A stretch of 64,000 bases of DNA from a virus, in IMG/VR virus record IMGVR_UViG_3300027734_000039, one strand, 5' to 3'. Under the pieces are notes generated by a model. That model was not told the DNA's origin and did no database searches. It was given only the letters and a program-made list of their open reading frames with translations. The position numbers were made by a program, and so were the translations under genes. The first letter of the stretch is position 1; every line of letters begins with the position of its first letter. Below are positions 1 through 64,000 of the stretch, in pieces.

Positions 1-1
1 T

Positions 2-295
2 TATGACCCAAAGGTCGAATGGGCACTCCCTCCTGGAGTTCCTCCTTATAAGCCAAATGAATTGGTTGATCAGGAAAACGTTCTTATTAGAGAATGTCAA
101 AAGCTAACATATTACATCAAGGGGTTTCACCCCGATCTTCCGCAACTCAAGCGCGAAACTATGTTCGTTAATTTGCTTGAAAACGTTGCTCCAAAAGATG
201 CAGAACTTCTTTGCCATATCAAAGACAAAAAGCCAATTAAAGGCATTACCCTTCAACATGTAACAGAGGCGCTACCAGGGCTTATTCAAGAATGA
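2..295 (+). CDS. Conserved T4-like phage hypothetical protein, 5'-truncated by the window edge
   Basis: Frame is open from position 2 (YDPKVEWALPPGVPPYKPNE...) into the listed 62..295 ORF; resembles small proteins found upstream of phoH in T4-like phages. Confidence 0.6.
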   Translation, partial: YDPKVEWALPPGVPPYKPNELVDQENVLIRECQKLTYYIKGFHPDLPQLKRETMFVNLLENVAPKDAELLCHIKDKKPIKGITLQHVTEALPGLIQE

Positions 296-498
296 GTAAA
301 CAACAAATTAAAAAGTTTCGTAAAAATGATTATTCGTATGATGATGAAGAGGCAGAATCATACAATCCTAAAAATTTTGTAAATAAGCATAAAGAGCGTA
401 GAGTCGAGCGAGCCCTCCGCACCAAGGATATCTCGGCTCTAACTGAAGATGAAGATGATGATTGGGATGATGATCATATGTTCGAGGTTAGACAATAA
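292..498 (+). CDS. Hypothetical protein, acidic C-terminus
   Basis: 68 aa ORF coupled to both neighbours (ATGA and TAATG overlaps). Confidence 0.6.
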   Translation: MSKQQIKKFRKNDYSYDDEEAESYNPKNFVNKHKERRVERALRTKDISALTEDEDDDWDDDHMFEVRQ

Positions 499-740
499 TG
501 CCCACATATAAATTTCTTAATAATGAAACTGGCGAAGAGTTCGAGGACTTTATGACTATCTCGGCTCTAGATGATTACTTGAAGTTAAATCCACATTTAG
601 TTCAACTTGTAAATGGTGCACCAATGATCTCTTCTGGTCGCGGTATGGGCAAACCTGATCAGGGGTTCAGAGATATCTTGAAAAATATTAAAGATAAAAA
701 TTCAGGAGGTCTTACGAAGAGCACCATTAATACTTTTTAA
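498..740 (+). CDS. FmdB-like small protein
   Basis: MPTYxF...GEEFE start typical of phage FmdB-like proteins; usual position before phoH. Confidence 0.6.
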   Translation: MPTYKFLNNETGEEFEDFMTISALDDYLKLNPHLVQLVNGAPMISSGRGMGKPDQGFRDILKNIKDKNSGGLTKSTINTF

Positions 741-749
741 AGGGTAATA

Positions 750-1493
750 ATGGAACACGTTAAGAGACTAACAAGAAAAGAAAAACGTATTCTTAGGCAA
801 AATAACGAGAAGGTAGATAATCAAGAAAAATTAAATTTTAAACTCAAAAATGTAGAACCTTTAACGCAAAACCAAAAGCTATCTTTTGAAGCATATCATA
901 ATGGTAAAAATTTGATGCTTCATGGAATCGCTGGTACTGGTAAAAGTTTTATTTCTATGTATTTGGGATTGAATCAAATACTTGGTGAAAATAGTCAGTA
1001 TAAAAAACTTGTTATTGTTAGAAGTGTTGTTCCAACTAGAGATATGGGATTCCTTCCAGGTAACTCTAAAGAAAAGGCAAAAGTGTATGAAGCACCCTAC
1101 TACGCAATCTGTACAGAGCTCTTTGGTCGCTCGGATTCTTACGAGTATCTTAAATCCAGGAATGTGGTTGAATTTATCTCCACATCTTTCATACGCGGCA
1201 TTACTCTTAATGATTGTATCATTGTGGTGGATGAAATTGCCAACATGACATTACACGAGCTAGACTCGGTAATTACTCGCGTTGGTAAAAATTGTAGAAT
1301 TATTTTCTCTGGGGATTTCCGTCAATCAGACTTCACCAAAGAACATGAAAAAAATGGGTTGATTGATTTTATGCGAATTATTGAACGTATGAAGTCCTTT
1401 ACCTTTATTGATTTTAATGAACATGATATTGTCCGAAGCTCCATGGTGAAAGACTATATTATTCAAAAGGACAAATTGAGAATTGTCGCGTAA
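750..1493 (+). CDS. phoH: PhoH-like ATPase
   Basis: Walker A GIAGTGKS, MGFLPG, FIRGITL, DEIAN, GDFRQSD and DIVRS motifs. Confidence 0.95.
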   Translation: MEHVKRLTRKEKRILRQNNEKVDNQEKLNFKLKNVEPLTQNQKLSFEAYHNGKNLMLHGIAGTGKSFISMYLGLNQILGENSQYKKLVIVRSVVPTRDMGFLPGNSKEKAKVYEAPYYAICTELFGRSDSYEYLKSRNVVEFISTSFIRGITLNDCIIVVDEIANMTLHELDSVITRVGKNCRIIFSGDFRQSDFTKEHEKNGLIDFMRIIERMKSFTFIDFNEHDIVRSSMVKDYIIQKDKLRIVA

Positions 1494-2148
1494 AACATTT
1501 ATTCATAAGTTCGTTCCAACTGTTGAGCTGGCCACTGAAAATATCGGTGGCCAGCGTTATTACGTTTTGCCTGATGGCTTAACAAAGCTAAAGTCCGTCA
1601 CAACTATTCTTGGCGAGCGTACTGATAAAACTGCTTTATTAGAATGGAGAGCAAGGGTTGGCGAAGCTGAAGCTCAAAAGATATCCGTGCAGGCTGCTCG
1701 TCGTGGGACAGCTATTCATTCTATTGCTGAACGATATATTTTGAATGAAGAAAAGTATTACAGCGATAAAGAGATGCCCATTAACATAGAATCTTTTAAA
1801 CCTATTAAAGAGATTTTAGATGAACATGTTAATACTGTTCTTGGCGTTGAGATACCCCTTTATTCAAAAGCTCTTGGTTGCGCTGGTAGAACCGATCTAG
1901 TTGCTGAATATGATGGCGTTGTATCTATTATCGACTTTAAAACTTCAAAGAGAATGAAAAAAGCTGAATGGATCGAAAACTACTTTATACAAGCTACTTG
2001 CTATGCTATGATGTTTGAATGGATTTATAAAATTGCAGTTCCTCAAATCGTTATCATCATAACAGTTGACGACGAAAAAACGCCCCAGGTATTTAAGCTG
2101 GAGCGTTCTCAGTATGTTAATCGTGTGTTGGAAATTTTTAGAACTTAA
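1483..2148 (+). CDS. PD-(D/E)XK (Cas4/RecB-like) exonuclease
   Basis: SVTTIL, RGTAIH, AGRTD, IIDFKTS and YFIQATCY motifs; canonical phoH neighbour. Confidence 0.9.
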   Translation: MSRKTFIHKFVPTVELATENIGGQRYYVLPDGLTKLKSVTTILGERTDKTALLEWRARVGEAEAQKISVQAARRGTAIHSIAERYILNEEKYYSDKEMPINIESFKPIKEILDEHVNTVLGVEIPLYSKALGCAGRTDLVAEYDGVVSIIDFKTSKRMKKAEWIENYFIQATCYAMMFEWIYKIAVPQIVIIITVDDEKTPQVFKLERSQYVNRVLEIFRT

Positions 2149-4006
2149 AGTTTAATCCTACCATAGCAGAAACACCTTTATAACCATTGCCGCCATAATC
2201 GCCCCCTAACGATACAAAGGCAGAGGTAGTTTCATTTATTTTCTTATCATACTTTACACGAACTTGACCAACTGTTTTGAAATCTTTAGATTGAGTAACT
2301 CTAGTTTCAACAGAAAAATCTTGGTCAAGTTGATAACGCACACCTGCATATGGACGAACTTCTGTTCTATCTTTCTTTTCAGGGAGAGTAGATAACAAAG
2401 GAGAACCAAATTCTTTTGATGAATATATATCGCTATAGTTTAACGTCGCGCCGAATAAAGGTCTAAACCCGAAATAGTCTTTTCCGGAATAAACAGTAAT
2501 ATCCGTATATGCGGTATTTTGACTTACCTTATTTGAATTGCTTAAATTGAAACCAGTGAGGTTTACTGCTGAGTTATAATTTGTATTACTATAACCAACA
2601 GAAGTTTTTACCAAAGCAAGATCTTGTTTAGTTAACCAATAAGCAGTTCCGGAACCAGTTTTGAATAATGAATTTGAATTATTATATACATAAGATTCTA
2701 CTTCTTCATAAGCACCAGCAATACCATAAGTGTTTTTACCGATAGTATTTTGATAACCGAAGCTTAAACCAGATGATCTTAAACCACCATTTATTCTAGT
2801 AAATCCTAAAATTGGCTGTGCCCACTGACCGTCTTTGATAGATAAAGCGTCGACGATAAATGGATTAAAGTTTCTATAATCTAAAGAATTTTTCAAAGCA
2901 ACAGCTGAAGCAGTTTTGTTTGCTGAAGTTGAATCACCAAACTGATAAGCAGTTCCAGTTTGTGTTGTTGTAGTTGCAGGATTGTTTGGATCAGCAACGG
3001 TTGTGGTTGTATTGTTACTCCATGTCTGAATCACCTTCGGTGTTGTAACCGTTGTGACTGTATATGGCGTAGCAGTTACAGGAGTTGTTGTCTGAGTTAC
3101 ATTAAACTTAGATCCTGTATTCGTGCTAGATGTTGTAACCAACGTTGGTGCTGCTGTTGGTGTCCCTAAAGTCGTTGTCGAAGTAACAGTTGGTGTTGTT
3201 GGTGTTGTGCTTACAACTGTTGGGTTCGATGGAGCTGGTGTAGGATCAACCGTTGGCATGTTTGGATTGTTAGGAGCAACAGCACCGAACGTCTGACCGT
3301 TCTTAGTTACAGATCCAAGACCATCGTTCACATACAGAACTGGCGAAAGAGCAGTATCACCCTGATTGAATGAAGCGAAACCAAGACGATACGTTCCAGC
3401 ATCTACAGTTTCGTAGTTGACGATCTGCCAACCAGTTGAACCGTATGAACCAGTCGAATAGTTACCTGTTCCTGGATTTGTAGCACCGAGCAGAATGTAT
3501 TGTGTAAGAACGTTATTGATCTTACCAAGAGCAGCTGCGTTGCCTGTGTTCACGAATGTTGTGATAGAACCGTCATTGAACGGAACGTAGTCAGTCGATG
3601 TGTAAACCCAATACATCGAGAACTTAGTAGCAGCTGCAAGTGGGAAATCTTTATAGACCCATGCTGCGTTGGTAATGTTACCACCACCTTGTGGATTTTG
3701 TGCAGCGATTTCACCAGAAAGAGCAGATACAGAAGCGGCACTCATACCGAGCGCATTTGTCATATTGGTATATGTTGCTGTTGGATTAGTTGGTGTGAGA
3801 CCAACCATCGTCGATCCCGTGTATGGGCTGATTGCCCATGCATTCATGCCAGCTTGAATTGTTTGTGTGCCAGTCTTTGTAGCTGTCCCAGCAGGACCAT
3901 TTGTCCATCCACTGGCGCTTAGTGAGTAATCTTGTGAAAACGCTACCGATGTAAATGCAAATAGGGCGATTGTCGCCGCTAGAATCTTTTTCATTTTTGG
4001 CTCCAT
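2138..4006 (-). CDS. Autotransporter-like outer-membrane protein
   Basis: Signal peptide (MKKILAATIALFAFTSVAFS), beta-rich N-domain, Pro/Thr-rich linker, C-terminal amphipathic beta-strands ending VGLNFKF. Confidence 0.7.
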   Translation of the reverse strand: MEPKMKKILAATIALFAFTSVAFSQDYSLSASGWTNGPAGTATKTGTQTIQAGMNAWAISPYTGSTMVGLTPTNPTATYTNMTNALGMSAASVSALSGEIAAQNPQGGGNITNAAWVYKDFPLAAATKFSMYWVYTSTDYVPFNDGSITTFVNTGNAAALGKINNVLTQYILLGATNPGTGNYSTGSYGSTGWQIVNYETVDAGTYRLGFASFNQGDTALSPVLYVNDGLGSVTKNGQTFGAVAPNNPNMPTVDPTPAPSNPTVVSTTPTTPTVTSTTTLGTPTAAPTLVTTSSTNTGSKFNVTQTTTPVTATPYTVTTVTTPKVIQTWSNNTTTTVADPNNPATTTTQTGTAYQFGDSTSANKTASAVALKNSLDYRNFNPFIVDALSIKDGQWAQPILGFTRINGGLRSSGLSFGYQNTIGKNTYGIAGAYEEVESYVYNNSNSLFKTGSGTAYWLTKQDLALVKTSVGYSNTNYNSAVNLTGFNLSNSNKVSQNTAYTDITVYSGKDYFGFRPLFGATLNYSDIYSSKEFGSPLLSTLPEKKDRTEVRPYAGVRYQLDQDFSVETRVTQSKDFKTVGQVRVKYDKKINETTSAFVSLGGDYGGNGYKGVSAMVGLNFKF

Positions 4007-4062
4007 TATGGTTTGATAATTTCATCAATCATCAGACACATAACGAAACAACATCTCTACTC

Positions 4063-4074
4063 TATTTATAAATA
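4063..4074. promoter_or_regulatory. Bidirectional T4-type late promoter (TATAAATA on both strands)
   Basis: Palindrome TATTTATAAATA between divergent genes. Confidence 0.65.
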
Positions 4075-4095
4075 ATAAAAAAGGTGGAGGTTTTT

Positions 4096-4377
4096 ATGGA
4101 TACTTGGTTTAAATTAATCGCCGATGTCGGCTTTCCTATCGCTGCTGCATGCGCAATGGGATACTTTATTTTCTTAACGATTAAATTCATCCTTGCTGGT
4201 GTTATGAGTAGCGTCCAAGGACTCAGTGGAATCATTACTGCTCTCGATAACAGAGTTAAGACGATGAACCACGACGTCATAAGAATCGACACTCTCGTCT
4301 CCAACGCCATGGGTGTTAAACCTGACATTGACCGTATCGCCCGTGCGGACGGCAAAAACGATGCAAGAAGGGACTGA
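4096..4377 (+). CDS. Small membrane protein (one TM plus coiled coil)
   Basis: GGAGG then ATG at 4096; DVGFPIAAA TM segment; paralogous to next gene. Confidence 0.75.
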   Translation: MDTWFKLIADVGFPIAAACAMGYFIFLTIKFILAGVMSSVQGLSGIITALDNRVKTMNHDVIRIDTLVSNAMGVKPDIDRIARADGKNDARRD

Positions 4378-4379
4378 CC

Positions 4380-4733
4380 ATGGGTGATATTGCTCAATTA
4401 ATTTCAAAGTATGGGTTTCCTATTGTCGCTGCGGCAGGTATGGGTTATATGATTTTTTATGTGTGGACTTGGGCTACACAGGAAGTTAAGCCAGTACTCT
4501 CAGAGGCTAATAAAGTTTTGATTGCGCTTATTGATCGTATTCGCATGTTAGATAATGACCTTATTCGTTTAAATCAAAAAGTTAATATTGTTCTTCAACT
4601 ACGTAAAATGGAACATGACGAGTTAACAAAGCAAGCTCATCAGTTTTTGATCGAAGAAAATAACAGGTCCGTATCTGTACCAGAGCAAAAGACCGAGGAA
4701 AAGCCAGACGAATCCAATAAGAAAGTAAAGTAA
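4380..4733 (+). CDS. Small membrane protein (one TM plus coiled coil)
   Basis: KYGFPIVAA TM segment and LIDRIRMLDNDLIRL, similar to LDNRVKTMNHDVIRI in previous gene. Confidence 0.75.
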   Translation: MGDIAQLISKYGFPIVAAAGMGYMIFYVWTWATQEVKPVLSEANKVLIALIDRIRMLDNDLIRLNQKVNIVLQLRKMEHDELTKQAHQFLIEENNRSVSVPEQKTEEKPDESNKKVK

Positions 4734-4735
4734 TA

Positions 4736-5707
4736 TTACTTCCTTAGATTGTCTATGAACATTTTCGCTGTTTTCTTCCAATCGTAATTTTCCTTAATAA
4801 AGTTAGAGCAGTCAGACGATTTAAGTTTGACTGCTTTTTCGCAAGCAACTTTAAGATCCCAATTCATAGCCCCAACTTTTTTATTGAGGATATCGATTGG
4901 ACCAGTTACTGGATAAGCAGCAACTGGTGTTCCGCAAGCAAGAGCTTCAATAATAACTATACCGAATGTATCTGCCTTTGATGGGAATACAAACACATCA
5001 GCATTTTGATAAACAAATGCTAAATTATTACCTGTTAATTTGCCCATAAAATTTACATACGGATATTTTTTTCTTAATCTTTCAAGTTCTGGACCATCGC
5101 CAACAACAACCTTTGTTGATTTAATATCTAAATCAAGAAAAGCTTCGATGTTTTTTTCTACCGAAACTCTACCAACATAAAGAAGCATTGGTATCTGCCC
5201 CTTTAATCTTTTCGGCTTCGGTGGTTTAAATAGATTAGTATCTACACCACGAGTCCATTTAACAAGATTAACAAACCCACGTCTTTCAAGATCTAATTTC
5301 AAACTATCAGTCGTCACCATCACAGCTGAACTTTTAGAATGAAACCACTTCATATATTTGTATGTAAACTTAGCTGGAAACTTAATCATTGCTTCTAAAA
5401 ATTCAGGAAACTTTGTGTGATAGCTCGTTGTAAAGTTTCTTTTGTTTTTTACACACCAGTTTCTTACAGCTAACCCGATCGGTCCTTCTGTAGCGATATG
5501 AATATACTTTGGATTTAGTTTCTTTATCTTTTCATCTATGCCAAAAGGTATGGCTAAACTAATCTCATTATATAATGGACATGGAAATGATTTGAAATCG
5601 TTCGGTGTGATGAAAATAACATCATCACACTCTTCTTGTATTTTCTTTAAGGTCATAACAACGCCGTTAACTTGTGGTTCCCAAGCGTCAGTTGCGATAA
5701 GAATCAT
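4736..5707 (-). CDS. GT4 glycosyltransferase, Agt-like diacylglycerol glycosyltransferase
   Basis: TDAWEPQVNGVV, HIATEGPIG, FTTSYHTKFPE, WTRGVD, VGRVSVEKN and DTFGIVIIEA motifs. Confidence 0.85.
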   Translation of the reverse strand: MILIATDAWEPQVNGVVMTLKKIQEECDDVIFITPNDFKSFPCPLYNEISLAIPFGIDEKIKKLNPKYIHIATEGPIGLAVRNWCVKNKRNFTTSYHTKFPEFLEAMIKFPAKFTYKYMKWFHSKSSAVMVTTDSLKLDLERRGFVNLVKWTRGVDTNLFKPPKPKRLKGQIPMLLYVGRVSVEKNIEAFLDLDIKSTKVVVGDGPELERLRKKYPYVNFMGKLTGNNLAFVYQNADVFVFPSKADTFGIVIIEALACGTPVAAYPVTGPIDILNKKVGAMNWDLKVACEKAVKLKSSDCSNFIKENYDWKKTAKMFIDNLRK

Positions 5708-5835
5708 TTTACAGCTTGTGTTTTCTTATTTTTCAAAGACTTCTTAAGAATTTTAAACCAAACTTTCTTTTCTTTATCCTTATTTTTTTCAAGGATAGCT
5801 TTGTAAAGTTTAGAAACTAACTTATTTACTTTCAT
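5704..5835 (-). CDS. 43-aa Lys-rich peptide (not in ORF track)
   Basis: MKVNKLVSKLYKAILEKNKDKEKKVWFKILKKSLKNKKTQAVK; overlaps upstream stop and downstream start (ATGA). Confidence 0.6.
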   Translation of the reverse strand: MKVNKLVSKLYKAILEKNKDKEKKVWFKILKKSLKNKKTQAVK

Positions 5836-6583
5836 CGTTCCACCTTATTAGTTCGAATTTACCATCATAGTGTTCAACAATAGCAGTACAAGATTCTACC
5901 CAGTCACCACAGTTATAGTATTTAATACCGTTGAAATCGCCAATGTTAGCGTGATGGATATGACCACAAACAACACCGCTAACTTCTTGTGTTTTAGCAA
6001 AAGAAGAAAGGGTCTCTTCATAATTGCCAATAAAGTTTACAGCTTCTTTTACTTTGTACTTAGCCCATGCACTCAATGACCAATATGGCAACCCAAACCA
6101 GTTTCTAACTTTAGTAACAAGAGTGTTAAGCGCCATCGCTACATCATACGCCCAAGAACCTAGATGAGCTAACCACTTTGCATTTCTAATTACAGCATCA
6201 AACTGGTCGCCGTGTATGACAAGTATAGGTTTACCATCAACTGTAATATGAACGAAACGTTCTAATACGTGAATGTTACCAAAGAACTGATCACCAAACG
6301 TTCTTAGTATTTCGTCGTGATTGCCTGACACATATATGATATCAGTACCTTTACGACCTTTTCTTAATATCTTTTGTACAACGTCATTGTGACTTTGTGT
6401 CCAATACATATTTTTTGACATAGCCCAGCAGTCAATAATATCGCCTACCAAATAAAACTTTTCACATTCAAACGTTTTCATAAACTCTAATAGAGCATCA
6501 GCCTGTGACGCTTTTGTCCCAAGGTGAACATCTGATATGAATACAGAACGATACTTATTTACTATTGGTTCTGAAGACGCCAT
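5822..6583 (-). CDS. Metallophosphoesterase, PlcP/LpxH2-like phospholipase C
   Basis: SDVHLG, LVGDIID, HNDVVQKILRKGRKG, GNHDE, HGDQFD, GHIH and GDWVESCTA motifs; adjacent to Agt-like GT4. Confidence 0.85.
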   Translation of the reverse strand: MASSEPIVNKYRSVFISDVHLGTKASQADALLEFMKTFECEKFYLVGDIIDCWAMSKNMYWTQSHNDVVQKILRKGRKGTDIIYVSGNHDEILRTFGDQFFGNIHVLERFVHITVDGKPILVIHGDQFDAVIRNAKWLAHLGSWAYDVAMALNTLVTKVRNWFGLPYWSLSAWAKYKVKEAVNFIGNYEETLSSFAKTQEVSGVVCGHIHHANIGDFNGIKYYNCGDWVESCTAIVEHYDGKFELIRWNDESK

Positions 6584-8618
6584 CCCAATTTTCTCCTGGT
6601 GGGTTTATTTTATATTCTTTTACTCTTTCCATCATCATATCATAATATTCTTTCATTTCACCATCAAATGCATTTTGAAGCGTTTTATAATAATCTTTTA
6701 GCTTATCCCACTTTTGACCTCTATAAAACTTTATAAAGTCCGCATGAGTACGAGAATAAGCAATGTTGATGCTATTCCTATCAACAATCGTGTAAATGTT
6801 AACACCTTCAGTTTTTCCTTTCACAGCAAGACAATCAAGCTCCAAGCATAGATATTCATCTTTAACTAACTCGTAAGTACGTTGACCTATAATCAGTTTT
6901 ACATGATACGGTTTTGATTGACCTTCTAGTCTAGAGGCCAAGTTAACAGAATCACCGAGGCAAGTATAATCGAAACGCTGAGAGCTACCCATATTTCCGA
7001 CAACAACAGAACCAGTATTGATACCAAGACCCATACCGAAAGCAGGAATACCTTCGTTGGCGATTTCAGCATTGAAGCGATCCAAGTCGCCAAGCATTTC
7101 AAGAGCTGTTTTAACTGCATGTTTAGCGTGATCCTTATCGTCTAGTGGTGCGTTCCAAAAAGCCATTTGAGCATCACCAATATATTTATCAAGCGTTCCT
7201 TCATTTTCAAGTATTTTCGCAGTCATCGCTGTCATGTAGCGATTCATAATCTCAGTAAGACCTTGAACGTTAGATCCATAATGCTCACTAATAGTAGTGA
7301 AACCCCTAACATCAGTAAACATAATTGAAAGTTCTCTGGTTTCTCCGCCAAGGCGTAATAACTCCGGATTCTTTTGTAGTTTTTCTACAAGAGCTGGTGA
7401 AAGATAAGTTCCAAACTGCTTTTTAATTTGTTGTTTTAATCTGAATTCACGAGCGAAATTATTAAACGTCAATTGAAAAAATATTGCGATGCAACTAAGT
7501 AATATGTAGCTCGGATCCCACAGCTGCATATAATTTAAAAACATATAATACGAACCGCCGACAATGGAAACGACAAATGTTATCAAAACAGGTATGGTCC
7601 AAAAGACCGAAGTACGAGGTATTAGAATTAGCAATGTGCCTAATAGCAATACTAGCAGCGCTGTCTCTAGTAGCTTACTCTCTGGTAAACGGCTTATAGA
7701 AGTTCCGTCAATTAAAGTTTGAAGTGCTTGACCTTGCACTTCATGTGCCCACTTCTCCCCGATAGGTGTTGCAACTATACCACCAACACCTTCGATGGTC
7801 AATCCTAAGATAACAATTTTCCCTTCGACGGTTTCTTTTGTAATTTCAGTTGCTTCAATCTTGCTGAAGTTGTTGTTCCATCCGAGCCAGATGCGACCGT
7901 TTTTATCTGTAGAGATGGCGGGGAACTGTGGGATGCGGACGGCTTCGACACCCGCTTCACCTGTTTTGATTTGGTAAGAGGGATCGCCAGCAGCTGTTCG
8001 TAAGGTTTCCAATACAAAAGAAGGATACAGTGTATCGCCAATCCGAGCCAACATAGGCATACGACGGACAACGCCATCGCGCTCGGGAGCAACTGCCAAA
8101 AGCCCAACACCATCCGCATTTCCTGCCAATGTTGGTAAAGGAGCCACAGCCCCCCTCCAAGTATACAACCATGGATCAGGAGCATTACCGATACTAGCAA
8201 ACCCTCTGCGAGCAGCATCTGCTGGTCTTGATTGAGATGTAGGAGTTTGAGAAATGACAACGCTACCACCTCCTAAACTTTTTGCGAGCTCTTGGTCGCC
8301 ACCAGCTCTATCTTTTTCAGAAAATAAAATAGGAACTGAAATAACTGCTGCACCTGAATCGCGGAGCGTATCAATCGTTTGAGCAATATCCCTTCGGTCA
8401 AATGGCCATTGACCAAATTTTTGAACTGACTTTTCGCCAAACTCAACGAAAACAACTTCATCCGACTGTTTCTTTTCTAGTGTTCCTATCAGATAGTCAA
8501 AGGTTTTCAGCTGTAGTGTTTCGATAGGACTTGGATTGATAACATACAATGTCAACAGGAGAAAGGCGCTGATAGCAGCTGCCCACGTACTTGTAAGATA
8601 TTTGCCCAGATTTTCCAT
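6555..8618 (-). CDS. CHASE2-domain class III adenylate cyclase
   Basis: N-terminal TM, CHASE2 (GQWPFDR, DGVVRR), 3 TMs, catalytic FTDVRGFT, DKYIGDA, YTCLGDSVNLASRLE. Confidence 0.92.
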   Translation of the reverse strand: MENLGKYLTSTWAAAISAFLLLTLYVINPSPIETLQLKTFDYLIGTLEKKQSDEVVFVEFGEKSVQKFGQWPFDRRDIAQTIDTLRDSGAAVISVPILFSEKDRAGGDQELAKSLGGGSVVISQTPTSQSRPADAARRGFASIGNAPDPWLYTWRGAVAPLPTLAGNADGVGLLAVAPERDGVVRRMPMLARIGDTLYPSFVLETLRTAAGDPSYQIKTGEAGVEAVRIPQFPAISTDKNGRIWLGWNNNFSKIEATEITKETVEGKIVILGLTIEGVGGIVATPIGEKWAHEVQGQALQTLIDGTSISRLPESKLLETALLVLLLGTLLILIPRTSVFWTIPVLITFVVSIVGGSYYMFLNYMQLWDPSYILLSCIAIFFQLTFNNFAREFRLKQQIKKQFGTYLSPALVEKLQKNPELLRLGGETRELSIMFTDVRGFTTISEHYGSNVQGLTEIMNRYMTAMTAKILENEGTLDKYIGDAQMAFWNAPLDDKDHAKHAVKTALEMLGDLDRFNAEIANEGIPAFGMGLGINTGSVVVGNMGSSQRFDYTCLGDSVNLASRLEGQSKPYHVKLIIGQRTYELVKDEYLCLELDCLAVKGKTEGVNIYTIVDRNSINIAYSRTHADFIKFYRGQKWDKLKDYYKTLQNAFDGEMKEYYDMMMERVKEYKINPPGENWDGVFRTNSK

Positions 8619-8620
8619 TT

Positions 8621-8884
8621 TCAGTACTGGTTGATGATATATGGACTATTAGGGCAGCTGCTACCACATACAACGCTAAGGCTAAAAGACTGTGCATTAA
8701 TTCCAGACTGAGTGACTGAAACGCTAATCCCGTCGCCTGAAAGTTGCAAATTAGCAGAATGACCAGAAGCAGACTGAGTAATAATAACATTTTGATTTGC
8801 TCCTTGAATGTTCACGATTGCATTATTAATATTCTGCGAATAAGCAGCAGTAGTCATAAAAAGTAAAGCTAAAAGTGTTTTCAT
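8621..8884 (-). CDS. Small secreted curlin-like protein
   Basis: Signal peptide, N-x-A-x-V/I-x-Q repeats, CxxxC, ends IINQY. Confidence 0.65.
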   Translation of the reverse strand: MKTLLALLFMTTAAYSQNINNAIVNIQGANQNVIITQSASGHSANLQLSGDGISVSVTQSGINAQSFSLSVVCGSSCPNSPYIINQY

Positions 8885-9996
8885 CAGTTACCCTGCTTTA
8901 TATTGATAGTTGTTGTTCCTCTACTATTTACAATTTGAGAAATAGTAATGTTTTCTTGGGTAATGTTTACGGTTAAACTGTTATTAGTAGATACCGTTAC
9001 TTCTGCATATGCACCACTTACTTCGCGATATAATGTAACATAGTCATTTTCAACGAAATACTTCAATCCAGTTGCAGCATTATACTTAGGCAATAGAGCA
9101 TTATATTCAGTTAATTCGTTACCTAGTAATTGAGAAGATGCTATATCCAAAAGGTTCATAAGGTAATCTGAATCGAGATAATTTCTATCTAACTTATTAT
9201 ACTCTGATAGGTAATTTTTACTTAACTCGGTATATATTAATAGGTCTTTTCCAAGTAGATCTTCATCAAGAAAATTGTAAGCTTTAGTTACTATATTTTC
9301 TTGAACTGCCACCTGTTTCGGTGGGGTAACAATAATTAGGTTATTGATTTGATCTAAATTGAGATTAAGGATAGCTGACTTCGGTGTAGTCATTCTACTA
9401 CCAACTGCAACTGATTCGAATGGCTTTGTTAACCAAACCGTACCCATATCAGTCGTTACGGATATAGATCCTGTGATACAATCGCGTTCAACATTTCTCC
9501 ACCCAACAGGGCAAGAAGGTAAAAGAATAACAGTACTGCGACCGATCTCGTCAACAGTTCCAGAAAAGTCAGTTCCTCTGACACCGATTGTAGCTGTGGG
9601 CGTCTCAACAACAACCTGTTGCGGATCAGATTTAGCGATTTGACCTGATGCATATTTAATAGTTCCCAAAGCCATCTTGATTCCAAGCTTACCAGTTTTC
9701 TTAGAATCATCGTAAACAAAGTTATCAATTACAAGTTTAGAATGCTCGGTTATTTGAACCTTAGTATCATCCTGAAATGTAATGCCAGCTTTACCATTAG
9801 CAGTTGTGATTGTATCTCTCATCTCAATGCCACTTTGAATGGCGCTTGAAATCACAGCTGTATTACGTTTAATTTCAGTTGGACCTGTTTGCTCTGTTAC
9901 TTTACCAACGTCAGCTTTAGTTGTGGTTGGATCTAATAGTAAGAGTGTTGCCAGAACCAGTGATTGTAGAAATGACCTTTGAATCAACGCCGCCAC
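8884..9996 (-). CDS. FecR-domain protein
   Basis: Signal peptide; DTITT, ITFQDDT...ITEHSKLVID, TPTATIGVRGTDF. Confidence 0.85.
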   Translation of the reverse strand: MAALIQRSFLQSLVLATLLLLDPTTTKADVGKVTEQTGPTEIKRNTAVISSAIQSGIEMRDTITTANGKAGITFQDDTKVQITEHSKLVIDNFVYDDSKKTGKLGIKMALGTIKYASGQIAKSDPQQVVVETPTATIGVRGTDFSGTVDEIGRSTVILLPSCPVGWRNVERDCITGSISVTTDMGTVWLTKPFESVAVGSRMTTPKSAILNLNLDQINNLIIVTPPKQVAVQENIVTKAYNFLDEDLLGKDLLIYTELSKNYLSEYNKLDRNYLDSDYLMNLLDIASSQLLGNELTEYNALLPKYNAATGLKYFVENDYVTLYREVSGAYAEVTVSTNNSLTVNITQENITISQIVNSRGTTTINIKQGN

Positions 9997-10600
9997 CTTG
10001 CTTAATATCTACCGTATTAGTAGCGCCCAGGATATTCACGTCTGCTTCATGTCCATTTATACCTGCTACACCAGTTTGTTTAATTGCTACTTCATTACCG
10101 CCGCCGCCATCGATAAGCACAGTGCTTTTTGCACCAGCAACTGATGATGAATCGTTCTGAATGTTTACTGTGTTATTATCTGTATTGATTGTAACTGTTG
10201 AAAGTGTAAAACCTTCGGCATTTTGAGTAACAGTATTGTTATCGCCTGTAATTGTATTAACTAGAGACGAACCTGAACAAGATCCGCCAGAACCACAGGA
10301 AATACCTACTGCGTTGTTATCGCCAGTTACCAAAGAGTTTATAGTAACGCCATCACCAAAAACAACTACGTTGGCAACGTTAGTGTTACCTATTTGGTCG
10401 ATTGTTACGATATTGTTTTGTCCGTTAAAAGTCGCTTTATTCGTTGCATTACCAATAGAATTAGTGTTACCAGTTTGGGTCATACTGATCGTAGAACCAT
10501 CGCCTATCTGATCAACGTATACACTATTTCCTGCTGCGTTTGCATAATTTACCATAACCAAGAATGACAATAACGCCATCATTCTTGTTAATAGTTGCAT
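9917..10600 (-). CDS. Curlin-repeat (CsgA/CsgB-like) secreted protein
   Basis: Signal peptide followed by repeated N-x-V-x-I-x-Q-x-G-x-x-N units. Confidence 0.8.
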   Translation of the reverse strand: MQLLTRMMALLSFLVMVNYANAAGNSVYVDQIGDGSTISMTQTGNTNSIGNATNKATFNGQNNIVTIDQIGNTNVANVVVFGDGVTINSLVTGDNNAVGISCGSGGSCSGSSLVNTITGDNNTVTQNAEGFTLSTVTINTDNNTVNIQNDSSSVAGAKSTVLIDGGGGNEVAIKQTGVAGINGHEADVNILGATNTVDIKQGGGVDSKVISTITGSGNTLTIRSNHN

Positions 10601-11425
10601 TTATTTTCCCTTCTTAAAGCTCCATAAGTTTTTCTTAGCGCCTTCTTTAATCATCTCTGTAACTGCCGCCTCAATCGCGATTCTAACGGCATACGTTGTC
10701 GGTTCGTTGACAGAAGAACCAGCTTCGAACTCTACTGATTTAGTTCCAGCATCAACAAACTTAAATACGTTAGCATTAACACCTGTACTGAATACGGTTT
10801 TAGTAACGCCAGTAGATAAAAGTATCTCACCTGTATTTATAGAAATTAACCTTAACATTATAGTAACTTCGTCTTTTCTATACTCCTGAGTAGCTCCTAC
10901 GCCAAGGAATCTAGCACCGATACCGCCAGTACCGATGTTAGAGTCATACCCGACGATACCACCATCAATCATAATACCAGCAACGATGAGAGGCGTCAAA
11001 GGCTTTGCCTGATCCTTCTCATAAAGCTCTCTCTGTGAACGAATAAGCTGTCTTTCTTTTACAAGGTTTTCAAGAGCAACACGTTCAACGGGCATAAACC
11101 ATTGACCCTTGCCAGCATCCTGTAAAGCTTTAATTAAAAGAACTTCGCCGCCCTGCGTTACTGCAGAACTGAACGAAGCATAGTTTTGCGATGGTTTTCT
11201 TTGGCCAGTTAAGTCAGCAAACTTATAAACAGCAATAGGAACCTTTGGCCCATCTACAGGAGCAAGGTTCGCTAATTCATTAAATCTCTTAGAAGTTTTA
11301 ATTACTTCTGGGGAATCAACTTGCGGCTCTACATGCCTTGCGCTTGTTATTTCTTTACCTGTGCAACTTGCAACAAGTAAGCCAGCAAATATAGCAATCC
11401 ATAATTTTTTTATCGTTTTTACCAT
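10601..11425 (-). CDS. csgG: Curli secretion pore lipoprotein CsgG/HfaB family
   Basis: Lipobox LLVASC; IAVYKFADLTGQRKP, SSAVTQG, VERVALENLVKERQLIRS, GGIVGYDSN. Confidence 0.92.
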   Translation of the reverse strand: MVKTIKKLWIAIFAGLLVASCTGKEITSARHVEPQVDSPEVIKTSKRFNELANLAPVDGPKVPIAVYKFADLTGQRKPSQNYASFSSAVTQGGEVLLIKALQDAGKGQWFMPVERVALENLVKERQLIRSQRELYEKDQAKPLTPLIVAGIMIDGGIVGYDSNIGTGGIGARFLGVGATQEYRKDEVTIMLRLISINTGEILLSTGVTKTVFSTGVNANVFKFVDAGTKSVEFEAGSSVNEPTTYAVRIAIEAAVTEMIKEGAKKNLWSFKKGK

Positions 11426-11856
11426 GCTAAACTCCCATACGGAACTACCACTTCAGTAACGCTACCAGCAGCATCTGTTATTCTTAATGTTATATTAGAA
11501 CCATCAGATGACCAAGCAACGTTATTAGATGCAATATCAAAAGACCCAGAAGTTTTGCCGTCGTCGCTAAAAAGCTGTTCGGCTATCTTCTGGGATAAGG
11601 TCGCATAGACGCGACTTTCTAAATTGTTTAGAAACTTGGCTAGGTTTGTATTTTTAGCATCCGAAGCTGCTTTAGCTGCCTCGGCTTTTTTATCATCTAA
11701 TAACTTTTGTTTTCTTGTTTGTTCTAAATTTTCTATCGTAAGAACATGAGAAGAAAACCCTACGCCGTTAAAAGCAGGACTTCTAAACTGAAATTGAATT
11801 TCATTAGCATATGAAACAGAAGAAAATAAACAAAATAATGCGACTAACTTTTTCAT
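11419..11856 (-). CDS. csgF: Curli assembly protein CsgF family
   Basis: Signal peptide then EIQFQFRSPAFNG; FLNNLESRVYATLS; adjacent to csgG. Confidence 0.88.
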   Translation of the reverse strand: MKKLVALFCLFSSVSYANEIQFQFRSPAFNGVGFSSHVLTIENLEQTRKQKLLDDKKAEAAKAASDAKNTNLAKFLNNLESRVYATLSQKIAEQLFSDDGKTSGSFDIASNNVAWSSDGSNITLRITDAAGSVTEVVVPYGSLAW

Positions 11857-11878
11857 TACTTATTTTTCCCTATCTAAA

Positions 11879-11952
11879 TGGCACCAGTGGAAGGAGTCGA
11901 ACCCTCGCCTAGATTTTTGGAGAATCCCGTGCTACCGTAACACTTCACTGAT
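11879..11952 (-). tRNA. tRNA-Trp(CCA)
   Basis: Cloverleaf, loop CTCCAAA, encoded CCA. Confidence 0.85.
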
Positions 11953-11968
11953 ATATAACTATTTAGGG

Positions 11969-12058
11969 TGGTGGAGAGTGTGAGATTCGAACTCACGGAA
12001 CCTGTTAGGGTTCGAGCATTTAGCAAACGCTTGCCTTAAGCCTCTCGGCCAACTCTCC
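11969..12058 (-). tRNA. tRNA-Ser(GCT)
   Basis: Loop TTGCTAA, long variable arm, CCA. Confidence 0.9.
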
Positions 12059-12062
12059 GTAA

Positions 12063-12147
12063 TGGTGGAAGAGGATGGATTCGAACCAACTCACCGTACA
12101 GAATCGATTTACAGTCGACCGCGACTCTCCAACTTCGCCGCTCTTCC
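12063..12147 (-). tRNA. tRNA-Tyr(GTA)
   Basis: Loop CTGTAAA, CCA. Confidence 0.9.
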
Positions 12148-12153
12148 AATTCT

Positions 12154-12227
12154 TGGTACCATCTACTGGTTACGATCCAGTGCTAAGAGTGCCACAAACT
12201 CTTGTGCTACCATTACACTAAGATGGC
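12154..12227 (-). tRNA. tRNA-His(GTG), no G-1, A73
   Basis: Loop TTGTGGC; G1.U72 pair, A73, T at -1. Confidence 0.88.
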
Positions 12228-12228
12228 A

Positions 12229-12304
12229 TGGTGCTGCCTGAGAGGTTCGAACTCCCGACATCTCGATTACTAATCGAGTGCTCTACCAACTGAGCTAAGG
12301 CAGC
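12229..12304 (-). tRNA. tRNA-Thr(AGT)
   Basis: Stem CTCGA/TCGAG, loop TTAGTAA, canonical D and T arms, CCA. Confidence 0.88.
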
Positions 12305-12309
12305 ATATT

Positions 12310-12386
12310 TGGTGCGCTTGGAGGGAGTCGAACCCCCAAAACTTGGTTTCTAAGACCAATACGTATACCAATTCCGTCACAAGCGC
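12310..12386 (-). tRNA. tRNA-Leu(TAG), short variable loop
   Basis: Loop CTTAGAA, CCA. Confidence 0.85.
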
Positions 12387-12392
12387 ATTTAT

Positions 12393-12467
12393 TGGAGCGG
12401 ACGATGAGATTCGAACTCACGACAACTTGCTTGGCAAGCAAGGACTCTACCACTGAGCTACATCCGC
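12393..12467 (-). tRNA. tRNA-Gly(GCC)
   Basis: Loop TTGCCAA, CCA. Confidence 0.9.
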
Positions 12468-12472
12468 ATTAA

Positions 12473-12547
12473 TGGAGTTGCCTCCCAGAATCGAACTGGG
12501 TTCTCAAGGATTTGCAGTCCCGTATATTACCATCCTACTCAGGCAAC
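12473..12547 (-). tRNA. tRNA-Cys(GCA)
   Basis: Loop CTGCAAA, U73, CCA. Confidence 0.85.
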
Positions 12548-12550
12548 AAT

Positions 12551-12624
12551 TGGCGATCCTGAAGGGACTCAAACCCTCCTTTTCCCGTAGACAGCGGGAA
12601 GCCTTCTCTGACGGCAACAGGATC
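12551..12624 (-). tRNA. tRNA-Asp(GTC)
   Basis: Loop CTGTCTA, G73, CCA; T-loop TTTGAGT. Confidence 0.8.
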
Positions 12625-12626
12625 AG

Positions 12627-12704
12627 AACTCGTGATAGGACTTGAACCTATATGCTCCCGAATACTGCCGTAGACAAGAGAACTTACGCTTAGTTGACAC
12701 GAGT
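12627..12704 (-). ncRNA. tRNA-like element lacking a canonical anticodon loop and CCA
   Basis: Acceptor ACTCGTG/CACGAGT, D-like AACT/AGTT, T arm ATAGG-TTCAAGT-CCTAT; anticodon arm extended. Confidence 0.6.
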
Positions 12705-12710
12705 ATAAAC

Positions 12711-12786
12711 TGGTGCTGTTGGAGAGAATCGAACTCCCGACCTGATGATTACAAATCAACTGTTCTACCAATTGAACTACAACAGC
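12711..12786 (-). tRNA. tRNA-Thr(TGT)
   Basis: Loop TTTGTAA, CCA. Confidence 0.9.
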
Positions 12787-12792
12787 GAATAA

Positions 12793-12880
12793 GTGGGAGC
12801 TAACCTTGGCTCCCGTCGGATCTATTTGTCGCGATCAACCGTTTGAGGGTTCCATGCATAAACGCTGTCTACCCACACCC
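12793..12880 (-). ncRNA. Structured RNA candidate between tRNA-Ala and tRNA-Thr
   Basis: Three helices: CGTTT/AAACG, GTTG-ATC/GAT-CGAC, GGGAGC/GCTCCC. Confidence 0.4.
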
Positions 12881-12884
12881 ATTT

Positions 12885-12960
12885 TGGTGGAGACATGCGG
12901 GATCGAACCGCAGACCTGAAGCTTGCAAAGCTACCGCTCTCCCAACTGAGCTATGTCCCC
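12885..12960 (-). tRNA. tRNA-Ala(TGC)
   Basis: GGGG start, G3.U70, loop TTTGCAA, CCA. Confidence 0.92.
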
Positions 12961-12962
12961 AA

Positions 12963-13045
12963 ATTCATCCGCGTCTTTTATAGTGGCTAAGTTATCGCAG
13001 CCCCACTACTGGTACGCACATCATCAGATCTAGAAACCGATGAAT
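12963..13045 (-). ncRNA. Structured RNA candidate between tRNA-Val and tRNA-Ala
   Basis: Closing ATTCATC/GATGAAT, inner TGCGT/ACGCG and TAGTGG/CCACTA helices. Confidence 0.4.
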
Positions 13046-13060
13046 AGTAATCCAGCGACT

Positions 13061-13135
<75 letters not shown>

Positions 13136-13141
13136 ATATAA

Positions 13142-13220
13142 TGGCTCCCAGTGCCGGAATCGAACCGACCTAACCATTGCTTAACAGGCAAGTCCATGCA
13201 CCATGCTCGGATTTCTGGGA
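13142..13220 (-). tRNA. tRNA-Asn(GTT)
   Basis: Loop CTGTTAA, G73, CCA. Confidence 0.85.
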
Positions 13221-13348
13221 ATAGAATTACTTTCCTCGTCTTTTACCGTTTTGCGGTTTAAATTCTGGAAGTAATTTTTTAAATCTTTGAACTAAATTTG
13301 GCTTAGATTTATCATAACCTGTTTGTTATAATTAACAGTATATAAACT

Positions 13349-13624
13349 TTAGTTACAAACTCGTTCTTGACGAATGCCGTAAGGAGTGCGGCGATCGACG
13401 ATATAGCAATGAGGACGACGAGGATAAACAGGAACATAACGTTCCTGATAAACTACTGGACGTCGCTCAACGTATACTGGACGGGGCTGAGACGCTTCAT
13501 TAGCTACAACTGCACCAGCAGCAGCACCAACAACACCAGCAGCTACAAGTTGCTGTTCGCGTGCTGTACAGCCAGCCAATCCGAGAGCAATAAGTGGAAC
13601 TAATAGAATCTTACGCATTGTCAT
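13349..13624 (-). CDS. Small lipoprotein with glycine-zipper-like segment
   Basis: Lipobox LAGC; AAGVVGAAAGAVV; Pro/Arg/Tyr-rich tail. Confidence 0.75.
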   Translation of the reverse strand: MTMRKILLVPLIALGLAGCTAREQQLVAAGVVGAAAGAVVANEASQPRPVYVERRPVVYQERYVPVYPRRPHCYIVDRRTPYGIRQERVCN

Positions 13625-13632
13625 TCCCCAAA

Positions 13633-14160
13633 TTAGAACTTATAATTTAAGCCAAGCGTGACAACGTTCTCATCGCGATCACGCTTACGGTCAGTGATAT
13701 AACGGTAACGAACATCTGCTTCAATATCGCTTGTGATGTCATAACGGACACCAGCACCAGCAACGTAGATAGGCTCGCGCTTAAGATCAGACCAACGATA
13801 ACCAACGCCAGCAAGAGCATAAGGAACAACAGGAACGAAACCAATCTTATACTGACCGATTACGTTTGTAGTTGCTGTATGTGAACGAAGCTTTGATGAT
13901 TCATTCCAAGCATAATCATAATCAGCTTCTACACGAGCAAACTCTGAAAATTCCCAACCAGCGCGAGCATTAACGCGAAGAGCGTCGTACCAAGGATTGA
14001 TATTTGTTACAGCCTTCGAACCCAAAGAACCGCCAACATAAAATTCAGCCGACTCTTGTGTAGGAGCAGGAGGTGCTGCTGGGGTCTTAGCAGGAATATC
14101 GCTAGCCGAAGCAGCGGTAGCAAAAATCAAACCAACAAATGTTACAACATACTTATTCAT
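13633..14160 (-). CDS. Small outer-membrane beta-barrel (Omp25/RopB-like porin family)
   Basis: Signal peptide then ASDIPAK-PAAPP; FYVGG, PYALAGVGY, GAGVRYDIT, YRY, ends LGLNYKF. Confidence 0.85.
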   Translation of the reverse strand: MNKYVVTFVGLIFATAASASDIPAKTPAAPPAPTQESAEFYVGGSLGSKAVTNINPWYDALRVNARAGWEFSEFARVEADYDYAWNESSKLRSHTATTNVIGQYKIGFVPVVPYALAGVGYRWSDLKREPIYVAGAGVRYDITSDIEADVRYRYITDRKRDRDENVVTLGLNYKF

Positions 14161-14190
14161 ACTTTTTACTCCATTTCAAGTTATACACCT

Positions 14191-14219
14191 ATTATATAGG
14201 TGATAGGTTTAAAAGTCAA
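14191..14219 (-). promoter_or_regulatory. Sigma70-type promoter for the omp gene
   Basis: TTGACT-17 nt-TATAAT. Confidence 0.8.
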
Positions 14220-14220
14220 G

Positions 14221-14310
14221 TGGAGGAAGCGGTGGGATTCGAACCCACGGGAGACTTTCGCCCCCGCTAGTTTTCAAGACTAGAACCTTAAACCACTCGG
14301 TCACACTTCC
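14221..14310 (-). tRNA. tRNA-Ser(TGA)
   Basis: Loop CTTGAAA, long variable arm, CCA. Confidence 0.9.
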
Positions 14311-14316
14311 ATTAAT

Positions 14317-14393
14317 TGGTCGGAGTGGCAAGACTCGAACTTGCGACCTCTGGTACCCAAAACCAGCGCACTACCAGGCTGTGCTACACTCCG
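14317..14393 (-). tRNA. tRNA-Pro(TGG)
   Basis: CGGAGTG start, loop TTTGGGT, CCA. Confidence 0.92.
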
Positions 14394-14404
14394 TTATTCT
14401 TATT

Positions 14405-14480
14405 TGGTGATCTCTGTGGGATTCGAACCCACGACAATTCGATTAAAAGTCGAATGCTCTACCAACTGAGCTAAGAGATC
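14405..14480 (-). tRNA. tRNA-Lys(TTT)
   Basis: Loop CTTTTAA, CCA. Confidence 0.92.
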
Positions 14481-14483
14481 TAA

Positions 14484-14558
14484 TGGTTGGCACAGGTGGT
14501 TACGATCCACCGACCCCTGTCTTATCAGGACAGTGCTCTACCGCTGAGCTATGCGCCA
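14484..14558 (-). tRNA. tRNA-Ile(GAT)
   Basis: Loop CTGATAA, T-loop ATCGTAA, CCA. Confidence 0.88.
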
Positions 14559-14613
14559 ATATTAAAAAAGTCCCCATCCTAGATCGCCAGTTATTCCCCT
14601 GCTAGGGCGATTC

Positions 14614-14662
14614 CACGCGACACCGAAGTGTTTCATGCCATTACAGGCAATCATCAGGCGTA
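14614..14662 (-). ncRNA. Hammerhead ribozyme (type I topology)
   Basis: UACGC-CUGAUGA-U-UGCC(UGUAAU)GGCA-U-GAAA-CAC(UUCG)GUG-UC^GCGUG. Confidence 0.85.
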
Positions 14663-14722
14663 TAAGTGCAGGGCTAGATGTCCACAAGTTCGATGGGGTG
14701 GTGGACCACACGCCTCTTATAA

Positions 14723-14861
14723 TTGTCTCTTCAAGGATGCACCAGCTATCTAACTTCTGTCACCACCGTCGATTACAGCTGATTATACGGACTGAGAAGG
14801 CTACCTCTGCGTTAAATATTCTGCAGACGCTTCGGGCTCTGATGCACCCATGAAGAGACAA
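14723..14861 (-). ncRNA. Rod-like structured RNA candidate (~140 nt)
   Basis: 22-bp closing helix with one U.U mismatch and two G.U pairs that are valid only on the minus strand. Confidence 0.6.
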
Positions 14862-14904
14862 CCGAAGTTGCCTCAACAAGTTTCTAACAATTTCAAACAA
14901 CAAT

Positions 14905-14930
14905 AAAAAAGGCGGGATTTTAGTCCCGCC
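14905..14930 (-). terminator. Rho-independent terminator
   Basis: GGCGGGA-CTAAAA-TCCCGCC-TTTTTT downstream of HTH gene. Confidence 0.8.
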
Positions 14931-14953
14931 TCTTGAATCTTATATTAAGACTC

Positions 14954-15205
14954 TTAGACGAGACCAAGCTGCATGGCTTTGTAACCTGCAGCAATATGCT
15001 TGCGTGTTGGAGTACCCATACGGTACTTAGCAACAACTGTACCCTTCGAGTTACGCTTCTCGTTGAGATAGATGCAGTAACCCTGTTCACGAAGATAATG
15101 AACTACGCGATGCGGGTTGCCAGCACCGAAACGTGCAGCAATCTGCTTTGCAGTAAGTTCTTCGCCATTCTTAAATGCTTCCAAAACGCGATTAGTCATA
15201 GTCAT
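14954..15205 (-). CDS. Small winged-helix/HTH DNA-binding protein
   Basis: GEELTAKQIAARFG...VHYLREQGYCI pattern. Confidence 0.7.
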   Translation of the reverse strand: MTMTNRVLEAFKNGEELTAKQIAARFGAGNPHRVVHYLREQGYCIYLNEKRNSKGTVVAKYRMGTPTRKHIAAGYKAMQLGLV

Positions 15206-15236
15206 TAATGTTCTCCTAGATTCACTTTATTTAGTC

Positions 15237-15265
15237 ATTATACCGTAGTTTGGATTTAAAGTCAA
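15237..15265 (-). promoter_or_regulatory. Sigma70-type promoter
   Basis: TTGACT-17 nt-TATAAT upstream of HTH gene. Confidence 0.8.
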
Positions 15266-15273
15266 CGCTTTTT

Positions 15274-15447
15274 TTAAAGAATGTCAACAATTCGTCCAAC
15301 CATATCCACAGCTCTTACTCTTTGTTCAGGAAAGCGAGAAGAGAGCAGTTTCATCTCAGAAAGGATCATCTGAGAATTGTTTAGAGTAATTTGGTATGTG
15401 CGCCAATTACCCGTAATATCTTGAAGTTGAATTTCAACTTGGTTCAT
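15274..15447 (-). CDS. 57-aa hypothetical protein (not in ORF track)
   Basis: MNQVEIQLQDITGNWRTY...VDIL; TAATG coupling to upstream ORF. Confidence 0.65.
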   Translation of the reverse strand: MNQVEIQLQDITGNWRTYQITLNNSQMILSEMKLLSSRFPEQRVRAVDMVGRIVDIL

Positions 15448-15644
15448 TATCGTTTCTCGATACCGTCGAGTTCTTTTATGAAGGAAGTCAAGTCTTTAAG
15501 ATCAGTGAAAACGATCTTAGAGCTAATCCAATCATCGTTAGAATCATTGCCGCTAATGTCAGCGACATAACCATTTTCACAAAGAGTGATTGTCAAGTTA
15601 TCATTGATCTTTGTAAATCGAGCAAGATGCTTATTATCAGCCAT
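15447..15644 (-). CDS. Hypothetical protein
   Basis: 65 aa, GAGG RBS. Confidence 0.65.
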   Translation of the reverse strand: MADNKHLARFTKINDNLTITLCENGYVADISGNDSNDDWISSKIVFTDLKDLTSFIKELDGIEKR

Positions 15645-15645
15645 A

Positions 15646-16017
15646 TTAACCTCTCCTCATGCGAGCGATATCTTCAGCGTCGCTCTTAGCAAAAACAGGA
15701 ACCATATTAGATTTATGCATAGTAGCGATACCAAGAAGTTTACGTTCGCCGCTATACACTTTTTCTGCAGGTTTAGAAGTAGAACCGTTACCGAACCCTG
15801 CGGAAACATAATCGCTTCGATCAACCTTTATATCATCATTATACCGCGATTTCCATTTAAAGTCAAGTGCTTTTTTATCGGCTTTTTTACCGCCAGTCAT
15901 AGACTTAACCCAAGCTTCGTGTTCGGCTTGAGATTTAGCTAACCGCTTGTTGCTACTTGCTTTACGTTTACGGGTAGAAGTTGTAGTGTAGAATACTGGA
16001 AGAAGATGCATCGTCAT
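15646..16017 (-). CDS. Conserved basic T4-like hypothetical protein
   Basis: GIATMHKSNMVPVF motif; GGGAG RBS. Confidence 0.7.
   Translation of the reverse strand: MTMHLLPVFYTTTSTRKRKASSNKRLAKSQAEHEAWVKSMTGGKKADKKALDFKWKSRYNDDIKVDRSDYVSAGFGNGSTSKPAEKVYSGERKLLGIATMHKSNMVPVFAKSDAEDIARMRRG
15838..15866 (-). promoter_or_regulatory. Sigma70-type promoter inside a CDS
   Basis: TTGACT-17 nt-TATAAT, nearly identical to the 15237-15265 promoter. Confidence 0.65.
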
Positions 16018-16060
16018 TGGCTACTCCCCTATTATTACAATAGTATACTATACTATCGTT

Positions 16061-16282
16061 TTAAAACCAAGGAGTTTCGTCTATATCTTTCGAGAGGGTT
16101 TCTTCTATTACTCTCTTTAAACAAGAACGAACTAGTTCTTTAGCTGGAAGATATCTTTCTTCTTCTATCTTCATTTGCTTCTTATAATTATGATGCTGCT
16201 CTTCTTCCCACATATCATCGCGAGCATCTATCATCTCTTCGAGAGCTTCGATAAACTTATCAATCGTCTGCTGCTGTGACAT
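16061..16282 (-). CDS. Hypothetical protein
   Basis: Probable start MSQQQ. Confidence 0.55.
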   Translation of the reverse strand: MSQQQTIDKFIEALEEMIDARDDMWEEEQHHNYKKQMKIEEERYLPAKELVRSCLKRVIEETLSKDIDETPWF

Positions 16283-16616
16283 CTTTATCGCGCTCCATAT
16301 TATCGACAATTATATATTTTGCCTCGTCGTCGATTTGAGCATATGCTTCCAACATACGACGAACATTATTCAATCTTTCAATAACATTATTAATCGTCTT
16401 ATGGGCTACTTCGTCGTTATGACCTTCTTGAAGGTCGATCAAAGCAGCGTCTAGATTAGAATCAGCAGAATAATCGATGTGATACTTCATCACGGAACCA
16501 TCTTTTGCCAACTCTTGTTCTAACTTAAGAGGAGGGAAAAGCATAGCCTTGATTTGTTCAATCTTTTCTTCGGCTGGGGTATTAATTTTCTTTTGAACTG
16601 TCCACGGGAATTTCAT
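16260..16616 (-). CDS. Hypothetical protein
   Basis: 118 aa, AGGA RBS, follows regA. Confidence 0.65.
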   Translation of the reverse strand: MKFPWTVQKKINTPAEEKIEQIKAMLFPPLKLEQELAKDGSVMKYHIDYSADSNLDAALIDLQEGHNDEVAHKTINNVIERLNNVRRMLEAYAQIDDEAKYIIVDNMERDKDVTAADD

Positions 16617-16632
16617 TACAAATAATCCTTAG

Positions 16633-17034
16633 TTACTTCTTTTTACGACCCATATTATACTTAGCCTCAAGAGTCCACTCGTGCTTTTCTTTATGATTGA
16701 TGATCTTAATTTGACTCATCGAAGCTAGAGGGTCTTTTATCTTTTCGGATTCTACGACCTTTAGTAGACCCCAATCCTGAAGAAGCTCAATTATCTTATT
16801 ACGGCGACCCATGTCTTCGTCGGAAAAGTTAGAAGGTTTGCCGTCGATTGTAAACATTTCTTTGAAATGAACGATATAATACTTACCCTGTTTATGAAAG
16901 ATATGGCAAGATTGATAGAGTTTTTTTTCTTTGCGGGAGGCGACACCGATTCGGGTAAGGGTTTCTTTAATCTTTAGAAAGTCCTCTTCTTCCGCTATTC
17001 TCACCTCAATTAGCGTATCTAATAAATCATTCAT
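16633..17034 (-). CDS. regA: Translational repressor RegA
   Basis: DFLKIKETLTRIGVAS, LYQSCHIFHKQGKYYIVHFKE. Confidence 0.96.
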   Translation of the reverse strand: MNDLLDTLIEVRIAEEEDFLKIKETLTRIGVASRKEKKLYQSCHIFHKQGKYYIVHFKEMFTIDGKPSNFSDEDMGRRNKIIELLQDWGLLKVVESEKIKDPLASMSQIKIINHKEKHEWTLEAKYNMGRKKK

Positions 17035-17504
17035 TTACTTCCACCTTTTTCTTGTTTTTTTCTTATAATATCAAGTTGCTCCTTGGATAGGAGCTTAAGC
17101 GCCTCTTTTGCTCGTACAACATTATATTTATAATATTCTTGAACTAAGGCGATAAGCTCCTGTTCCTTCTTAAGCTCCCTTTCCATCTTCTTTTCTTGTT
17201 CGGTTTTTTTCTTTCCATAACGATTTATCTTACGGACCGAATAGAAAAGGTAATGATAATGAAGCTTATCGGGCAGGTGGTAGTTTAGGTTCATATCCTG
17301 AACATTAGAAAGCGTATCGGTATGATTCGATAACGAAAGGTTAGTTCTCCACTGGCTATACTTGAACTCCTGTGGATTGTCCAAGTCGATTAACTGTTTT
17401 CCGGAATTAATGTTATTTTCAAACCTCCAATCGTATTGGGGCTTGACTACTTCTTGTTCTTTCTTTTCTTCCTTTCGTGGCTTTAGCGTAACGTCGAGAA
17501 ACAT
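17031..17504 (-). CDS. gp62: Clamp loader small subunit gp62
   Basis: Synteny; NLSLSNHTD, EYYKYNVVRAKEAL. Confidence 0.85.
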   Translation of the reverse strand: MFLDVTLKPRKEEKKEQEVVKPQYDWRFENNINSGKQLIDLDNPQEFKYSQWRTNLSLSNHTDTLSNVQDMNLNYHLPDKLHYHYLFYSVRKINRYGKKKTEQEKKMERELKKEQELIALVQEYYKYNVVRAKEALKLLSKEQLDIIRKKQEKGGSK

Positions 17505-18442
17505 TACGCGAACTCCAAAGTCAACATTGCTTCTACTAGAAAAGCTACAAAGTTGATTTCGGCATTAGCAGCGAAAGCGTTTTGATATTGATAACGGGCA
17601 ACCAGAAGCACCAGTTCCGGAATACTTTTCTTATCAAAGAAGTCAGAAGCAGTTTCATAAAACTGGGTGTAGAGTGAATTAACATCTGTGTCGATATTAT
17701 TCTTTGCCCACTTACGAACTTCAGTAAAGTTTTTATCTTTCATAAAGGCAATAAGTTCGCGAATACTAGTTTCCTGAATGTTAGCTAGGATACCAGAATC
17801 GATCTTACCTGTAGCTGAATAACGCTGAAGCTCATTAAGAACACGACGCCAGTCAGGGAAATGCTTTTGAATAACTTCGGCAATTACAGCTTTGTCATAC
17901 TCAACGTTTTCAGTTTCAAGAATTACACCAATCCGCTTCATAAACTGCATAGCGAGCTTGGCCATATCCTTCTTGCTGATCTTAAAGTCAACTACGGAAC
18001 AACGACTATGTAACGGCTCAATGATTCTGTTTTTGAAGTTACAAGTGAGAATGAAGCCACAGTTCCGCGAGAACTCTTCCATAAAGTTTCTGAGTGCGGG
18101 TTGTGTAGAGTTAGCATTAAGGTAGTCTGCCTCATCAAGGATGACGTACTTTCGTCCACCTGATAGGGAAACAGAGCTAGCGAAGTTTAGGATTTCATTT
18201 CGGAGTGTGTCAATGTTGCCATTCATAGATCCGTTGATGACGATGTAGTCTGCTTTGACTTCTTCCAGCATGGCCATAGCCACTGTAGTTTTACCAACAC
18301 CAGCACTACCACTGAGAATAAGATTTGGAATATTACCATTTTTAACAAACTCCTGAAAAGTTGTTTTCAATTCTACAGGAAGGATAGTTTCTTCAATAGT
18401 TTTCGGGCGATACTTTTCTACCCAGAGAAATTCTTCATTCAT
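17504..18442 (-). CDS. gp44: Clamp loader AAA+ subunit gp44
   Basis: LWVEKYRP, GSAGVGKTT, DEADYL, LHSRC. Confidence 0.96.
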   Translation of the reverse strand: MNEEFLWVEKYRPKTIEETILPVELKTTFQEFVKNGNIPNLILSGSAGVGKTTVAMAMLEEVKADYIVINGSMNGNIDTLRNEILNFASSVSLSGGRKYVILDEADYLNANSTQPALRNFMEEFSRNCGFILTCNFKNRIIEPLHSRCSVVDFKISKKDMAKLAMQFMKRIGVILETENVEYDKAVIAEVIQKHFPDWRRVLNELQRYSATGKIDSGILANIQETSIRELIAFMKDKNFTEVRKWAKNNIDTDVNSLYTQFYETASDFFDKKSIPELVLLVARYQYQNAFAANAEINFVAFLVEAMLTLEFA

Positions 18443-18782
18443 TTACAGTTACCTCGTCAGTAAGAAACTTTTCAATAGTATTAGAGTTTTGTTTTTCTAA
18501 AACTTCTCTATCCGTCAACCAACCAAATCCATTACGTTGATTTTTGGTCATCTGATCCCATATCTCGATACAAACATTTCTAAAATCTGATTCTTTTAGA
18601 TGTTCTCTTTTGATATGTTGACGGTCGCTTCTTACATAAAAATTTACAATAGGCTCGAACGCTTGATGATAATCACACCACTTTACTCTTGGAGCCGATG
18701 TACCGAAAACTGTATTAGAAAATGCATCTCCGATGTGCCTAGAAACAACAGGAATTACATCTTCCCTCTTCACTTGTTCCAT
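18435..18782 (-). CDS. Hypothetical protein
   Basis: 115 aa inserted between g45 and g44, GGAG RBS. Confidence 0.65.
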   Translation of the reverse strand: MEQVKREDVIPVVSRHIGDAFSNTVFGTSAPRVKWCDYHQAFEPIVNFYVRSDRQHIKREHLKESDFRNVCIEIWDQMTKNQRNGFGWLTDREVLEKQNSNTIEKFLTDEVTVNE

Positions 18783-18801
18783 AATATATACTCCATAATA
18801 T

Positions 18802-18846
18802 AAAAGTGGGAGGAACCATTATAGCTCCTCCCGAGTCAAAAGTCAA
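18802..18846 (-). promoter_or_regulatory. Sigma70-type promoter overlapping a terminator-like hairpin
   Basis: TTGACT-17-TATAAT; GGGAGGAGC(TATAATG)GTTCCTCCC-ACTTTT. Confidence 0.7.
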
Positions 18847-18847
18847 C

Positions 18848-19501
18848 TTAGAAAGTTGAGCTGGATTCAACAGCAATCCAGTATTCAGCCTCACTTCCCT
18901 TGAAGTGAGAGATACCACGCGAACAAATGCTTACATCGTAATCGCCTGGAATGATCTTAATATTTTCAGACTTAAAGATTGCCTTGAAGGTCTTATCAGT
19001 TTCGCCGATAGCGATAGAATAGATATCGCCAGAAGGATTCTTTGTATCAGCAGCCTGAAGATAAACCTTGCTACCGTCACCAGAAACAACGATCTCAGGA
19101 AGCTGAAGAACGCCAGAAGCCTTTTCGACATCCTTAAGATTTTCGTTGGTGAGACGGAAAGAAACGTCAACCGAAGGAAGTGTGATTTCCTTTTCGGGAA
19201 CCTTAGTAATAGTAGACTCATCAGCATAGGTGTAATGAGTGCTCTTATTATTGTCACCGATATCAACAAACTTTTCGCTGAACTTCAACTCAGGCTCATT
19301 GAAAAGGCTAAGAGTTGAAATGAAACGATCAAGGTTGTAGATAGCGAAACGCTGACCAAACTGAGTTGGGACGTTTGCCTTTGCCATGATTGTCTTTGAA
19401 GGAGAAATGGTCTTCAAAGTATTACCTTCCTGGATAACGATGGAAGGATTAATCTTAGCGAAGTTCTTAAGAACACTAATTGTATTCGCATCAATTTTCA
19501 T
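18848..19501 (-). CDS. gp45: Sliding clamp gp45
   Basis: LKNFAKINPS, FAIYNLDRF, IIPGDYDV, YWIAVE. Confidence 0.95.
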   Translation of the reverse strand: MKIDANTISVLKNFAKINPSIVIQEGNTLKTISPSKTIMAKANVPTQFGQRFAIYNLDRFISTLSLFNEPELKFSEKFVDIGDNNKSTHYTYADESTITKVPEKEITLPSVDVSFRLTNENLKDVEKASGVLQLPEIVVSGDGSKVYLQAADTKNPSGDIYSIAIGETDKTFKAIFKSENIKIIPGDYDVSICSRGISHFKGSEAEYWIAVESSSTF

Positions 19502-19740
19502 TATACATTTCCTTTCGCAGTATTCATAATTTTAGATACAAGGTCCATAATTTGAGTAGGGGTTTCCTTGCAAGACATAATTTTACCAGACTTAAGAACC
19601 AATGCAGTAACATCGGGACGATCATCACTAGCTGTAATGATAATAGACTTTGGCTTAGTATATCTTTCCATAACAATAATTTCAGATGGATCGACCCAAA
19701 AATCGTAGTTTGGTTCTGGATGTGTCAGCGGAATCATCAT
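19501..19740 (-). CDS. FlbD/SwrD-like small protein
   Basis: MIPLT...FWVDPSEI...PDVTALVLKSGK...KETPTQI pattern. Confidence 0.5.
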   Translation of the reverse strand: MMIPLTHPEPNYDFWVDPSEIIVMERYTKPKSIIITASDDRPDVTALVLKSGKIMSCKETPTQIMDLVSKIMNTAKGNV

Positions 19741-19751
19741 AATATATTACC

Positions 19752-20603
19752 TCACTTCTTTTTCTTAAGAGCACCAGGATCGGCAGTTGCTGCTGCTCCG
19801 ATAGCGGCCAAGTCAGCAAGCGAGCCACCAAAGATATAGCTACCGACATGCTGAAGCTTCATCCATGGGCAAAACCAAGTTTTGATTTGAGCAGCCTGTG
19901 CCTTCTGACAGAACCAATAATCTTCCGAAAGATAACGCTTTGACTCTGGATCAACTTCAGCCTGGAAGAACATCATAATTTCACGTGTACCATCGAAATG
20001 TTCTGTACGAACGTGATCAGGCTTGTACATATACTGATCCTTGTAGTGTTCGTAGAACTTTTGCATTGCCTTCTTTGTAACCATCATGAAGCCAGTTCCA
20101 ATTTCAAGAACTTCACAAGGCTCGCTGATAGCGATGCTCTGCTGGCCACCCTTTGGATTGAAAACGTAATCGCCAACAAACTTTTCAAGGACGTTAGGAT
20201 TTTCATCAGCAAGACCCTTATCAACGGCAAGCTTAATCTTTTCCCAAGAGATACACTTCTTAGGATAAGGACCGCCAATGATCTCGTACTTTTCTTCTTC
20301 CTGTGCCTGAAGCGCCATCATTGCGATAACGTCCTGAGGATTAAATCCAATATCAGAGTCAATGAAAATCATATGACTTGCATCTGAACGCATAAACTCG
20401 TCGCAGCAATAGTTACGAGCACGAGTAATCAACGATTCGTTGAAAAGAAAATACATTTGAAGAGGAATGCCATACTGAGTGCAAAGAGCAGACAAATCTG
20501 CAACAGACTTAGCAAACATACCTGCGCACTGACCGCCATACATTGGGGTAGCGATAAAAAGCTTACGCTGACGTAGTTCTTCGATTGGGATATTAATTTC
20601 CAT
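19752..20603 (-). CDS. GT-A fold glycosyltransferase-like protein
   Basis: IATPMYGG, ESLITRARN, FIDSDI (DxD), GTGFM, SEDYWFC. Confidence 0.75.
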   Translation of the reverse strand: MEINIPIEELRQRKLFIATPMYGGQCAGMFAKSVADLSALCTQYGIPLQMYFLFNESLITRARNYCCDEFMRSDASHMIFIDSDIGFNPQDVIAMMALQAQEEEKYEIIGGPYPKKCISWEKIKLAVDKGLADENPNVLEKFVGDYVFNPKGGQQSIAISEPCEVLEIGTGFMMVTKKAMQKFYEHYKDQYMYKPDHVRTEHFDGTREIMMFFQAEVDPESKRYLSEDYWFCQKAQAAQIKTWFCPWMKLQHVGSYIFGGSLADLAAIGAAATADPGALKKKK

Positions 20604-20968
20604 TATTTACCATCCTTATAGTGATCGTTATACAGACACATTATTGTGTAATGCAAGACCTTCATCAAGTCATCTTTGTTATTGCCATTCTTTTTACCAT
20701 AACGCCATAGATACTTTATAGCGGTGTTACGGAAAGTAGGAGTGGCATCATCGAGAGCAATCCAAGCATCAAAACATTGAACGTTATTTTCTGTTTGGTA
20801 ATGCTGCCCGTATGTCTTATCTATATAGGCATGAAAGTCAGCGATAATTCGACCTTCGGCATATTTATACTTAATTTCTTTTTCCTTATCAACTTTAGGA
20901 AGCCCCATCAACCAACTCCTTAATCTTATCAAATACTTTCTGCTGTTCGCAGAGGGCATTGTTGTCAT
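20603..20968 (-). CDS. DUF3310/T7 gp1.7-like nucleotide-associated protein
   Basis: TYGQHY...NTAIKYLWRYGKKNG...DLMKVLHY; start may be the later Met (MGLPK). Confidence 0.7.
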   Translation of the reverse strand: MTTMPSANSRKYLIRLRSWLMGLPKVDKEKEIKYKYAEGRIIADFHAYIDKTYGQHYQTENNVQCFDAWIALDDATPTFRNTAIKYLWRYGKKNGNNKDDLMKVLHYTIMCLYNDHYKDGK

Positions 20969-21437
20969 ATTTTTCTATGTTAAACATTAAAGAAAAATTA
21001 GTTAGAATGTTAGCGATCTTAGTTTCACGACCCTGTAACCAAGTTTCGTTTTGTTCGCTACCACGTTCTTTATAGCGTTCTTTTCTCACCTCTTGTTTTG
21101 TTCCTAGATATATGATCTGGGTGTCGAACTTTTCAACACAGTTTTCTAGGAAAGAAGAGGTAAACAAACGATCACCCTCAAATAATAGTATACTATCATT
21201 TGGCAAAGAGTCAAGGAATTTTATTGCCTCTGGCTGAACCGCCATAGACATTCTATCAGTTCCTGAAAAGACCTCGCCTTCTTCATACTTACCAAGAACA
21301 TAAACATTGTTCTTTTGCATATAAGGAACGAGCTTAACTTCGTTATACTTCGGTTCAAGTTCGTAAAAAGAGATAATACGTTTCATAAGTGTGGTTTTAC
21401 CGCTTCCAGGTTCACCACCAATCGCAATAACTTTCAT
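20895..21437 (-). CDS. P-loop kinase (hydroxymethyl-base kinase-like)
   Basis: GGEPGSGKTT, FSGTDRMSMAVQP, FEGDRL. Confidence 0.8.
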   Translation of the reverse strand: MKVIAIGGEPGSGKTTLMKRIISFYELEPKYNEVKLVPYMQKNNVYVLGKYEEGEVFSGTDRMSMAVQPEAIKFLDSLPNDSILLFEGDRLFTSSFLENCVEKFDTQIIYLGTKQEVRKERYKERGSEQNETWLQGRETKIANILTNFSLMFNIEKYDNNALCEQQKVFDKIKELVDGAS

Positions 21438-21439
21438 AA

Positions 21440-22627
21440 TTACTCCATAAAGCTTTCAATGCCTTTCGGCTTATTAAAGTCGTTAGTAAAACAATCCCAC
21501 TCTTTATCCATCATTATAACTTGACCTGTATGAAGATAGTGGTTTTGCTTTTCTTTCGTAAGTCCTGGATCTCCTGGCGTATCTTCTTGTCGTAGATGAA
21601 CGGGTAAACAGTCTTTTCGCATTTGCCAGAATAGATCAAAGTTCGAACCCCATTCCGACTCTGCATATCTAATACGATCATGAAACATATCCATATAAAC
21701 GTTTGGGTAACGGCGGTTGGGTCTGTGCCACGACTTGTAGCAACAGAATGTTGATTCTAGTGTAAAGAAACTTACATCTTCATGCTTAATGCGAGCTTTA
21801 GCTTCTTCAAAAAGAATATCTGCTTCTCGTTCAAGCCATTGAATTGTTTCTGGCTTATACTTTAGTTCTTGCTTCCACCAGTCTAAGTCGTCTCTTCCTA
21901 GGACTTTACAAAGACCATTTCTATGACTACGAGAGCCATCAATATCCCCAAGAAAGAGACTATTGCAATCGAGATCGAGTCCTTGGATACGAAGATATTC
22001 CAAATATGAAAAAGTAGAAAGGCGACCGAAGCTAAGAAAATTAGTTCTGACATAATCCCAAGTCCTTTCGAAATTTTTGTATTTATCTCCAGTGTTTTGA
22101 AGATGTTCAAACAAAGCAGCTTGGGAGCCGAACTTATCAACTTGATTCTTATAAGCTTGAACGCATGCAGGGAAACCTGTTTTGCCAATCTTAAAGTATT
22201 TACGATCTGTATCCCAACCAGAACCAGCTTTAAACTTCTGATGATTATCATTCCACCAAGAGTCTAGTTTATCAATATCAAGATCTTTGATAGTCGGAAA
22301 CTTTTGTAGGATCATATAAGTCGTAACGATGTTTTGCGAACAACCATTAACGAAAGCGGTCCAAAGTTTCTGCTCTTTATCCATATTAAAATGTTTAGCG
22401 AGCCAAGGCATAGCAAAATACACAGCACCTGGATGCGACTTATTTTTCAAATGAAATTCATAAAAACGAAGGAAAACTTCGCGACGATAAATCGGTCGGC
22501 GAAAATCCATTCCTTTTTCTAAATTAGATATTTCTGGTTGATTGTTTAGTTCGGACCAACGTCCAATAATTTGATCAGAAGAAGTTGTCAAGAGTACTCT
22601 TTTCCTCGCCCATGAAATAAAACCCAT
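21440..22627 (-). CDS. aGPT-Pplase / amino-acid:DNA transferase-like (HhH glycosylase fold)
   Basis: WDTDRKY, SFGRLSTFSYLEYL, SHRNGL, TLESTFCCYK, RRYPNVYMD. Confidence 0.72.
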   Translation of the reverse strand: MGFISWARKRVLLTTSSDQIIGRWSELNNQPEISNLEKGMDFRRPIYRREVFLRFYEFHLKNKSHPGAVYFAMPWLAKHFNMDKEQKLWTAFVNGCSQNIVTTYMILQKFPTIKDLDIDKLDSWWNDNHQKFKAGSGWDTDRKYFKIGKTGFPACVQAYKNQVDKFGSQAALFEHLQNTGDKYKNFERTWDYVRTNFLSFGRLSTFSYLEYLRIQGLDLDCNSLFLGDIDGSRSHRNGLCKVLGRDDLDWWKQELKYKPETIQWLEREADILFEEAKARIKHEDVSFFTLESTFCCYKSWHRPNRRYPNVYMDMFHDRIRYAESEWGSNFDLFWQMRKDCLPVHLRQEDTPGDPGLTKEKQNHYLHTGQVIMMDKEWDCFTNDFNKPKGIESFME

Positions 22628-23354
22628 CTAGATTATCAGCAACAGGAAACTCTTTTGTTTCAGTTTCGTGCTTACCAGGAATAGCAGCAAAGTAAACAGC
22701 ATTCCTAGCTCTAAATGCAGCTCTAATTATACTATAACCAAAACGATTATACAACCAGTTTGAATAAGCACTTACATAATCATACTTATCATTAACTTGA
22801 GCCGAGAGAATTTCACCATACTTTTTGCCATGAATAGTCATAGGATAAGTTACTGATGTATCTGTCCAAACAACAAGCTTAGGATTAGATTCGAACATTT
22901 TATCGAAACCATTTTTCCACTTAGTTGTTATTTGAAGAATACTCGAGTTAGGCAAATCAAGAAACTTTAAATCGCTTTCGTCGTTTTTCTCAAGAGCCTT
23001 TTGAGCATCTTCAAGATCAACTGTAATAGGGCAATCCCATCTTGTGCTAAGAAGATGTTCTACGCACCCAGCATCAAGTTCGCCAACATTATGCTTAGAA
23101 ATTTTAAACAGTTTTTGAATTAAAAGAGTTTGAACTCCGATACCAGCCATATATTCTCTAACAGAATAATTTTCATCTGGCTGTATAACATTTTGCAAAA
23201 GCCACTTTGTAGCCCAGCACTTGGCGGCTACTAGATCCGTGTGCTGGGCTGCATAGTGAATATACGAACGATTGTGGAGGCTTACGCTATCTTCTGACTT
23301 AACATCAATGTTAAACGGAAGGTCCCACTCATTACAAATTTTAGCAATTTTCAC
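22575..23354 (-). CDS. Class I SAM-dependent transferase-like protein
   Basis: EYMAGIG (motif I), ELD, DA, DLKFLDLP. Confidence 0.55.
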   Translation of the reverse strand: MKIAKICNEWDLPFNIDVKSEDSVSLHNRSYIHYAAQHTDLVAAKCWATKWLLQNVIQPDENYSVREYMAGIGVQTLLIQKLFKISKHNVGELDAGCVEHLLSTRWDCPITVDLEDAQKALEKNDESDLKFLDLPNSSILQITTKWKNGFDKMFESNPKLVVWTDTSVTYPMTIHGKKYGEILSAQVNDKYDYVSAYSNWLYNRFGYSIIRAAFRARNAVYFAAIPGKHETETKEFPVADNLDGFYFMGEEKSTLDNFF

Positions 23355-24673
23355 GCAAAGAAATCCTCAAGAGTAGATGTTTCATCCTTACCATAAGGAT
23401 CCTTCATATCATGCTTATGAAGGTAATCATACCACTCTTGATCTTCCCACATTCCTGGGGAAACGCCATTCCAAAGAGGACGCCAAAACTTATGTTCCTT
23501 ATTCATGCGACGTTCGTCAACGTACTGCTTACGAAGCATTTCATAATCATATGACTTAAGTTCGAGCATCTTTTCGCGGAAATAACAAACCAACGAAATA
23601 CGTTCTGCCTTATCGTGGTTTAAAACGATAGGAGTGTTACCGTGAATAATTTCATGATTGTTAACAAGAAGCAGATCGCCTGGACGAACGTTCACAGCAA
23701 CGCGAACTTCTGGAAATACAAGATAGCCACCAGTATACTCGCCATCCCCAAGAACAAGAAGATTAGAAAGACCTTCATTCAAGTCACCAGCATCTCGGTG
23801 ACAAGCAGTACGGAATGACTTATTAACTGTGATTGTAGTAAACACAGTTTCAGGAACAAGGAAACGAGGATCAATTTTATCGGCAGCTGCCTTCTGATTG
23901 CTCCAACGCCAGTTGAGAAGCTCCTTGAAACCTTTATTCAAAGTTTGCATGAAAGGATAGCAACCCTTGAACTTTTCAAAGTTCTTTTCAGTATAAGAAG
24001 TTGCGCGACCATAAGGGATACGAGGATAACGATCGTACCAACCAGCAACGCCAGACATAACAGACTTCGCATAGTTAGTTGTTGATGCCCACTTTTCAGC
24101 AACCATCTTCGCTTCATCACGAACTGTTTCTTGTGGCTTGTTTGCGAGACCATCAACCCACTTATCGAACCAACCATGATACTCAGGATAAACCTTTTCA
24201 ACTTCTGAACGAAGCCAAACTGTTCCGCGAGTTTCGTCGCTATCCTTAGGATTGCCGTTCTTATACTTCTCACGAATGCTTTCGATTGAAACGTCATCAA
24301 TCAAACGTGCGCCATCATCCATAAGGAAGTCAAGCACTTCATGCTGATAAGCAGTTACCCAATCACGACCACCACGACCTTCAACAGCTAGCATATCCCC
24401 ACGAGGACCAGCGGCGATACCACGGTTTTGAGATTCAGTTGCTGCTTCGCGCAGAGCTTCATAAGCTGAATTTTGTTCTTCTTTACTAAAGTAATTTTTA
24501 CGGAACTTAAAAGCAATACGAAGTTCTTCGTTATCAGAATCGTCTAAGCTTGATGCAGCTAGAAAACAATCAGTATCTTCTTCAACCAGAATATCATAAT
24601 GCGACTCGTCAGGAAACTGACCGAGCATATCTTCTCTGTTAAACTTTTCTTTAGCTACAATTACCTTAACCAT
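23351..24673 (-). CDS. TET/JBP-family 2OG-Fe(II) dioxygenase
   Basis: FTTITVNK...TACHRDAGD (HxD), HGNTPI (H), ERISLVCYFRE (R). Confidence 0.82.
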   Translation of the reverse strand: MVKVIVAKEKFNREDMLGQFPDESHYDILVEEDTDCFLAASSLDDSDNEELRIAFKFRKNYFSKEEQNSAYEALREAATESQNRGIAAGPRGDMLAVEGRGGRDWVTAYQHEVLDFLMDDGARLIDDVSIESIREKYKNGNPKDSDETRGTVWLRSEVEKVYPEYHGWFDKWVDGLANKPQETVRDEAKMVAEKWASTTNYAKSVMSGVAGWYDRYPRIPYGRATSYTEKNFEKFKGCYPFMQTLNKGFKELLNWRWSNQKAAADKIDPRFLVPETVFTTITVNKSFRTACHRDAGDLNEGLSNLLVLGDGEYTGGYLVFPEVRVAVNVRPGDLLLVNNHEIIHGNTPIVLNHDKAERISLVCYFREKMLELKSYDYEMLRKQYVDERRMNKEHKFWRPLWNGVSPGMWEDQEWYDYLHKHDMKDPYGKDETSTLEDFFA

Positions 24674-24749
24674 TTCACTTCTCCTGTACTAGAATCGTCT
24701 TATTATATATACGACAATTATAGCTCGATTCATACATAATGTAAATATA

Positions 24750-25125
24750 TTATTCTTGTGACTTTTTTAATACGCCTTCGATATCAGGCGGTGTCCAGCT
24801 AGCTGGTTTTTGAATTTTACCATCTTCACGAAGAAGAACTTTACCGTCAACTAGCTTGGCCATGTTGCTGCGATGAACTTCTTCGAATACTTTATCAAGA
24901 GGAATACCATATGACACAGCAGTACCACATGCAATGTAGATAATATCAGCCAAGGCATCTGCGATTTCAATAAGATCATTTTCGTTTTCCGCAATAGTAT
25001 ATTCATACATTTCTTCAGAAAGAAGTCTCATCCTTAGTGTTCGTTCGGCAGTATCAGGAATCTCTGGCTTTTCGCCGATGCGCTGACCGAAAGCCTTATG
25101 AAATTCTTTTACGTCTGTAAACATT
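24750..25125 (-). CDS. MazG-like (PRA-PH/DR2231-type) NTP pyrophosphohydrolase
   Basis: VKEFH, LLSEEMYE, DALADIIY, EVHRSNMAK, REDGKIQKP; start approximate (listed ORF extends to 25166). Confidence 0.85.
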
Positions 25126-25126
25126 G

Positions 25127-25681
25127 TCATTGTGTAATCCATTCTGGTGGTTGGCGTTTTTTCCAATTATGCATCCTAGCTTTACCAATCTTATAATAAT
25201 TTCGGTAATTAGTCAAGGGGTCGTCTGAAATAATATATTCCTCTGCCATGCAAGAAGGCATGGGAGTCCAATCATACTCTTGAAGATTCTTAGGAGGAGA
25301 CTGCAGCATATAAGAAAGCTCGCCATTACACTTATGAACTTTTTCGTATCTGTGGATATACTCGTTCATAAGTGCAAAAAAATGTTCTACGAGCCAATTA
25401 TAGTTTTCAACAGAAGTTCGACACCAAACAGCCGAAGGATGATTGACATGAGTTGCCGAATACATTACTGAATCGCGAGCATCGGGAAGGATATATGCTT
25501 TTGTTTTACGAGTTTTGCCCGTTTCAAAATTTACTTTAACAGCATCAACAAGCTCGCCATCTAGAACACGGTGAGCGGTCGAGAGCAACTGTGCGCTCTC
25601 GAGAATCATTTTTACAACATGTTTATCGACCATCCATTCAGCAGCTTGAACAGGGTCATGACTGATGTAGAAGATATTCAT
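25127..25681 (-). CDS. Pyrimidine-dimer glycosylase (DenV-like) family protein
   Basis: MNIFY, DKHVVKMILESAQLLSTAH, HVNHPSAVW, YRNYY. Confidence 0.75.
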   Translation of the reverse strand: MNIFYISHDPVQAAEWMVDKHVVKMILESAQLLSTAHRVLDGELVDAVKVNFETGKTRKTKAYILPDARDSVMYSATHVNHPSAVWCRTSVENYNWLVEHFFALMNEYIHRYEKVHKCNGELSYMLQSPPKNLQEYDWTPMPSCMAEEYIISDDPLTNYRNYYKIGKARMHNWKKRQPPEWITQ

Positions 25682-26198
25682 AGGAACCTAGATCTACCTT
25701 TGTTTTGTTAACAGTTTTGACGCCTTTGCGCCATTTTTCCAAAGCACGATCTCGATGAACACGATTAGCTTTGTTATAAAAAACAATACCGTTTAGATGA
25801 TCTACTTGTTGTTGAAAGACACGAGCAGTCATACCAGTGAACTGTTTAGTAACAGTTTCGCCGTTCGGGTTTGTAAAACGAACACGAACATGTTGAGGTC
25901 TTTTTATTTTAACCGCTAACCCTATAAAAGTCAAGGAGGTTTCTTCAAGAGTAACTTCTTGTTCTGATGGTTGAATTACCTTGGGATTAAAGCATACGAA
26001 GTTTTCAGGAGACCCGCGCATAGCAAATACCCGATAAGGAAGTCCCAGTTGATTGGCAGCAAGGCCAATCCCGTTCCTATCATACATGAATTTAACCATT
26101 TCTTTGGCGAGTTCAATAGGGTCGCAAGGAGGATTGAGAAAGTCAAAATTTGGACATACGCTACTAAGAATTGGATCATTTGGTTTCACTAGTTCCAT
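25656..26198 (-). CDS. def: Peptide deformylase homolog with degenerate active site
   Basis: GIGLAANQLG intact; EGCLS replaced by ETSLT; QHExDH replaced by QQQVDH. Confidence 0.85.
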   Translation of the reverse strand: MELVKPNDPILSSVCPNFDFLNPPCDPIELAKEMVKFMYDRNGIGLAANQLGLPYRVFAMRGSPENFVCFNPKVIQPSEQEVTLEETSLTFIGLAVKIKRPQHVRVRFTNPNGETVTKQFTGMTARVFQQQVDHLNGIVFYNKANRVHRDRALEKWRKGVKTVNKTKVDLGSYEYLLHQS

Positions 26199-26364
26199 TT
26201 TCTTTTTCCTTTATACTAAAAGTTCCATTTTCATTATCGACCCAAAACAATTCTGTTCCCTCAGCCCACCCCATCTGAGAAAGAAGGTCAGGAGGAAAAG
26301 GAAGGAGAAGTTCTCCAGTTTCTAGATCTTGTTCTAATTGCACTGCCCAAGTATTTGCTACCAA
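26176..26364 (-). CDS. AbrB/MazE-like small protein
   Basis: GELLLPFPPDLLSQMGWAEGTEL. Confidence 0.65.
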   Translation of the reverse strand: MVANTWAVQLEQDLETGELLLPFPPDLLSQMGWAEGTELFWVDNENGTFSIKEKENGTSETK

Positions 26365-26507
26365 TGTCTTATAACTCCCGCTACGATAAAGAAGTTAGTT
26401 ATGATATAGCATAGGACAATCGCTGTTCTAATCAAAGCAACTCTGTCTGCTTCTTCATTAGTTTTACCATTTTTTTCACCGAGTGCTTTTGCCCAAAGAC
26501 GCCACAT
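26358..26507 (-). CDS. 49-aa membrane protein (not in ORF track)
   Basis: MWRLWAKALGEK...EADRVALIRT...NFFIVAGVIRHW; TAATG-coupled to g46; resembles a small protein seen in T4-like aquatic phages. Confidence 0.75.
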   Translation of the reverse strand: MWRLWAKALGEKNGKTNEEADRVALIRTAIVLCYIITNFFIVAGVIRHW

Positions 26508-28213
26508 TAAACAACTCTACTGAAATTTTTATGTTTCTCGAACTTGATTACTTTGTTAAACTTATCATAAAGCTGATCTGTCTTATGACTTATTATAAAC
26601 GTATTTGTATCTAAAGTCAAATTATTTAAAATCTTAAGGAACTCTTCTGTTCCATTAGCATCTAGAGAAGAGTCAAAGACTTCGTCCATAATGAGTAGAT
26701 TAGTACTAATTGAATTACGGAGTTTAGCAATAGCACGCCAAGTAAAAAGGATCGCAAGGTTAATACGCATCTTTTCCCCTTCCGAGAAGGAAGCGTAAGA
26801 AAACTCATCGCGGAATCTAGACTTAATTGTTTCGTTGAATTCCTCATCAAGCTCGAACTGGACAAAGAAATCCATAGCACTAAGATACTTATTAATGAGC
26901 TTATTGATAACAGGAACATACTGTTTAATAATCCTTGATTTGATACCGCCGTCTTTCAAAAGAGAAGAAGCTGCAGTAAGAACAACTCTATCTTCGTTCA
27001 ATTCATTATATTTTGTTTTGAGCTCATCTAGCTCTTTTTCAATATCACCAATCTTAGTATCATCTTCAACAAAAGACTTTTTGCTTATGTTTGTTATTTC
27101 ACTTTCAAGCGAATCGCGATATTCAATCAAAGAAGTAATCTTAGTTTTTACTCTATGAATTTCCATACGCTGATCGTTAATAGAAGTTTGAATATCTAAA
27201 ATTTCACTCAAACGAGAGTTAGCTTCTTCGTACTGCTTAATGAGTTCAGAAAGACCGTTTTCAATTTCATCAATTTCACCTTTTTTATTTGAAAGAGTTG
27301 TTTCTTTGAAATCTTCATTAATTTCTTGTTTACATGTTGGGCAGTTATCGTGCTTTTTGAAAAACTCAACATCATTTTCAATCAAAGCTTTCTTAGCTTC
27401 GATTTGATGCCTCAACTTTTGAAGAGTATTAACACGTTTCGAAGTAGCCTCTTCATCTTCAATAGATTCAACTAAACTCTTACGCTTATTTTCAAACTTC
27501 CAAAACTCTTCATTCAAATCGCTGATTTGTTTATTAGTGTCTTCAATACGGGACTTCTTATCAATAACGAGCTGGTCGTTATTGTTTTGCATCTCTTGAA
27601 GATGCTCTTTAATTAACTTGATTTTTTCTTCGGCAATTTTTCGGTTGTTTGTTGACTGAACGATATGCTCGTTGTTAATCATAATCTTTTCTTTTAACAA
27701 CGTATTCATAGTCGTAAAAATTTGAAGGTCCAAAAGGTCTTCAATAATTTCTCTTCTATTTGAAGTACTAAGTTGCATAAAAGGCATGAACGTGGCAGAG
27801 CCAAGAACAACTACTTGAGAAAACGATTTATGATTTACTTTAATAATTTGCTTTTCAAGAACTTCTTGATAGTCTTTCATTTCAGCAGATTGATTTAACA
27901 AGTCACCGTTTTGATAAACTTCAAAAACAGTTGGCTTCACACCACGAACGATTTTATAATTATTAGGTCCGATAGAAAATTCAACTTCTACAACAAGGTT
28001 CTTTTGAGTTATTGAGTTAAGGAGTTGTGGCTTATTGATCTTTCTAAACGCCTTACCGAAAAGAGCGAATGAAAGAGCATCAAGCATAGTTGATTTACCC
28101 GCACCGTTACCGCCAACGATGAGAGTGGTGTTATGCTCGTTTAGAACTATTTCTGTGAAAATATTACCTGTGGAAAGAAAGTTTTTCCAGCGTAGCTTTT
28201 TAAATAAAATCAA
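26507..28213 (-). CDS. gp46: Recombination ATPase gp46 (Rad50/SbcC-like)
   Basis: KNFLSTGN, GAGKST, CPTC hook, FSEGEK, DEVFDSSLD. Confidence 0.97.
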   Translation of the reverse strand: MILFKKLRWKNFLSTGNIFTEIVLNEHNTTLIVGGNGAGKSTMLDALSFALFGKAFRKINKPQLLNSITQKNLVVEVEFSIGPNNYKIVRGVKPTVFEVYQNGDLLNQSAEMKDYQEVLEKQIIKVNHKSFSQVVVLGSATFMPFMQLSTSNRREIIEDLLDLQIFTTMNTLLKEKIMINNEHIVQSTNNRKIAEEKIKLIKEHLQEMQNNNDQLVIDKKSRIEDTNKQISDLNEEFWKFENKRKSLVESIEDEEATSKRVNTLQKLRHQIEAKKALIENDVEFFKKHDNCPTCKQEINEDFKETTLSNKKGEIDEIENGLSELIKQYEEANSRLSEILDIQTSINDQRMEIHRVKTKITSLIEYRDSLESEITNISKKSFVEDDTKIGDIEKELDELKTKYNELNEDRVVLTAASSLLKDGGIKSRIIKQYVPVINKLINKYLSAMDFFVQFELDEEFNETIKSRFRDEFSYASFSEGEKMRINLAILFTWRAIAKLRNSISTNLLIMDEVFDSSLDANGTEEFLKILNNLTLDTNTFIISHKTDQLYDKFNKVIKFEKHKNFSRVV

Positions 28214-28215
28214 AG

Positions 28216-28479
28216 TTATTCACCTGTCAATTCTATGATGTCGATTCTTTTAACCCCAATTAATTCTACATCAGCATATGTTTCAATCCAAAGTTTAGCA
28301 CCACAGGGTCTTGGTTTCTCTGGTCTGTAAATCATATGCGATGGACCATTAATTTGAACTTCCATACAATACTTAACCTTACCATCTTTTTCAACACGAC
28401 ACACTGGTTCATCTTTACCATGTTTTGCGTTTTGCTGAATGATGTTACGATTGATATGTATGATAGTTGGTTTAGTCAA
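28216..28479 (-). CDS. Hypothetical protein
   Basis: IHINRNII...PRPCGAKLWIET. Confidence 0.65.
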   Translation of the reverse strand: MTKPTIIHINRNIIQQNAKHGKDEPVCRVEKDGKVKYCMEVQINGPSHMIYRPEKPRPCGAKLWIETYADVELIGVKRIDIIELTGE

Positions 28480-29536
28480 CGGTCAAAGCCTCGTTATAAA
28501 TCTCAACGATTTTCTTTTCAAGTTTAACCTTATTAACGGTCTTTTCATCAAACCCATTAATATACTTTTTGAAAATATCAATGGTCGATTCCGCTTCATT
28601 AACGATATCAGAATCTTCTTCAAGATTAAGATTCAAATGATCTTCTACGATTTGAATATCAACTGGGTTTTCTGATTCGATATTTTCAATAAATTTATCG
28701 AACCAAAATACGTTACTCTTTTCCTGAACGATAACTTTCAATAGCGTTCCCTTAAACTGAGAGTAATCTATTTCCATATTCAAGAAGTCATCGCTAGAAT
28801 CGTTATACCAAACTTTCTTGAACATCTTATAAGGATTTTCAATGAAGGTTAGTTCCCTCGTTTCCGTATCCAAGATATGAAAGCCTCTGGGATCGTCATA
28901 ATCAGACCAAGTAAACTCACCATGGCTACCCAAATAAAAGATAGTACCATCGCTGGAACGGTGATGATAATGCCCACTAAGAACCATATCGAAACGATCA
29001 AAAGTAGACCGATCGTCACCATGTGATACAATAGATCCTCTATACATTTCGAAACCTTGGATCTCAAGATGACCTGCAGCAATCGACGTGCCGCTGCTCC
29101 TGATTCGCTCGATGCTCTCTTTTCTGTTTTCATCACATATCCATGGAATTAGTGTTATAGGAAGGTTATCAAATTTTACAACTTCTGGAGCCTTATCAAA
29201 AATTTTCATATAAGGATACATAGCAACGAGTTCTCTCAATGAGTTTACTTCATTGGTGTTCTTATAATAAGTATCATGGTTTCCAGCGACCATGTATACG
29301 TCGAGAGACTTTGCTGTGAGTGGTTCGAGAAAATTTTCTCTTAAACGCCGAGCAGTATGTATATTGATATATTTACGACGATCCACAAGATCGCCAAGAT
29401 GAAGAACAGTATCAATACCATTTTTCTCAATATACGGAAAAAAGATCGTGTCCAAAAACTTCTTAGAATTGTCCAAGAACGCAATGTTGTCATTACGAAC
29501 CCCCCAATGTGTATCAGTTATGATAGCAATTTTCAT
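28472..29536 (-). CDS. gp47: Recombination nuclease gp47 (Mre11/SbcD-like)
   Basis: TDTHWG, LGDLVDRRK, GNHD, GHLE, SGHYH. Confidence 0.96.
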   Translation of the reverse strand: MKIAIITDTHWGVRNDNIAFLDNSKKFLDTIFFPYIEKNGIDTVLHLGDLVDRRKYINIHTARRLRENFLEPLTAKSLDVYMVAGNHDTYYKNTNEVNSLRELVAMYPYMKIFDKAPEVVKFDNLPITLIPWICDENRKESIERIRSSGTSIAAGHLEIQGFEMYRGSIVSHGDDRSTFDRFDMVLSGHYHHRSSDGTIFYLGSHGEFTWSDYDDPRGFHILDTETRELTFIENPYKMFKKVWYNDSSDDFLNMEIDYSQFKGTLLKVIVQEKSNVFWFDKFIENIESENPVDIQIVEDHLNLNLEEDSDIVNEAESTIDIFKKYINGFDEKTVNKVKLEKKIVEIYNEALTVD

Positions 29537-29724
29537 CGAAAATTGTTTTTCTTTCTAGTGGAAGGAAATACGACTGGCTTGGTCTTTAGAGCTTGATCTA
29601 CGTAATCTCTAATCGTTTCCAAACGAAGCTGATAGCTCATACGCTCATTTTCCCTAAGATTAGGTTGTCGGTATTTTTCAACCAAATCAATTATATTGAC
29701 TGGTAATAGATGTTCATTCTTCAT
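29533..29724 (-). CDS. Hypothetical protein
   Basis: Probable start MKNEH after GGAG. Confidence 0.6.
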   Translation of the reverse strand: MKNEHLLPVNIIDLVEKYRQPNLRENERMSYQLRLETIRDYVDQALKTKPVVFPSTRKKNNFR

Positions 29725-30261
29725 TGTTACTCTCCGAGAATTTTTCAACTCCACTTAGTTTACTACTTTTTTTAGGTTTAGTCAACTTATTTTCATAGCT
29801 GCGAACAACTTCCGAAGAATACTCGTTAGCCTTAAGATGCATATTTTCCGAATCGCTCCAAAGTTCATTCATAAGAAAGCTGTTTTCGAAATTCTTATGC
29901 TTGATATATGTTTGTTTCTTTTCTTTTTGAATACGTCTAATAAAAGCGTTCCAAGCGATCTGAGTAAAGTAAGCAAAGGATTATTGGTTTTATCAGGATC
30001 AAAGTTATCTACGGCTGCAATACAGTCGATAATACCGTCAGATATCATATCCTGCTTATATGTATAGCCAGAGAAATTAGGCTTCTTTGCCAAATTATTA
30101 CAAATCAAAAGAATAGATTGCCCGATGTAATTCGAAACTTGTGGCTTCGGTCTATCGTTTTTCAACGCTTCATTTAATTTCGTTTTATACTCGATCATTG
30201 AAGTATAAAGCGTTTTATTGTTGATATAATTTTTTGGCTTGCGTGGCTTTGATTCTGACAT
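29714..30261 (-). CDS. gp55: Late sigma factor gp55, interrupted by a 1-nt frameshift at about 29975-29977
   Basis: NYINNK, KPNFSGYTYKQDMISDG, NFDP; adding one T restores NPFAYFTQIAWNAFIRRIQKEKKQ and runs to TGA at 29714. Confidence 0.9.
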
Positions 30262-30313
30262 TTTTTCCCTTTACTTTTTTCTAGAGCACATTATAATCAC
30301 GTTGTGGTTTTGA

Positions 30314-31765
30314 TCAAACATTTAAAGAGACTTTATAGAGCTTGTATGGAAACTTCTCTTCATTGTACATCTTAATACGCTCCATGAAGTGGAGCAATGT
30401 AAAGTTCTTCTTTTGTTTCCAACTCATGTCATCTGCAATGTCATATAACGTAGCGCTATCCTTAGTGTCTGATTTACGTAGTCCGCGACCAATTGACTGT
30501 AAATTTCTAACTTTGGACTTTGAAGGACTTGAAAATATAACGTTATGCAAATTACGAATGTTAACACCTGTGGAGAAAGTTCCGAAAGAAGCAACGATAA
30601 TTGCGTTCGATTCTGTTTCAACAATTTTACGAATTGCTTCACGTTCTTCTCCGTCGACTGAACCAGCAACATAATAAACATTACGATCTCCAGCTTCTTG
30701 TTTCAATTTATCATAAAGCACCTTTCCATGTTTATCGACAAACTGGAAAAGGAGCAAAGTATTACCTTCTAGGGATAATGTTAAATTTCTTATGAATTTA
30801 TTTCTTTCTTCAAGCCGAACGATATAATCCATTTCAGCTTGGTAATCAGCAGCACGTGCAATCATTTTACGAACTTCGTCGGGATATGAAAGAACGATGC
30901 ATTTAATTTTAAATGAAGCTAGATGTTTTTGCTCGATTAGCTCGGCAGTTGTAGTTACTTTTCTAACTGGTCCAAAAAGTCCTTCAAGTACCAGTTTGTG
31001 AGTTTGGGTGCCATCCAAGGTTCCAGTAAACCCAAAACGATACTTACAATTATCCAGCTTAGTAAGAATAGAAGTTAGTGACTTAGCTTTGAAAAGATGC
31101 GCTTCATCGCCTATGACCAAGTCAAATTGGTCGAAATACGTTTTATCCAATTTATAAATCGACTGCCATGTGCTGATTGTAACTTGCTTATCTGATTGTT
31201 TATCTTGACCTGCAAAGATACGGTGTACTCCATTATCAACATTAAAACCGTAATCACCAAAGTCAGAGGCAAGTTGACTAACCAGAGAAGTAGTTGGCAC
31301 AATAATAAGAGTACGGGCATTATAGTATCTCGTAATTAGATAGATGATAAACGATTTACCAGAAGCTGTTGGGGATAGTAATAATGCTCTACGCTCTCTA
31401 ACTGCATGAACAAAAGCCTCAAGCTGGTAATCTCGAGGTTGCATAGTTGGCTTTAATTTTAAAACGAATTCTTTTGCTTCTTTTACTGAAAACTCAGTTG
31501 CTGAAAAATCCGTAATATATTCTACTTCATAGTTTCTAGATTTACAAAACTCTTCGACATATCTATTTAACCCGCTATAGAGAGTGCAGGTCATAGCGTT
31601 GAATAGACGAATCTTACCGTCCCAAAACTTGTTACGGTAAGCTGGCATAAACTTAGCGCCTGGAACATCAAACGTGAAGTAATCGTTTAGTTCGTAAGCA
31701 ACGCTTGGTTCGCAATGTATTTTGTTATAAACTTCGTCAAGTTTTTCAATTTGAATTTTATCCAT
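30314..31765 (-). CDS. uvsW: UvsW helicase
   Basis: WDGKIRLF, SPTASGKS, GDEAH, LQSIGRGLR. Confidence 0.96.
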   Translation of the reverse strand: MDKIQIEKLDEVYNKIHCEPSVAYELNDYFTFDVPGAKFMPAYRNKFWDGKIRLFNAMTCTLYSGLNRYVEEFCKSRNYEVEYITDFSATEFSVKEAKEFVLKLKPTMQPRDYQLEAFVHAVRERRALLLSPTASGKSFIIYLITRYYNARTLIIVPTTSLVSQLASDFGDYGFNVDNGVHRIFAGQDKQSDKQVTISTWQSIYKLDKTYFDQFDLVIGDEAHLFKAKSLTSILTKLDNCKYRFGFTGTLDGTQTHKLVLEGLFGPVRKVTTTAELIEQKHLASFKIKCIVLSYPDEVRKMIARAADYQAEMDYIVRLEERNKFIRNLTLSLEGNTLLLFQFVDKHGKVLYDKLKQEAGDRNVYYVAGSVDGEEREAIRKIVETESNAIIVASFGTFSTGVNIRNLHNVIFSSPSKSKVRNLQSIGRGLRKSDTKDSATLYDIADDMSWKQKKNFTLLHFMERIKMYNEEKFPYKLYKVSLNV

Positions 31766-32199
31766 TATGCCCCATTAGTAAATCTAAACCAATCGATAGC
31801 AGCTTTAATGTTATAACCTCTGTTATTTAAAGACTTAATGATTGATTCTAAAAATTCAACTTTCTCTTGAGCCAAACCAATTTTAAGAGAAAGCTTTATG
31901 ATGTCTTTATCAGCTTCCATATACAATGGCATATCAGCTTTAAGAATAAGACCTTTAGCTGGAAGCTCCCATCCTCTTTCGCGACTTTCTTCGTTCGGAC
32001 CTTGTGTATAGAACTCGTGCTTATCGAGCTTTAGTTGCTTCATTTCAGCTTCTAAAGAACGAAGAGCAAGACGCTCTACTACGAACATCTGATAGTATTT
32101 GCTATGAAGTTTTGCTATCTTAATCGCTTCGTCGCCGAGCTCGGTACGATCGATATCACAGTCTTCTTTCCACAAATCGAAAATATCTTCAATCTTCAT
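31765..32199 (-). CDS. uvsY: Recombination mediator UvsY
   Basis: W..DC.ID, KLHSKY, RGYNIKAAIDWFRF; synteny. Confidence 0.9.
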   Translation of the reverse strand: MKIEDIFDLWKEDCDIDRTELGDEAIKIAKLHSKYYQMFVVERLALRSLEAEMKQLKLDKHEFYTQGPNEESRERGWELPAKGLILKADMPLYMEADKDIIKLSLKIGLAQEKVEFLESIIKSLNNRGYNIKAAIDWFRFTNGA

Positions 32200-32256
32200 A
32201 ATAGTTCTCTCACATGTTAATAATATATAATACTATAGATTTTGAAAGAAGTAAAG

Positions 32257-32790
32257 TTAAATCTTTGTTATATCATAATAAACGTAGCGGAAAGTTGCTG
32301 AAGCGGTTACGTAATTAACGTCCGAATCTGTTGTATTGAAACTCAATCCAGATAAACTTACAGGAAAAGCGTCTGTATACGTAATATCGTAATTAGGAGT
32401 TTTTGTGCTTGCTAAAACAAGTAGCGAAATATCAGAAACGATACCGTCGCCTGTCCATGTAGGAATATCTTGAATATTTTTATATTGTTCAAAATCTTGT
32501 GGTTTACCGAGAGATTTTAACCAATTATGAATTTCAAGATAGTTTTCTAAATTTTCATCTACCTTAAATTCTATATTGAGAATACCGTAATTAATATGTT
32601 CACCAGAATATGGAATCGTAACAAACGGGTTTGTCGATTCGGGAGCTCTAATGCTTATCTCTGGTATATTAACTTTCTGAATAAAAAAGTTAACATGCGG
32701 TGCTTTCTTAATCTGAAAACGAAAGTTCAGAGGCGAAAGAAAGTTTTTATTTTCAGGTGTAGAATCTAAAGCAGTCATGAAATCCTCCAT
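32257..32790 (-). CDS. gp3: Tail completion / sheath stabiliser gp3
   Basis: NFLSPLNF, VDENLENY, AFPVSLSG. Confidence 0.88.
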   Translation of the reverse strand: MEDFMTALDSTPENKNFLSPLNFRFQIKKAPHVNFFIQKVNIPEISIRAPESTNPFVTIPYSGEHINYGILNIEFKVDENLENYLEIHNWLKSLGKPQDFEQYKNIQDIPTWTGDGIVSDISLLVLASTKTPNYDITYTDAFPVSLSGLSFNTTDSDVNYVTASATFRYVYYDITKI

Positions 32791-32796
32791 TGCTAC

Positions 32797-32804
32797 TATT
32801 TATA
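32797..32804 (-). promoter_or_regulatory. Late promoter for g3
   Basis: TATAAATA. Confidence 0.75.
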
Positions 32805-32805
32805 T

Positions 32806-32833
32806 AAAAAAAAGAGGGAGTCGAAGCCCCCTC
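32806..32833 (-). terminator. Terminator after g23
   Basis: GAGGGGGC-TTCG-ACTCCCTC hairpin plus 8 T. Confidence 0.8.
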
Positions 32834-32887
32834 AATTTGCGGTTTGAACCCGTCTTTTTCTTCCCTCCCACGTGGAGGGTTGTAATC

Positions 32888-34291
32888 TTACATGAGGTTG
32901 TTAACGATCACGCGACGATAGTACTTGTTGGTGCTGACGATGTTTGCACGTCCAGAACCCTTAGTAGTACCTTCGGCGAATGGGTTTGCAACCATGCCGT
33001 AACGAGTCTTAAAGCCGATCTTTGGCTGGAAGGTAGCCTGATCAACTGCACGAACCATCTGAAGTGGAACGTATGGGCAATAGAAGAGACCAGCGTCGAA
33101 TGCTGACGAACCCTTATAGCCTACAGTTAAGTAGTTACCGCCGAGAGCGTATGGATCGATATAAACCTTGAGGCGACCATTGAGAACACCAGCGAAAGTG
33201 TTACCAGTATCGTCAACCTGAAGGTTGTTTGAGTTAAGAGCAGGAGCGTAGTCAAGAACACCAGCCATCTGAAGTGCGGAAGCAACGTCCGAAGAACAGA
33301 TAACGATGTTACCCTTACCACGACGAGTCTGCTTGGCAATCTGGTTAGCTTCGCGTTCTAACTGGAACATAAGACCCTTGAACTTTTCAACTGACCAACG
33401 ACCGTTTGAGTCAGTGTCAAGGTCGAATACACCAGCAGTAGTTGTATTGTCCTGAGCACCAGCTTCAGCAGTGATGTTGATAGTACGAACAACTTCACGG
33501 TTGATTTCTGCAAGGATTTCAGCTGAAAGAATGTTAGCAAGTTCTGTCTCAGCGTCAAGACCGTGAATAGCCTTAAGATCCTGAGCGAGTTCCATAGTGT
33601 ACTCAGCCTTGAGTGCACGAGTGTTAGCAGTTACAGTAACCTTCTCGATTGTGAAAGCCATCTGTGGGAATGCATTAGCGGAGTCACCACCAAGACCTTC
33701 AGCCGAAGTAGTCGACATAGCCTTACCAGTGTTATAGTAACCGTATGCAGTGTTGCTTGCTGCTAATGGCGAAGTGTTCGAAGCACCTGGGATAGTACCA
33801 GTGAATGCATTAACAGTAGTGTTACCAACACCGAATGCAGCGTTAGCTGTAGTGTTGTTACCAGTTACTGTCGAGAATGCAGTGTTAACTTCGTTGTAAA
33901 ATGTTTCGTCACCAGTCTGGTTAGCATAGCGCGAACGCATTGCGAAAATGAGACCAGTTGGGCCAGTCATTGGCTGAACGCCGCAGATGTCATAAGCAAT
34001 GAGGTTAGGCATTGCACGACGTACGAGCGAGATCAATACTGGATCGAACGTGTCGATACCACCAGCGCCAGCAGTTGAACTTGATGAACCCATGAAGTTA
34101 ACTGGAGTGCTTGATGTAGTTTCTGTAAGAGTCTGATACTGACCGTGAGCAGCAGATTCTGAGAGAGCCTTTTCAGTGTTCTCAAGCATAACTGCAGTTA
34201 CGGAACGGCGGTGCTGATCCTTGATAACGCCAAGAGCGTCATGGTCGAGAACAGGTGCCCACTTGTTTTGAATTTCCTCAGCTAGATACAT
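32888..34291 (-). CDS. gp23: Major capsid protein gp23
   Basis: KWAPVLDH, DICGVQPMTGPTGLIFAMR, ELAQDLKAIHGLDAE, FQPKIGFKTRYG. Confidence 0.98.
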   Translation of the reverse strand: MYLAEEIQNKWAPVLDHDALGVIKDQHRRSVTAVMLENTEKALSESAAHGQYQTLTETTSSTPVNFMGSSSSTAGAGGIDTFDPVLISLVRRAMPNLIAYDICGVQPMTGPTGLIFAMRSRYANQTGDETFYNEVNTAFSTVTGNNTTANAAFGVGNTTVNAFTGTIPGASNTSPLAASNTAYGYYNTGKAMSTTSAEGLGGDSANAFPQMAFTIEKVTVTANTRALKAEYTMELAQDLKAIHGLDAETELANILSAEILAEINREVVRTINITAEAGAQDNTTTAGVFDLDTDSNGRWSVEKFKGLMFQLEREANQIAKQTRRGKGNIVICSSDVASALQMAGVLDYAPALNSNNLQVDDTGNTFAGVLNGRLKVYIDPYALGGNYLTVGYKGSSAFDAGLFYCPYVPLQMVRAVDQATFQPKIGFKTRYGMVANPFAEGTTKGSGRANIVSTNKYYRRVIVNNLM

Positions 34292-34327
34292 TTGTAGTCC
34301 TTTCGGTTTTGTATTAAGGTTTCAATT

Positions 34328-34335
34328 TATTTATA
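34328..34335 (-). promoter_or_regulatory. Late promoter for g23
   Basis: TATAAATA. Confidence 0.8.
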
Positions 34336-34340
34336 AAAAA

Positions 34341-35420
34341 TTACTTTTTAACTGAACGAGCGATTGCCTGAACGTAACGGCTAACGCTTGGATCTACGTT
34401 AACAGTTGTGGTTCCGATGTCGCCCTCGAAGGTTTCTTCTTCAATGTTTGAAGAATATGAAGTAGTTTCACTACGGAAATAGTTTTCCTTAATGATCATT
34501 AACTTCTTTGCATAAGTGTCGAGATCACCGTCAAATTCAATTCCTTCGGCGAGAGCTGCGAACTTTTCCTGCTGTGTTAGTGCAAGGTCAGAAGAAAGTT
34601 CTTCAAAAATGTCTCTTGCGTTATCTTCTACAAGAGCACCCTTGAGCTGTGCGTTTTCAGAAATTGTTTCGTCGAGTTTTTCTTCTAGGGCAGTTACTTT
34701 GTCAGCAAGAGCTTCTAGAATGTCGATCTTTTCTTGTGGAACATTGATGTAATGTTCTGCGAATAGACCCTTAAGACCATCGATAAATTCTTCCATAATT
34801 TCGTTACGGAGAGTTGATTCGATTGCTACTTCATTTTCTTTCATCCAGTTTTCAACAACATAGTCAAGGTATGTGTCGAGCTTTGATGTAAGTTCTTCGT
34901 TAAATACTTCGAGCTCTTCATTGAGCTTTGTTTCGTATTCTTCTTCGAGGCGAGCAGTTTCAGCGATTAAACGTGCTGAAATTGCAGCTTCAAATAATGT
35001 TGAAGCTTGAACTTTGAAATCTTCTGAAAGGTCTTGACCAGCAAACATAGCTTCAACGTCTTCCTTAACGTTGATCTTTGGCATTGCGTCCTTAGTTTTT
35101 GGACCAGCGCCACCCTTCATGTCGATAGTGGCTGAATTCTTTGCAGAATTGTCACCAACACCGTAATCCTTACCAGGACCGAACTGAGCCATAGTTGCAG
35201 CGAACCAATGTGTAAGGTCGCCCTTTGACATTCCATTCATCTGACCGAGAACAGCTTGCATCATGCCGATTTTTGACTTAGGGTCAGAAATTGCTTTAGC
35301 GGCTGGGTGAAGGGACGAAGCAGCAAGAGTTTCTTCCTCAAGACCGTCTTCTTCTTTTTCGATTTGGTCTGCAGAAAGTTCTGACATATCTTCTAAATCC
35401 TTTTTATATTCGTTAGCCAT
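34341..35420 (-). CDS. gp22: Prohead scaffold gp22
   Basis: Acidic coiled coil, YLDYVVENWM, IKENYF; synteny. Confidence 0.92.
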   Translation of the reverse strand: MANEYKKDLEDMSELSADQIEKEEDGLEEETLAASSLHPAAKAISDPKSKIGMMQAVLGQMNGMSKGDLTHWFAATMAQFGPGKDYGVGDNSAKNSATIDMKGGAGPKTKDAMPKINVKEDVEAMFAGQDLSEDFKVQASTLFEAAISARLIAETARLEEEYETKLNEELEVFNEELTSKLDTYLDYVVENWMKENEVAIESTLRNEIMEEFIDGLKGLFAEHYINVPQEKIDILEALADKVTALEEKLDETISENAQLKGALVEDNARDIFEELSSDLALTQQEKFAALAEGIEFDGDLDTYAKKLMIIKENYFRSETTSYSSNIEEETFEGDIGTTTVNVDPSVSRYVQAIARSVKK

Positions 35421-35448
35421 TAAGAGTCTCCTTAAATAGAATTTAAAT

Positions 35449-35456
35449 TATTTATA
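35449..35456 (-). promoter_or_regulatory. Late promoter for g22
   Basis: TATAAATA. Confidence 0.75.
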
Positions 35457-36126
35457 TAATTTTATTTTTTATTGCTAAAGAAGCAATATAATTTTCAAAG
35501 ATAGCTAAACGCTGCTCTTCAATTTGGTTTATAGACATTTTATGGATTGTCTTTCTTGTTTCATGAAGCTGTTCTTCATGCCAAGTTCCCTTAACAGGGT
35601 CGTAAATCCACTCAACGCCTTCCATGATACCCTTAACAAAGGCATCTGGTGCAGAAGGGTCTGCAACAATATCTGCAGCTGTAGATAGCTTTAAGTCACC
35701 TTGAACTACCATAACACCATTAGATTCCTTTAAAGAACCCATAGCGCGAGAAGAAACGCCTAAATTAGCGCCAGACTCAAGTAAACCACGAGCTATATTT
35801 CCCATTGGTGTTTCTGTAATCTTTGCCTTACCAATGAAATTTTTACCATCTTTTTTAAGTTCTGTAATGATATGTGAAACACGGTCTAAATTGATAGATG
35901 GTCCTGATGGATGACCAAGCTCGCCGTATGCACGGTTCTTTTCAACAGTTTCACGCATATAACGCTTAACTTCGTTTTCTAAAACGTCGATAGGATATAC
36001 ACGACCATTACGGTTTTTAATTTCAGCTTGTAGGAAAATGCCTTCAATGAAGTGCTGCTTTTTTCCGTTTTCTGTAGCTTCTGTAACGTACTGAACGTCT
36101 TCAACTAGTTCTGTAAAAAGTTTCAT
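35452..36126 (-). CDS. gp21: Prohead protease gp21
   Basis: NRNGRVYP, GELGHP, GVSSRAMGS, DIVADPSAPDA. Confidence 0.96.
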   Translation of the reverse strand: MKLFTELVEDVQYVTEATENGKKQHFIEGIFLQAEIKNRNGRVYPIDVLENEVKRYMRETVEKNRAYGELGHPSGPSINLDRVSHIITELKKDGKNFIGKAKITETPMGNIARGLLESGANLGVSSRAMGSLKESNGVMVVQGDLKLSTAADIVADPSAPDAFVKGIMEGVEWIYDPVKGTWHEEQLHETRKTIHKMSINQIEEQRLAIFENYIASLAIKNKII

Positions 36127-36131
36127 TTTCG

Positions 36132-36377
36132 TTAACCTCTGTAAGAAGCAGCTGTTGCTAATACAGCGACGTTAGCAGTAAGCGTATCGGTTGGATTCTT
36201 TTGAACGAAAATGTACTGATTTGCTGGAATAGTAAATGTTCCAGTTACAACTGCTGTATTAGTTGTAACAGTAATCAAAGCTGCAGCAGTTGCTGCAATA
36301 TAAACAACTGGTGAACCATAAATTGTATTCGCAGTTGTTAATGAAATTTGATTTGCGGTTGGCTTAATAAGTTGCAT
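36132..36377 (-). CDS. Small head-module hypothetical protein
   Basis: 81 aa, TAATG-coupled. Confidence 0.65.
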   Translation of the reverse strand: MQLIKPTANQISLTTANTIYGSPVVYIAATAAALITVTTNTAVVTGTFTIPANQYIFVQKNPTDTLTANVAVLATAASYRG

Positions 36378-37058
36378 TATACTCTCCCTGTATCGCCGAC
36401 GTTGCCAGAAGGGAATCTCATAGGAGTATCGCCAGGAGCAGATTCTTTTTTCATTTTCTTTTTCTTGCCACTCTCAAGCATTGGCATAGCAAGATCTTCC
36501 TGAACCTTCTTTGACTTTTCAGGATGCATTGAATAATATGCACCTAAAGCCATTTTAATACGTTCTTTTTTTGATTTGCCTTCGAATTTTGGATTATCAG
36601 AATGAACAAAATCAGAAATAACTTCGCCAGTTGATGTTTTCTTAGTTAAAACTTCTTGAAGTTTTTTCTTATCAGCAATCATTCCTCTTTTACCATTGCC
36701 AGCAGCAGGAACTGATTTACCACAACCACATGACTCGCCTTCATACATAGTACCACAGGATTCACATTTCATGCTTTTAGCTTCATAAACTTTTTTATCA
36801 TCGCCAATCTTATAACCATGGCGCTTTTCTTTTTTAGAATTTAAAACGTAATGTTCTGGGTTACCATTATAAACGTTTTCGCCATTACCTACGCGATCAG
36901 CATGCTTTTCGATTTCATGCTTTTTAGCGAAATCCTGATTACCAGGCGCTGCATTAAAATCAGAAATATCCATAGGTTCTGTTTTGCTTTTTCTTACACC
37001 TGAAAATGCTCCTTCTTTAGGAGCCTTTGGTGCAACGTCTCTTAATGGTTTCGCCATA
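36377..37058 (-). CDS. Prohead core / internal head protein-like
   Basis: Probable start MAKPLRD after GAGG; basic, CxxC..CxC, FEGKSKKERIKMALGAYY; gp68 position. Confidence 0.6.
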
Positions 37059-37061
37059 TTT

Positions 37062-37262
37062 TTATTCCTCTGAGTTATCTTCGTCGCTCGAGTCAGCATT
37101 ATAACCATACATTTGCTGCGCTATTTGAATTTTCTTATCATTGATAGCAGTTGAAATTCTATCAACAATAAGGTCATTAAAAGCGTTTTCAAAATCAAGT
37201 GGTTTCTGCTGGGCAGCGGCGACAACTAAATCTGACATATCGTATTTATAGGTATCGTTCAT
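37062..37262 (-). CDS. Prohead core protein gp67-like
   Basis: Small acidic ORF after portal; TATAAATA at 37243-37250. Confidence 0.65.
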   Translation of the reverse strand: MNDTYKYDMSDLVVAAAQQKPLDFENAFNDLIVDRISTAINDKKIQIAQQMYGYNADSSDEDNSEE

Positions 37263-37273
37263 TTAATATCTCC

Positions 37274-39064
37274 TCACTGTACCTGTTGTTGTTGGTCAAA
37301 TTCCTGATTAATTGCGGAACCTAATTGTTTGGCAATATCTGGATTTTTAGCTACAATTTGAACTGCTTGCTTATACTTAGACTGTTCTTGCATAGACCTG
37401 TTTTGAACACCCTTAAGCTTCATCTGCTTAACTAACAACATAGCCTGACGAACTTCCTCCATCTTATTATCTTGTTCTGTCGGAGGTTGTTGTCCCTGCT
37501 GTTGCTGTTGATCTGCTTCAGCCTGTTGCTGCATCATTTGAGCATTTTGTTCGATTACAGCATTATACCAACGTGGGTCGTTTGTATTTTGTTCTTTCGA
37601 AATTTCGGCATCCTGTTCAGCGATATCCTGATCGGTTTGCTTAAGGATATTTCTACGAACCCACTGATGAGAATAATATTGACCAGCAATAGGTTGGAAA
37701 GAAGCTGCCAACTGAATACGACCCTGAGCAATTTCGTTATCCTTAAGCTCAGTGAAATAGTTATCTTTAGCAAAATCAAATCTAATATCGTTTTGAATGA
37801 CTGCCCAATCTTCCGGAGTCATAATAGACTTTAAAATTAATTGCTTTTCTAACATCTTAGTGAAAAGATGTGTAAATCGTGAACGCAAACGAACAATGAA
37901 ACGACTAAACTTTAGTTCGTCTCTTGTAATTTCAGTTGCACGACCAATAGAAAATACAGCGTCTGAATTCAAACGACTTACTGGAACGTTAAGTGTCTGG
38001 AGAAATTTCTTTTGGAAATATAGAACGTCGTCCATTTGTCCAAGAGTTTGACCACCTGGTAAGGTAGTAACTTCCGTACCTCTACCGCCTTCACGACGAG
38101 GAAGCCAATAGTCTTCCAACATAGTCATGAATTTACGGTCGTCACGAATTTCACCAGACTGCGCATCATAGATCAAGCGGTTTTTATGCTTAACCATGAT
38201 ATCGCGCACATACTGTTCTGCTTTCATCTTAGGCAAGTTACCAACGTCGATATACCAAATACGACGTTCGGGTGCACGAGCAAGACGATAAATTACTAGA
38301 GCATCTTCAAGAGTACGAAGCTGGTTTAGAGCTTTAATACCCTTATGAAGATATGAAAGAACCATGGTTCCTTGGTTATCAGTTAAACCAGAAACAACAT
38401 GTAAAATAGAATCTTTTGCAATCTTTAAGCCAGAGGTCGAAGGACCAACTGCTTTGCTGCCGTAATTGAAACCTTTATCATTGAAAATAAAGTATTCGTT
38501 AGCAACCTTCGACATAATAGCGTCGCCCTGATTGCCGTTTTGAATACGCTTTTTAGCGATTTCTCTAACCTTACGGATCTTACGTGGATCTACGTAACGT
38601 AATTCTTTAATTCCTTCTTTTGGGTTCTTTTCATCAACTACGACATGATAATAAAGACGCCCATCAACATACCAACGACGATATATATCATAAGCATGAG
38701 TTTTGAACTGAAGAATTTTTAAGCAATTATCGAACTCTTCTCTAATTACTTTTTTAATATTTTCGGAAATTTTAAGATCGTCTAAGTTAATAGTTACAAT
38801 ATTTTTTTCATCGATTGAAATAGATTCATTAACAATTTCATCAACCGCCGAATCAGTTTCTGGGTGAAGAGACATTTCACGATATTTTGTAACAAGCTCT
38901 GCTTCTGTTCTTACCGTACCATCAAGATCAACGTATGTACCAAACGCACCACCAGCGGCAACGACAACTGCACCATCATCTGTCTCTTTAGGAGCAAACG
39001 ATGGTGCCGAGTCGACGACCTTTTGATCTTTTCTTTTAAATTCGAAACCGAATAATTCTGCCAT
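37274..39064 (-). CDS. gp20: Portal protein gp20 (Gln-rich C-terminal extension)
   Basis: WYVDGR, IYRLARAPERR, LEDYWLPRREGGRGTE. Confidence 0.97.
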   Translation of the reverse strand: MAELFGFEFKRKDQKVVDSAPSFAPKETDDGAVVVAAGGAFGTYVDLDGTVRTEAELVTKYREMSLHPETDSAVDEIVNESISIDEKNIVTINLDDLKISENIKKVIREEFDNCLKILQFKTHAYDIYRRWYVDGRLYYHVVVDEKNPKEGIKELRYVDPRKIRKVREIAKKRIQNGNQGDAIMSKVANEYFIFNDKGFNYGSKAVGPSTSGLKIAKDSILHVVSGLTDNQGTMVLSYLHKGIKALNQLRTLEDALVIYRLARAPERRIWYIDVGNLPKMKAEQYVRDIMVKHKNRLIYDAQSGEIRDDRKFMTMLEDYWLPRREGGRGTEVTTLPGGQTLGQMDDVLYFQKKFLQTLNVPVSRLNSDAVFSIGRATEITRDELKFSRFIVRLRSRFTHLFTKMLEKQLILKSIMTPEDWAVIQNDIRFDFAKDNYFTELKDNEIAQGRIQLAASFQPIAGQYYSHQWVRRNILKQTDQDIAEQDAEISKEQNTNDPRWYNAVIEQNAQMMQQQAEADQQQQQGQQPPTEQDNKMEEVRQAMLLVKQMKLKGVQNRSMQEQSKYKQAVQIVAKNPDIAKQLGSAINQEFDQQQQVQ

Positions 39065-39124
39065 TTATTTCTCCAAATTGAAGGGGCTTTTTTGCCCCTT
39101 CTTTAATCATAAAGTATATATTAA

Positions 39125-39739
39125 TTAAGCTGGACCCGAAATACCGTCTTGTTCAGCTTGAGCGGCGTAAGTGTTGATACCGCCAGCCTTCTTATCAGAC
39201 GATTCAACAACTGGTACCCAGTAATCGTATGAGAAGTTAACAGAAAATTCTTCAACTGCATTAGCTGCATCCCAGCCAAGGCTGATAGCACCAATTTGAG
39301 TTGGGAAAGCACCAACAAGCTGGTATGAACGAAGAATGCTGCCATCCTTACCGTACTGAATTACTTCAAGGTCAGCCTTGTAGTTTTCAGCAGAAACGTT
39401 AGGATCACGAACGTTAGAAACGAGGCGATTCATTGCGTTTGACCAAGTTTCGAACATTGCACGTACTGAGAAGTCTTCGTCGTTTAGAACAGTTACGCCC
39501 CAATCAGCGAATGTACGCTCACCAGCAACCTTAATTTTACGACCGAAGTAAGGAACTTCGATTGGTGAAATTGTTGACTCTGGAAGTTCCGCAGTCTTAC
39601 ATAGAAAACGGAACTTATCTACTGAAACGTTATCGATACCAAGACCACCAGGAACTGACATGAAAACGTTGAAGAGAGATGGTCTGGCGCCACCGTACAC
39701 CAGACCGTTTGTTTTGAATGCGCTAATATTAAATGGCAT
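39125..39739 (-). CDS. gp19: Tail tube gp19
   Basis: GARPSLF, FGRKIKVAGERTF, AFPTQIG. Confidence 0.95.
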   Translation of the reverse strand: MPFNISAFKTNGLVYGGARPSLFNVFMSVPGGLGIDNVSVDKFRFLCKTAELPESTISPIEVPYFGRKIKVAGERTFADWGVTVLNDEDFSVRAMFETWSNAMNRLVSNVRDPNVSAENYKADLEVIQYGKDGSILRSYQLVGAFPTQIGAISLGWDAANAVEEFSVNFSYDYWVPVVESSDKKAGGINTYAAQAEQDGISGPA

Positions 39740-39772
39740 TTATTGTACTCCTTTTGAGCTTTTATCTATTTA

Positions 39773-42064
39773 TTAGAACTTGCCAACCACTTCGGAGAAT
39801 TGAACGCCAGTTGGTACAGCTACGAAGTTCAACTGGATGAAGTTGATCGAACGAGCTGGCTTAATATAGATATCGCCAACAAACTGGTTAGAATCAATTA
39901 CCTGAGCGGTGTTATTTGTGTCGTCACAAATAACAAGGAAGTCAGTAATACCACGACGACCCTTGATAGTTCTAAGGTAAGGAGTTACAAGGTTTTTAAA
40001 CTGTGCTCTAGTGAACGCATCGTTAAACTCGAATAGCGAGTACTTAGCAGCAGTCGAAATAGCCTTTTCAAGAACAATAAACAATCTGCGAACGTTAATA
40101 TGATCGAATGCAGATGGTTTTGTTTGCATTGTTTTATCACCATAAAGAACAGTTCCCTGACCAGGGAAAGTAACAACTGGGTTGATATTATTGCTGAAAA
40201 GAATATCGCGTTCTGACTTGCGTGGATTAAATGCAAGCTTAACAAGGTTCTTAATTTGACCACGGTTGAAACCAGCTGGTGACCACCAAGCATCGTTTGT
40301 CTGGTCTGTACGAGCACATAGACCGCCGATATCGCCGTTTAGAGGGATCCAACGATATACGTCGTTATAACGATCGTACTGATACTTGTAACCAGAGTCA
40401 AGAACTGCATAAGAAGTCGAACGAGTTGCGCTTCTCCAATTCTTAAGACTTACGGCTTCGTTACCAACGTTATTTAATACCATGCTCTTATCAGGTGAAA
40501 TTAATGCAACGCAATCCTTACGAATTTCGCAAATATTGTCGATGATGTAATTTGCAAGCTGGAAGTTAGTTACAGTTTGACCGCCTTGTGTACTAGTGCC
40601 GCCAAGTGGACGACCCTGAAGAACAAGAGAAATATCTACGTCTTCTGCAGAAGCAAACATGTCATAAGCAGCGCCGAGGATACCTAATGTTGCATTAGTT
40701 TCGTCGAGACCATCAGCACCAAGAGACATAGTTAAATTCAAAGGAGCTGTAGCAGTTGAACTTGTAAGACGAACTGCTGTATTCGAAACTGCAGTTGTGC
40801 GATCGTTTGCCCACCAGATATATTCTGATGCATCATTGATCACAGTCTTATAATAATTTACAGTATTATCATCGTTCTTAGCATTAGTAGCTCTTGAAAG
40901 ACCCTTATAAACTTCAAGAACAGTTCCTGGAGTACCAGTAAATGCGCCACCATTATCAACAACTACAACGTGCATTTCGTCCTGAGCCGAAGTATTACCG
41001 TTGTTTAACTGATAATTTGACTGACCAGGAGCAGAGTCAACAACGTTGAAGAATTCCCAATAACGGGAAATCGTGTTAGATGAATATGCAGTATGAAGTC
41101 TGTATGGGTCTTCGAAACCGAAGCTTACAATAGTAGATGTTGCATTCGAAACAGTATTAACAGATTTAATTTGCATATACTGTAAGCCGATAGTAGAATT
41201 ACCAGCTAGAATTTGGTCACCAATAGAGAAATTAGCTTCTAATGCAACACCAGCAACGTTAGCAGCACCAGAATATACTGCAGTTGCATTCGCAGAGCCG
41301 ATAGTAAAATCTAAATTTGCAGTAGCATTTACATTTGATGTATACGAATTAGCATTATCGCAAACGCTGATTCTTAAAGAGTTACCGAGCTGTCCTGGGA
41401 ACTTAGCAACATAATAAACGTCAGAGTCGAAACTACCATCTAATGAAGAATACTGGTTTTCGTTTTTAACGATTTGATTTATAAGGTTAGCAACGAAAGA
41501 AGTAGAATCTTTAGCAACAGCAGTATAAGAAGTTTCTGGACGACCGAAATATAGGGTTACTGTGTTACCAGAACCAGTATTCGCAGCTGTTGAAGTTGAA
41601 AGAGTAACAATGCTATGAGTTGCATTTGTAGTTATAGTAGAAACAGTTACGTTATTACCAGTGCCAACGATAGTAGCATTAGAAGTTTGTGTTACATACA
41701 TACCAGCTATAATACCAGTAGCTACGTTTGCAATTACGTATTGGTTATTTGCTACTGTTGAATTTGAAGAAGAAACAGCAGCAAAAGTTGGGGTAGCGCC
41801 GCTAGTGTTAGCTGCACGAGAAACCCAAAGACGGTTTGTATATGAAAGGAAGTTAGCAGCAGTAAAAAATGTTTCGGCGTTAAAGCTTGTTGGCTTTCCG
41901 TATCTTGCAACAAGATTTGTTTCGCTATCGATTAAAAGTCTCTGTCCAATTGGACCCCAACGAAATACACCGCCAATAGCGCCGTCCGAAGTAGCAACTG
42001 CAGGTACAACTGTTGTAAGATCAATTTCCGAAACGTTTACGCCTGGACTTAGTTGAAATGCCAT
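39773..42064 (-). CDS. gp18: Tail sheath gp18
   Basis: LSPGVNVSEID, SPAGFNRG, INVRRLF, KPARSINFI. Confidence 0.97.
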   Translation of the reverse strand: MAFQLSPGVNVSEIDLTTVVPAVATSDGAIGGVFRWGPIGQRLLIDSETNLVARYGKPTSFNAETFFTAANFLSYTNRLWVSRAANTSGATPTFAAVSSSNSTVANNQYVIANVATGIIAGMYVTQTSNATIVGTGNNVTVSTITTNATHSIVTLSTSTAANTGSGNTVTLYFGRPETSYTAVAKDSTSFVANLINQIVKNENQYSSLDGSFDSDVYYVAKFPGQLGNSLRISVCDNANSYTSNVNATANLDFTIGSANATAVYSGAANVAGVALEANFSIGDQILAGNSTIGLQYMQIKSVNTVSNATSTIVSFGFEDPYRLHTAYSSNTISRYWEFFNVVDSAPGQSNYQLNNGNTSAQDEMHVVVVDNGGAFTGTPGTVLEVYKGLSRATNAKNDDNTVNYYKTVINDASEYIWWANDRTTAVSNTAVRLTSSTATAPLNLTMSLGADGLDETNATLGILGAAYDMFASAEDVDISLVLQGRPLGGTSTQGGQTVTNFQLANYIIDNICEIRKDCVALISPDKSMVLNNVGNEAVSLKNWRSATRSTSYAVLDSGYKYQYDRYNDVYRWIPLNGDIGGLCARTDQTNDAWWSPAGFNRGQIKNLVKLAFNPRKSERDILFSNNINPVVTFPGQGTVLYGDKTMQTKPSAFDHINVRRLFIVLEKAISTAAKYSLFEFNDAFTRAQFKNLVTPYLRTIKGRRGITDFLVICDDTNNTAQVIDSNQFVGDIYIKPARSINFIQLNFVAVPTGVQFSEVVGKF

Positions 42065-42108
42065 TTTAATCTCTCCTTATTTGCGAGAATAGTTTAAATA
42101 TTTTTTAT

Positions 42109-42116
42109 TATTTATA
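42109..42116 (-). promoter_or_regulatory. Late promoter for g18
   Basis: TATAAATA. Confidence 0.75.
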
Positions 42117-42128
42117 GAATGCTGGTGC

Positions 42129-43784
42129 TTAGAAATTTTGAGGAGAGTTCCACATCCAGCTGTCTGGCACGTATTTTTCTATGTTTTCGTCATAGTCTTC
42201 GTCGCGACGCCCATCGTCCATAAACCCAAACGGAGACATATCTTGCTCCATATCTTCTTCGGTTTTTTCTCGAAGGGACATAAGGGTATTTATGTTCGTA
42301 TAGTCCTTGAAATATTGCTGCTCGGACAACCAAGCAAAAAGCACAAGACACATAACCAAGTCATCATGTTTACCTGACTCTGCCTCGTATGAAGTTCCCT
42401 TTTTAGAAAAAGTAGAAAGCTCATTGATTGTATGAAAATCGTTAATGATTAACTGGTTTTGTTCAATAAGAAGCTTCATAATCGAACAACCAACAGACTT
42501 AACAATTTTAGTTGTTCTAATACCTTTATCTACGCTACCCCCACCGAAACCACCTGTAATCCTTTTACCAGAACGACCAGCATTTTCTGTAAACAGAACG
42601 TTTTCATAACCAAAATCATAATGAAGGGAATGTGAAACCTGCTCGCCGATATCGTTTACTTCAACCAAAACGGAAGCGTTATTATACGCCTTTGCTAATC
42701 TATGAATAGTGTCGGCATAATCTATAGGAGCAATCGCATTATTCCTATAGACACAAACCTGATTGTAAGGCATCTGAGTTACGTCTAATAACTGGAACGC
42801 TGAATAGTCTAATCCCTTACCTCTAGAAACGTCGCAAATCATAATGTAAACATGGTTTTGAAGAGGAGGAGCATATTGAACTAACCCCTCGCGCTCGACC
42901 ATCGGAGCTTGGTGAACGAGCTCTTTAAGTTTCCAACCAGCGATAAGCGTACCAGAGCTACCAAGGAATTCACAGTTATATTCCTGATCGAACTTCTCGA
43001 TATCGAAGTTCATAGCAGCTAGAGTGTCTTGTTTCCACTTTTCATTTCGACCAGGAACATTTTGCCATAAAACTTTGATAGCTTTATATTGGTTCCTTTG
43101 TTCTACAGCATTTACCCAAATACTATAGAAATGGTTCAACCCATTAGGAGTTGAAACTAGAATAATTTTAGATTCTTGACCTGACGAAATCGTAGGATAA
43201 ACCGAAGTGAAAAACTCGTCCCAGTTTTCGATAAAGGCAGATTCGTCGATGAAAAGAAGGTTGATAGAATAACCACGGATAGAATCAGTACTTGTAGCAG
43301 CAGCGATAACACGACTGTTGTTTTCAAGTTCGAATGAACCCTTATTCCATTCTTTGACGCCTTGCTGGAGCCATTTAGGAAGATGCTGGTAAGCCAACTG
43401 GACACGACCAAGAATTTCTCTTGCCGTGTCGCCTTTGTTAGCGAGTAAGGCTACGGTTTTATCTGGATTAAAAATAATATACCAAAGAATAAAAGCGCAC
43501 GTAGTAGTTGACTTACCAGCCTGACGAGCAGTCGTCACAATATTAAAACGATTATTAGCAAAAGATTGTAACATCTCTTTTTGATAATCGTAAAGTTTGA
43601 AGTTAATCAAACCTTTATCAATACTAATAATTTTCATATATTTTTCTGTAAAATACACAACGTCCTGTGAGCATCTTACATATTCATTAACTAGATCGGG
43701 CGTCCACTCAATCGATTGGTTTTCTCGTTTGAGGTTTGCGTTTCCGTTGTACCCTTTAAGGTTATTAAACTGCTGATCCACCAT
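42129..43784 (-). CDS. gp17: Terminase large subunit gp17
   Basis: ARQAGKST, FIDESAF, STPNG, DVSRG..DYS, HDDLVM. Confidence 0.97.
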   Translation of the reverse strand: MVDQQFNNLKGYNGNANLKRENQSIEWTPDLVNEYVRCSQDVVYFTEKYMKIISIDKGLINFKLYDYQKEMLQSFANNRFNIVTTARQAGKSTTTCAFILWYIIFNPDKTVALLANKGDTAREILGRVQLAYQHLPKWLQQGVKEWNKGSFELENNSRVIAAATSTDSIRGYSINLLFIDESAFIENWDEFFTSVYPTISSGQESKIILVSTPNGLNHFYSIWVNAVEQRNQYKAIKVLWQNVPGRNEKWKQDTLAAMNFDIEKFDQEYNCEFLGSSGTLIAGWKLKELVHQAPMVEREGLVQYAPPLQNHVYIMICDVSRGKGLDYSAFQLLDVTQMPYNQVCVYRNNAIAPIDYADTIHRLAKAYNNASVLVEVNDIGEQVSHSLHYDFGYENVLFTENAGRSGKRITGGFGGGSVDKGIRTTKIVKSVGCSIMKLLIEQNQLIINDFHTINELSTFSKKGTSYEAESGKHDDLVMCLVLFAWLSEQQYFKDYTNINTLMSLREKTEEDMEQDMSPFGFMDDGRRDEDYDENIEKYVPDSWMWNSPQNF

Positions 43785-44193
43785 TTTTCATATTCTCAAT
43801 TACTTTTTGAAGTTCTGCAGTCGAGCCAACAAACAAATTATTATTAATTGTTTTGGCATGCTCGTTCGTAGGAGCATCTACAGCACTAATTTCACGAATT
43901 TTAGTTTGAAGTTCGAGCAGGTCTTTATTAGCCTGGAGCATAGTGTCCATAAGTTTAGCTAAAACTTCGAATGCTCTTGGGTTTTGAGACTGATCGGCAA
44001 TTTGAGCCAAATTATATAAAGCTTCTTGACCGTTTTGTATAACTTCATAAACGTTTGATCTAGCAGCTTCGAAATCGTTTCTCGCGCTATCGTTATGAGC
44101 TTCAGCCATTATAGTTGCAACTGCTGTAGAATTAGTTTGTGTTTCTAAACCTAAAGCTTTGCCAATCGGATCATTATCTGAATTGTCTGTCAT
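43765..44193 (-). CDS. gp16: Terminase small subunit gp16
   Basis: DFEAAR, NPRAFEV, LFVGSTAELQK. Confidence 0.92.
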   Translation of the reverse strand: MTDNSDNDPIGKALGLETQTNSTAVATIMAEAHNDSARNDFEAARSNVYEVIQNGQEALYNLAQIADQSQNPRAFEVLAKLMDTMLQANKDLLELQTKIREISAVDAPTNEHAKTINNNLFVGSTAELQKVIENMKNGGSAV

Positions 44194-45053
44194 TCTATCT
44201 CATCTTCGTTGTAAACTTGAGTTATAAACCCATAGTCATCACTTATTTCGATTTCAGCATATGGGACAGAACCTGTATTCGAATTAGGACCGCCAAAATA
44301 ATTTACAGGTAACCCATTAGCAGTTAATCCTGGTTGAACCGTTACACGTTCAGAAACAGGAAGTTCTCCCTTGACGCTCGATATTTTACCATCTTCAACA
44401 TTAGATAGATAAAAGTTCGTTTCGACAAATTTAATAATTCCAGCTTTTTTAACTGGACCGTATATATAGCCTTTAAGAGTAAAGTCTAATGTCCAAATGA
44501 TAGCTCGTCTCTTTTGAAACTGGCCGTCATAATTATCGCTGTATGATATATTATTTAATATGATTGGAATATCCATAACAACTTCAACTTCTGGAATTAA
44601 GTTTACTGTTGTTGTCCAATCAGGAGTAAAATAAGGAAGTATTTGTTCAATAATTTTAGTTCCATCTTCTGCATTTTTAGCATAGATGTAAACCTTAAAT
44701 TCGATATTATAAGGAACAGGGTTATACTGATATTTGAATTTATTAACATCATCAGCATTTTTTACTGAAATTTTATTGATGGTTGGAAGTTTTCTTGAAC
44801 CATCATATGTCATTTTTCCCATTTCAAAAGAAATAAGAGGCAACGGCGCTGTTGCTGTTGGGCGGTCGATAGCAGGATCCTGCGTAACTCGAGCAAGCAT
44901 CTTATCTTTTGGGGCGTAAGTTACAGGAACTTTAAGGAGAGCTGTTACATTACCGTCTTTATCGGTTCTTGTAATACGAATATTATTGACGAGTGTTCCC
45001 ATCAAAATAACATATTTGCGGATAAGGCTAAAATAAAACGGTTGACCAAACAT
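44190..45053 (-). CDS. gp15: Tail sheath stabiliser gp15
   Basis: VPVTYAPKDK, PVPYNI, EQILPYF. Confidence 0.92.
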   Translation of the reverse strand: MFGQPFYFSLIRKYVILMGTLVNNIRITRTDKDGNVTALLKVPVTYAPKDKMLARVTQDPAIDRPTATAPLPLISFEMGKMTYDGSRKLPTINKISVKNADDVNKFKYQYNPVPYNIEFKVYIYAKNAEDGTKIIEQILPYFTPDWTTTVNLIPEVEVVMDIPIILNNISYSDNYDGQFQKRRAIIWTLDFTLKGYIYGPVKKAGIIKFVETNFYLSNVEDGKISSVKGELPVSERVTVQPGLTANGLPVNYFGGPNSNTGSVPYAEIEISDDYGFITQVYNEDEIE

Positions 45054-45775
45054 TAAATTGTTCTTTCGCTAAATGGGTCAAATGCCGTGAAATCGACAAA
45101 TAGATCTGACTCTGTTTGTATTTCGTCGTTATCTGCAGCCGCAATAAGATCGTTCAATGACGAACCTTCGAGAGTAAGGTAATCGCTATCTTCTGTTAGG
45201 ATGTTATCGCCTTCTTCTGAAATAACAGTCCAATCGAGAATATTAGTGCTGAACTTTTTTTGAAGGACGTCTATTTCTGGTATACCAGTATTCATAGTTT
45301 CGCCAGAATACTCAAACAACTCACAAGTCATTTCCCAAGTTTGTAATGCACCTAATTGATAGAACATCTCAAACTTGTTAACATACTTAATTTGAAAACA
45401 TTTATTATTAAGCGGAAAGAAAATAAGGTCACCTTCGTTTGGTCTAACCTTAGTCGTGTAGTTTCCAACGTCTTCATTAAAACGTCTTTGAGCAACAGAA
45501 AAGATAACTTGGTCACGAATTTCAAGACCAAACTTAGACATAAAATTGCCGTCGCCAGCAAACCCATCAACAGATTTAATGTAAATTTCAATAGGGTAAG
45601 CGTTTTCATAACTTGACTGATCGTCAGCGCCATAAACGTCATCGTAATTGTTTAACTTACGAGGAATGTAAAACATATCTTCACCATAGATGCGAATAGC
45701 CTCTATGATTAAATTTTCAAGTAAAAGTTGTTCTTGAGAAGCTTGAAAATTATTGAAGAAAAAATTAGTTGCCAT
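45053..45775 (-). CDS. gp14: Neck protein gp14
   Basis: MSKFGLEIRD, RPNEGDLI, FYQLG. Confidence 0.92.
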   Translation of the reverse strand: MATNFFFNNFQASQEQLLLENLIIEAIRIYGEDMFYIPRKLNNYDDVYGADDQSSYENAYPIEIYIKSVDGFAGDGNFMSKFGLEIRDQVIFSVAQRRFNEDVGNYTTKVRPNEGDLIFFPLNNKCFQIKYVNKFEMFYQLGALQTWEMTCELFEYSGETMNTGIPEIDVLQKKFSTNILDWTVISEEGDNILTEDSDYLTLEGSSLNDLIAAADNDEIQTESDLFVDFTAFDPFSERTI

Positions 45776-46515
45776 TAGCCTATCATGTCCGTAACTGGAA
45801 GTGAATAGCTATAAACCATTTCTTTTTCTAATTCTTCTCTTTCTTTTGTAGCTTCGTTATAAATTTGCTGACCATTGAAAGTTAAGCCTCCAGGCATTTT
45901 CATACCTTCGAACTTTTTTAAGTTTGTTCCCCACTGCTGTTTAATTAAGCAAGCGGTATAACGTAGCAACCAACGATCCGACCAAGCATCTGTATATGTT
46001 GTAGGATCAAGAACTTCATAAGCTTCTACAATTAAATAATTACCTGTTTCTAATCTTTCCCAATCCATATCTAGATATAATTTGTTAACGTGACGATTAT
46101 ATCTCAATGGTTGCTGACCAACAAGCATCTGTTCAAGAAATTGAATATGGTTCATGGCCATATAGTATGGTACCATCGAAACAGATGTAAGGGTATAAAG
46201 ATCGTTCAATGCGATCTGATAGCGGATATTAAAAAGGTTATTTGTATTGAGAGCATTTCCGATAGGGAAAATATTAACAGCGCCAATAATGTTTTCTGGT
46301 AAAGTTATATATTTGTTAGTTTTATCTGTATCAGTTACTAAATGTTTATAATATATTTTCGACGAGCCGTCAAAGTGATAATCCCAAAAATAACGTAGAG
46401 CTTCGTCAATACGATCTTCTACTTGATCGTCATCAACGTTAATTTCGATAACTGGTTTACCTAAACGACGTAAGCAATTTTCTTTAAAGTCGGCTCTAGT
46501 TGTTGGCGTTGCCAT
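45775..46515 (-). CDS. gp13: Neck protein gp13
   Basis: LRRLGKPVIEINVDDDQ, WGTNLKKF. Confidence 0.92.
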   Translation of the reverse strand: MATPTTRADFKENCLRRLGKPVIEINVDDDQVEDRIDEALRYFWDYHFDGSSKIYYKHLVTDTDKTNKYITLPENIIGAVNIFPIGNALNTNNLFNIRYQIALNDLYTLTSVSMVPYYMAMNHIQFLEQMLVGQQPLRYNRHVNKLYLDMDWERLETGNYLIVEAYEVLDPTTYTDAWSDRWLLRYTACLIKQQWGTNLKKFEGMKMPGGLTFNGQQIYNEATKEREELEKEMVYSYSLPVTDMIG

Positions 46516-46543
46516 TTTATAATCCTTAAAACGTTTTTATTAT

Positions 46544-46693
46544 TTATTCAGGTATCTCGACCCAATTTTTAATGGATTCGTCCCAATGATAAGTTTTACC
46601 GTCAGTAGGATATGGAACTGGGGGGTCCCATGCACCGTTTACGAAAATCCAGCTATCATATGGTTTTGGAACACTAGCCTGGGAAACTGCCAT
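46544..46693 (-). CDS. 49-aa Trp/Pro-rich tail-associated protein (not in ORF track)
   Basis: MAVSQASVPKPYDSWIFVNGAWDPPVPYPTDGKTYHWDESIKNWVEIPE; AGGA RBS. Confidence 0.7.
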   Translation of the reverse strand: MAVSQASVPKPYDSWIFVNGAWDPPVPYPTDGKTYHWDESIKNWVEIPE

Positions 46694-46704
46694 TTTATGG
46701 TCCT

Positions 46705-46735
46705 TATAAATATATATGATTTTTTAGTATTTATA
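46705..46735. promoter_or_regulatory. Face-to-face late promoters
   Basis: TATAAATA on + (46705-46712) and on - (46728-46735). Confidence 0.6.
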
Positions 46736-46749
46736 AAACTAGGAAGCTG

Positions 46750-47242
46750 TATGAATTTTGATTTTCTTTACAATAAACGTTTTTTACAAGCTCGAAACGC
46801 CAAAAAATCCTATTTTTTCGATTCTATTGATATACCTGTTTTATCTTGGGAAACAGTTTTAGAAGAACTCGAAACCCATATAACTGGTGGGCTAGATTAC
46901 GAGAGCAAAAACAACTTAAGGTTTATTTTGTTCGAAATGCGTAATAAAACCGTTTCGCAGTTCGTAAAACAATACTCAAAACTAGACCCGAAATTACACT
47001 GTGGTGCTCATTGTTATGTAAACCTGATGTCTAAGTCGGGGGAAAACGGAAGGCATAAAGACCCAGCCGATGTTTTATTTTGGCAAGTTGTTGGTTCTAC
47101 ACAATGGTCTATAGAAGACGATAATATAAAAACATATATACTAGAGCCAGGTAAAGCTGTATATGTTCCAGCTGGAATGTATCATAGCGTTACTTCATTA
47201 TCCCCTCGTGCTGGCATTTCTTTTGGATTAGATTATGAGTAA
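46750..47242 (+). CDS. JmjC/cupin 2OG oxygenase
   Basis: HKD...VLFWQVVG...LEPG..YVPAGMYH; start MNFDF after AGGA. Confidence 0.75.
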
Positions 47243-47750
47243 TATGTTTCATAAAATATTTACGCTCGAAAACCACAACGAGCTAAAACCTAAAATCATA
47301 AAATCAATTAAAGAGTTTTCAGCGAAATCTTTAACCAACTCGACAGATTCTATAACTAGAACTGATTGGAATATACCTGAAAACGTTCCAAGACCGTACT
47401 TCGATTATATCAAACCTTTTATCGAAAACGAGTATATGGATTATGTAAGATACCTTGGTGGAAAAAGCGCAGAGATTCATAACTTATGGTTTCAGCAATA
47501 TTATAAAACAGACACCCATACAACGCACTGCCATCCAGGTTCTCATTTCAGTAACATCTATTATGTAGAACTTCCTCATAAGTTTCAACGAACGGAGTTT
47601 TATAATCCGTTTGAAAAAACATTTTTTCAATTTAATGCCGAAGAGGGAGATATATTAACTTTCCCTGCTTACTACGCTCACAGGTCGCCAGTAAATAATA
47701 GCGACGATAGGAAAACTGTTGTTGTTTTCAATAGTTCGATAGAGGTTTAA
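47235..47750 (+). CDS. 2OG-Fe(II) oxygenase (HxH type)
   Basis: HCH, FPAYYAHRS, RKTVVVFN. Confidence 0.8.
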   Translation: MSNMFHKIFTLENHNELKPKIIKSIKEFSAKSLTNSTDSITRTDWNIPENVPRPYFDYIKPFIENEYMDYVRYLGGKSAEIHNLWFQQYYKTDTHTTHCHPGSHFSNIYYVELPHKFQRTEFYNPFEKTFFQFNAEEGDILTFPAYYAHRSPVNNSDDRKTVVVFNSSIEV

Positions 47751-47751
47751 T

Positions 47752-48384
47752 ATGAACGTTGTTGGTCTATTTCCTACGCCATTTTATGTTGAAAATATAG
47801 AACAAAAATTAGACATGAAAGAGATCGATCTATTAGTCGAGCTTTCAACTCAAAAAGAAAACCTTATAGAAAATATAGGAAACGGTAATTCTTTTTATAA
47901 AGATACTAAAATATTGAAATCGTTACCAAACCTTAACTTAGAACTAACAAAAAAAGTTAATGAGTTTCTCTCAAACATTTTTGGCGAACATAATTCTAAA
48001 TTAACAATAACTCAATCTTGGTTGAATATAAACCCTACAGATACGTATCATCATATGCATTCCCATAAGAATAGCATAGTAAGTGGAGTTTTATATATCG
48101 AATGCGATGAAAATAGCGGAGCTTTCAAATTATATAAACCAGAAGCTTTGTGTCGAAACGTAGGAGGGATTATAAACGAACATAATCCATTTACATATGA
48201 TTTTGTAAAGTTCGTCCCTAATAAATTTGATCTTTATTTATTTCCAAGTAACTTGAAGCATTCGGTTGATACTAACAAATCAACTACAAGTAGACTTTCG
48301 CTAGCGTTTAATACGTTTTATATCGGAGAAGTTGATTCAGTATACGATTCTTTATCGCAGCTTACTATTACTGAATGTTCATAA
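47752..48384 (+). CDS. 2OG-Fe(II) oxygenase (TIGR02466-like)
   Basis: LFPTP, HSHKNSIVSGVLY, LFPSNLKHSV, RLSLAFN. Confidence 0.85.
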   Translation: MNVVGLFPTPFYVENIEQKLDMKEIDLLVELSTQKENLIENIGNGNSFYKDTKILKSLPNLNLELTKKVNEFLSNIFGEHNSKLTITQSWLNINPTDTYHHMHSHKNSIVSGVLYIECDENSGAFKLYKPEALCRNVGGIINEHNPFTYDFVKFVPNKFDLYLFPSNLKHSVDTNKSTTSRLSLAFNTFYIGEVDSVYDSLSQLTITECS

Positions 48385-48967
48385 ACTGACTTAAACAGTA
48401 ACGACCGTTTCCTTTGTAACCGCAGTATTCGGGATCCATTTTAACTTCCGTAACTTCGTGTTTTACATGAGAAGGAAACATAATCATCATATTGTTTTCT
48501 ATTTCAACAGTTTCGTTATATTTCGTAAAAATAAGGTTACCACCAGTGAACTTTTTAGGCTCTTTAAACACCCATTGAAGCGCCGTTATAGAAGCTACAT
48601 CTCTGTGTGATTTGTAATAACCACTATTTTCATAATAACTTAATAACGTAGAATCATTATTAATCATAAAAATGTTTTCATACATTTCATGTAAGTTGCT
48701 ATAGAGTTTAAAAATATCTGCAGAAAATGTTTTTCTATTTATTTTTAAAATATTAGAAAAAGATCTATCGCAATAAACTTCGTCAATAAAAACACCATGA
48801 TTGTGTTTCATATCAATTTTCTGTTGACCAGTTTTTTGAGGAGGTTGTAGCTTATTTTGGTAAGTTAAGAAATCTAACTCTTGCCATATTAATTTAAGCT
48901 CTTCTTCTGTATAATAATTTTTAATTTTCAAATATGGAAATGATTTTTTATCGTTACATACGTCCAT
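48368..48967 (-). CDS. 2OG-Fe(II) oxygenase (prolyl-hydroxylase-like)
   Basis: HRD, FTGGNL, FPSHVKHEV, RYC. Confidence 0.85.
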   Translation of the reverse strand: MDVCNDKKSFPYLKIKNYYTEEELKLIWQELDFLTYQNKLQPPQKTGQQKIDMKHNHGVFIDEVYCDRSFSNILKINRKTFSADIFKLYSNLHEMYENIFMINNDSTLLSYYENSGYYKSHRDVASITALQWVFKEPKKFTGGNLIFTKYNETVEIENNMMIMFPSHVKHEVTEVKMDPEYCGYKGNGRYCLSQFMNIQ

Positions 48968-49488
48968 TAAATAATTTCCTTCAACTTAAACGCAATCGTA
49001 ACTCTAAGTTCAGGGCAGTATCTAGTAGGTTCTAAACCAACATGATTCAATGTACTATTAAACAATATACCTGTATTTTTAATAGGAATGATTGTATCTA
49101 TTTGGCCATTTGTTTGTACAATTTGAGTTACACCTCCCCAATTTAAATCCCAAATCGGGTTAGCATAATAAACAAACGTATAATATAGTTCTGGAGCATA
49201 ATCTGTATGTACGTCTGTATGTAGATTTCCAGGCTGGCCATATGTTTGGCCATTTGCATAAACTCTTTTTATTTCAAATTTTTTATCAGATATTGTTTCG
49301 ATAATTTTTAAAAAGTCGTTTTTAAAAAAAAGATCGTTTTCTAAATCCATATACCAAAATTTATAATCGGATGGGTTTTTGCTATAACCGATATATTTCC
49401 ACTGACCGTTTAAAATTGTTTTTTCTAAAACGTAATTATATTGTTCGTCATTTAATACATTATAAAAGTATTTCACATTAAACTCCAT
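48967..49488 (-). CDS. 2OG-Fe(II) oxygenase (prolyl-hydroxylase-like)
   Basis: HTD, WGGVT, HVG, RVTIAFK. Confidence 0.85.
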   Translation of the reverse strand: MEFNVKYFYNVLNDEQYNYVLEKTILNGQWKYIGYSKNPSDYKFWYMDLENDLFFKNDFLKIIETISDKKFEIKRVYANGQTYGQPGNLHTDVHTDYAPELYYTFVYYANPIWDLNWGGVTQIVQTNGQIDTIIPIKNTGILFNSTLNHVGLEPTRYCPELRVTIAFKLKEII

Positions 49489-49491
49489 AAA

Positions 49492-50364
49492 TTAAATATT
49501 ATTTTGAGACCCGTAAATTGTTCCTACTTGAGCAAACTGAACATAATTCGAACCTAATATAGAAGCACCACCTTCTCCTGGAGTTGTTGAAGAACCCTGT
49601 TGCCCCGCTCCGCCCGCTTGACCTAAACCGCCACCAGAACCACCTTGGCCACCACTATTAAACGCTTGACCGTTTGTGCCACCTGGTAAACCACCAGCAG
49701 TTAACGAACCCACTTGACCTTCACCACCACCAGCGTGCTGACCACCAGAACCAACTACATAACCTGCACCACCGCCACCGCCAGCACCACCGTGACCTCT
49801 TCTTGGTCGTTGGTTGTCTTCATAACCACGACCTCCGTTACCACCGCCTCCGCCTCCGCCAATAACGCCAACGTTATAAAGGATAGTTGGTGCACCATTT
49901 ATTAAAAGCGCAGTACCACCTGCTTGACCTTGACCGCCTTGTGATGGTCCTGGGTTTGAATAAGTTCCTGTACCACCATTACCGCCTTTGCCGACGATAT
50001 AACCAGCATTTTGTATAGTTATAAGATCGCCTGTAGCACCTTGTATGTTTAAACCATAATTAGAAGTAGTAGTTGCTCCTAATACAACTTCAGAACCAAT
50101 ACTAACAACTCCATATGTTTTCCCTGGGGATGGAGATGTAAATACGTAATCTGTTTGATTAGTATTAAGCGTTGTTATTAAAGCTGCATGACTTAGCAAA
50201 TTATTTGATGATATAATAGTTCCGGAATTTGTTTGAACACCAGTTCCGCCAACTGATGCAAGGTTTCTTACATCAGCATCATTGAAAGACAAGGTTGCTG
50301 TAGCTTGTCTCCCTAATTCCGTATTAATAGCCGAAAAACTTAGTGAACTTGCGGGTAAAGTCAT
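49492..50364 (-). CDS. Gly-rich receptor-recognition / tail-tip protein
   Basis: MTLPAS..LS.SAINTELG start; poly-Gly loops as in gp38-like adhesins. Confidence 0.7.
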   Translation of the reverse strand: MTLPASSLSFSAINTELGRQATATLSFNDADVRNLASVGGTGVQTNSGTIISSNNLLSHAALITTLNTNQTDYVFTSPSPGKTYGVVSIGSEVVLGATTTSNYGLNIQGATGDLITIQNAGYIVGKGGNGGTGTYSNPGPSQGGQGQAGGTALLINGAPTILYNVGVIGGGGGGGNGGRGYEDNQRPRRGHGGAGGGGGAGYVVGSGGQHAGGGEGQVGSLTAGGLPGGTNGQAFNSGGQGGSGGGLGQAGGAGQQGSSTTPGEGGASILGSNYVQFAQVGTIYGSQNNI

Positions 50365-51695
50365 TTAGACTCTAACTCCTTAACTCTGTTTTCTAGTTCT
50401 TTAATTGCTTCGATAAGAAGAGGTACAAGCTTTTCGTAACGAACAGTAAGATACTTATCGTCAATAGGAGCTGGTACGACAATCTCTGGCATAACAGCTT
50501 GAACTTCTTGAGCCGATACACCAACTTCTGGAGTTGCTTCATACCCTAATGACTGAGCTAATTCGTTTGCTTCGTAATAAAAGCCAGAGAGTGCCTTGAC
50601 CTTTTCAAGAGCATTTTCGATATTGCCCTTACGAATCTTAAGACGTTCGTCTGAATAGTAAGCAGTAATGTTACCAGTTGCGTAAATAGCGCCAGCGCCT
50701 GGATCGGCAGTCGTTCCAACAGAAAAACCACCACCAGCAGGAAGACGTGCACGTTCAGAACCACCAGTAAATAATGCCATAGCGCCAGATGCAGGTCCAA
50801 CACGACAAACTGCAGAGCTTACGCCAGGAGCAACAATAAAATCTGAAGTAGATGAATCAGTTACAACTAAACCGTTATTTCCTGCGCTAGCAACTACTTT
50901 TAATTTTGAATCTGTTGCTGTTGAGCCGATACCAACGTTACCAGTTGCAGTAATACGCATACGTTCTTGAAAGCTATCAGAACCGTTGCCTGTATTGAAT
51001 CGGATAGAACCTAAATCGGTTCCTTCCATAACACCATCGATACTAGCAACCTTTTCAGCAGTATTTGCACCAGTCCATTTAATGTAACTACCATCGCCAG
51101 ATGCGCCAGCCGCTGTTTGTAAATTGATACCAGATGTAACACCAGAACCAGCCGAACGGTTGATTATTAACACATCTGACAAAGTGTTACTTGCAGTAAT
51201 AGAAACTTGACCATTAGCAACAACAGTCATACGAGCAGCATTATTACTAAACAAAACTAAACTATCAGCTGTTTGTGTACCAACAGCAAACCCACCTAAA
51301 TCAGATGGACCAATAAAGCCATTGAGCGTACCGCCGCTTTGATTGATTTTCAAACCACCATTAAGCGCTGGGGTTATTTTTACGTTTCCGTTTACTTCTA
51401 ATTTTTCACTTGGACTATTGTTAGCAATACCTAAATTACCATTAGCAACGAAATAAGAAGCAGTGCCTACAGTAAATGTATTACTTACTGTAGCAGTAAC
51501 TGCTGAAGTTCCGGAAAATGCTGTTGAGTTGATTGTAGCGTTTACAGAAGAATTACCGATGGTAATTAATGACGGGGTAAACACAATACCATTTGAAGTA
51601 GAATTGATAGTCCCTAAACCAACTACAGTTGAGTTAGCTACGAAACTTGTGTTTACTATCAGACCGTTTTTTACTACGAAATCTTTACCTGCCAT
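50361..51695 (-). CDS. Tail fibre with C-terminal S74 intramolecular chaperone
   Basis: GNVGIG repeats; YSDERLK...GVSAQEV...YEKLVPLLIEAIKEL. Confidence 0.85.
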   Translation of the reverse strand: MAGKDFVVKNGLIVNTSFVANSTVVGLGTINSTSNGIVFTPSLITIGNSSVNATINSTAFSGTSAVTATVSNTFTVGTASYFVANGNLGIANNSPSEKLEVNGNVKITPALNGGLKINQSGGTLNGFIGPSDLGGFAVGTQTADSLVLFSNNAARMTVVANGQVSITASNTLSDVLIINRSAGSGVTSGINLQTAAGASGDGSYIKWTGANTAEKVASIDGVMEGTDLGSIRFNTGNGSDSFQERMRITATGNVGIGSTATDSKLKVVASAGNNGLVVTDSSTSDFIVAPGVSSAVCRVGPASGAMALFTGGSERARLPAGGGFSVGTTADPGAGAIYATGNITAYYSDERLKIRKGNIENALEKVKALSGFYYEANELAQSLGYEATPEVGVSAQEVQAVMPEIVVPAPIDDKYLTVRYEKLVPLLIEAIKELENRVKELESK

Positions 51696-51729
51696 TGTGG
51701 TTCCCTTTCCCCTGGCTTTTTATTTTTAT

Positions 51730-51972
51730 TTAGGTGTTTAAAACTTCTGGCCACACAGCTTTAAGTTCTTCTACTGTTTGAGCAGCTTCAATAGCTGGAT
51801 CAGATGTTACATCCCTAAGAGCTTGTTTTTGAGCCACAATTGTAGCAGTATTTGCATTTTGTTCTAGTGCTCGTTGAAAAGCTACATCTAATGCAGCAAG
51901 TAATGGTGCACGAGCAGCACGCATTTTTTCACGATGAATATTACGAGCTTTTTCCATATTAACAGTAATCAT
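51730..51972 (-). CDS. Tail fibre assembly chaperone-like
   Basis: RAPLLAALD...KQALRDVT...LKAVWP. Confidence 0.7.
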   Translation of the reverse strand: MITVNMEKARNIHREKMRAARAPLLAALDVAFQRALEQNANTATIVAQKQALRDVTSDPAIEAAQTVEELKAVWPEVLNT

Positions 51973-52217
51973 TGACTATTTCCCTGTTTTGCAAACCAAG
52001 CTTCGTGACCGACACCATATCCATCAGGCGTGGTAAAGTCGGCTTCCCATGCATTAAAAAAACTATCGTCAGGAAGTTCTACGGTGTCTTCTACAAACAA
52101 ATAAGGTATACCAGCTGGAACATCTTTGCGAGCAACTTCTTCAATTGCAAGTTCGCCAGTTGGTATAATCATTGCAATACCACCAGTATCATTTGGAAAA
52201 ATAATATATTTTCTCAT
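51969..52217 (-). CDS. Tail-associated hypothetical protein
   Basis: Probable start MRKYII after GAGG; KDVPAG, FFNAWE. Confidence 0.65.
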   Translation of the reverse strand: MRKYIIFPNDTGGIAMIIPTGELAIEEVARKDVPAGIPYLFVEDTVELPDDSFFNAWEADFTTPDGYGVGHEAWFAKQGNSQ

Positions 52218-52224
52218 ATTTGCC

Positions 52225-52644
52225 TCATCTAATAACAGCAGCGTTAAAGGTGTAAATATCGTTTGTAGCGTAAACAACCAAACGAACTTGTGTAGTTGAC
52301 ATTAAAGTCGGAGCTGCTGTGATAGCTGATGCTAAAATACGAGCATTAACAGTACCACCAGCAACATCTCCAATTATAGCGCTTACGCAATAACTTGTAT
52401 CGGGCATAGCAGTAGTAAAATTAAGCGTGTAATCACCTATACCGTTTCTAGTAACAGATGAAATATTTCCACTAGCGTTAACAGCTACTGTAGCAGTACC
52501 TTTATAACTTACCCATGCACGGCAACCATAAGCAACAGCAGCTGAACCAAAACCAGAGTTAAAAGAACAGTTAGCACCAACACTAAGATTGGTGTCGACA
52601 GTAGCCGTTCCATATACTCTTGTTCCACTTAAAAGTTTTGCCAT
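52225..52644 (-). CDS. Short tail fibre-like protein
   Basis: CRAWV..G, NISSVTRNGIGDYTLNFTTAM. Confidence 0.7.
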   Translation of the reverse strand: MAKLLSGTRVYGTATVDTNLSVGANCSFNSGFGSAAVAYGCRAWVSYKGTATVAVNASGNISSVTRNGIGDYTLNFTTAMPDTSYCVSAIIGDVAGGTVNARILASAITAAPTLMSTTQVRLVVYATNDIYTFNAAVIR

Positions 52645-52814
52645 TATAGTCCTCTTTAAATTATTATTTATTACTTAATTCTTTTATTTGATTATCAAGA
52701 TCTGTTATTATAGATTTTAATGCTTCATTTGCAGCCATATAAATGACTAGCTCATCAACACACTGCGAAAGCAATACCTTTGGATCCCAGTTATCAACAT
52801 CAGTACCACCAAGT

Positions 52815-55199
52815 TTATACTGTAACTTCATCAAAAGAACCATTTACAGATAATGTACCATCTGAAAACAATTTTTGAACTACACCATCTGTTGATGCAA
52901 CTGGTGCAAAATGCTTATAAAGAGCAGTGTTATTATTTGTTATTGTAAGCGAATTAGTACTAGAATCTGTGACAATTGCAGAACTATTAGCAACTTTAAG
53001 AAGTAGTGCTGTATTAGTTATTGCTTGCAACACATCTGTCGGTGGTGTAAAACTTGTAGTATAAACTGCTGTGCCTTTTACCCAACGAATATTAGTAAGA
53101 TAGCCAGTAAAATATGGTGTGCCTGAAGTATCCCATCTTCTTCCAATATTCCAACCATCGCCATTGCTGTTTAATGTACCATCCCAAGTACTAGCAGCCC
53201 CCGCTGCAGTTGAATCAACCCCATTTATATAAATTTTAAACGTGCTACCAGTAAAAACAAAAGCAATATGATACCAAGTATTAAGTGCAAGTGCTGAAGT
53301 AGACACTGCAGATCTTACCCATGCAGATCCATTATAATATCCAATATATGGAAATAATCCAAGTACTTGTGGATCAGTTCCACCATCATTTAACCCTATA
53401 TAAAGATTTACTGGATTACTAGTACCTGTAAAAGTTTCAGAAAGTATAGAGGCTTGTGTTGCTGAAGAACCAACATTTATCCAACATTCAAAAGTAAACG
53501 GTGTTGTATTTGTTGGAATAGAAAATGCGGAAGTAGCGGCAAAAGACAGATATTGAGATAATCCGTTAAACAATATACTGCCGCATGTAGTAGTAGTAAA
53601 TGGGCTTATTTTATTAAAACCTGTATTACCAGGATTTGTTACTAAAACTCTAGTGTTTGCACCACCAGAAGCTGTAATACTATTTGCTTCAGCAGTTTCT
53701 AATAATAAAATTGTATTTGCTGTTGCGCCTAAATTATATTTTGATGGAGTAAAATTTGTTGTATATAGAGCAGTATTTGTTAATCTAAGATTACTTATAC
53801 TACCATTCCAAAAAGTACTTGTTTGGTTTCTTCCAATATAAGCAGTTGAAACAGTTGTATTACCAGAAATAGTAGCAGAACCATTAGCAGTACCATTAAG
53901 ATACTGAGTTAATGTTGTACCATTTCTTACAAGAGCAACGTGATACCAAGTATTATTAGCTAATGCTGTACCAGTTATTGTTGCAGAACCGCTATTATAA
54001 TATGCAGAGAGGACGTTATTAACTAATCTAATTTCATAGTTGTTAGTACCAGAGTTGTATGCTTTAAAAACTGGCCCTTCAGCTACCGATGTAGCAGGAT
54101 TAATCCACGCTTCGAGTGTAAAATTGCTACCAGTTAAAGATGGTAAAGTTGTTGTTGTAAAATAATTATTAACACCATTGAAATAAGCACTACCACCATT
54201 TAATGTTACTTCATCAAAACCTTTAACTACTTGCACCGAATTATTTGAATATATTCTTTGTGTTGGTGTATAACTATTAGTAACAAATGTACCATTAGAT
54301 GTAAATGTATGGACTTGATATGTACCAGAAGAATTTGAAAATGATGTTATTGTTCCACCAGTTGCAGCAGGTCCAAAAGCTTTGTATGCAATAATAACAG
54401 CGCCGTTTGAACCAGCTTTACCTGGACCATCGGCACCACCTGCGCCAGCACCGCCACCACCACCAGAACCAATGCCTGTACCAACTGTTGCTGCTTTATT
54501 ATTTTGCGATGTAGCGCCTTCACCACCACCGCCTGTTCCACCAGTACCAATTGTTGTGGAGCTACTACTGAAGTTACCACCACCACCACCAGCGCCGTAA
54601 TAAACAGTAGCACCAGTTATGGTAAGTGGAATACCAGCACCACCATTTAACGTACCTACAGCACCACCACCACCACCGCCACCGCCTCTGCTGCCGTTAC
54701 CAGCGCCACCTCTGTTGCCATAACCGCCAGTTGCAGAAGAAGCTTGTTGATCGTTACTAGGTGCACCTGTCGCATTATCACCGTTACCACCACCGGAACC
54801 ACCAGATCGACCAACAGCACTAGATAATCTATTGATACCGCCACCACCACCGCCAATAGCAGTATAAGTTGTTGCACCAATAGTTACTGTAGTATTTGAA
54901 CCATCACCGCCCTGTGTATAGGTAGTACTTGAAGTAGATACACCACCACTACCAGATGTTCCGACAACAATCGGTATTGAACAAGCAATTGGAATTGTTA
55001 CGTCTGTTAAGTAAAATACACCACCGCCGCCACCACCACCGCCAGCGTTACCATAACCTGCACCACCACCACCGCCACCGCCAGCACCTAATATATCAAA
55101 AATTGTTGCATTATATACACCATTTATAGTATACTCATCAAAATCGCCACTACCACCAGTAGTTAAAATACCTACATTACTAATACTAACGTTAGCCAT
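52815..55199 (-). CDS. Virion protein with Gly-rich domain and two LamG/ConA-like domains
   Basis: FTLEAWINP/WYHVALVR and FTFECWIN/WYHIAFV; poly-Gly. Confidence 0.8.
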   Translation of the reverse strand: MANVSISNVGILTTGGSGDFDEYTINGVYNATIFDILGAGGGGGGGAGYGNAGGGGGGGGVFYLTDVTIPIACSIPIVVGTSGSGGVSTSSTTYTQGGDGSNTTVTIGATTYTAIGGGGGGINRLSSAVGRSGGSGGGNGDNATGAPSNDQQASSATGGYGNRGGAGNGSRGGGGGGGGAVGTLNGGAGIPLTITGATVYYGAGGGGGNFSSSSTTIGTGGTGGGGEGATSQNNKAATVGTGIGSGGGGGAGAGGADGPGKAGSNGAVIIAYKAFGPAATGGTITSFSNSSGTYQVHTFTSNGTFVTNSYTPTQRIYSNNSVQVVKGFDEVTLNGGSAYFNGVNNYFTTTTLPSLTGSNFTLEAWINPATSVAEGPVFKAYNSGTNNYEIRLVNNVLSAYYNSGSATITGTALANNTWYHVALVRNGTTLTQYLNGTANGSATISGNTTVSTAYIGRNQTSTFWNGSISNLRLTNTALYTTNFTPSKYNLGATANTILLLETAEANSITASGGANTRVLVTNPGNTGFNKISPFTTTTCGSILFNGLSQYLSFAATSAFSIPTNTTPFTFECWINVGSSATQASILSETFTGTSNPVNLYIGLNDGGTDPQVLGLFPYIGYYNGSAWVRSAVSTSALALNTWYHIAFVFTGSTFKIYINGVDSTAAGAASTWDGTLNSNGDGWNIGRRWDTSGTPYFTGYLTNIRWVKGTAVYTTSFTPPTDVLQAITNTALLLKVANSSAIVTDSSTNSLTITNNNTALYKHFAPVASTDGVVQKLFSDGTLSVNGSFDEVTV

Positions 55200-56122
55200 T
55201 ATCCAAAAACCGTATCAAGAGAACCTGTTGTTGCGTTATATATTTGATAAACAACACTACTAGTTGTGTTAGCAAAACCAACACGACCGCCAACATATAA
55301 ATTATTTGCTACACCAAGACCACCAGCAGTTGTAATTGCACCAGAAGTAGCATTAGCGGAAGCTGTTACATTGGTAAATGCATATGACGAAGCAAGGTTA
55401 ACACCACCACCGGAAACAGTTGACCAATACACATTACCAGAAGCACCAGAGGTTAATACTTGACCTGCAGTACCAACACTAGCATTAGCTGTGATGGTAG
55501 TAGATATTACTACGTTACCAGAGAACGTAATAGTATTTGTAAACGATTGAGTATTAGACCACGTATACTGTGCAGCAGTATTAACACCTGCAGCAGCTGC
55601 AGCCCAATATGGCGAACCTGTTGTGCCATTCGAGGTTAACACTTGTCCAGAAGTTCCCGAACCGCCATTAGAAATAAGCGGCGTAGTTAATACAATATTA
55701 GCATTATGAGTATAAACACCAGATATAGTAAATGAACCAGTGCTATTAACAACGTTAACGCCTAATTGAGCATAAGGCAAAGTGCCAGTAGTAATATTAG
55801 TAGCGTTCGTATAATATGCTGGTAATTGTCCACCAAGGTTGTTAGCATTATTAGCTGTACCATTAATTACTTGAGAAAATGTAATAGTATTAGAAAATGT
55901 TTGGGTATTTGACCAAGTATATTGCGCAGCTGTGTTAGTACCAACAATAGTAGACCAGTAAACAGCAGATCCATTAGTTGTTAATGCTTGCCCAGATGTA
56001 CCAAGAGTACCGTTAGCCGAAACTGTTGTAACTGCAAGCGTATTTGCAATCGACACAGTACCTGATGCTGTGTTAACGGTTACATACTGTCCAAATAAAC
56101 TTAACTGTTGATTCTGTGCCAT
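55199..56122 (-). CDS. Tail fibre-like protein
   Basis: GTSGQVLTSNG..YW and NTAAQYTWSNTQ repeats. Confidence 0.75.
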   Translation of the reverse strand: MAQNQQLSLFGQYVTVNTASGTVSIANTLAVTTVSANGTLGTSGQALTTNGSAVYWSTIVGTNTAAQYTWSNTQTFSNTITFSQVINGTANNANNLGGQLPAYYTNATNITTGTLPYAQLGVNVVNSTGSFTISGVYTHNANIVLTTPLISNGGSGTSGQVLTSNGTTGSPYWAAAAAGVNTAAQYTWSNTQSFTNTITFSGNVVISTTITANASVGTAGQVLTSGASGNVYWSTVSGGGVNLASSYAFTNVTASANATSGAITTAGGLGVANNLYVGGRVGFANTTSSVVYQIYNATTGSLDTVFG

Positions 56123-56141
56123 TGGTTGCCTTTTTAACTAT

Positions 56142-56315
56142 TTATTCGTTTGGCGTATCGGCAGGTAACGGTTCGTTGCCTTCAGCAAGCCAGCGCACAT
56201 ACTCTTCAGCAGTCACAAGGCACGACTCTTGATGACCATCAGGCCACTCGCGCCAAACGACTTGAATAGATTGCATAGGTCGAATAGGTAAAAGTTTCCA
56301 AATTGGTTCGCTCAT
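56142..56315 (-). CDS. 57-aa tail fibre assembly-like protein (not in ORF track)
   Basis: ...EYVRWLAEGNEPLPAD; ATGA overlap with upstream gene. Confidence 0.7.
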   Translation of the reverse strand: MSEPIWKLLPIRPMQSIQVVWREWPDGHQESCLVTAEEYVRWLAEGNEPLPADTPNE

Positions 56316-57418
56316 AATTCACACCCTGTAAAATACATTAATGCGCCGGAATTGCTCATATAAATCATAGTTGCATTACCAGCAACTAGTCCGCTCATAC
56401 CACTAAGTAAAATAAACGCAGCTGAATCATTCGAACCACCAAAAGTAACACCTGTTGAATTGCTAGTTGCTGTAGAAGCTAAAAAACCAGCAAAATGAGA
56501 AGCACTACTTACAAAAATGCCAGTAGCTGGAATACGCGGGCGAACCATATATGGTATAACATAATAAGCGGAAGTGGTTGAACCAGCCATTCCGGAACCA
56601 ATATATGGGTTTGCTCCACCAGCGTAGGAAAATGATGGAAGATATCTCTGACACTTTGCCAGCGTATTGGAATAAATCTCCCGCTCAAACGGCGTTGCCA
56701 CAGAGCCAACTTCAAGCTGGACGCCTGTAAGATACCAAGTAGCACCATTGTTAGCAACAATATTTTGCGAACCCGATACACTTAATGCGCCGCCAGCACC
56801 CCATACGTTTGCCGTAGAATTAAAATTTGAACCAGATCCAAGACTAAACCAAAAACCAAAACCACGACCATTTGTTGTTCCAAATGTTCCAGTTGTTGGT
56901 CCTGGAATCGTAATTGTTTTCTTTTCCCAAGTATTTGCCGCGTTGATTGTATAGGTGGCTGGATATGCCGCATCATCACTACCAGAACGAACTGCAACAA
57001 CAAATGTTCCTGTCAAACTGGAACGTATCCAAAACGATAATGTTGCACTTAATGCACTAGATGTTCCCCACATTAAATCGGCAGCATTAAATCCTTCCAC
57101 ATATTGAACCATATAGAAGTAATCACTCGCACCAATAGTATAAGCAGACAAAGAAGTCACAAGAAGACTATTGGAAAAACCCTGACCAGATGGAACAGTG
57201 CTAGATTGTTGCACTGAATACTTAGATGACTGAGCATTGGTTGCAACCCAACGATCAAGAGTATATGTTGAACCAATAGTGGTTGGCGTAACACTTGCCC
57301 CCGCATTACGCTGGTCAATGACCATCGCGCCGTTGATGATGCGATTGCGCATGAATCCGCCAGTGTTAACACCACCAGCACCACCAGCAAGGACAGCAAG
57401 ATCGTTAGTAATTGTCAT
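56312..57418 (-). CDS. Tail fibre protein with carbohydrate-binding-like domain
   Basis: RNRIINGAMVIDQR, GVQLEVGSVATPFE, CQRY. Confidence 0.8.
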   Translation of the reverse strand: MTITNDLAVLAGGAGGVNTGGFMRNRIINGAMVIDQRNAGASVTPTTIGSTYTLDRWVATNAQSSKYSVQQSSTVPSGQGFSNSLLVTSLSAYTIGASDYFYMVQYVEGFNAADLMWGTSSALSATLSFWIRSSLTGTFVVAVRSGSDDAAYPATYTINAANTWEKKTITIPGPTTGTFGTTNGRGFGFWFSLGSGSNFNSTANVWGAGGALSVSGSQNIVANNGATWYLTGVQLEVGSVATPFEREIYSNTLAKCQRYLPSFSYAGGANPYIGSGMAGSTTSAYYVIPYMVRPRIPATGIFVSSASHFAGFLASTATSNSTGVTFGGSNDSAAFILLSGMSGLVAGNATMIYMSNSGALMYFTGCEL

Positions 57419-57448
57419 TTATTGTTTCCCCTCTGTCTACCAGTTATT

Positions 57449-57730
57449 TTAATCAAGAATGCTTATATTTTTTACAATATTGAGAAACCTAGAGTTTGGC
57501 TCTAAGGCTACAAACTCATGAGCTTGACCAGGCTTCCAATCAAGGAAATTCCCAGCCTTTGCTATAATCTCCCATCCAGCACCATGAACGCGAATACAAC
57601 CTTCAAGAACGAAGGAAACATGAGCGGATGCTTCATCGTGGTTGTGCATGGGAAGCTTATCCCCGACATCCTCAAGCGTGTACAAAGCACCTTTTAGACC
57701 ACCAAATGTTTTTGGTTCTGCTTGTAGCAT
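57449..57730 (-). CDS. Small cupin protein
   Basis: LPMHNH...H, HEFVALE. Confidence 0.75.
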   Translation of the reverse strand: MLQAEPKTFGGLKGALYTLEDVGDKLPMHNHDEASAHVSFVLEGCIRVHGAGWEIIAKAGNFLDWKPGQAHEFVALEPNSRFLNIVKNISILD

Positions 57731-58068
57731 CAGATCACCACCGGAGGTTCGCCAACGACAGGCTCAACTTTTACCCAGCGATAGGTCGTTGTATCCAAAT
57801 ACCAGCCGCGACCAGGATACGGTGGAATAAAAGCACCACTTGGTGCTGCTGACGCATCAAACGTATAATCAATTCCGGCATAGTTATACCGGAAGTTGGC
57901 GTTATAGCTTGTCTGCGCCCAGATCGTGTCAATGCCAAAAATGCTTTGCAGATATGCAATTCCGACAGGTTCGCTATCTGGAAACGGCAAATTTCCAATA
58001 GAACTATTGTCCACGACAAGCACTTGTTTCACGACGTTGTTCTGATCAAGTTCAGCAAAATTTGCCAT
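57730..58068 (-). CDS. Tail-associated protein
   Basis: MANFAELD.NN.V, WAQTSYN..FRYNYAG. Confidence 0.75.
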   Translation of the reverse strand: MANFAELDQNNVVKQVLVVDNSSIGNLPFPDSEPVGIAYLQSIFGIDTIWAQTSYNANFRYNYAGIDYTFDASAAPSGAFIPPYPGRGWYLDTTTYRWVKVEPVVGEPPVVI

Positions 58069-58076
58069 GTTTCACC

Positions 58077-58941
58077 TTATTGATACAGATAGCGGATGAT
58101 GACAACACCGGAACCGCCGTTACCACCGACAGAGCCACAGCAGCCAAAGTCTTGCCCACCGCCGCCGCCGCCAGAGCCTGTATTGGGAGACCCAGAACCA
58201 CCGCTAGGTGATCCTGCGTTTCCACCCGCACCAGCTCCGCCCCCGCCGCCTGACCCACCAAAGTTTGCTCCACCGCCGCCTCCGCCGCCAGCATATGCAA
58301 CGGATGACCCGCTAATAGAGTTTGATGTAGAGGAGCCGCCATTGGCTCCACCCTTTATCGTTACACCAGATGCCGTAATAGATGCGCCTACAGAACCGCT
58401 ACCGCCGCCGCCAGCAGCGCCGTTGACATTGTCTGTTCTTCCGTTGCCGCCATTATTGCCTTGCCCTGATGTTCCAGCGCCCCCAGTAGTAGTTCCGGCT
58501 CGTGGATTACCGCCACCACCTGACCCGCCAGATTGAGCAGCAACAGCGTTCCAATTGTCGCAACCAGCACCGCCGCCTGTTGATGTAGTAGAAATAGCTG
58601 AAGAGTTAGAACCATTACTGTTTTGTGATCCACCACTACCAACTGTGACAGTATAGCCCTGAACAGAAACTGATTGTCCTGTCGTGTACTGATAACCACC
58701 AGCGCCACCCCCGCCAGCGGGCAGGGCGGCACCGCCGCCGCCTTGCCCACCACCACCGCCGCCAGCGATGACAAGATAATCAACAGCCTGACCAACAGGA
58801 GCATTGGTTACTGTAAACGTGCCTGTGCCAGTAAACGTATGGATTTTGTAATTACCGCTAGTCGTGATTGTGCCACCCGTTGCTTGGATAAACGGACTAG
58901 CAGCCGCAGCCGCGCCAAGCAGCATTGAATAAGCAGTCATT
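58077..58941 (-). CDS. Gly-rich virion protein
   Basis: Probable start MTAYSM; ATGGTIT..GNYKIHTFT, GGSGVVIIRY. Confidence 0.75.
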
Positions 58942-61468
58942 AGGTTAGTCCCCCGCCTGTGATGACGTAAGTATTGGAACCAACGCAAAGAATTGTGCAG
59001 AGGCCATACTGAGCTAATGTACGGTTGCCAGTATTAGCTGTGCCAACCTGACGAAGCGTGACAGAGCTGCCTTGCGTGATCGTTTGATTGGAGCCGCTAT
59101 CGTTGTAGATTGAAACAGACTGGCCAGCCGTCAAAGCAGTTGATGTCGCAACTGTAACTCCACCCGTTGTAATGCTGATGTATTTACCAGCATCGCCTGA
59201 GGTCAACGTGTAAGCGCCTCCTTGGCTGTTTAGCGGAACAGTGCGAACATTGCCAAGTGCATCACTTACACTGCCATAAGTAGTACTAATATCAAAATTA
59301 GCAGTTAACGTCCCAGAAACTGTTAAAGTATTTGACGTTAAAGTCACGGCGGTTTGATAACCGTAAACGTCAATAATATAGTTATTAGCTGGAGTTACAG
59401 TAAAGTTAACATTGCTACCAGAAGTAATAATTACGTCAGTTCCAGGTATCTGCTTAACACCGTTTAAGAATACTTGAACAGCATTAGCAATATAACCACC
59501 AGTAATAGCGAAACTATTAGCAGTACCGTTTGCAGTAATTTGCTGAGATACAAGCGTATTAACACCATTGGCCATTAACCCAGAAAGCGCATACGTATCA
59601 ATAACAGCATTAGTTGGTGGCGTTGTGACGAACTGGAATGTAGAACCGTTCAATCCTGTAATTTCAGTATTGGTAGCAAGCACACCATTCATAAACACAA
59701 GCAATGCATTTGACTGATAACCAGCGGTAAACGTAAAGGTGTTTTGTGTTCCATCAGCAGTAAATGTCTGACGCGACATTAAACCACTAGTTGTTCCACC
59801 ACCAGCAGCAGTAGACCAATAAACAGACGAGCCATTAGAAGTTAATACCTGACCCGATGTACCGTTTGAACTATTGGCAGTCATTGCGCCAGTAATTACA
59901 AAATTATTTACTGATATTGACTGACCATTAGTAAACCCACCGCTAGCGCCAGTAGTCCAATATACCGAAGTACCATTAGAAGCCAAATATTGGCCAGCAG
60001 TACCAAAACCGCCATTAGCAGAAACGCCAGCTGTTGTGCCGATTACTAAATTACCGCTATGGGTGTGAACCCCAGATATTGTATATGAGCCAGAAGTATT
60101 AACATAAGAAGCAGCTGCAACACCACCTAGATATGATGTATTGTTAGCGGTTAATGCGTTATTTACATTAAGATTAGATTCTGTTTTACCATTGAGGTAA
60201 GTTGCAGCATTAGCAGTTAATGTAGCAACGTTTGACGAGAGCCCAGCAGTCGTTTGATAGTTTGCTAAATTGTTCGTTAGGTTTGTAGCCGTTACGTAGT
60301 TAGAAAGATTACCTGATAGCTGTGCATTAGATACAACGTTAGCAGCGGATACTGTTCCTACAAAAGAAGTATTGTTAGCTGTCAATGTAGCTACGTTTGC
60401 AGACAATCCAGCAGTAGTTTGATAGTTGGCTAGATTGTTTGTTAAATTAGTTGCTGTAACATAATTTGCTAGGTTACCAGATAGTTGAGCATTAGAAACA
60501 ACATTAGCAGCTGATACAGAACCAACAAAACTAGTGTTATTTGAAGTCAGTGCATTGTTAACGTTGAGATTAGATTCTGTTTTACCATTGAGATAAGTTG
60601 CAGCGTTTGCAGTGAGGGTAGCAACGTTTGCTGATAAGCCAGCGCTAGTTTGGTAATTAGCTAAATTGTTCGTTAGGTTTGTAGCCGTTACGTAGTTAGA
60701 AAGATTACCTGATAGCTGTGCATTAGATACAACGTTAGCAGCGGATACTGTTCCTACAAAATTAGTATTGTTTGATGTAAGAGCTTGACCAGAAAAATAT
60801 GTTGAATTTGCTACTAAAGAACCGTTAATTGAAATAGCGCTACTATTAGCAACAACATTTTGAGATGTGTTACCAATTGTTACAAAAGTGTTTACTGTAA
60901 TTTTACCAGTAAATGCTGGGTCAGATATTGTAGCATAATTAGCTAAGTTATTAGAAAGATTAAACGATGTTACGTAATTAACGAGATTACCAGATAGTTG
61001 CGCATTAGATACAACGTTAGCAGCTGATACTGAACCAACGAATGATGTATTATTAGCAGTATCTGACCAATACGGAGTTGAACCATTTGAAACTAATACT
61101 TGACCAGTATTACCTGGTAGCCCATTTGCATTTAATTCACCATTTAATATAAGACCATTATTAGCAGTAACAATTCCGGAAAAAGTTGCTTCATACGCAT
61201 CGATATATGTGTTTGATCCGCCATAAGAAGTAACACTGAATGCTGTAGAATTTATATTAACATTTGTATTTAAATTACCAACGCTAATTGCTGGTGTTAT
61301 AATAACATCTGGTGCTATTGTAGTTAAAACTTGTGTATTTCCAACAGTAATGCTACTAGTATTAGCAAACAATGCGTTTGCGTTTGAATCCACTGCACCA
61401 TCAAGCTCTTGAAGAGTTTGTATAGTCAAATATTCGGATGTTAAAAATGATACTTGATTTGTAGTCAT
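58940..61468 (-). CDS. Long tail fibre protein with internal repeats
   Basis: Repeated NNTSFVG.VSAANVVSNAQLSGNL and VF.NGV modules. Confidence 0.8.
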   Translation of the reverse strand: MTTNQVSFLTSEYLTIQTLQELDGAVDSNANALFANTSSITVGNTQVLTTIAPDVIITPAISVGNLNTNVNINSTAFSVTSYGGSNTYIDAYEATFSGIVTANNGLILNGELNANGLPGNTGQVLVSNGSTPYWSDTANNTSFVGSVSAANVVSNAQLSGNLVNYVTSFNLSNNLANYATISDPAFTGKITVNTFVTIGNTSQNVVANSSAISINGSLVANSTYFSGQALTSNNTNFVGTVSAANVVSNAQLSGNLSNYVTATNLTNNLANYQTSAGLSANVATLTANAATYLNGKTESNLNVNNALTSNNTSFVGSVSAANVVSNAQLSGNLANYVTATNLTNNLANYQTTAGLSANVATLTANNTSFVGTVSAANVVSNAQLSGNLSNYVTATNLTNNLANYQTTAGLSSNVATLTANAATYLNGKTESNLNVNNALTANNTSYLGGVAAASYVNTSGSYTISGVHTHSGNLVIGTTAGVSANGGFGTAGQYLASNGTSVYWTTGASGGFTNGQSISVNNFVITGAMTANSSNGTSGQVLTSNGSSVYWSTAAGGGTTSGLMSRQTFTADGTQNTFTFTAGYQSNALLVFMNGVLATNTEITGLNGSTFQFVTTPPTNAVIDTYALSGLMANGVNTLVSQQITANGTANSFAITGGYIANAVQVFLNGVKQIPGTDVIITSGSNVNFTVTPANNYIIDVYGYQTAVTLTSNTLTVSGTLTANFDISTTYGSVSDALGNVRTVPLNSQGGAYTLTSGDAGKYISITTGGVTVATSTALTAGQSVSIYNDSGSNQTITQGSSVTLRQVGTANTGNRTLAQYGLCTILCVGSNTYVITGGGLT
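60140..61055. repeat. Intragenic coding repeats
   Basis: Five SAANVVSNAQLSGNL units; identical 102-nt copies at 60264-60365 and 60660-60761. Confidence 0.85.
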
Positions 61469-62877
61469 TATACTTTAACCGTTCTTGGGCCAGTTTGATC
61501 GAATATTGTACCAATGCTTGTATTACCAACATAAATTAAAGTATCCGTAACTCTAATTAAAGTATTACCATTATTAATAGATATACCAACTGGGTTATTA
61601 ATTGTAAACCCACCAGTTATTGAAGTATTTGTTGGCAATAATTGTCCAATATGAGAATCAAATATTCCTCCATTAAAGGGTCCTTCATTAGAAGATCGTT
61701 TAATAGTTCCTGCACTAAATGTGCCTGATCTAGCGTTTACAGCACTGGTGTTTAATTTTTTAAATCCAAGGATAGTTGTAAACGATGTACTTGGTACTAC
61801 AGAAGCTATTAAAAATTTCCCATTTATTGTAAATGTTTGCGTACCACAAATAAACGAGTTTGGAGTTAACCCAGTTATATCAACAGTATCACCAACTGAT
61901 AATGTATGACCAGGATAAGTAAACGTCATTGAAATACTACCTTGGAAATAAAATTCGATACCAGGTATCGAATAACTTTTGTTAAACATATTTAAAGTTA
62001 AATCCGATGGTCCATTAGTGTAAGAAAACGCTGTTGAATTAATCACATTTGCGGTTGAACCAGTAGTAGAAAAAGGAATTATTGTAGTGCCTTTAGTAGG
62101 AGTAAATTTAGGAATAAAAATTTGCGTTCCGTTTGCAAATTCATGTGATCCAGTAGTAACAACTGTTGCAACACCATTTGCTCTTTGAATTGTCTTAATA
62201 TTACGATCTCCTGTAGATGCTTTATAATTACCAATCGGGATAGTAAAAGATACAGTATTTGCAGTTGGTATATCTAAAATATTAAACCCACTCTTATAAC
62301 TAACACTATAATTTTCTGTATTAAGAGTGTTAAGCGAACTATTAATAATAATTTTAGAATTTAAAATTTTCGTAAGCCCATGCGCAGTCGTTGTTTGTAT
62401 TGTAGCTTTACCAGTTGAATCTATATTTGCACTATAAATTGTAAATGTCGAAGTTCCACCTGTTGTATCAATAAGGGTATTAACAGTAGAATTACCAACA
62501 AATATGATTCTTGGCGAAAGGCTAGAATTACTAATTGTATTTGAAACAGAGATATATGTCGTATTAACAACAGTATTTACTGCACTGTTACCAGCAAACA
62601 AAGATGTTGAATTAATAGAAGCATTTACTGTAGAGTTACCAACGGAAATACCATTGGCAATAGTAACGCTATTTGCTGCAAGCGTTTCTGCTGAAAGGTT
62701 TTTTTGAGACGCACCAACAATAATTGAGCTCGTACCATTTGACGTGTAAAGAAGTCCATCTGCCATATTAAGGGCAAACTCACCTGGGGCGATATACGAG
62801 GTGTTTGATGGATTCGAAACGTTAGGTGTACGTCCAGAAACGGAAGAACGCTTCACCTGAATTCTAGTATTGGCCAT
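61468..62877 (-). CDS. Tail fibre/virion structural protein
   Basis: IQVKRSSVSG.TP...GEFALNMADG.LY N-terminal module. Confidence 0.75.
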   Translation of the reverse strand: MANTRIQVKRSSVSGRTPNVSNPSNTSYIAPGEFALNMADGLLYTSNGTSSIIVGASQKNLSAETLAANSVTIANGISVGNSTVNASINSTSLFAGNSAVNTVVNTTYISVSNTISNSSLSPRIIFVGNSTVNTLIDTTGGTSTFTIYSANIDSTGKATIQTTTAHGLTKILNSKIIINSSLNTLNTENYSVSYKSGFNILDIPTANTVSFTIPIGNYKASTGDRNIKTIQRANGVATVVTTGSHEFANGTQIFIPKFTPTKGTTIIPFSTTGSTANVINSTAFSYTNGPSDLTLNMFNKSYSIPGIEFYFQGSISMTFTYPGHTLSVGDTVDITGLTPNSFICGTQTFTINGKFLIASVVPSTSFTTILGFKKLNTSAVNARSGTFSAGTIKRSSNEGPFNGGIFDSHIGQLLPTNTSITGGFTINNPVGISINNGNTLIRVTDTLIYVGNTSIGTIFDQTGPRTVKV

Positions 62878-62909
62878 ATGGCTCCTTTACAGCTCAGTAT
62901 ATACTGAGA

Positions 62910-63389
62910 TTAAAAAATATCTTCTTCGGTCATTTTAGCCTCATTTGGGCGTTTAACAACCTTTTTCTTATTTATAGTTTTTAAAGATTCGTTTTCATCG
63001 TTTATTATTTTCATTTCAGCGTTTTGGCGCTCAATTTCTCGTTCTAAATCTTTAATACGAGAATTAGCATTATTTAATTCGTTTTGAACTTTTGTTTTTT
63101 CATTAAAAACATTATGGTGTTCAGAAGTTTTTCTATTCGAATCTTCTATAGCTCTATCGAGTTGACTACTCAACGATTTATTTTCAATACTAAGTTTTTC
63201 TAAACTACTCAAAACTTCGTTCTTTAAGTTTTCAGAAGCTTCTAATTGACTTGTAATCAATTCAAGTCGATCGGAAGTTATTTTATTTCTAACTTCCAGA
63301 TCGATCGTTTTCCTAACATACTCGATGAATAAAAACTCTTGACGTTGTGCAAATAATAGGTTATAATTAGACTGTTCGTTTGAATCCAT
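62910..63389 (-). CDS. Coiled-coil hypothetical protein
   Basis: Heptad-rich 159 aa. Confidence 0.65.
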   Translation of the reverse strand: MDSNEQSNYNLLFAQRQEFLFIEYVRKTIDLEVRNKITSDRLELITSQLEASENLKNEVLSSLEKLSIENKSLSSQLDRAIEDSNRKTSEHHNVFNEKTKVQNELNNANSRIKDLEREIERQNAEMKIINDENESLKTINKKKVVKRPNEAKMTEEDIF

Positions 63390-63407
63390 AATATAGTAAC
63401 CTTATCG

Positions 63408-64000
63408 TTAGAACGTACCGCCATCCAATGCATCATACACCAATGCAGTGCCGTTAGATTGTAGGACGTAACCAGTGGTTCCTAGAGTTAATTCATTATA
63501 ACCATTTGTCGAATTCCCAACAAGAATAGCATTATTAGTTACAGTAGCTTTACCAGTACCGCCAGAAGTTCCTGGTAGTGCAGTCGACAGCGATAATGTG
63601 TTAGCTACGAAATTAACACCAACTGAGCTATTTGCAGTAATTTGAACATTAGAGCTATTAGCAACGAACCCTTTACCGCTATTAAGATATGCTTTTAATG
63701 TGCCTTGATTAGTAAAATCAACAGTTGTTGTTGGTTCAGTCGTGGTTGTGAAGAGCTTGAATAAGCCATCAGCATGGTCACGAGCAAGACCAGCAAAGTT
63801 TGTTGTGCCGTATGTTGCATAGAAACCAGAGTCAAGAGTATCTGCAGAGTTATTAGCGGCAACAGCAATCATGTTGTCCTTAACAACTAGATTGTTTGTA
63901 TTAACAGTGCTTAGTGTACCATTAATTGTCAAATTACCAGAAATAACAGCATCAGCAACTTTAAGCGTTGCAGATGTTGCATCGATATTAGCACCAGTAA
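63408..64000 (-). CDS. Tail fibre protein C-terminus, truncated by the window edge
   Basis: Frame open to window end; ends LDGGTF. Confidence 0.7.
   Translation of the reverse strand, partial: TGANIDATSATLKVADAVISGNLTINGTLSTVNTNNLVVKDNMIAVAANNSADTLDSGFYATYGTTNFAGLARDHADGLFKLFTTTTEPTTTVDFTNQGTLKAYLNSGKGFVANSSNVQITANSSVGVNFVANTLSLSTALPGTSGGTGKATVTNNAILVGNSTNGYNELTLGTTGYVLQSNGTALVYDALDGGTF

Follow-up and report, generated by a model that had tools for sequence, protein, structure and literature searches.

The window analysed here, a stretch of 64,000 nucleotides from IMG/VR record IMGVR_UViG_3300027734_000039, is DNA of a T4-like marine myovirus in which a multigene cassette is inserted in the replication-gene block, between gp46 and gp45. 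Taken as a whole, the evidence makes it probable that the cassette serves to hypermodify thymidine after replication. A TET/JBP dioxygenase, a P-loop kinase, an amino acid:DNA transferase (AADT) and a protein with a methyltransferase fold would together turn thymine into a bulkier base, some of them docked on the gp45 sliding clamp. The type of pathway is already published. It was predicted by Lee et al. (2021; PMC8989533, section 21) and Burke (2021; PMC8256090), who describe TET/JBP genes that accompany kinase and aGPT-Pplase genes where a dUMP hydroxymethylase would otherwise stand, and phage T-dioxygenases linked to a kinase and an AADT have been characterised (O'Toole, 2026; PMC13229309). 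The first-pass annotation of this DNA was right that the end product is still uncharacterised, and it overstated the implied newness of a pathway that appears in all three of these sources. The features of the locus are as follows.

18848..19501, minus strand: gp45 sliding clamp, on which the tailed enzymes are proposed to dock
19752..20603, minus strand: GT-A-like protein (phrog_1574), on sub-threshold evidence only
20603..20968, minus strand: DUF3310-like protein (scoring 23.0 bits where the cut-off is 24; phrog_480 at E 2.5e-21)
20895..21437, minus strand: P-loop kinase (Ploopntkinase3), predicted 5-hmU DNA kinase, from profile and Walker A
21440..22591, minus strand: AADT (formerly aGPT-Pplase2; aGPT-Pplase clade 2), 383 aa from the second ATG
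22575..23354, minus strand: predicted class I SAM-methyltransferase-fold protein, 259 aa, from AF2 fold and motifs; no Pfam family
23351..24673, minus strand: long-form TET/JBP dioxygenase (5mYOX) of 440 aa, predicted to act on thymine in DNA, from Pfam, residues and AF2 model
24717..24745, minus strand: sigma70-like promoter, TTTACA-17-TATAAT, 11/12, in the 76-bp MazG-TET gap
24750..25166, minus strand: MazG/PRA-PH-type NTP pyrophosphohydrolase (profile E 7.6e-23), not counted as a cassette member

On the minus strand the order runs from the promoter through the TET/JBP, methyltransferase-fold, AADT, kinase, DUF3310 and GT-A-like genes to the gp45 clamp gene. The promoter is followed by AGGAG and then the TET ATG, and neighbouring genes of the 19752-24673 block overlap or abut by their ORF coordinates, the GTG start of the methyltransferase-fold gene overlapping the TET stop and the longest AADT ORF extending to 22627. 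The cassette has its own promoter and coupled genes, and the first terminator-like site, a hairpin at 18808-18832, comes only past gp45. Every gene named in the first-pass annotation is present where it had been placed, on the minus strand, and the contiguous, mostly overlapping arrangement is borne out. Its family assignments (TET/JBP with an intact HxD..H..R, SAM-fold protein, aGPT-Pplase-like transferase, P-loop kinase) also hold under the searches described below; for the GT-A-like gene there are sub-threshold matches only. It had further noted a MazG-like gene upstream; that gene is separated from the cassette by the cassette promoter and lies elsewhere in relatives' genomes, and is not counted as a member.

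Among 43 related viral contigs, the methyltransferase-fold gene occurs, where there is room, with the TET gene in 40/40, the AADT gene in 41/41 and the kinase gene in 38/38, and this four-gene linkage holds in T4-like and other backbones alike. With the four found side by side in some 40 viral contigs independent of one another, their order is far beyond chance. The DUF3310 and GT-A-like genes are found only in the T4-like backbones of this set. ParB occurs among cassette loci only in L043 and L044, with a short TET; in L043 they stand with the methyltransferase-fold, AADT and kinase genes seen here. In mycobacteriophage Hangman, genes for ParB, TET, AADT and kinase follow one another as genes 1-4.

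The first gene of the cassette matches the Pfam Tet_JBP family (PF12851) well above its cut-off (E 9.6e-25; 87.2 bits against 34.9). The Fe(II) triad H292-x-D294 and H344 and the 2OG-binding R358 are invariant among 15 homologs, and the AF2 model has a TET-type double-stranded beta-helix fold, aligning with TET2 (Z 19.6, rmsd 3.9, 254 aligned) and NgTET1 (Z 19.1, 229/264 aligned). The protein is also enlarged by an insertion of ~95 residues, at about residues 96-190, and by a C-terminal extension whose last residues are STLEDFFA. The insertion may do the work of ParB, on which short TETs depend for activation. A point against the proposed activity is that some clade C1 TETs without ParB are reported as inactive in E. 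coli (Burke, 2021; PMC8256090; PMC13229309, section 5).

The substrate of this enzyme is likely to be thymine rather than 5-methylcytosine. Pfam scans of the window ORFs of roughly at least 100 aa found no C5-methyltransferase, ThyA-type hydroxymethylase or ParB (ParB_N), and scans of the complete 173-kb relative G001 found ThyX and again no hydroxymethylase, C5-methyltransferase or ParB. Because G001 has ThyX and lacks the other three, a route from T through 5hmU and 5-phosphomethyl-U to an amino-acid-substituted T is likely. The first-pass annotation had called for a check for a hydroxymethylase, and these scans showed none in the window ORFs or in G001; of its scheme, in which T or 5mC is oxidised, phosphorylated and substituted, the core logic through the AADT stands, with thymine likely and 5mC unlikely given the missing C5-methyltransferase. 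That the TET acts on 5-methylcytosine, the kinase and AADT then elaborating 5hmC instead of 5hmU, would fit clades A and B, whose phage TETs are 5mC dioxygenases, and kinase action on 5hmC has been proposed for some contigs (Burke, 2021; PMC8256090); the related contig G002 encodes a C5-methyltransferase about 60 kb from its cassette. We regard this as very improbable. Of 5mYOX neighbourhoods just 6% contain a C5-methyltransferase, the clade linked to AADT and kinase is that of the T-dioxygenases (O'Toole, 2026; PMC13229309), and the AADT enzymes studied so far use 5-phosphomethyl-dU (PMC8989533, PMC11472151).

The two genes that would act on the hydroxylated thymine are assigned on separate evidence. 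The kinase scores 47.4 bits against PF18751 (Ploopntkinase3; cut-off 27) and has the Walker A sequence GEPGSGKT. A tblastn search with it (106 records, E<=1e-3) returned no M6, ViI or phiW-14 record, the phages of the characterised 5-HMUDKs M6 gp54, ViI gp67 and phiW-14 gp37, and outside the P-loop it has no significant similarity to the ViI-type kinase 2, which belongs to a different P-loop clade. The AADT is identical to a protein, P0001, for which a precomputed Pfam hit to PF18724.7 exists, as it does for more than 100 homologs; the PF18724.6 profile gave no match to the AADT. A tblastn search links it to ViI-type genes of 'aGPT-Pplase clade 2' (E about 1e-15 to 1e-17). All sequences compared have its catalytic-type E279, and 9/10 have C283, with the same E-x3-C spacing as E243/C247 of PUGT (PMC11472151); an essential Cys and a neighbouring Glu are described for AADTs in section 17 of PMC8989533.

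The partner of these three enzymes, the methyltransferase-fold protein, has no sequence match in Pfam or the PDB, apart from weak RrnaAD matches in 5/25 members of its family (best E 1.7e-4). Its AF2 model (pLDDT 90.9) folds like a class I methyltransferase (Foldseek E 1e-8), nearest to Trm1 (Z 15.1, 217 aligned) and to RsmD, Trm5, TYW2 and TrmM (Z about 14). Among homologs E67, G71 and G73 of motif I (E67-x3-G71-x-G73) are invariant, E92 at the end of strand 2 (acidic motif II) is mostly acidic, and the motif IV-like D133-x-P135-x-S-S follows the pattern D133-[LF]-P135-[NS]-S-S. The amino-methyltransferase motif IV, (D/N/S)-P-P-(Y/F/W), is absent, with no aromatic residue in its place. Because this motif and a curated family are both absent, SAM binding is predicted from motifs and fold alone.

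The protein might also stand outside the thymine pathway and just travel with the cassette, either methylating bases of DNA or RNA independently or serving the TET as a non-catalytic, ParB-like activator or scaffold. Its nearest structures are indeed tRNA and rRNA amino-methyltransferases (Trm1, RsmD, Trm5, TrmM, KsgA-like), TETs without ParB call for some explanation, and its gene lies directly behind that of the TET, stop and start codons overlapping. However, the gene is also found beside ParB and a short TET in L043 and L044, so the protein is not a simple ParB replacement; the SAM-binding motifs I to IV show conservation; the protein, at 259 aa, has neither the aromatic residue of base-flipping amino-methyltransferases nor a target-recognition domain; and the gene adjoins that of the AADT in 41/41 contigs. 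A role outside the pathway therefore seems to us unlikely, and N-methylation of the appended amine the better suggestion.

Whether the two promoter-distal genes belong to the cassette is another matter. The DUF3310 gene is co-transcribed, and among cassette copies only the T4-like ones have it, which leaves its membership doubtful. The GT-A-like protein matches glycosyltransferase families below their cut-offs in all cases (Anp1 in 8/9 homologs, best E 8.7e-5; Glyco_transf_21 in 5/9; Glycos_transf_2 in 3/9), its D82-x-D84 is invariant among homologs, and Atlas neighbours likewise point to GT-A. All six genes could form one pathway ending in a glycosylated base: they are translationally coupled behind one promoter, glycosyltransferases are the commonest phage 5mYOX neighbours at 31% (PMC13229309), and DLP6 and Cr30 have both the TET and the GT-A-like gene. 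We think this improbable, since the GT-A-like gene accompanies the cassette in only 13/24 contigs with room, all 13 of them T4-like (gp45-type) backbones, and substitution by the AADT would leave no free 5-hydroxymethyl group to glycosylate. None of 15 GT-A-like proteins has the clamp-type tail described below. In phage phiM12, which has no TET, the GT-A-like gene likewise lies between gp46 and gp45. Its place next to gp45 in that phage and its absence from non-T4-like cassette copies tell against the glycosyltransferase step that the first-pass annotation had proposed; it is probably a backbone gene beside gp45, outside the pathway.

A C-terminus of the form L-[DE]-x-[FLMY]-[FLMY] occurs among the 83 window ORFs only in the TET and the methyltransferase-fold protein (STLDNFF), against a background of 0.002 per 9-residue window. 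Since gp43 lies outside the window, gp43 C-termini of relatives were compared; these read ATLEDFFG or ASLENFF. To this acidic-hydrophobic gp43-type C-terminus the TET and the methyltransferase-fold protein correspond, and the AADT (GIESFME) loosely. Only about half of the homologs pass the strict pattern. By protein, 24/40 TETs, 20/41 methyltransferase-fold proteins and 10/39 AADTs have kept the tail, against 2/37 kinases and 0/15 GT-A-like proteins. The tails of gp43, gp55 and gp33 bind gp45 (reviewed in PMC2988020), and T4 alpha-glucosyltransferase (alpha-GT) also binds gp45 (PMC13216743). Judged from these tails, the TET, the methyltransferase-fold protein and the AADT probably work while bound to gp45 clamps that stay behind on DNA just replicated. 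The likeness to alpha-GT lies in a DNA-modifying enzyme tethered to a phage sliding clamp, and that to gp43, gp55 and gp33 in an acidic, hydrophobic, extreme C-terminal tail; here, unlike in those systems, the proteins with the tail are a dioxygenase, an AADT and one with a methyltransferase fold, and binding is predicted from sequence.

We propose the following course of events. The phage would make ordinary dTMP, as ThyX in relatives suggests, and replicate with T. The long-form TET/JBP would then hydroxylate thymine in the DNA polymer to 5-hydroxymethyluracil, as its family and the absent C5-methyltransferase and hydroxymethylase lead one to expect, and the P-loop kinase, by analogy with 5-HMUDKs, would phosphorylate the new hydroxyl to give 5-phosphomethyl-dU. 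In the AADT, Cys283 would attack C6 with Glu279 as the acid, the phosphate would be expelled and an amino acid would join the exocyclic methylene; the residues are seen here, and the chemistry is predicted from M6 gp51, ViI gp247 and PaMx11 gp46. The methyltransferase-fold protein would most likely N-methylate the appended amine on DNA. The TET, the methyltransferase-fold protein and the AADT would probably act while docked on gp45 clamps behind replication.

Several known systems resemble this one. The metavirome TET_JBP clusters (Lee et al., 2021; PMC8989533, Fig. 2 sequences 22-25; Burke, 2021; PMC8256090, contigs 72, 80 and 86) follow the same logic, from T through 5hmU and 5-PmdU to a substituted T; the parts of these papers that describe them report no determined product for any cluster and make no mention of a methyltransferase-fold partner, a T4-like backbone or clamp-type tails. 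The ParB-dependent T-dioxygenase modules (PMC13229309; Hangman genes 1-4; Rhodococcus phage Tonitrus, PMC11955845) have a homologous 5mYOX/AADT/kinase trio, with identities to Hangman of 39.5% for the AADT, 31% for the kinase and 29% for the TET core. They have ParB, whereas none is found here in the window ORFs or G001; the TET here is about 135 aa longer, with a longer C-terminus, the short TET of L043 having a gap at the ~95-residue insertion; and the methyltransferase-fold gene is extra. The nucleotide-level 5hmdU pathways of M6, ViI, PaMx11, SP10 and phiW-14 (PMC5889632, PMC8989533, PMC11472151) use the same kinase and AADT chemistry on 5hmU-DNA, and the catalytic Glu and Cys of their AADTs are conserved here, but the cassette has no dUMP hydroxymethylase and none of the PLP decarboxylase, radical SAM, FAD oxidase or acetyltransferase tailoring genes. 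In the MnmEG/MnmC (mnm5U) tRNA pathway, an analogy drawn by Lee et al. (2021), glycine is placed at C5 through an exocyclic methylene and the appended amine is then N-methylated with SAM; that pathway acts on RNA instead of DNA and with unrelated enzymes, and the cassette here is without an FAD oxidase step.

What sets this cassette apart from those published is its invariant, Pfam-less methyltransferase-fold partner, its long, ParB-less TET with the ~95-residue insertion, and the gp43-like C-terminal tails on the TET, the methyltransferase-fold protein and, loosely, the AADT. That the partner N-methylates the thymine-appended amino acid, that clamp tails deliver these three proteins and that the TET insertion replaces ParB is, as a joint proposal, tentative. 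If true, the DNA of these phages would contain N-methyl-aminoacyl-thymidine, a base not yet seen in any genome.

The window derives from a T4-like myovirus. Profile scans recovered Gp23, Gp20, sheath, tube, UvsY, UvsW, gp44/62, gp45, gp46/47 and RegA, along with extras of the marine pelagiphage type, including a curli CsgG/CsgF module; GC content is ~38%, and the minus strand holds almost all genes. The region carrying the putative hypermodification genes is bounded by gp46 and gp45, and reads as follows in transcription order:

26507-28213: gp46, upstream border of the region
Between gp46 and gp45, first in order: peptide deformylase
25127-25681, minus: 184-aa phrog_624/Pyr_excise-like protein (Pyr_excise 23.4 bits against a cut-off of 23, borderline)
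24750-25166, minus: MazG/PRA-PH
24745-24717, minus: sigma70-like promoter, TTTACA-17-TATAAT, preceding TET
23351-24673, minus: TET/JBP dioxygenase (TET; Pfam 87.2 bits against a cut-off of 34.9)
22575-23354, minus: 259-aa methyltransferase-fold protein (predicted fold)
21440-22591, minus: 383-aa amino acid:DNA transferase (AADT; PF18724.7 on an identical database protein)
20895-21437, minus: P-loop kinase (Ploopntkinase3, 47.4 bits against a cut-off of 27)
20603-20968, minus: DUF3310-like (score slightly below threshold)
19752-20603, minus: 283-aa GT-A-like protein (sub-threshold GT-A matches and an invariant DxD)
After the GT-A-like gene and before gp45: 79-aa open reading frame
18848-19501, minus: gp45, downstream border of the region

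Pyr_excise corresponds to the T4 endonuclease V-type pyrimidine-dimer glycosylase, and T4-like relatives keep the phrog_624 gene between deformylase and MazG. Elsewhere, the gp55 late sigma factor homolog (29738-30261, minus strand) lies in two reading frames that break near 29978-29982, the conserved NPFAYFTQIAWNAFIRRI segment carrying on in a different frame; the cause may be a genuine frameshift or an error of sequencing or assembly. Two 2OG-FeII_Oxy_5 genes and one JmjC_2 gene occur amid structural genes at 31765-52277, apart from the TET cassette. No phage genome matched the cluster in a megablast search.

The genes named in the first-pass annotation were confirmed, and Pfam, database matches and predicted folds support their families, with scores below threshold for DUF3310 and GT-A. 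Assignment of TET to its family is solid. A profile of 15 homologs matches TET2 in the PDB (E 4e-5), and the AF2 model (pLDDT 78) aligns from residue 1 to ~390 with both TET2 (Z 19.6, 254 residues) and NgTET1 (Z 19.1, 229/264 residues); H292, D294, H344 and R358 are invariant in the homolog alignment. The 383-aa protein is a predicted AADT, the family formerly called aGPT-Pplase2. PF18724.7 is found on the identical database protein and on more than 100 homologs, the protein matches ViI-type ‘aGPT-Pplase clade 2’ genes, and it retains E279 and C283 at the same E-x3-C spacing as Glu243 and Cys247, the catalytic pair of PaMx11 gp46 (PMC11472151, PMC8989533). Nothing useful came from PDB sequence and profile searches with the AADT, where PaMx11 gp46 was not reached, or with the GT-A-like protein. 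The Pfam scan gave no hit for the window AADT because it used the older PF18724.6 (named ‘ADDT’), which detects the homolog in phage Cr30 but misses this one. Annotation pipelines that use older Pfam releases will overlook these cassettes, since PF18724.6 is blind to this AADT clade whereas PF18724.7 detects it.

Which genes belong together was assessed by synteny. A profile of the methyltransferase-fold protein retrieved 43 loci in IMG/VR, and wherever the contig has room its gene is accompanied by TET (40/40), AADT (41/41) and kinase (38/38), a four-gene linkage present in T4-like and other backbones alike. Among loci with room, just half have the DUF3310 and GT-A-like genes, always beside T4-like replication genes (gp45). 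DLP6 and Cr30 also carry the GT-A-like gene, as does phiM12, a phage lacking TET, where it sits between gp46 and gp45. By this distribution it is a gene of the T4-like backbone, into whose neighborhood the cassette was apparently inserted. The first-pass interpretation is partly supported: the predicted core of oxidation, phosphorylation and substitution stands, while glycosylation probably lies outside it. MazG drops out as well: it lies upstream of the strong promoter that precedes TET, and in DLP6 and Cr30 it is located elsewhere. It follows from the synteny and the position of MazG that the predicted core comprises four genes, with two passengers sharing the transcript.

Several of the core proteins end alike: TET in STLEDFFA, the methyltransferase-fold protein in STLDNFF and AADT in GIESFME. 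A terminal L-[DE]-x-[FLMY]-[FLMY], with a background of 0.002 per 9-residue window, occurs in only 2 of 83 window ORFs, namely TET and the methyltransferase-fold protein. Across loci this strict tail is found in 24/40 TETs, 20/41 methyltransferase-fold proteins and 10/39 AADTs, with many near-misses, against 2/37 kinases, 0/18 DUF3310 proteins and 0/15 GT-A-like proteins; it is absent from two non-T4-like IMG/VR loci, L043 and L044. The B-family polymerases of two cassette-bearing relatives end in ATLEDFFG and ASLENFF. In T4, gp45 accepts the acidic-hydrophobic C-termini of gp43, gp55 and gp33 interchangeably as ligands (PMC2988020), and it is also bound by the alpha-glucosyltransferase (PMC13216743). 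Both tails fall in low-confidence ends of the TET and methyltransferase-fold models and are probably flexible. Such putative clamp-type tails would explain how these enzymes find newly made phage DNA.

The methyltransferase-fold protein is the invariant fourth member of the cassette and belongs to no curated family. Sequence and profile searches returned no Pfam match and no PDB sequence match. Its confident model (pLDDT 90.9) has a class I methyltransferase fold (Foldseek E 1e-8), with Z scores (VIA) of 15.1 to Trm1 and about 14 to RsmD, Trm5, TYW2, TrmM and RlmO. Motif I is conserved as E67-x3-G71-x-G73, strand 2 ends in an acidic residue, D116-A follows strand 3, and D133-x-P135-x-S137-S138 follows strand 4. 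The family, with 324 representatives at E<=1e-3 in a 50%-identity library, gives weak but recurrent matches to RrnaAD, MTS and TRM5-TYW2. Motif IV resembles (D/N/S)-P-P-aromatic without the aromatic residue, and is in the same way similar to the N-L-P-Y of KsgA/Erm-type enzymes. The nearest structures and weak profile matches are amine N-methyltransferases. Combined with the lack of the motif IV aromatic and a tail like those of DNA enzymes, this suggests by analogy with the MnmC step of mnm5U synthesis that the protein methylates an aliphatic amine on a DNA-bound adduct, with room left for other roles. A 348-aa metagenomic protein (P0304), an apparent methyltransferase-fold/kinase fusion, was considered as a ‘Rosetta stone’ and rejected; with the C-terminal part of the methyltransferase and the P-loop of the kinase both missing, it probably arose by deletion or misassembly.

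On the question of the substrate, Pfam scans of window ORFs of roughly at least 100 aa found no C5-methyltransferase, no ParB and no ThyA-family enzyme, the family that would include the dUMP/dCMP hydroxymethylases for which the first-pass annotation advised a check. A 173-kb relative with the same cassette, rated 100% complete, likewise has no ThyA family member, C5-methyltransferase or ParB, and it encodes ThyX; ThyX is absent inside the window and confirmed in relatives only. This gene complement is consistent with replication using ordinary thymine and subsequent oxidation in the polymer. TET would oxidize T to 5hmU, which the kinase would phosphorylate to 5-phosphomethyl-dU. AADT Cys283 would then form an adduct at C6, the phosphate would depart and some amino acid would add. 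Lastly, the methyltransferase-fold enzyme may modify the AADT product, the weakest step.

How TET would act without ParB may be answered by its architecture. In L043 and L044, the methyltransferase-fold, AADT and kinase genes are the same but are joined by ParB_N and a TET of only 305 aa; in L043 (10369-11902, minus strand), a non-T4-like contig, ParB_N and the short TET are on the opposite strand. The N-terminal ~95 residues are common to both TETs, after which the window TET has an insertion of ~95 residues, containing invariant R103, W105, V106 and W153, and a longer C-terminus. We rejected the reading of its N-terminus as a fused ParB-like domain, because alignment of the model with TET2 and NgTET1 starts at residue 1, and the added length lies in an internal insertion. 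In 5mYOXs a variable insertion near the N-terminal end is indispensable, and swapping it can turn a ParB-dependent enzyme ParB-independent (O'Toole et al., 2026; PMC13229309). On this basis the large insertion may plausibly take over the role of ParB.

Initiation by a TET is not new. For metavirome contigs, Lee et al., 2021 (PMC8989533) describe TET_JBP replacing dUMP hydroxymethylase beside 5-HMUDK and aGPT-Pplase2 and propose in situ 5hmU formation, and Burke et al., 2021 (PMC8256090) report TET together with P-loop kinase and aGPT-Pplase. O'Toole et al., 2026 (PMC13229309) demonstrate T-dioxygenase activity of phage enzymes both in vivo and in vitro, with a ParB-dependent subclass ‘consistently linked’ to GATases, P-loop kinases and AADTs. 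In the cultured mycobacteriophage Hangman, genes 1-4 are ParB, oxidoreductase, AADT and kinase (39.5% identity to the window for AADT, 31% for kinase, 29% for the TET core), and Rhodococcus phage Tonitrus is annotated likewise (PMC11955845). Unlike these ParB-dependent modules, the window has no ParB, a long TET and an added methyltransferase-fold protein.

Other cultured phages with relatives of the kinase are Cr30 and Melnitz. Caulobacter phage Cr30 (KF301602.1; locus L002, 7001-12164) has the same long TET, annotated only as ‘SNF2 DNA repair protein’, with different tailoring genes. Nearby are a dATP/dGTP diphosphohydrolase, an AADT of family PF18724 (E 1.3e-52) and a glycosyltransferase weakly resembling TAGT; the set also includes inositol-1-phosphate synthase, and the homologous kinase lies ~7 kb from TET (record 51803-52321). 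The cultured marine Methylophilales phage Melnitz (MZ577097.1, 5763-8060) carries a TET-domain match and a kinase (35% identity) within ~2 kb, annotated as hypothetical proteins. UDP-galactopyranose mutase follows the long TET in C48C1 (locus L003, 8353-10385), and a 563-aa sugar nucleotidyltransferase precedes it in DLP6 (locus L001, 5274-6965), an adjacency that suggests sugar-based tailoring of 5hmU in both. That the same long TET pairs with differing tailoring genes in Cr30, C48C1 and DLP6 lends support to the published view of 5hmU as the base for a modular pool of genes.

Only very recently has a phage T-dioxygenase been shown to start post-replicative hypermodification of thymine, and no complete TET/kinase/AADT pathway has so far had a known product. 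Hypermodification makes DNA resistant to restriction enzymes and can interfere with its amplification and sequencing (PMC12686479). The two natural forms, a long TET lacking ParB and a short TET accompanied by ParB, offer a direct test of the role of ParB. The cassette, common among T4-like phage contigs of marine and freshwater origin (about 40 loci found), adds to the predicted pathway a previously unrecognized fourth enzyme, the predicted methyltransferase-fold protein.
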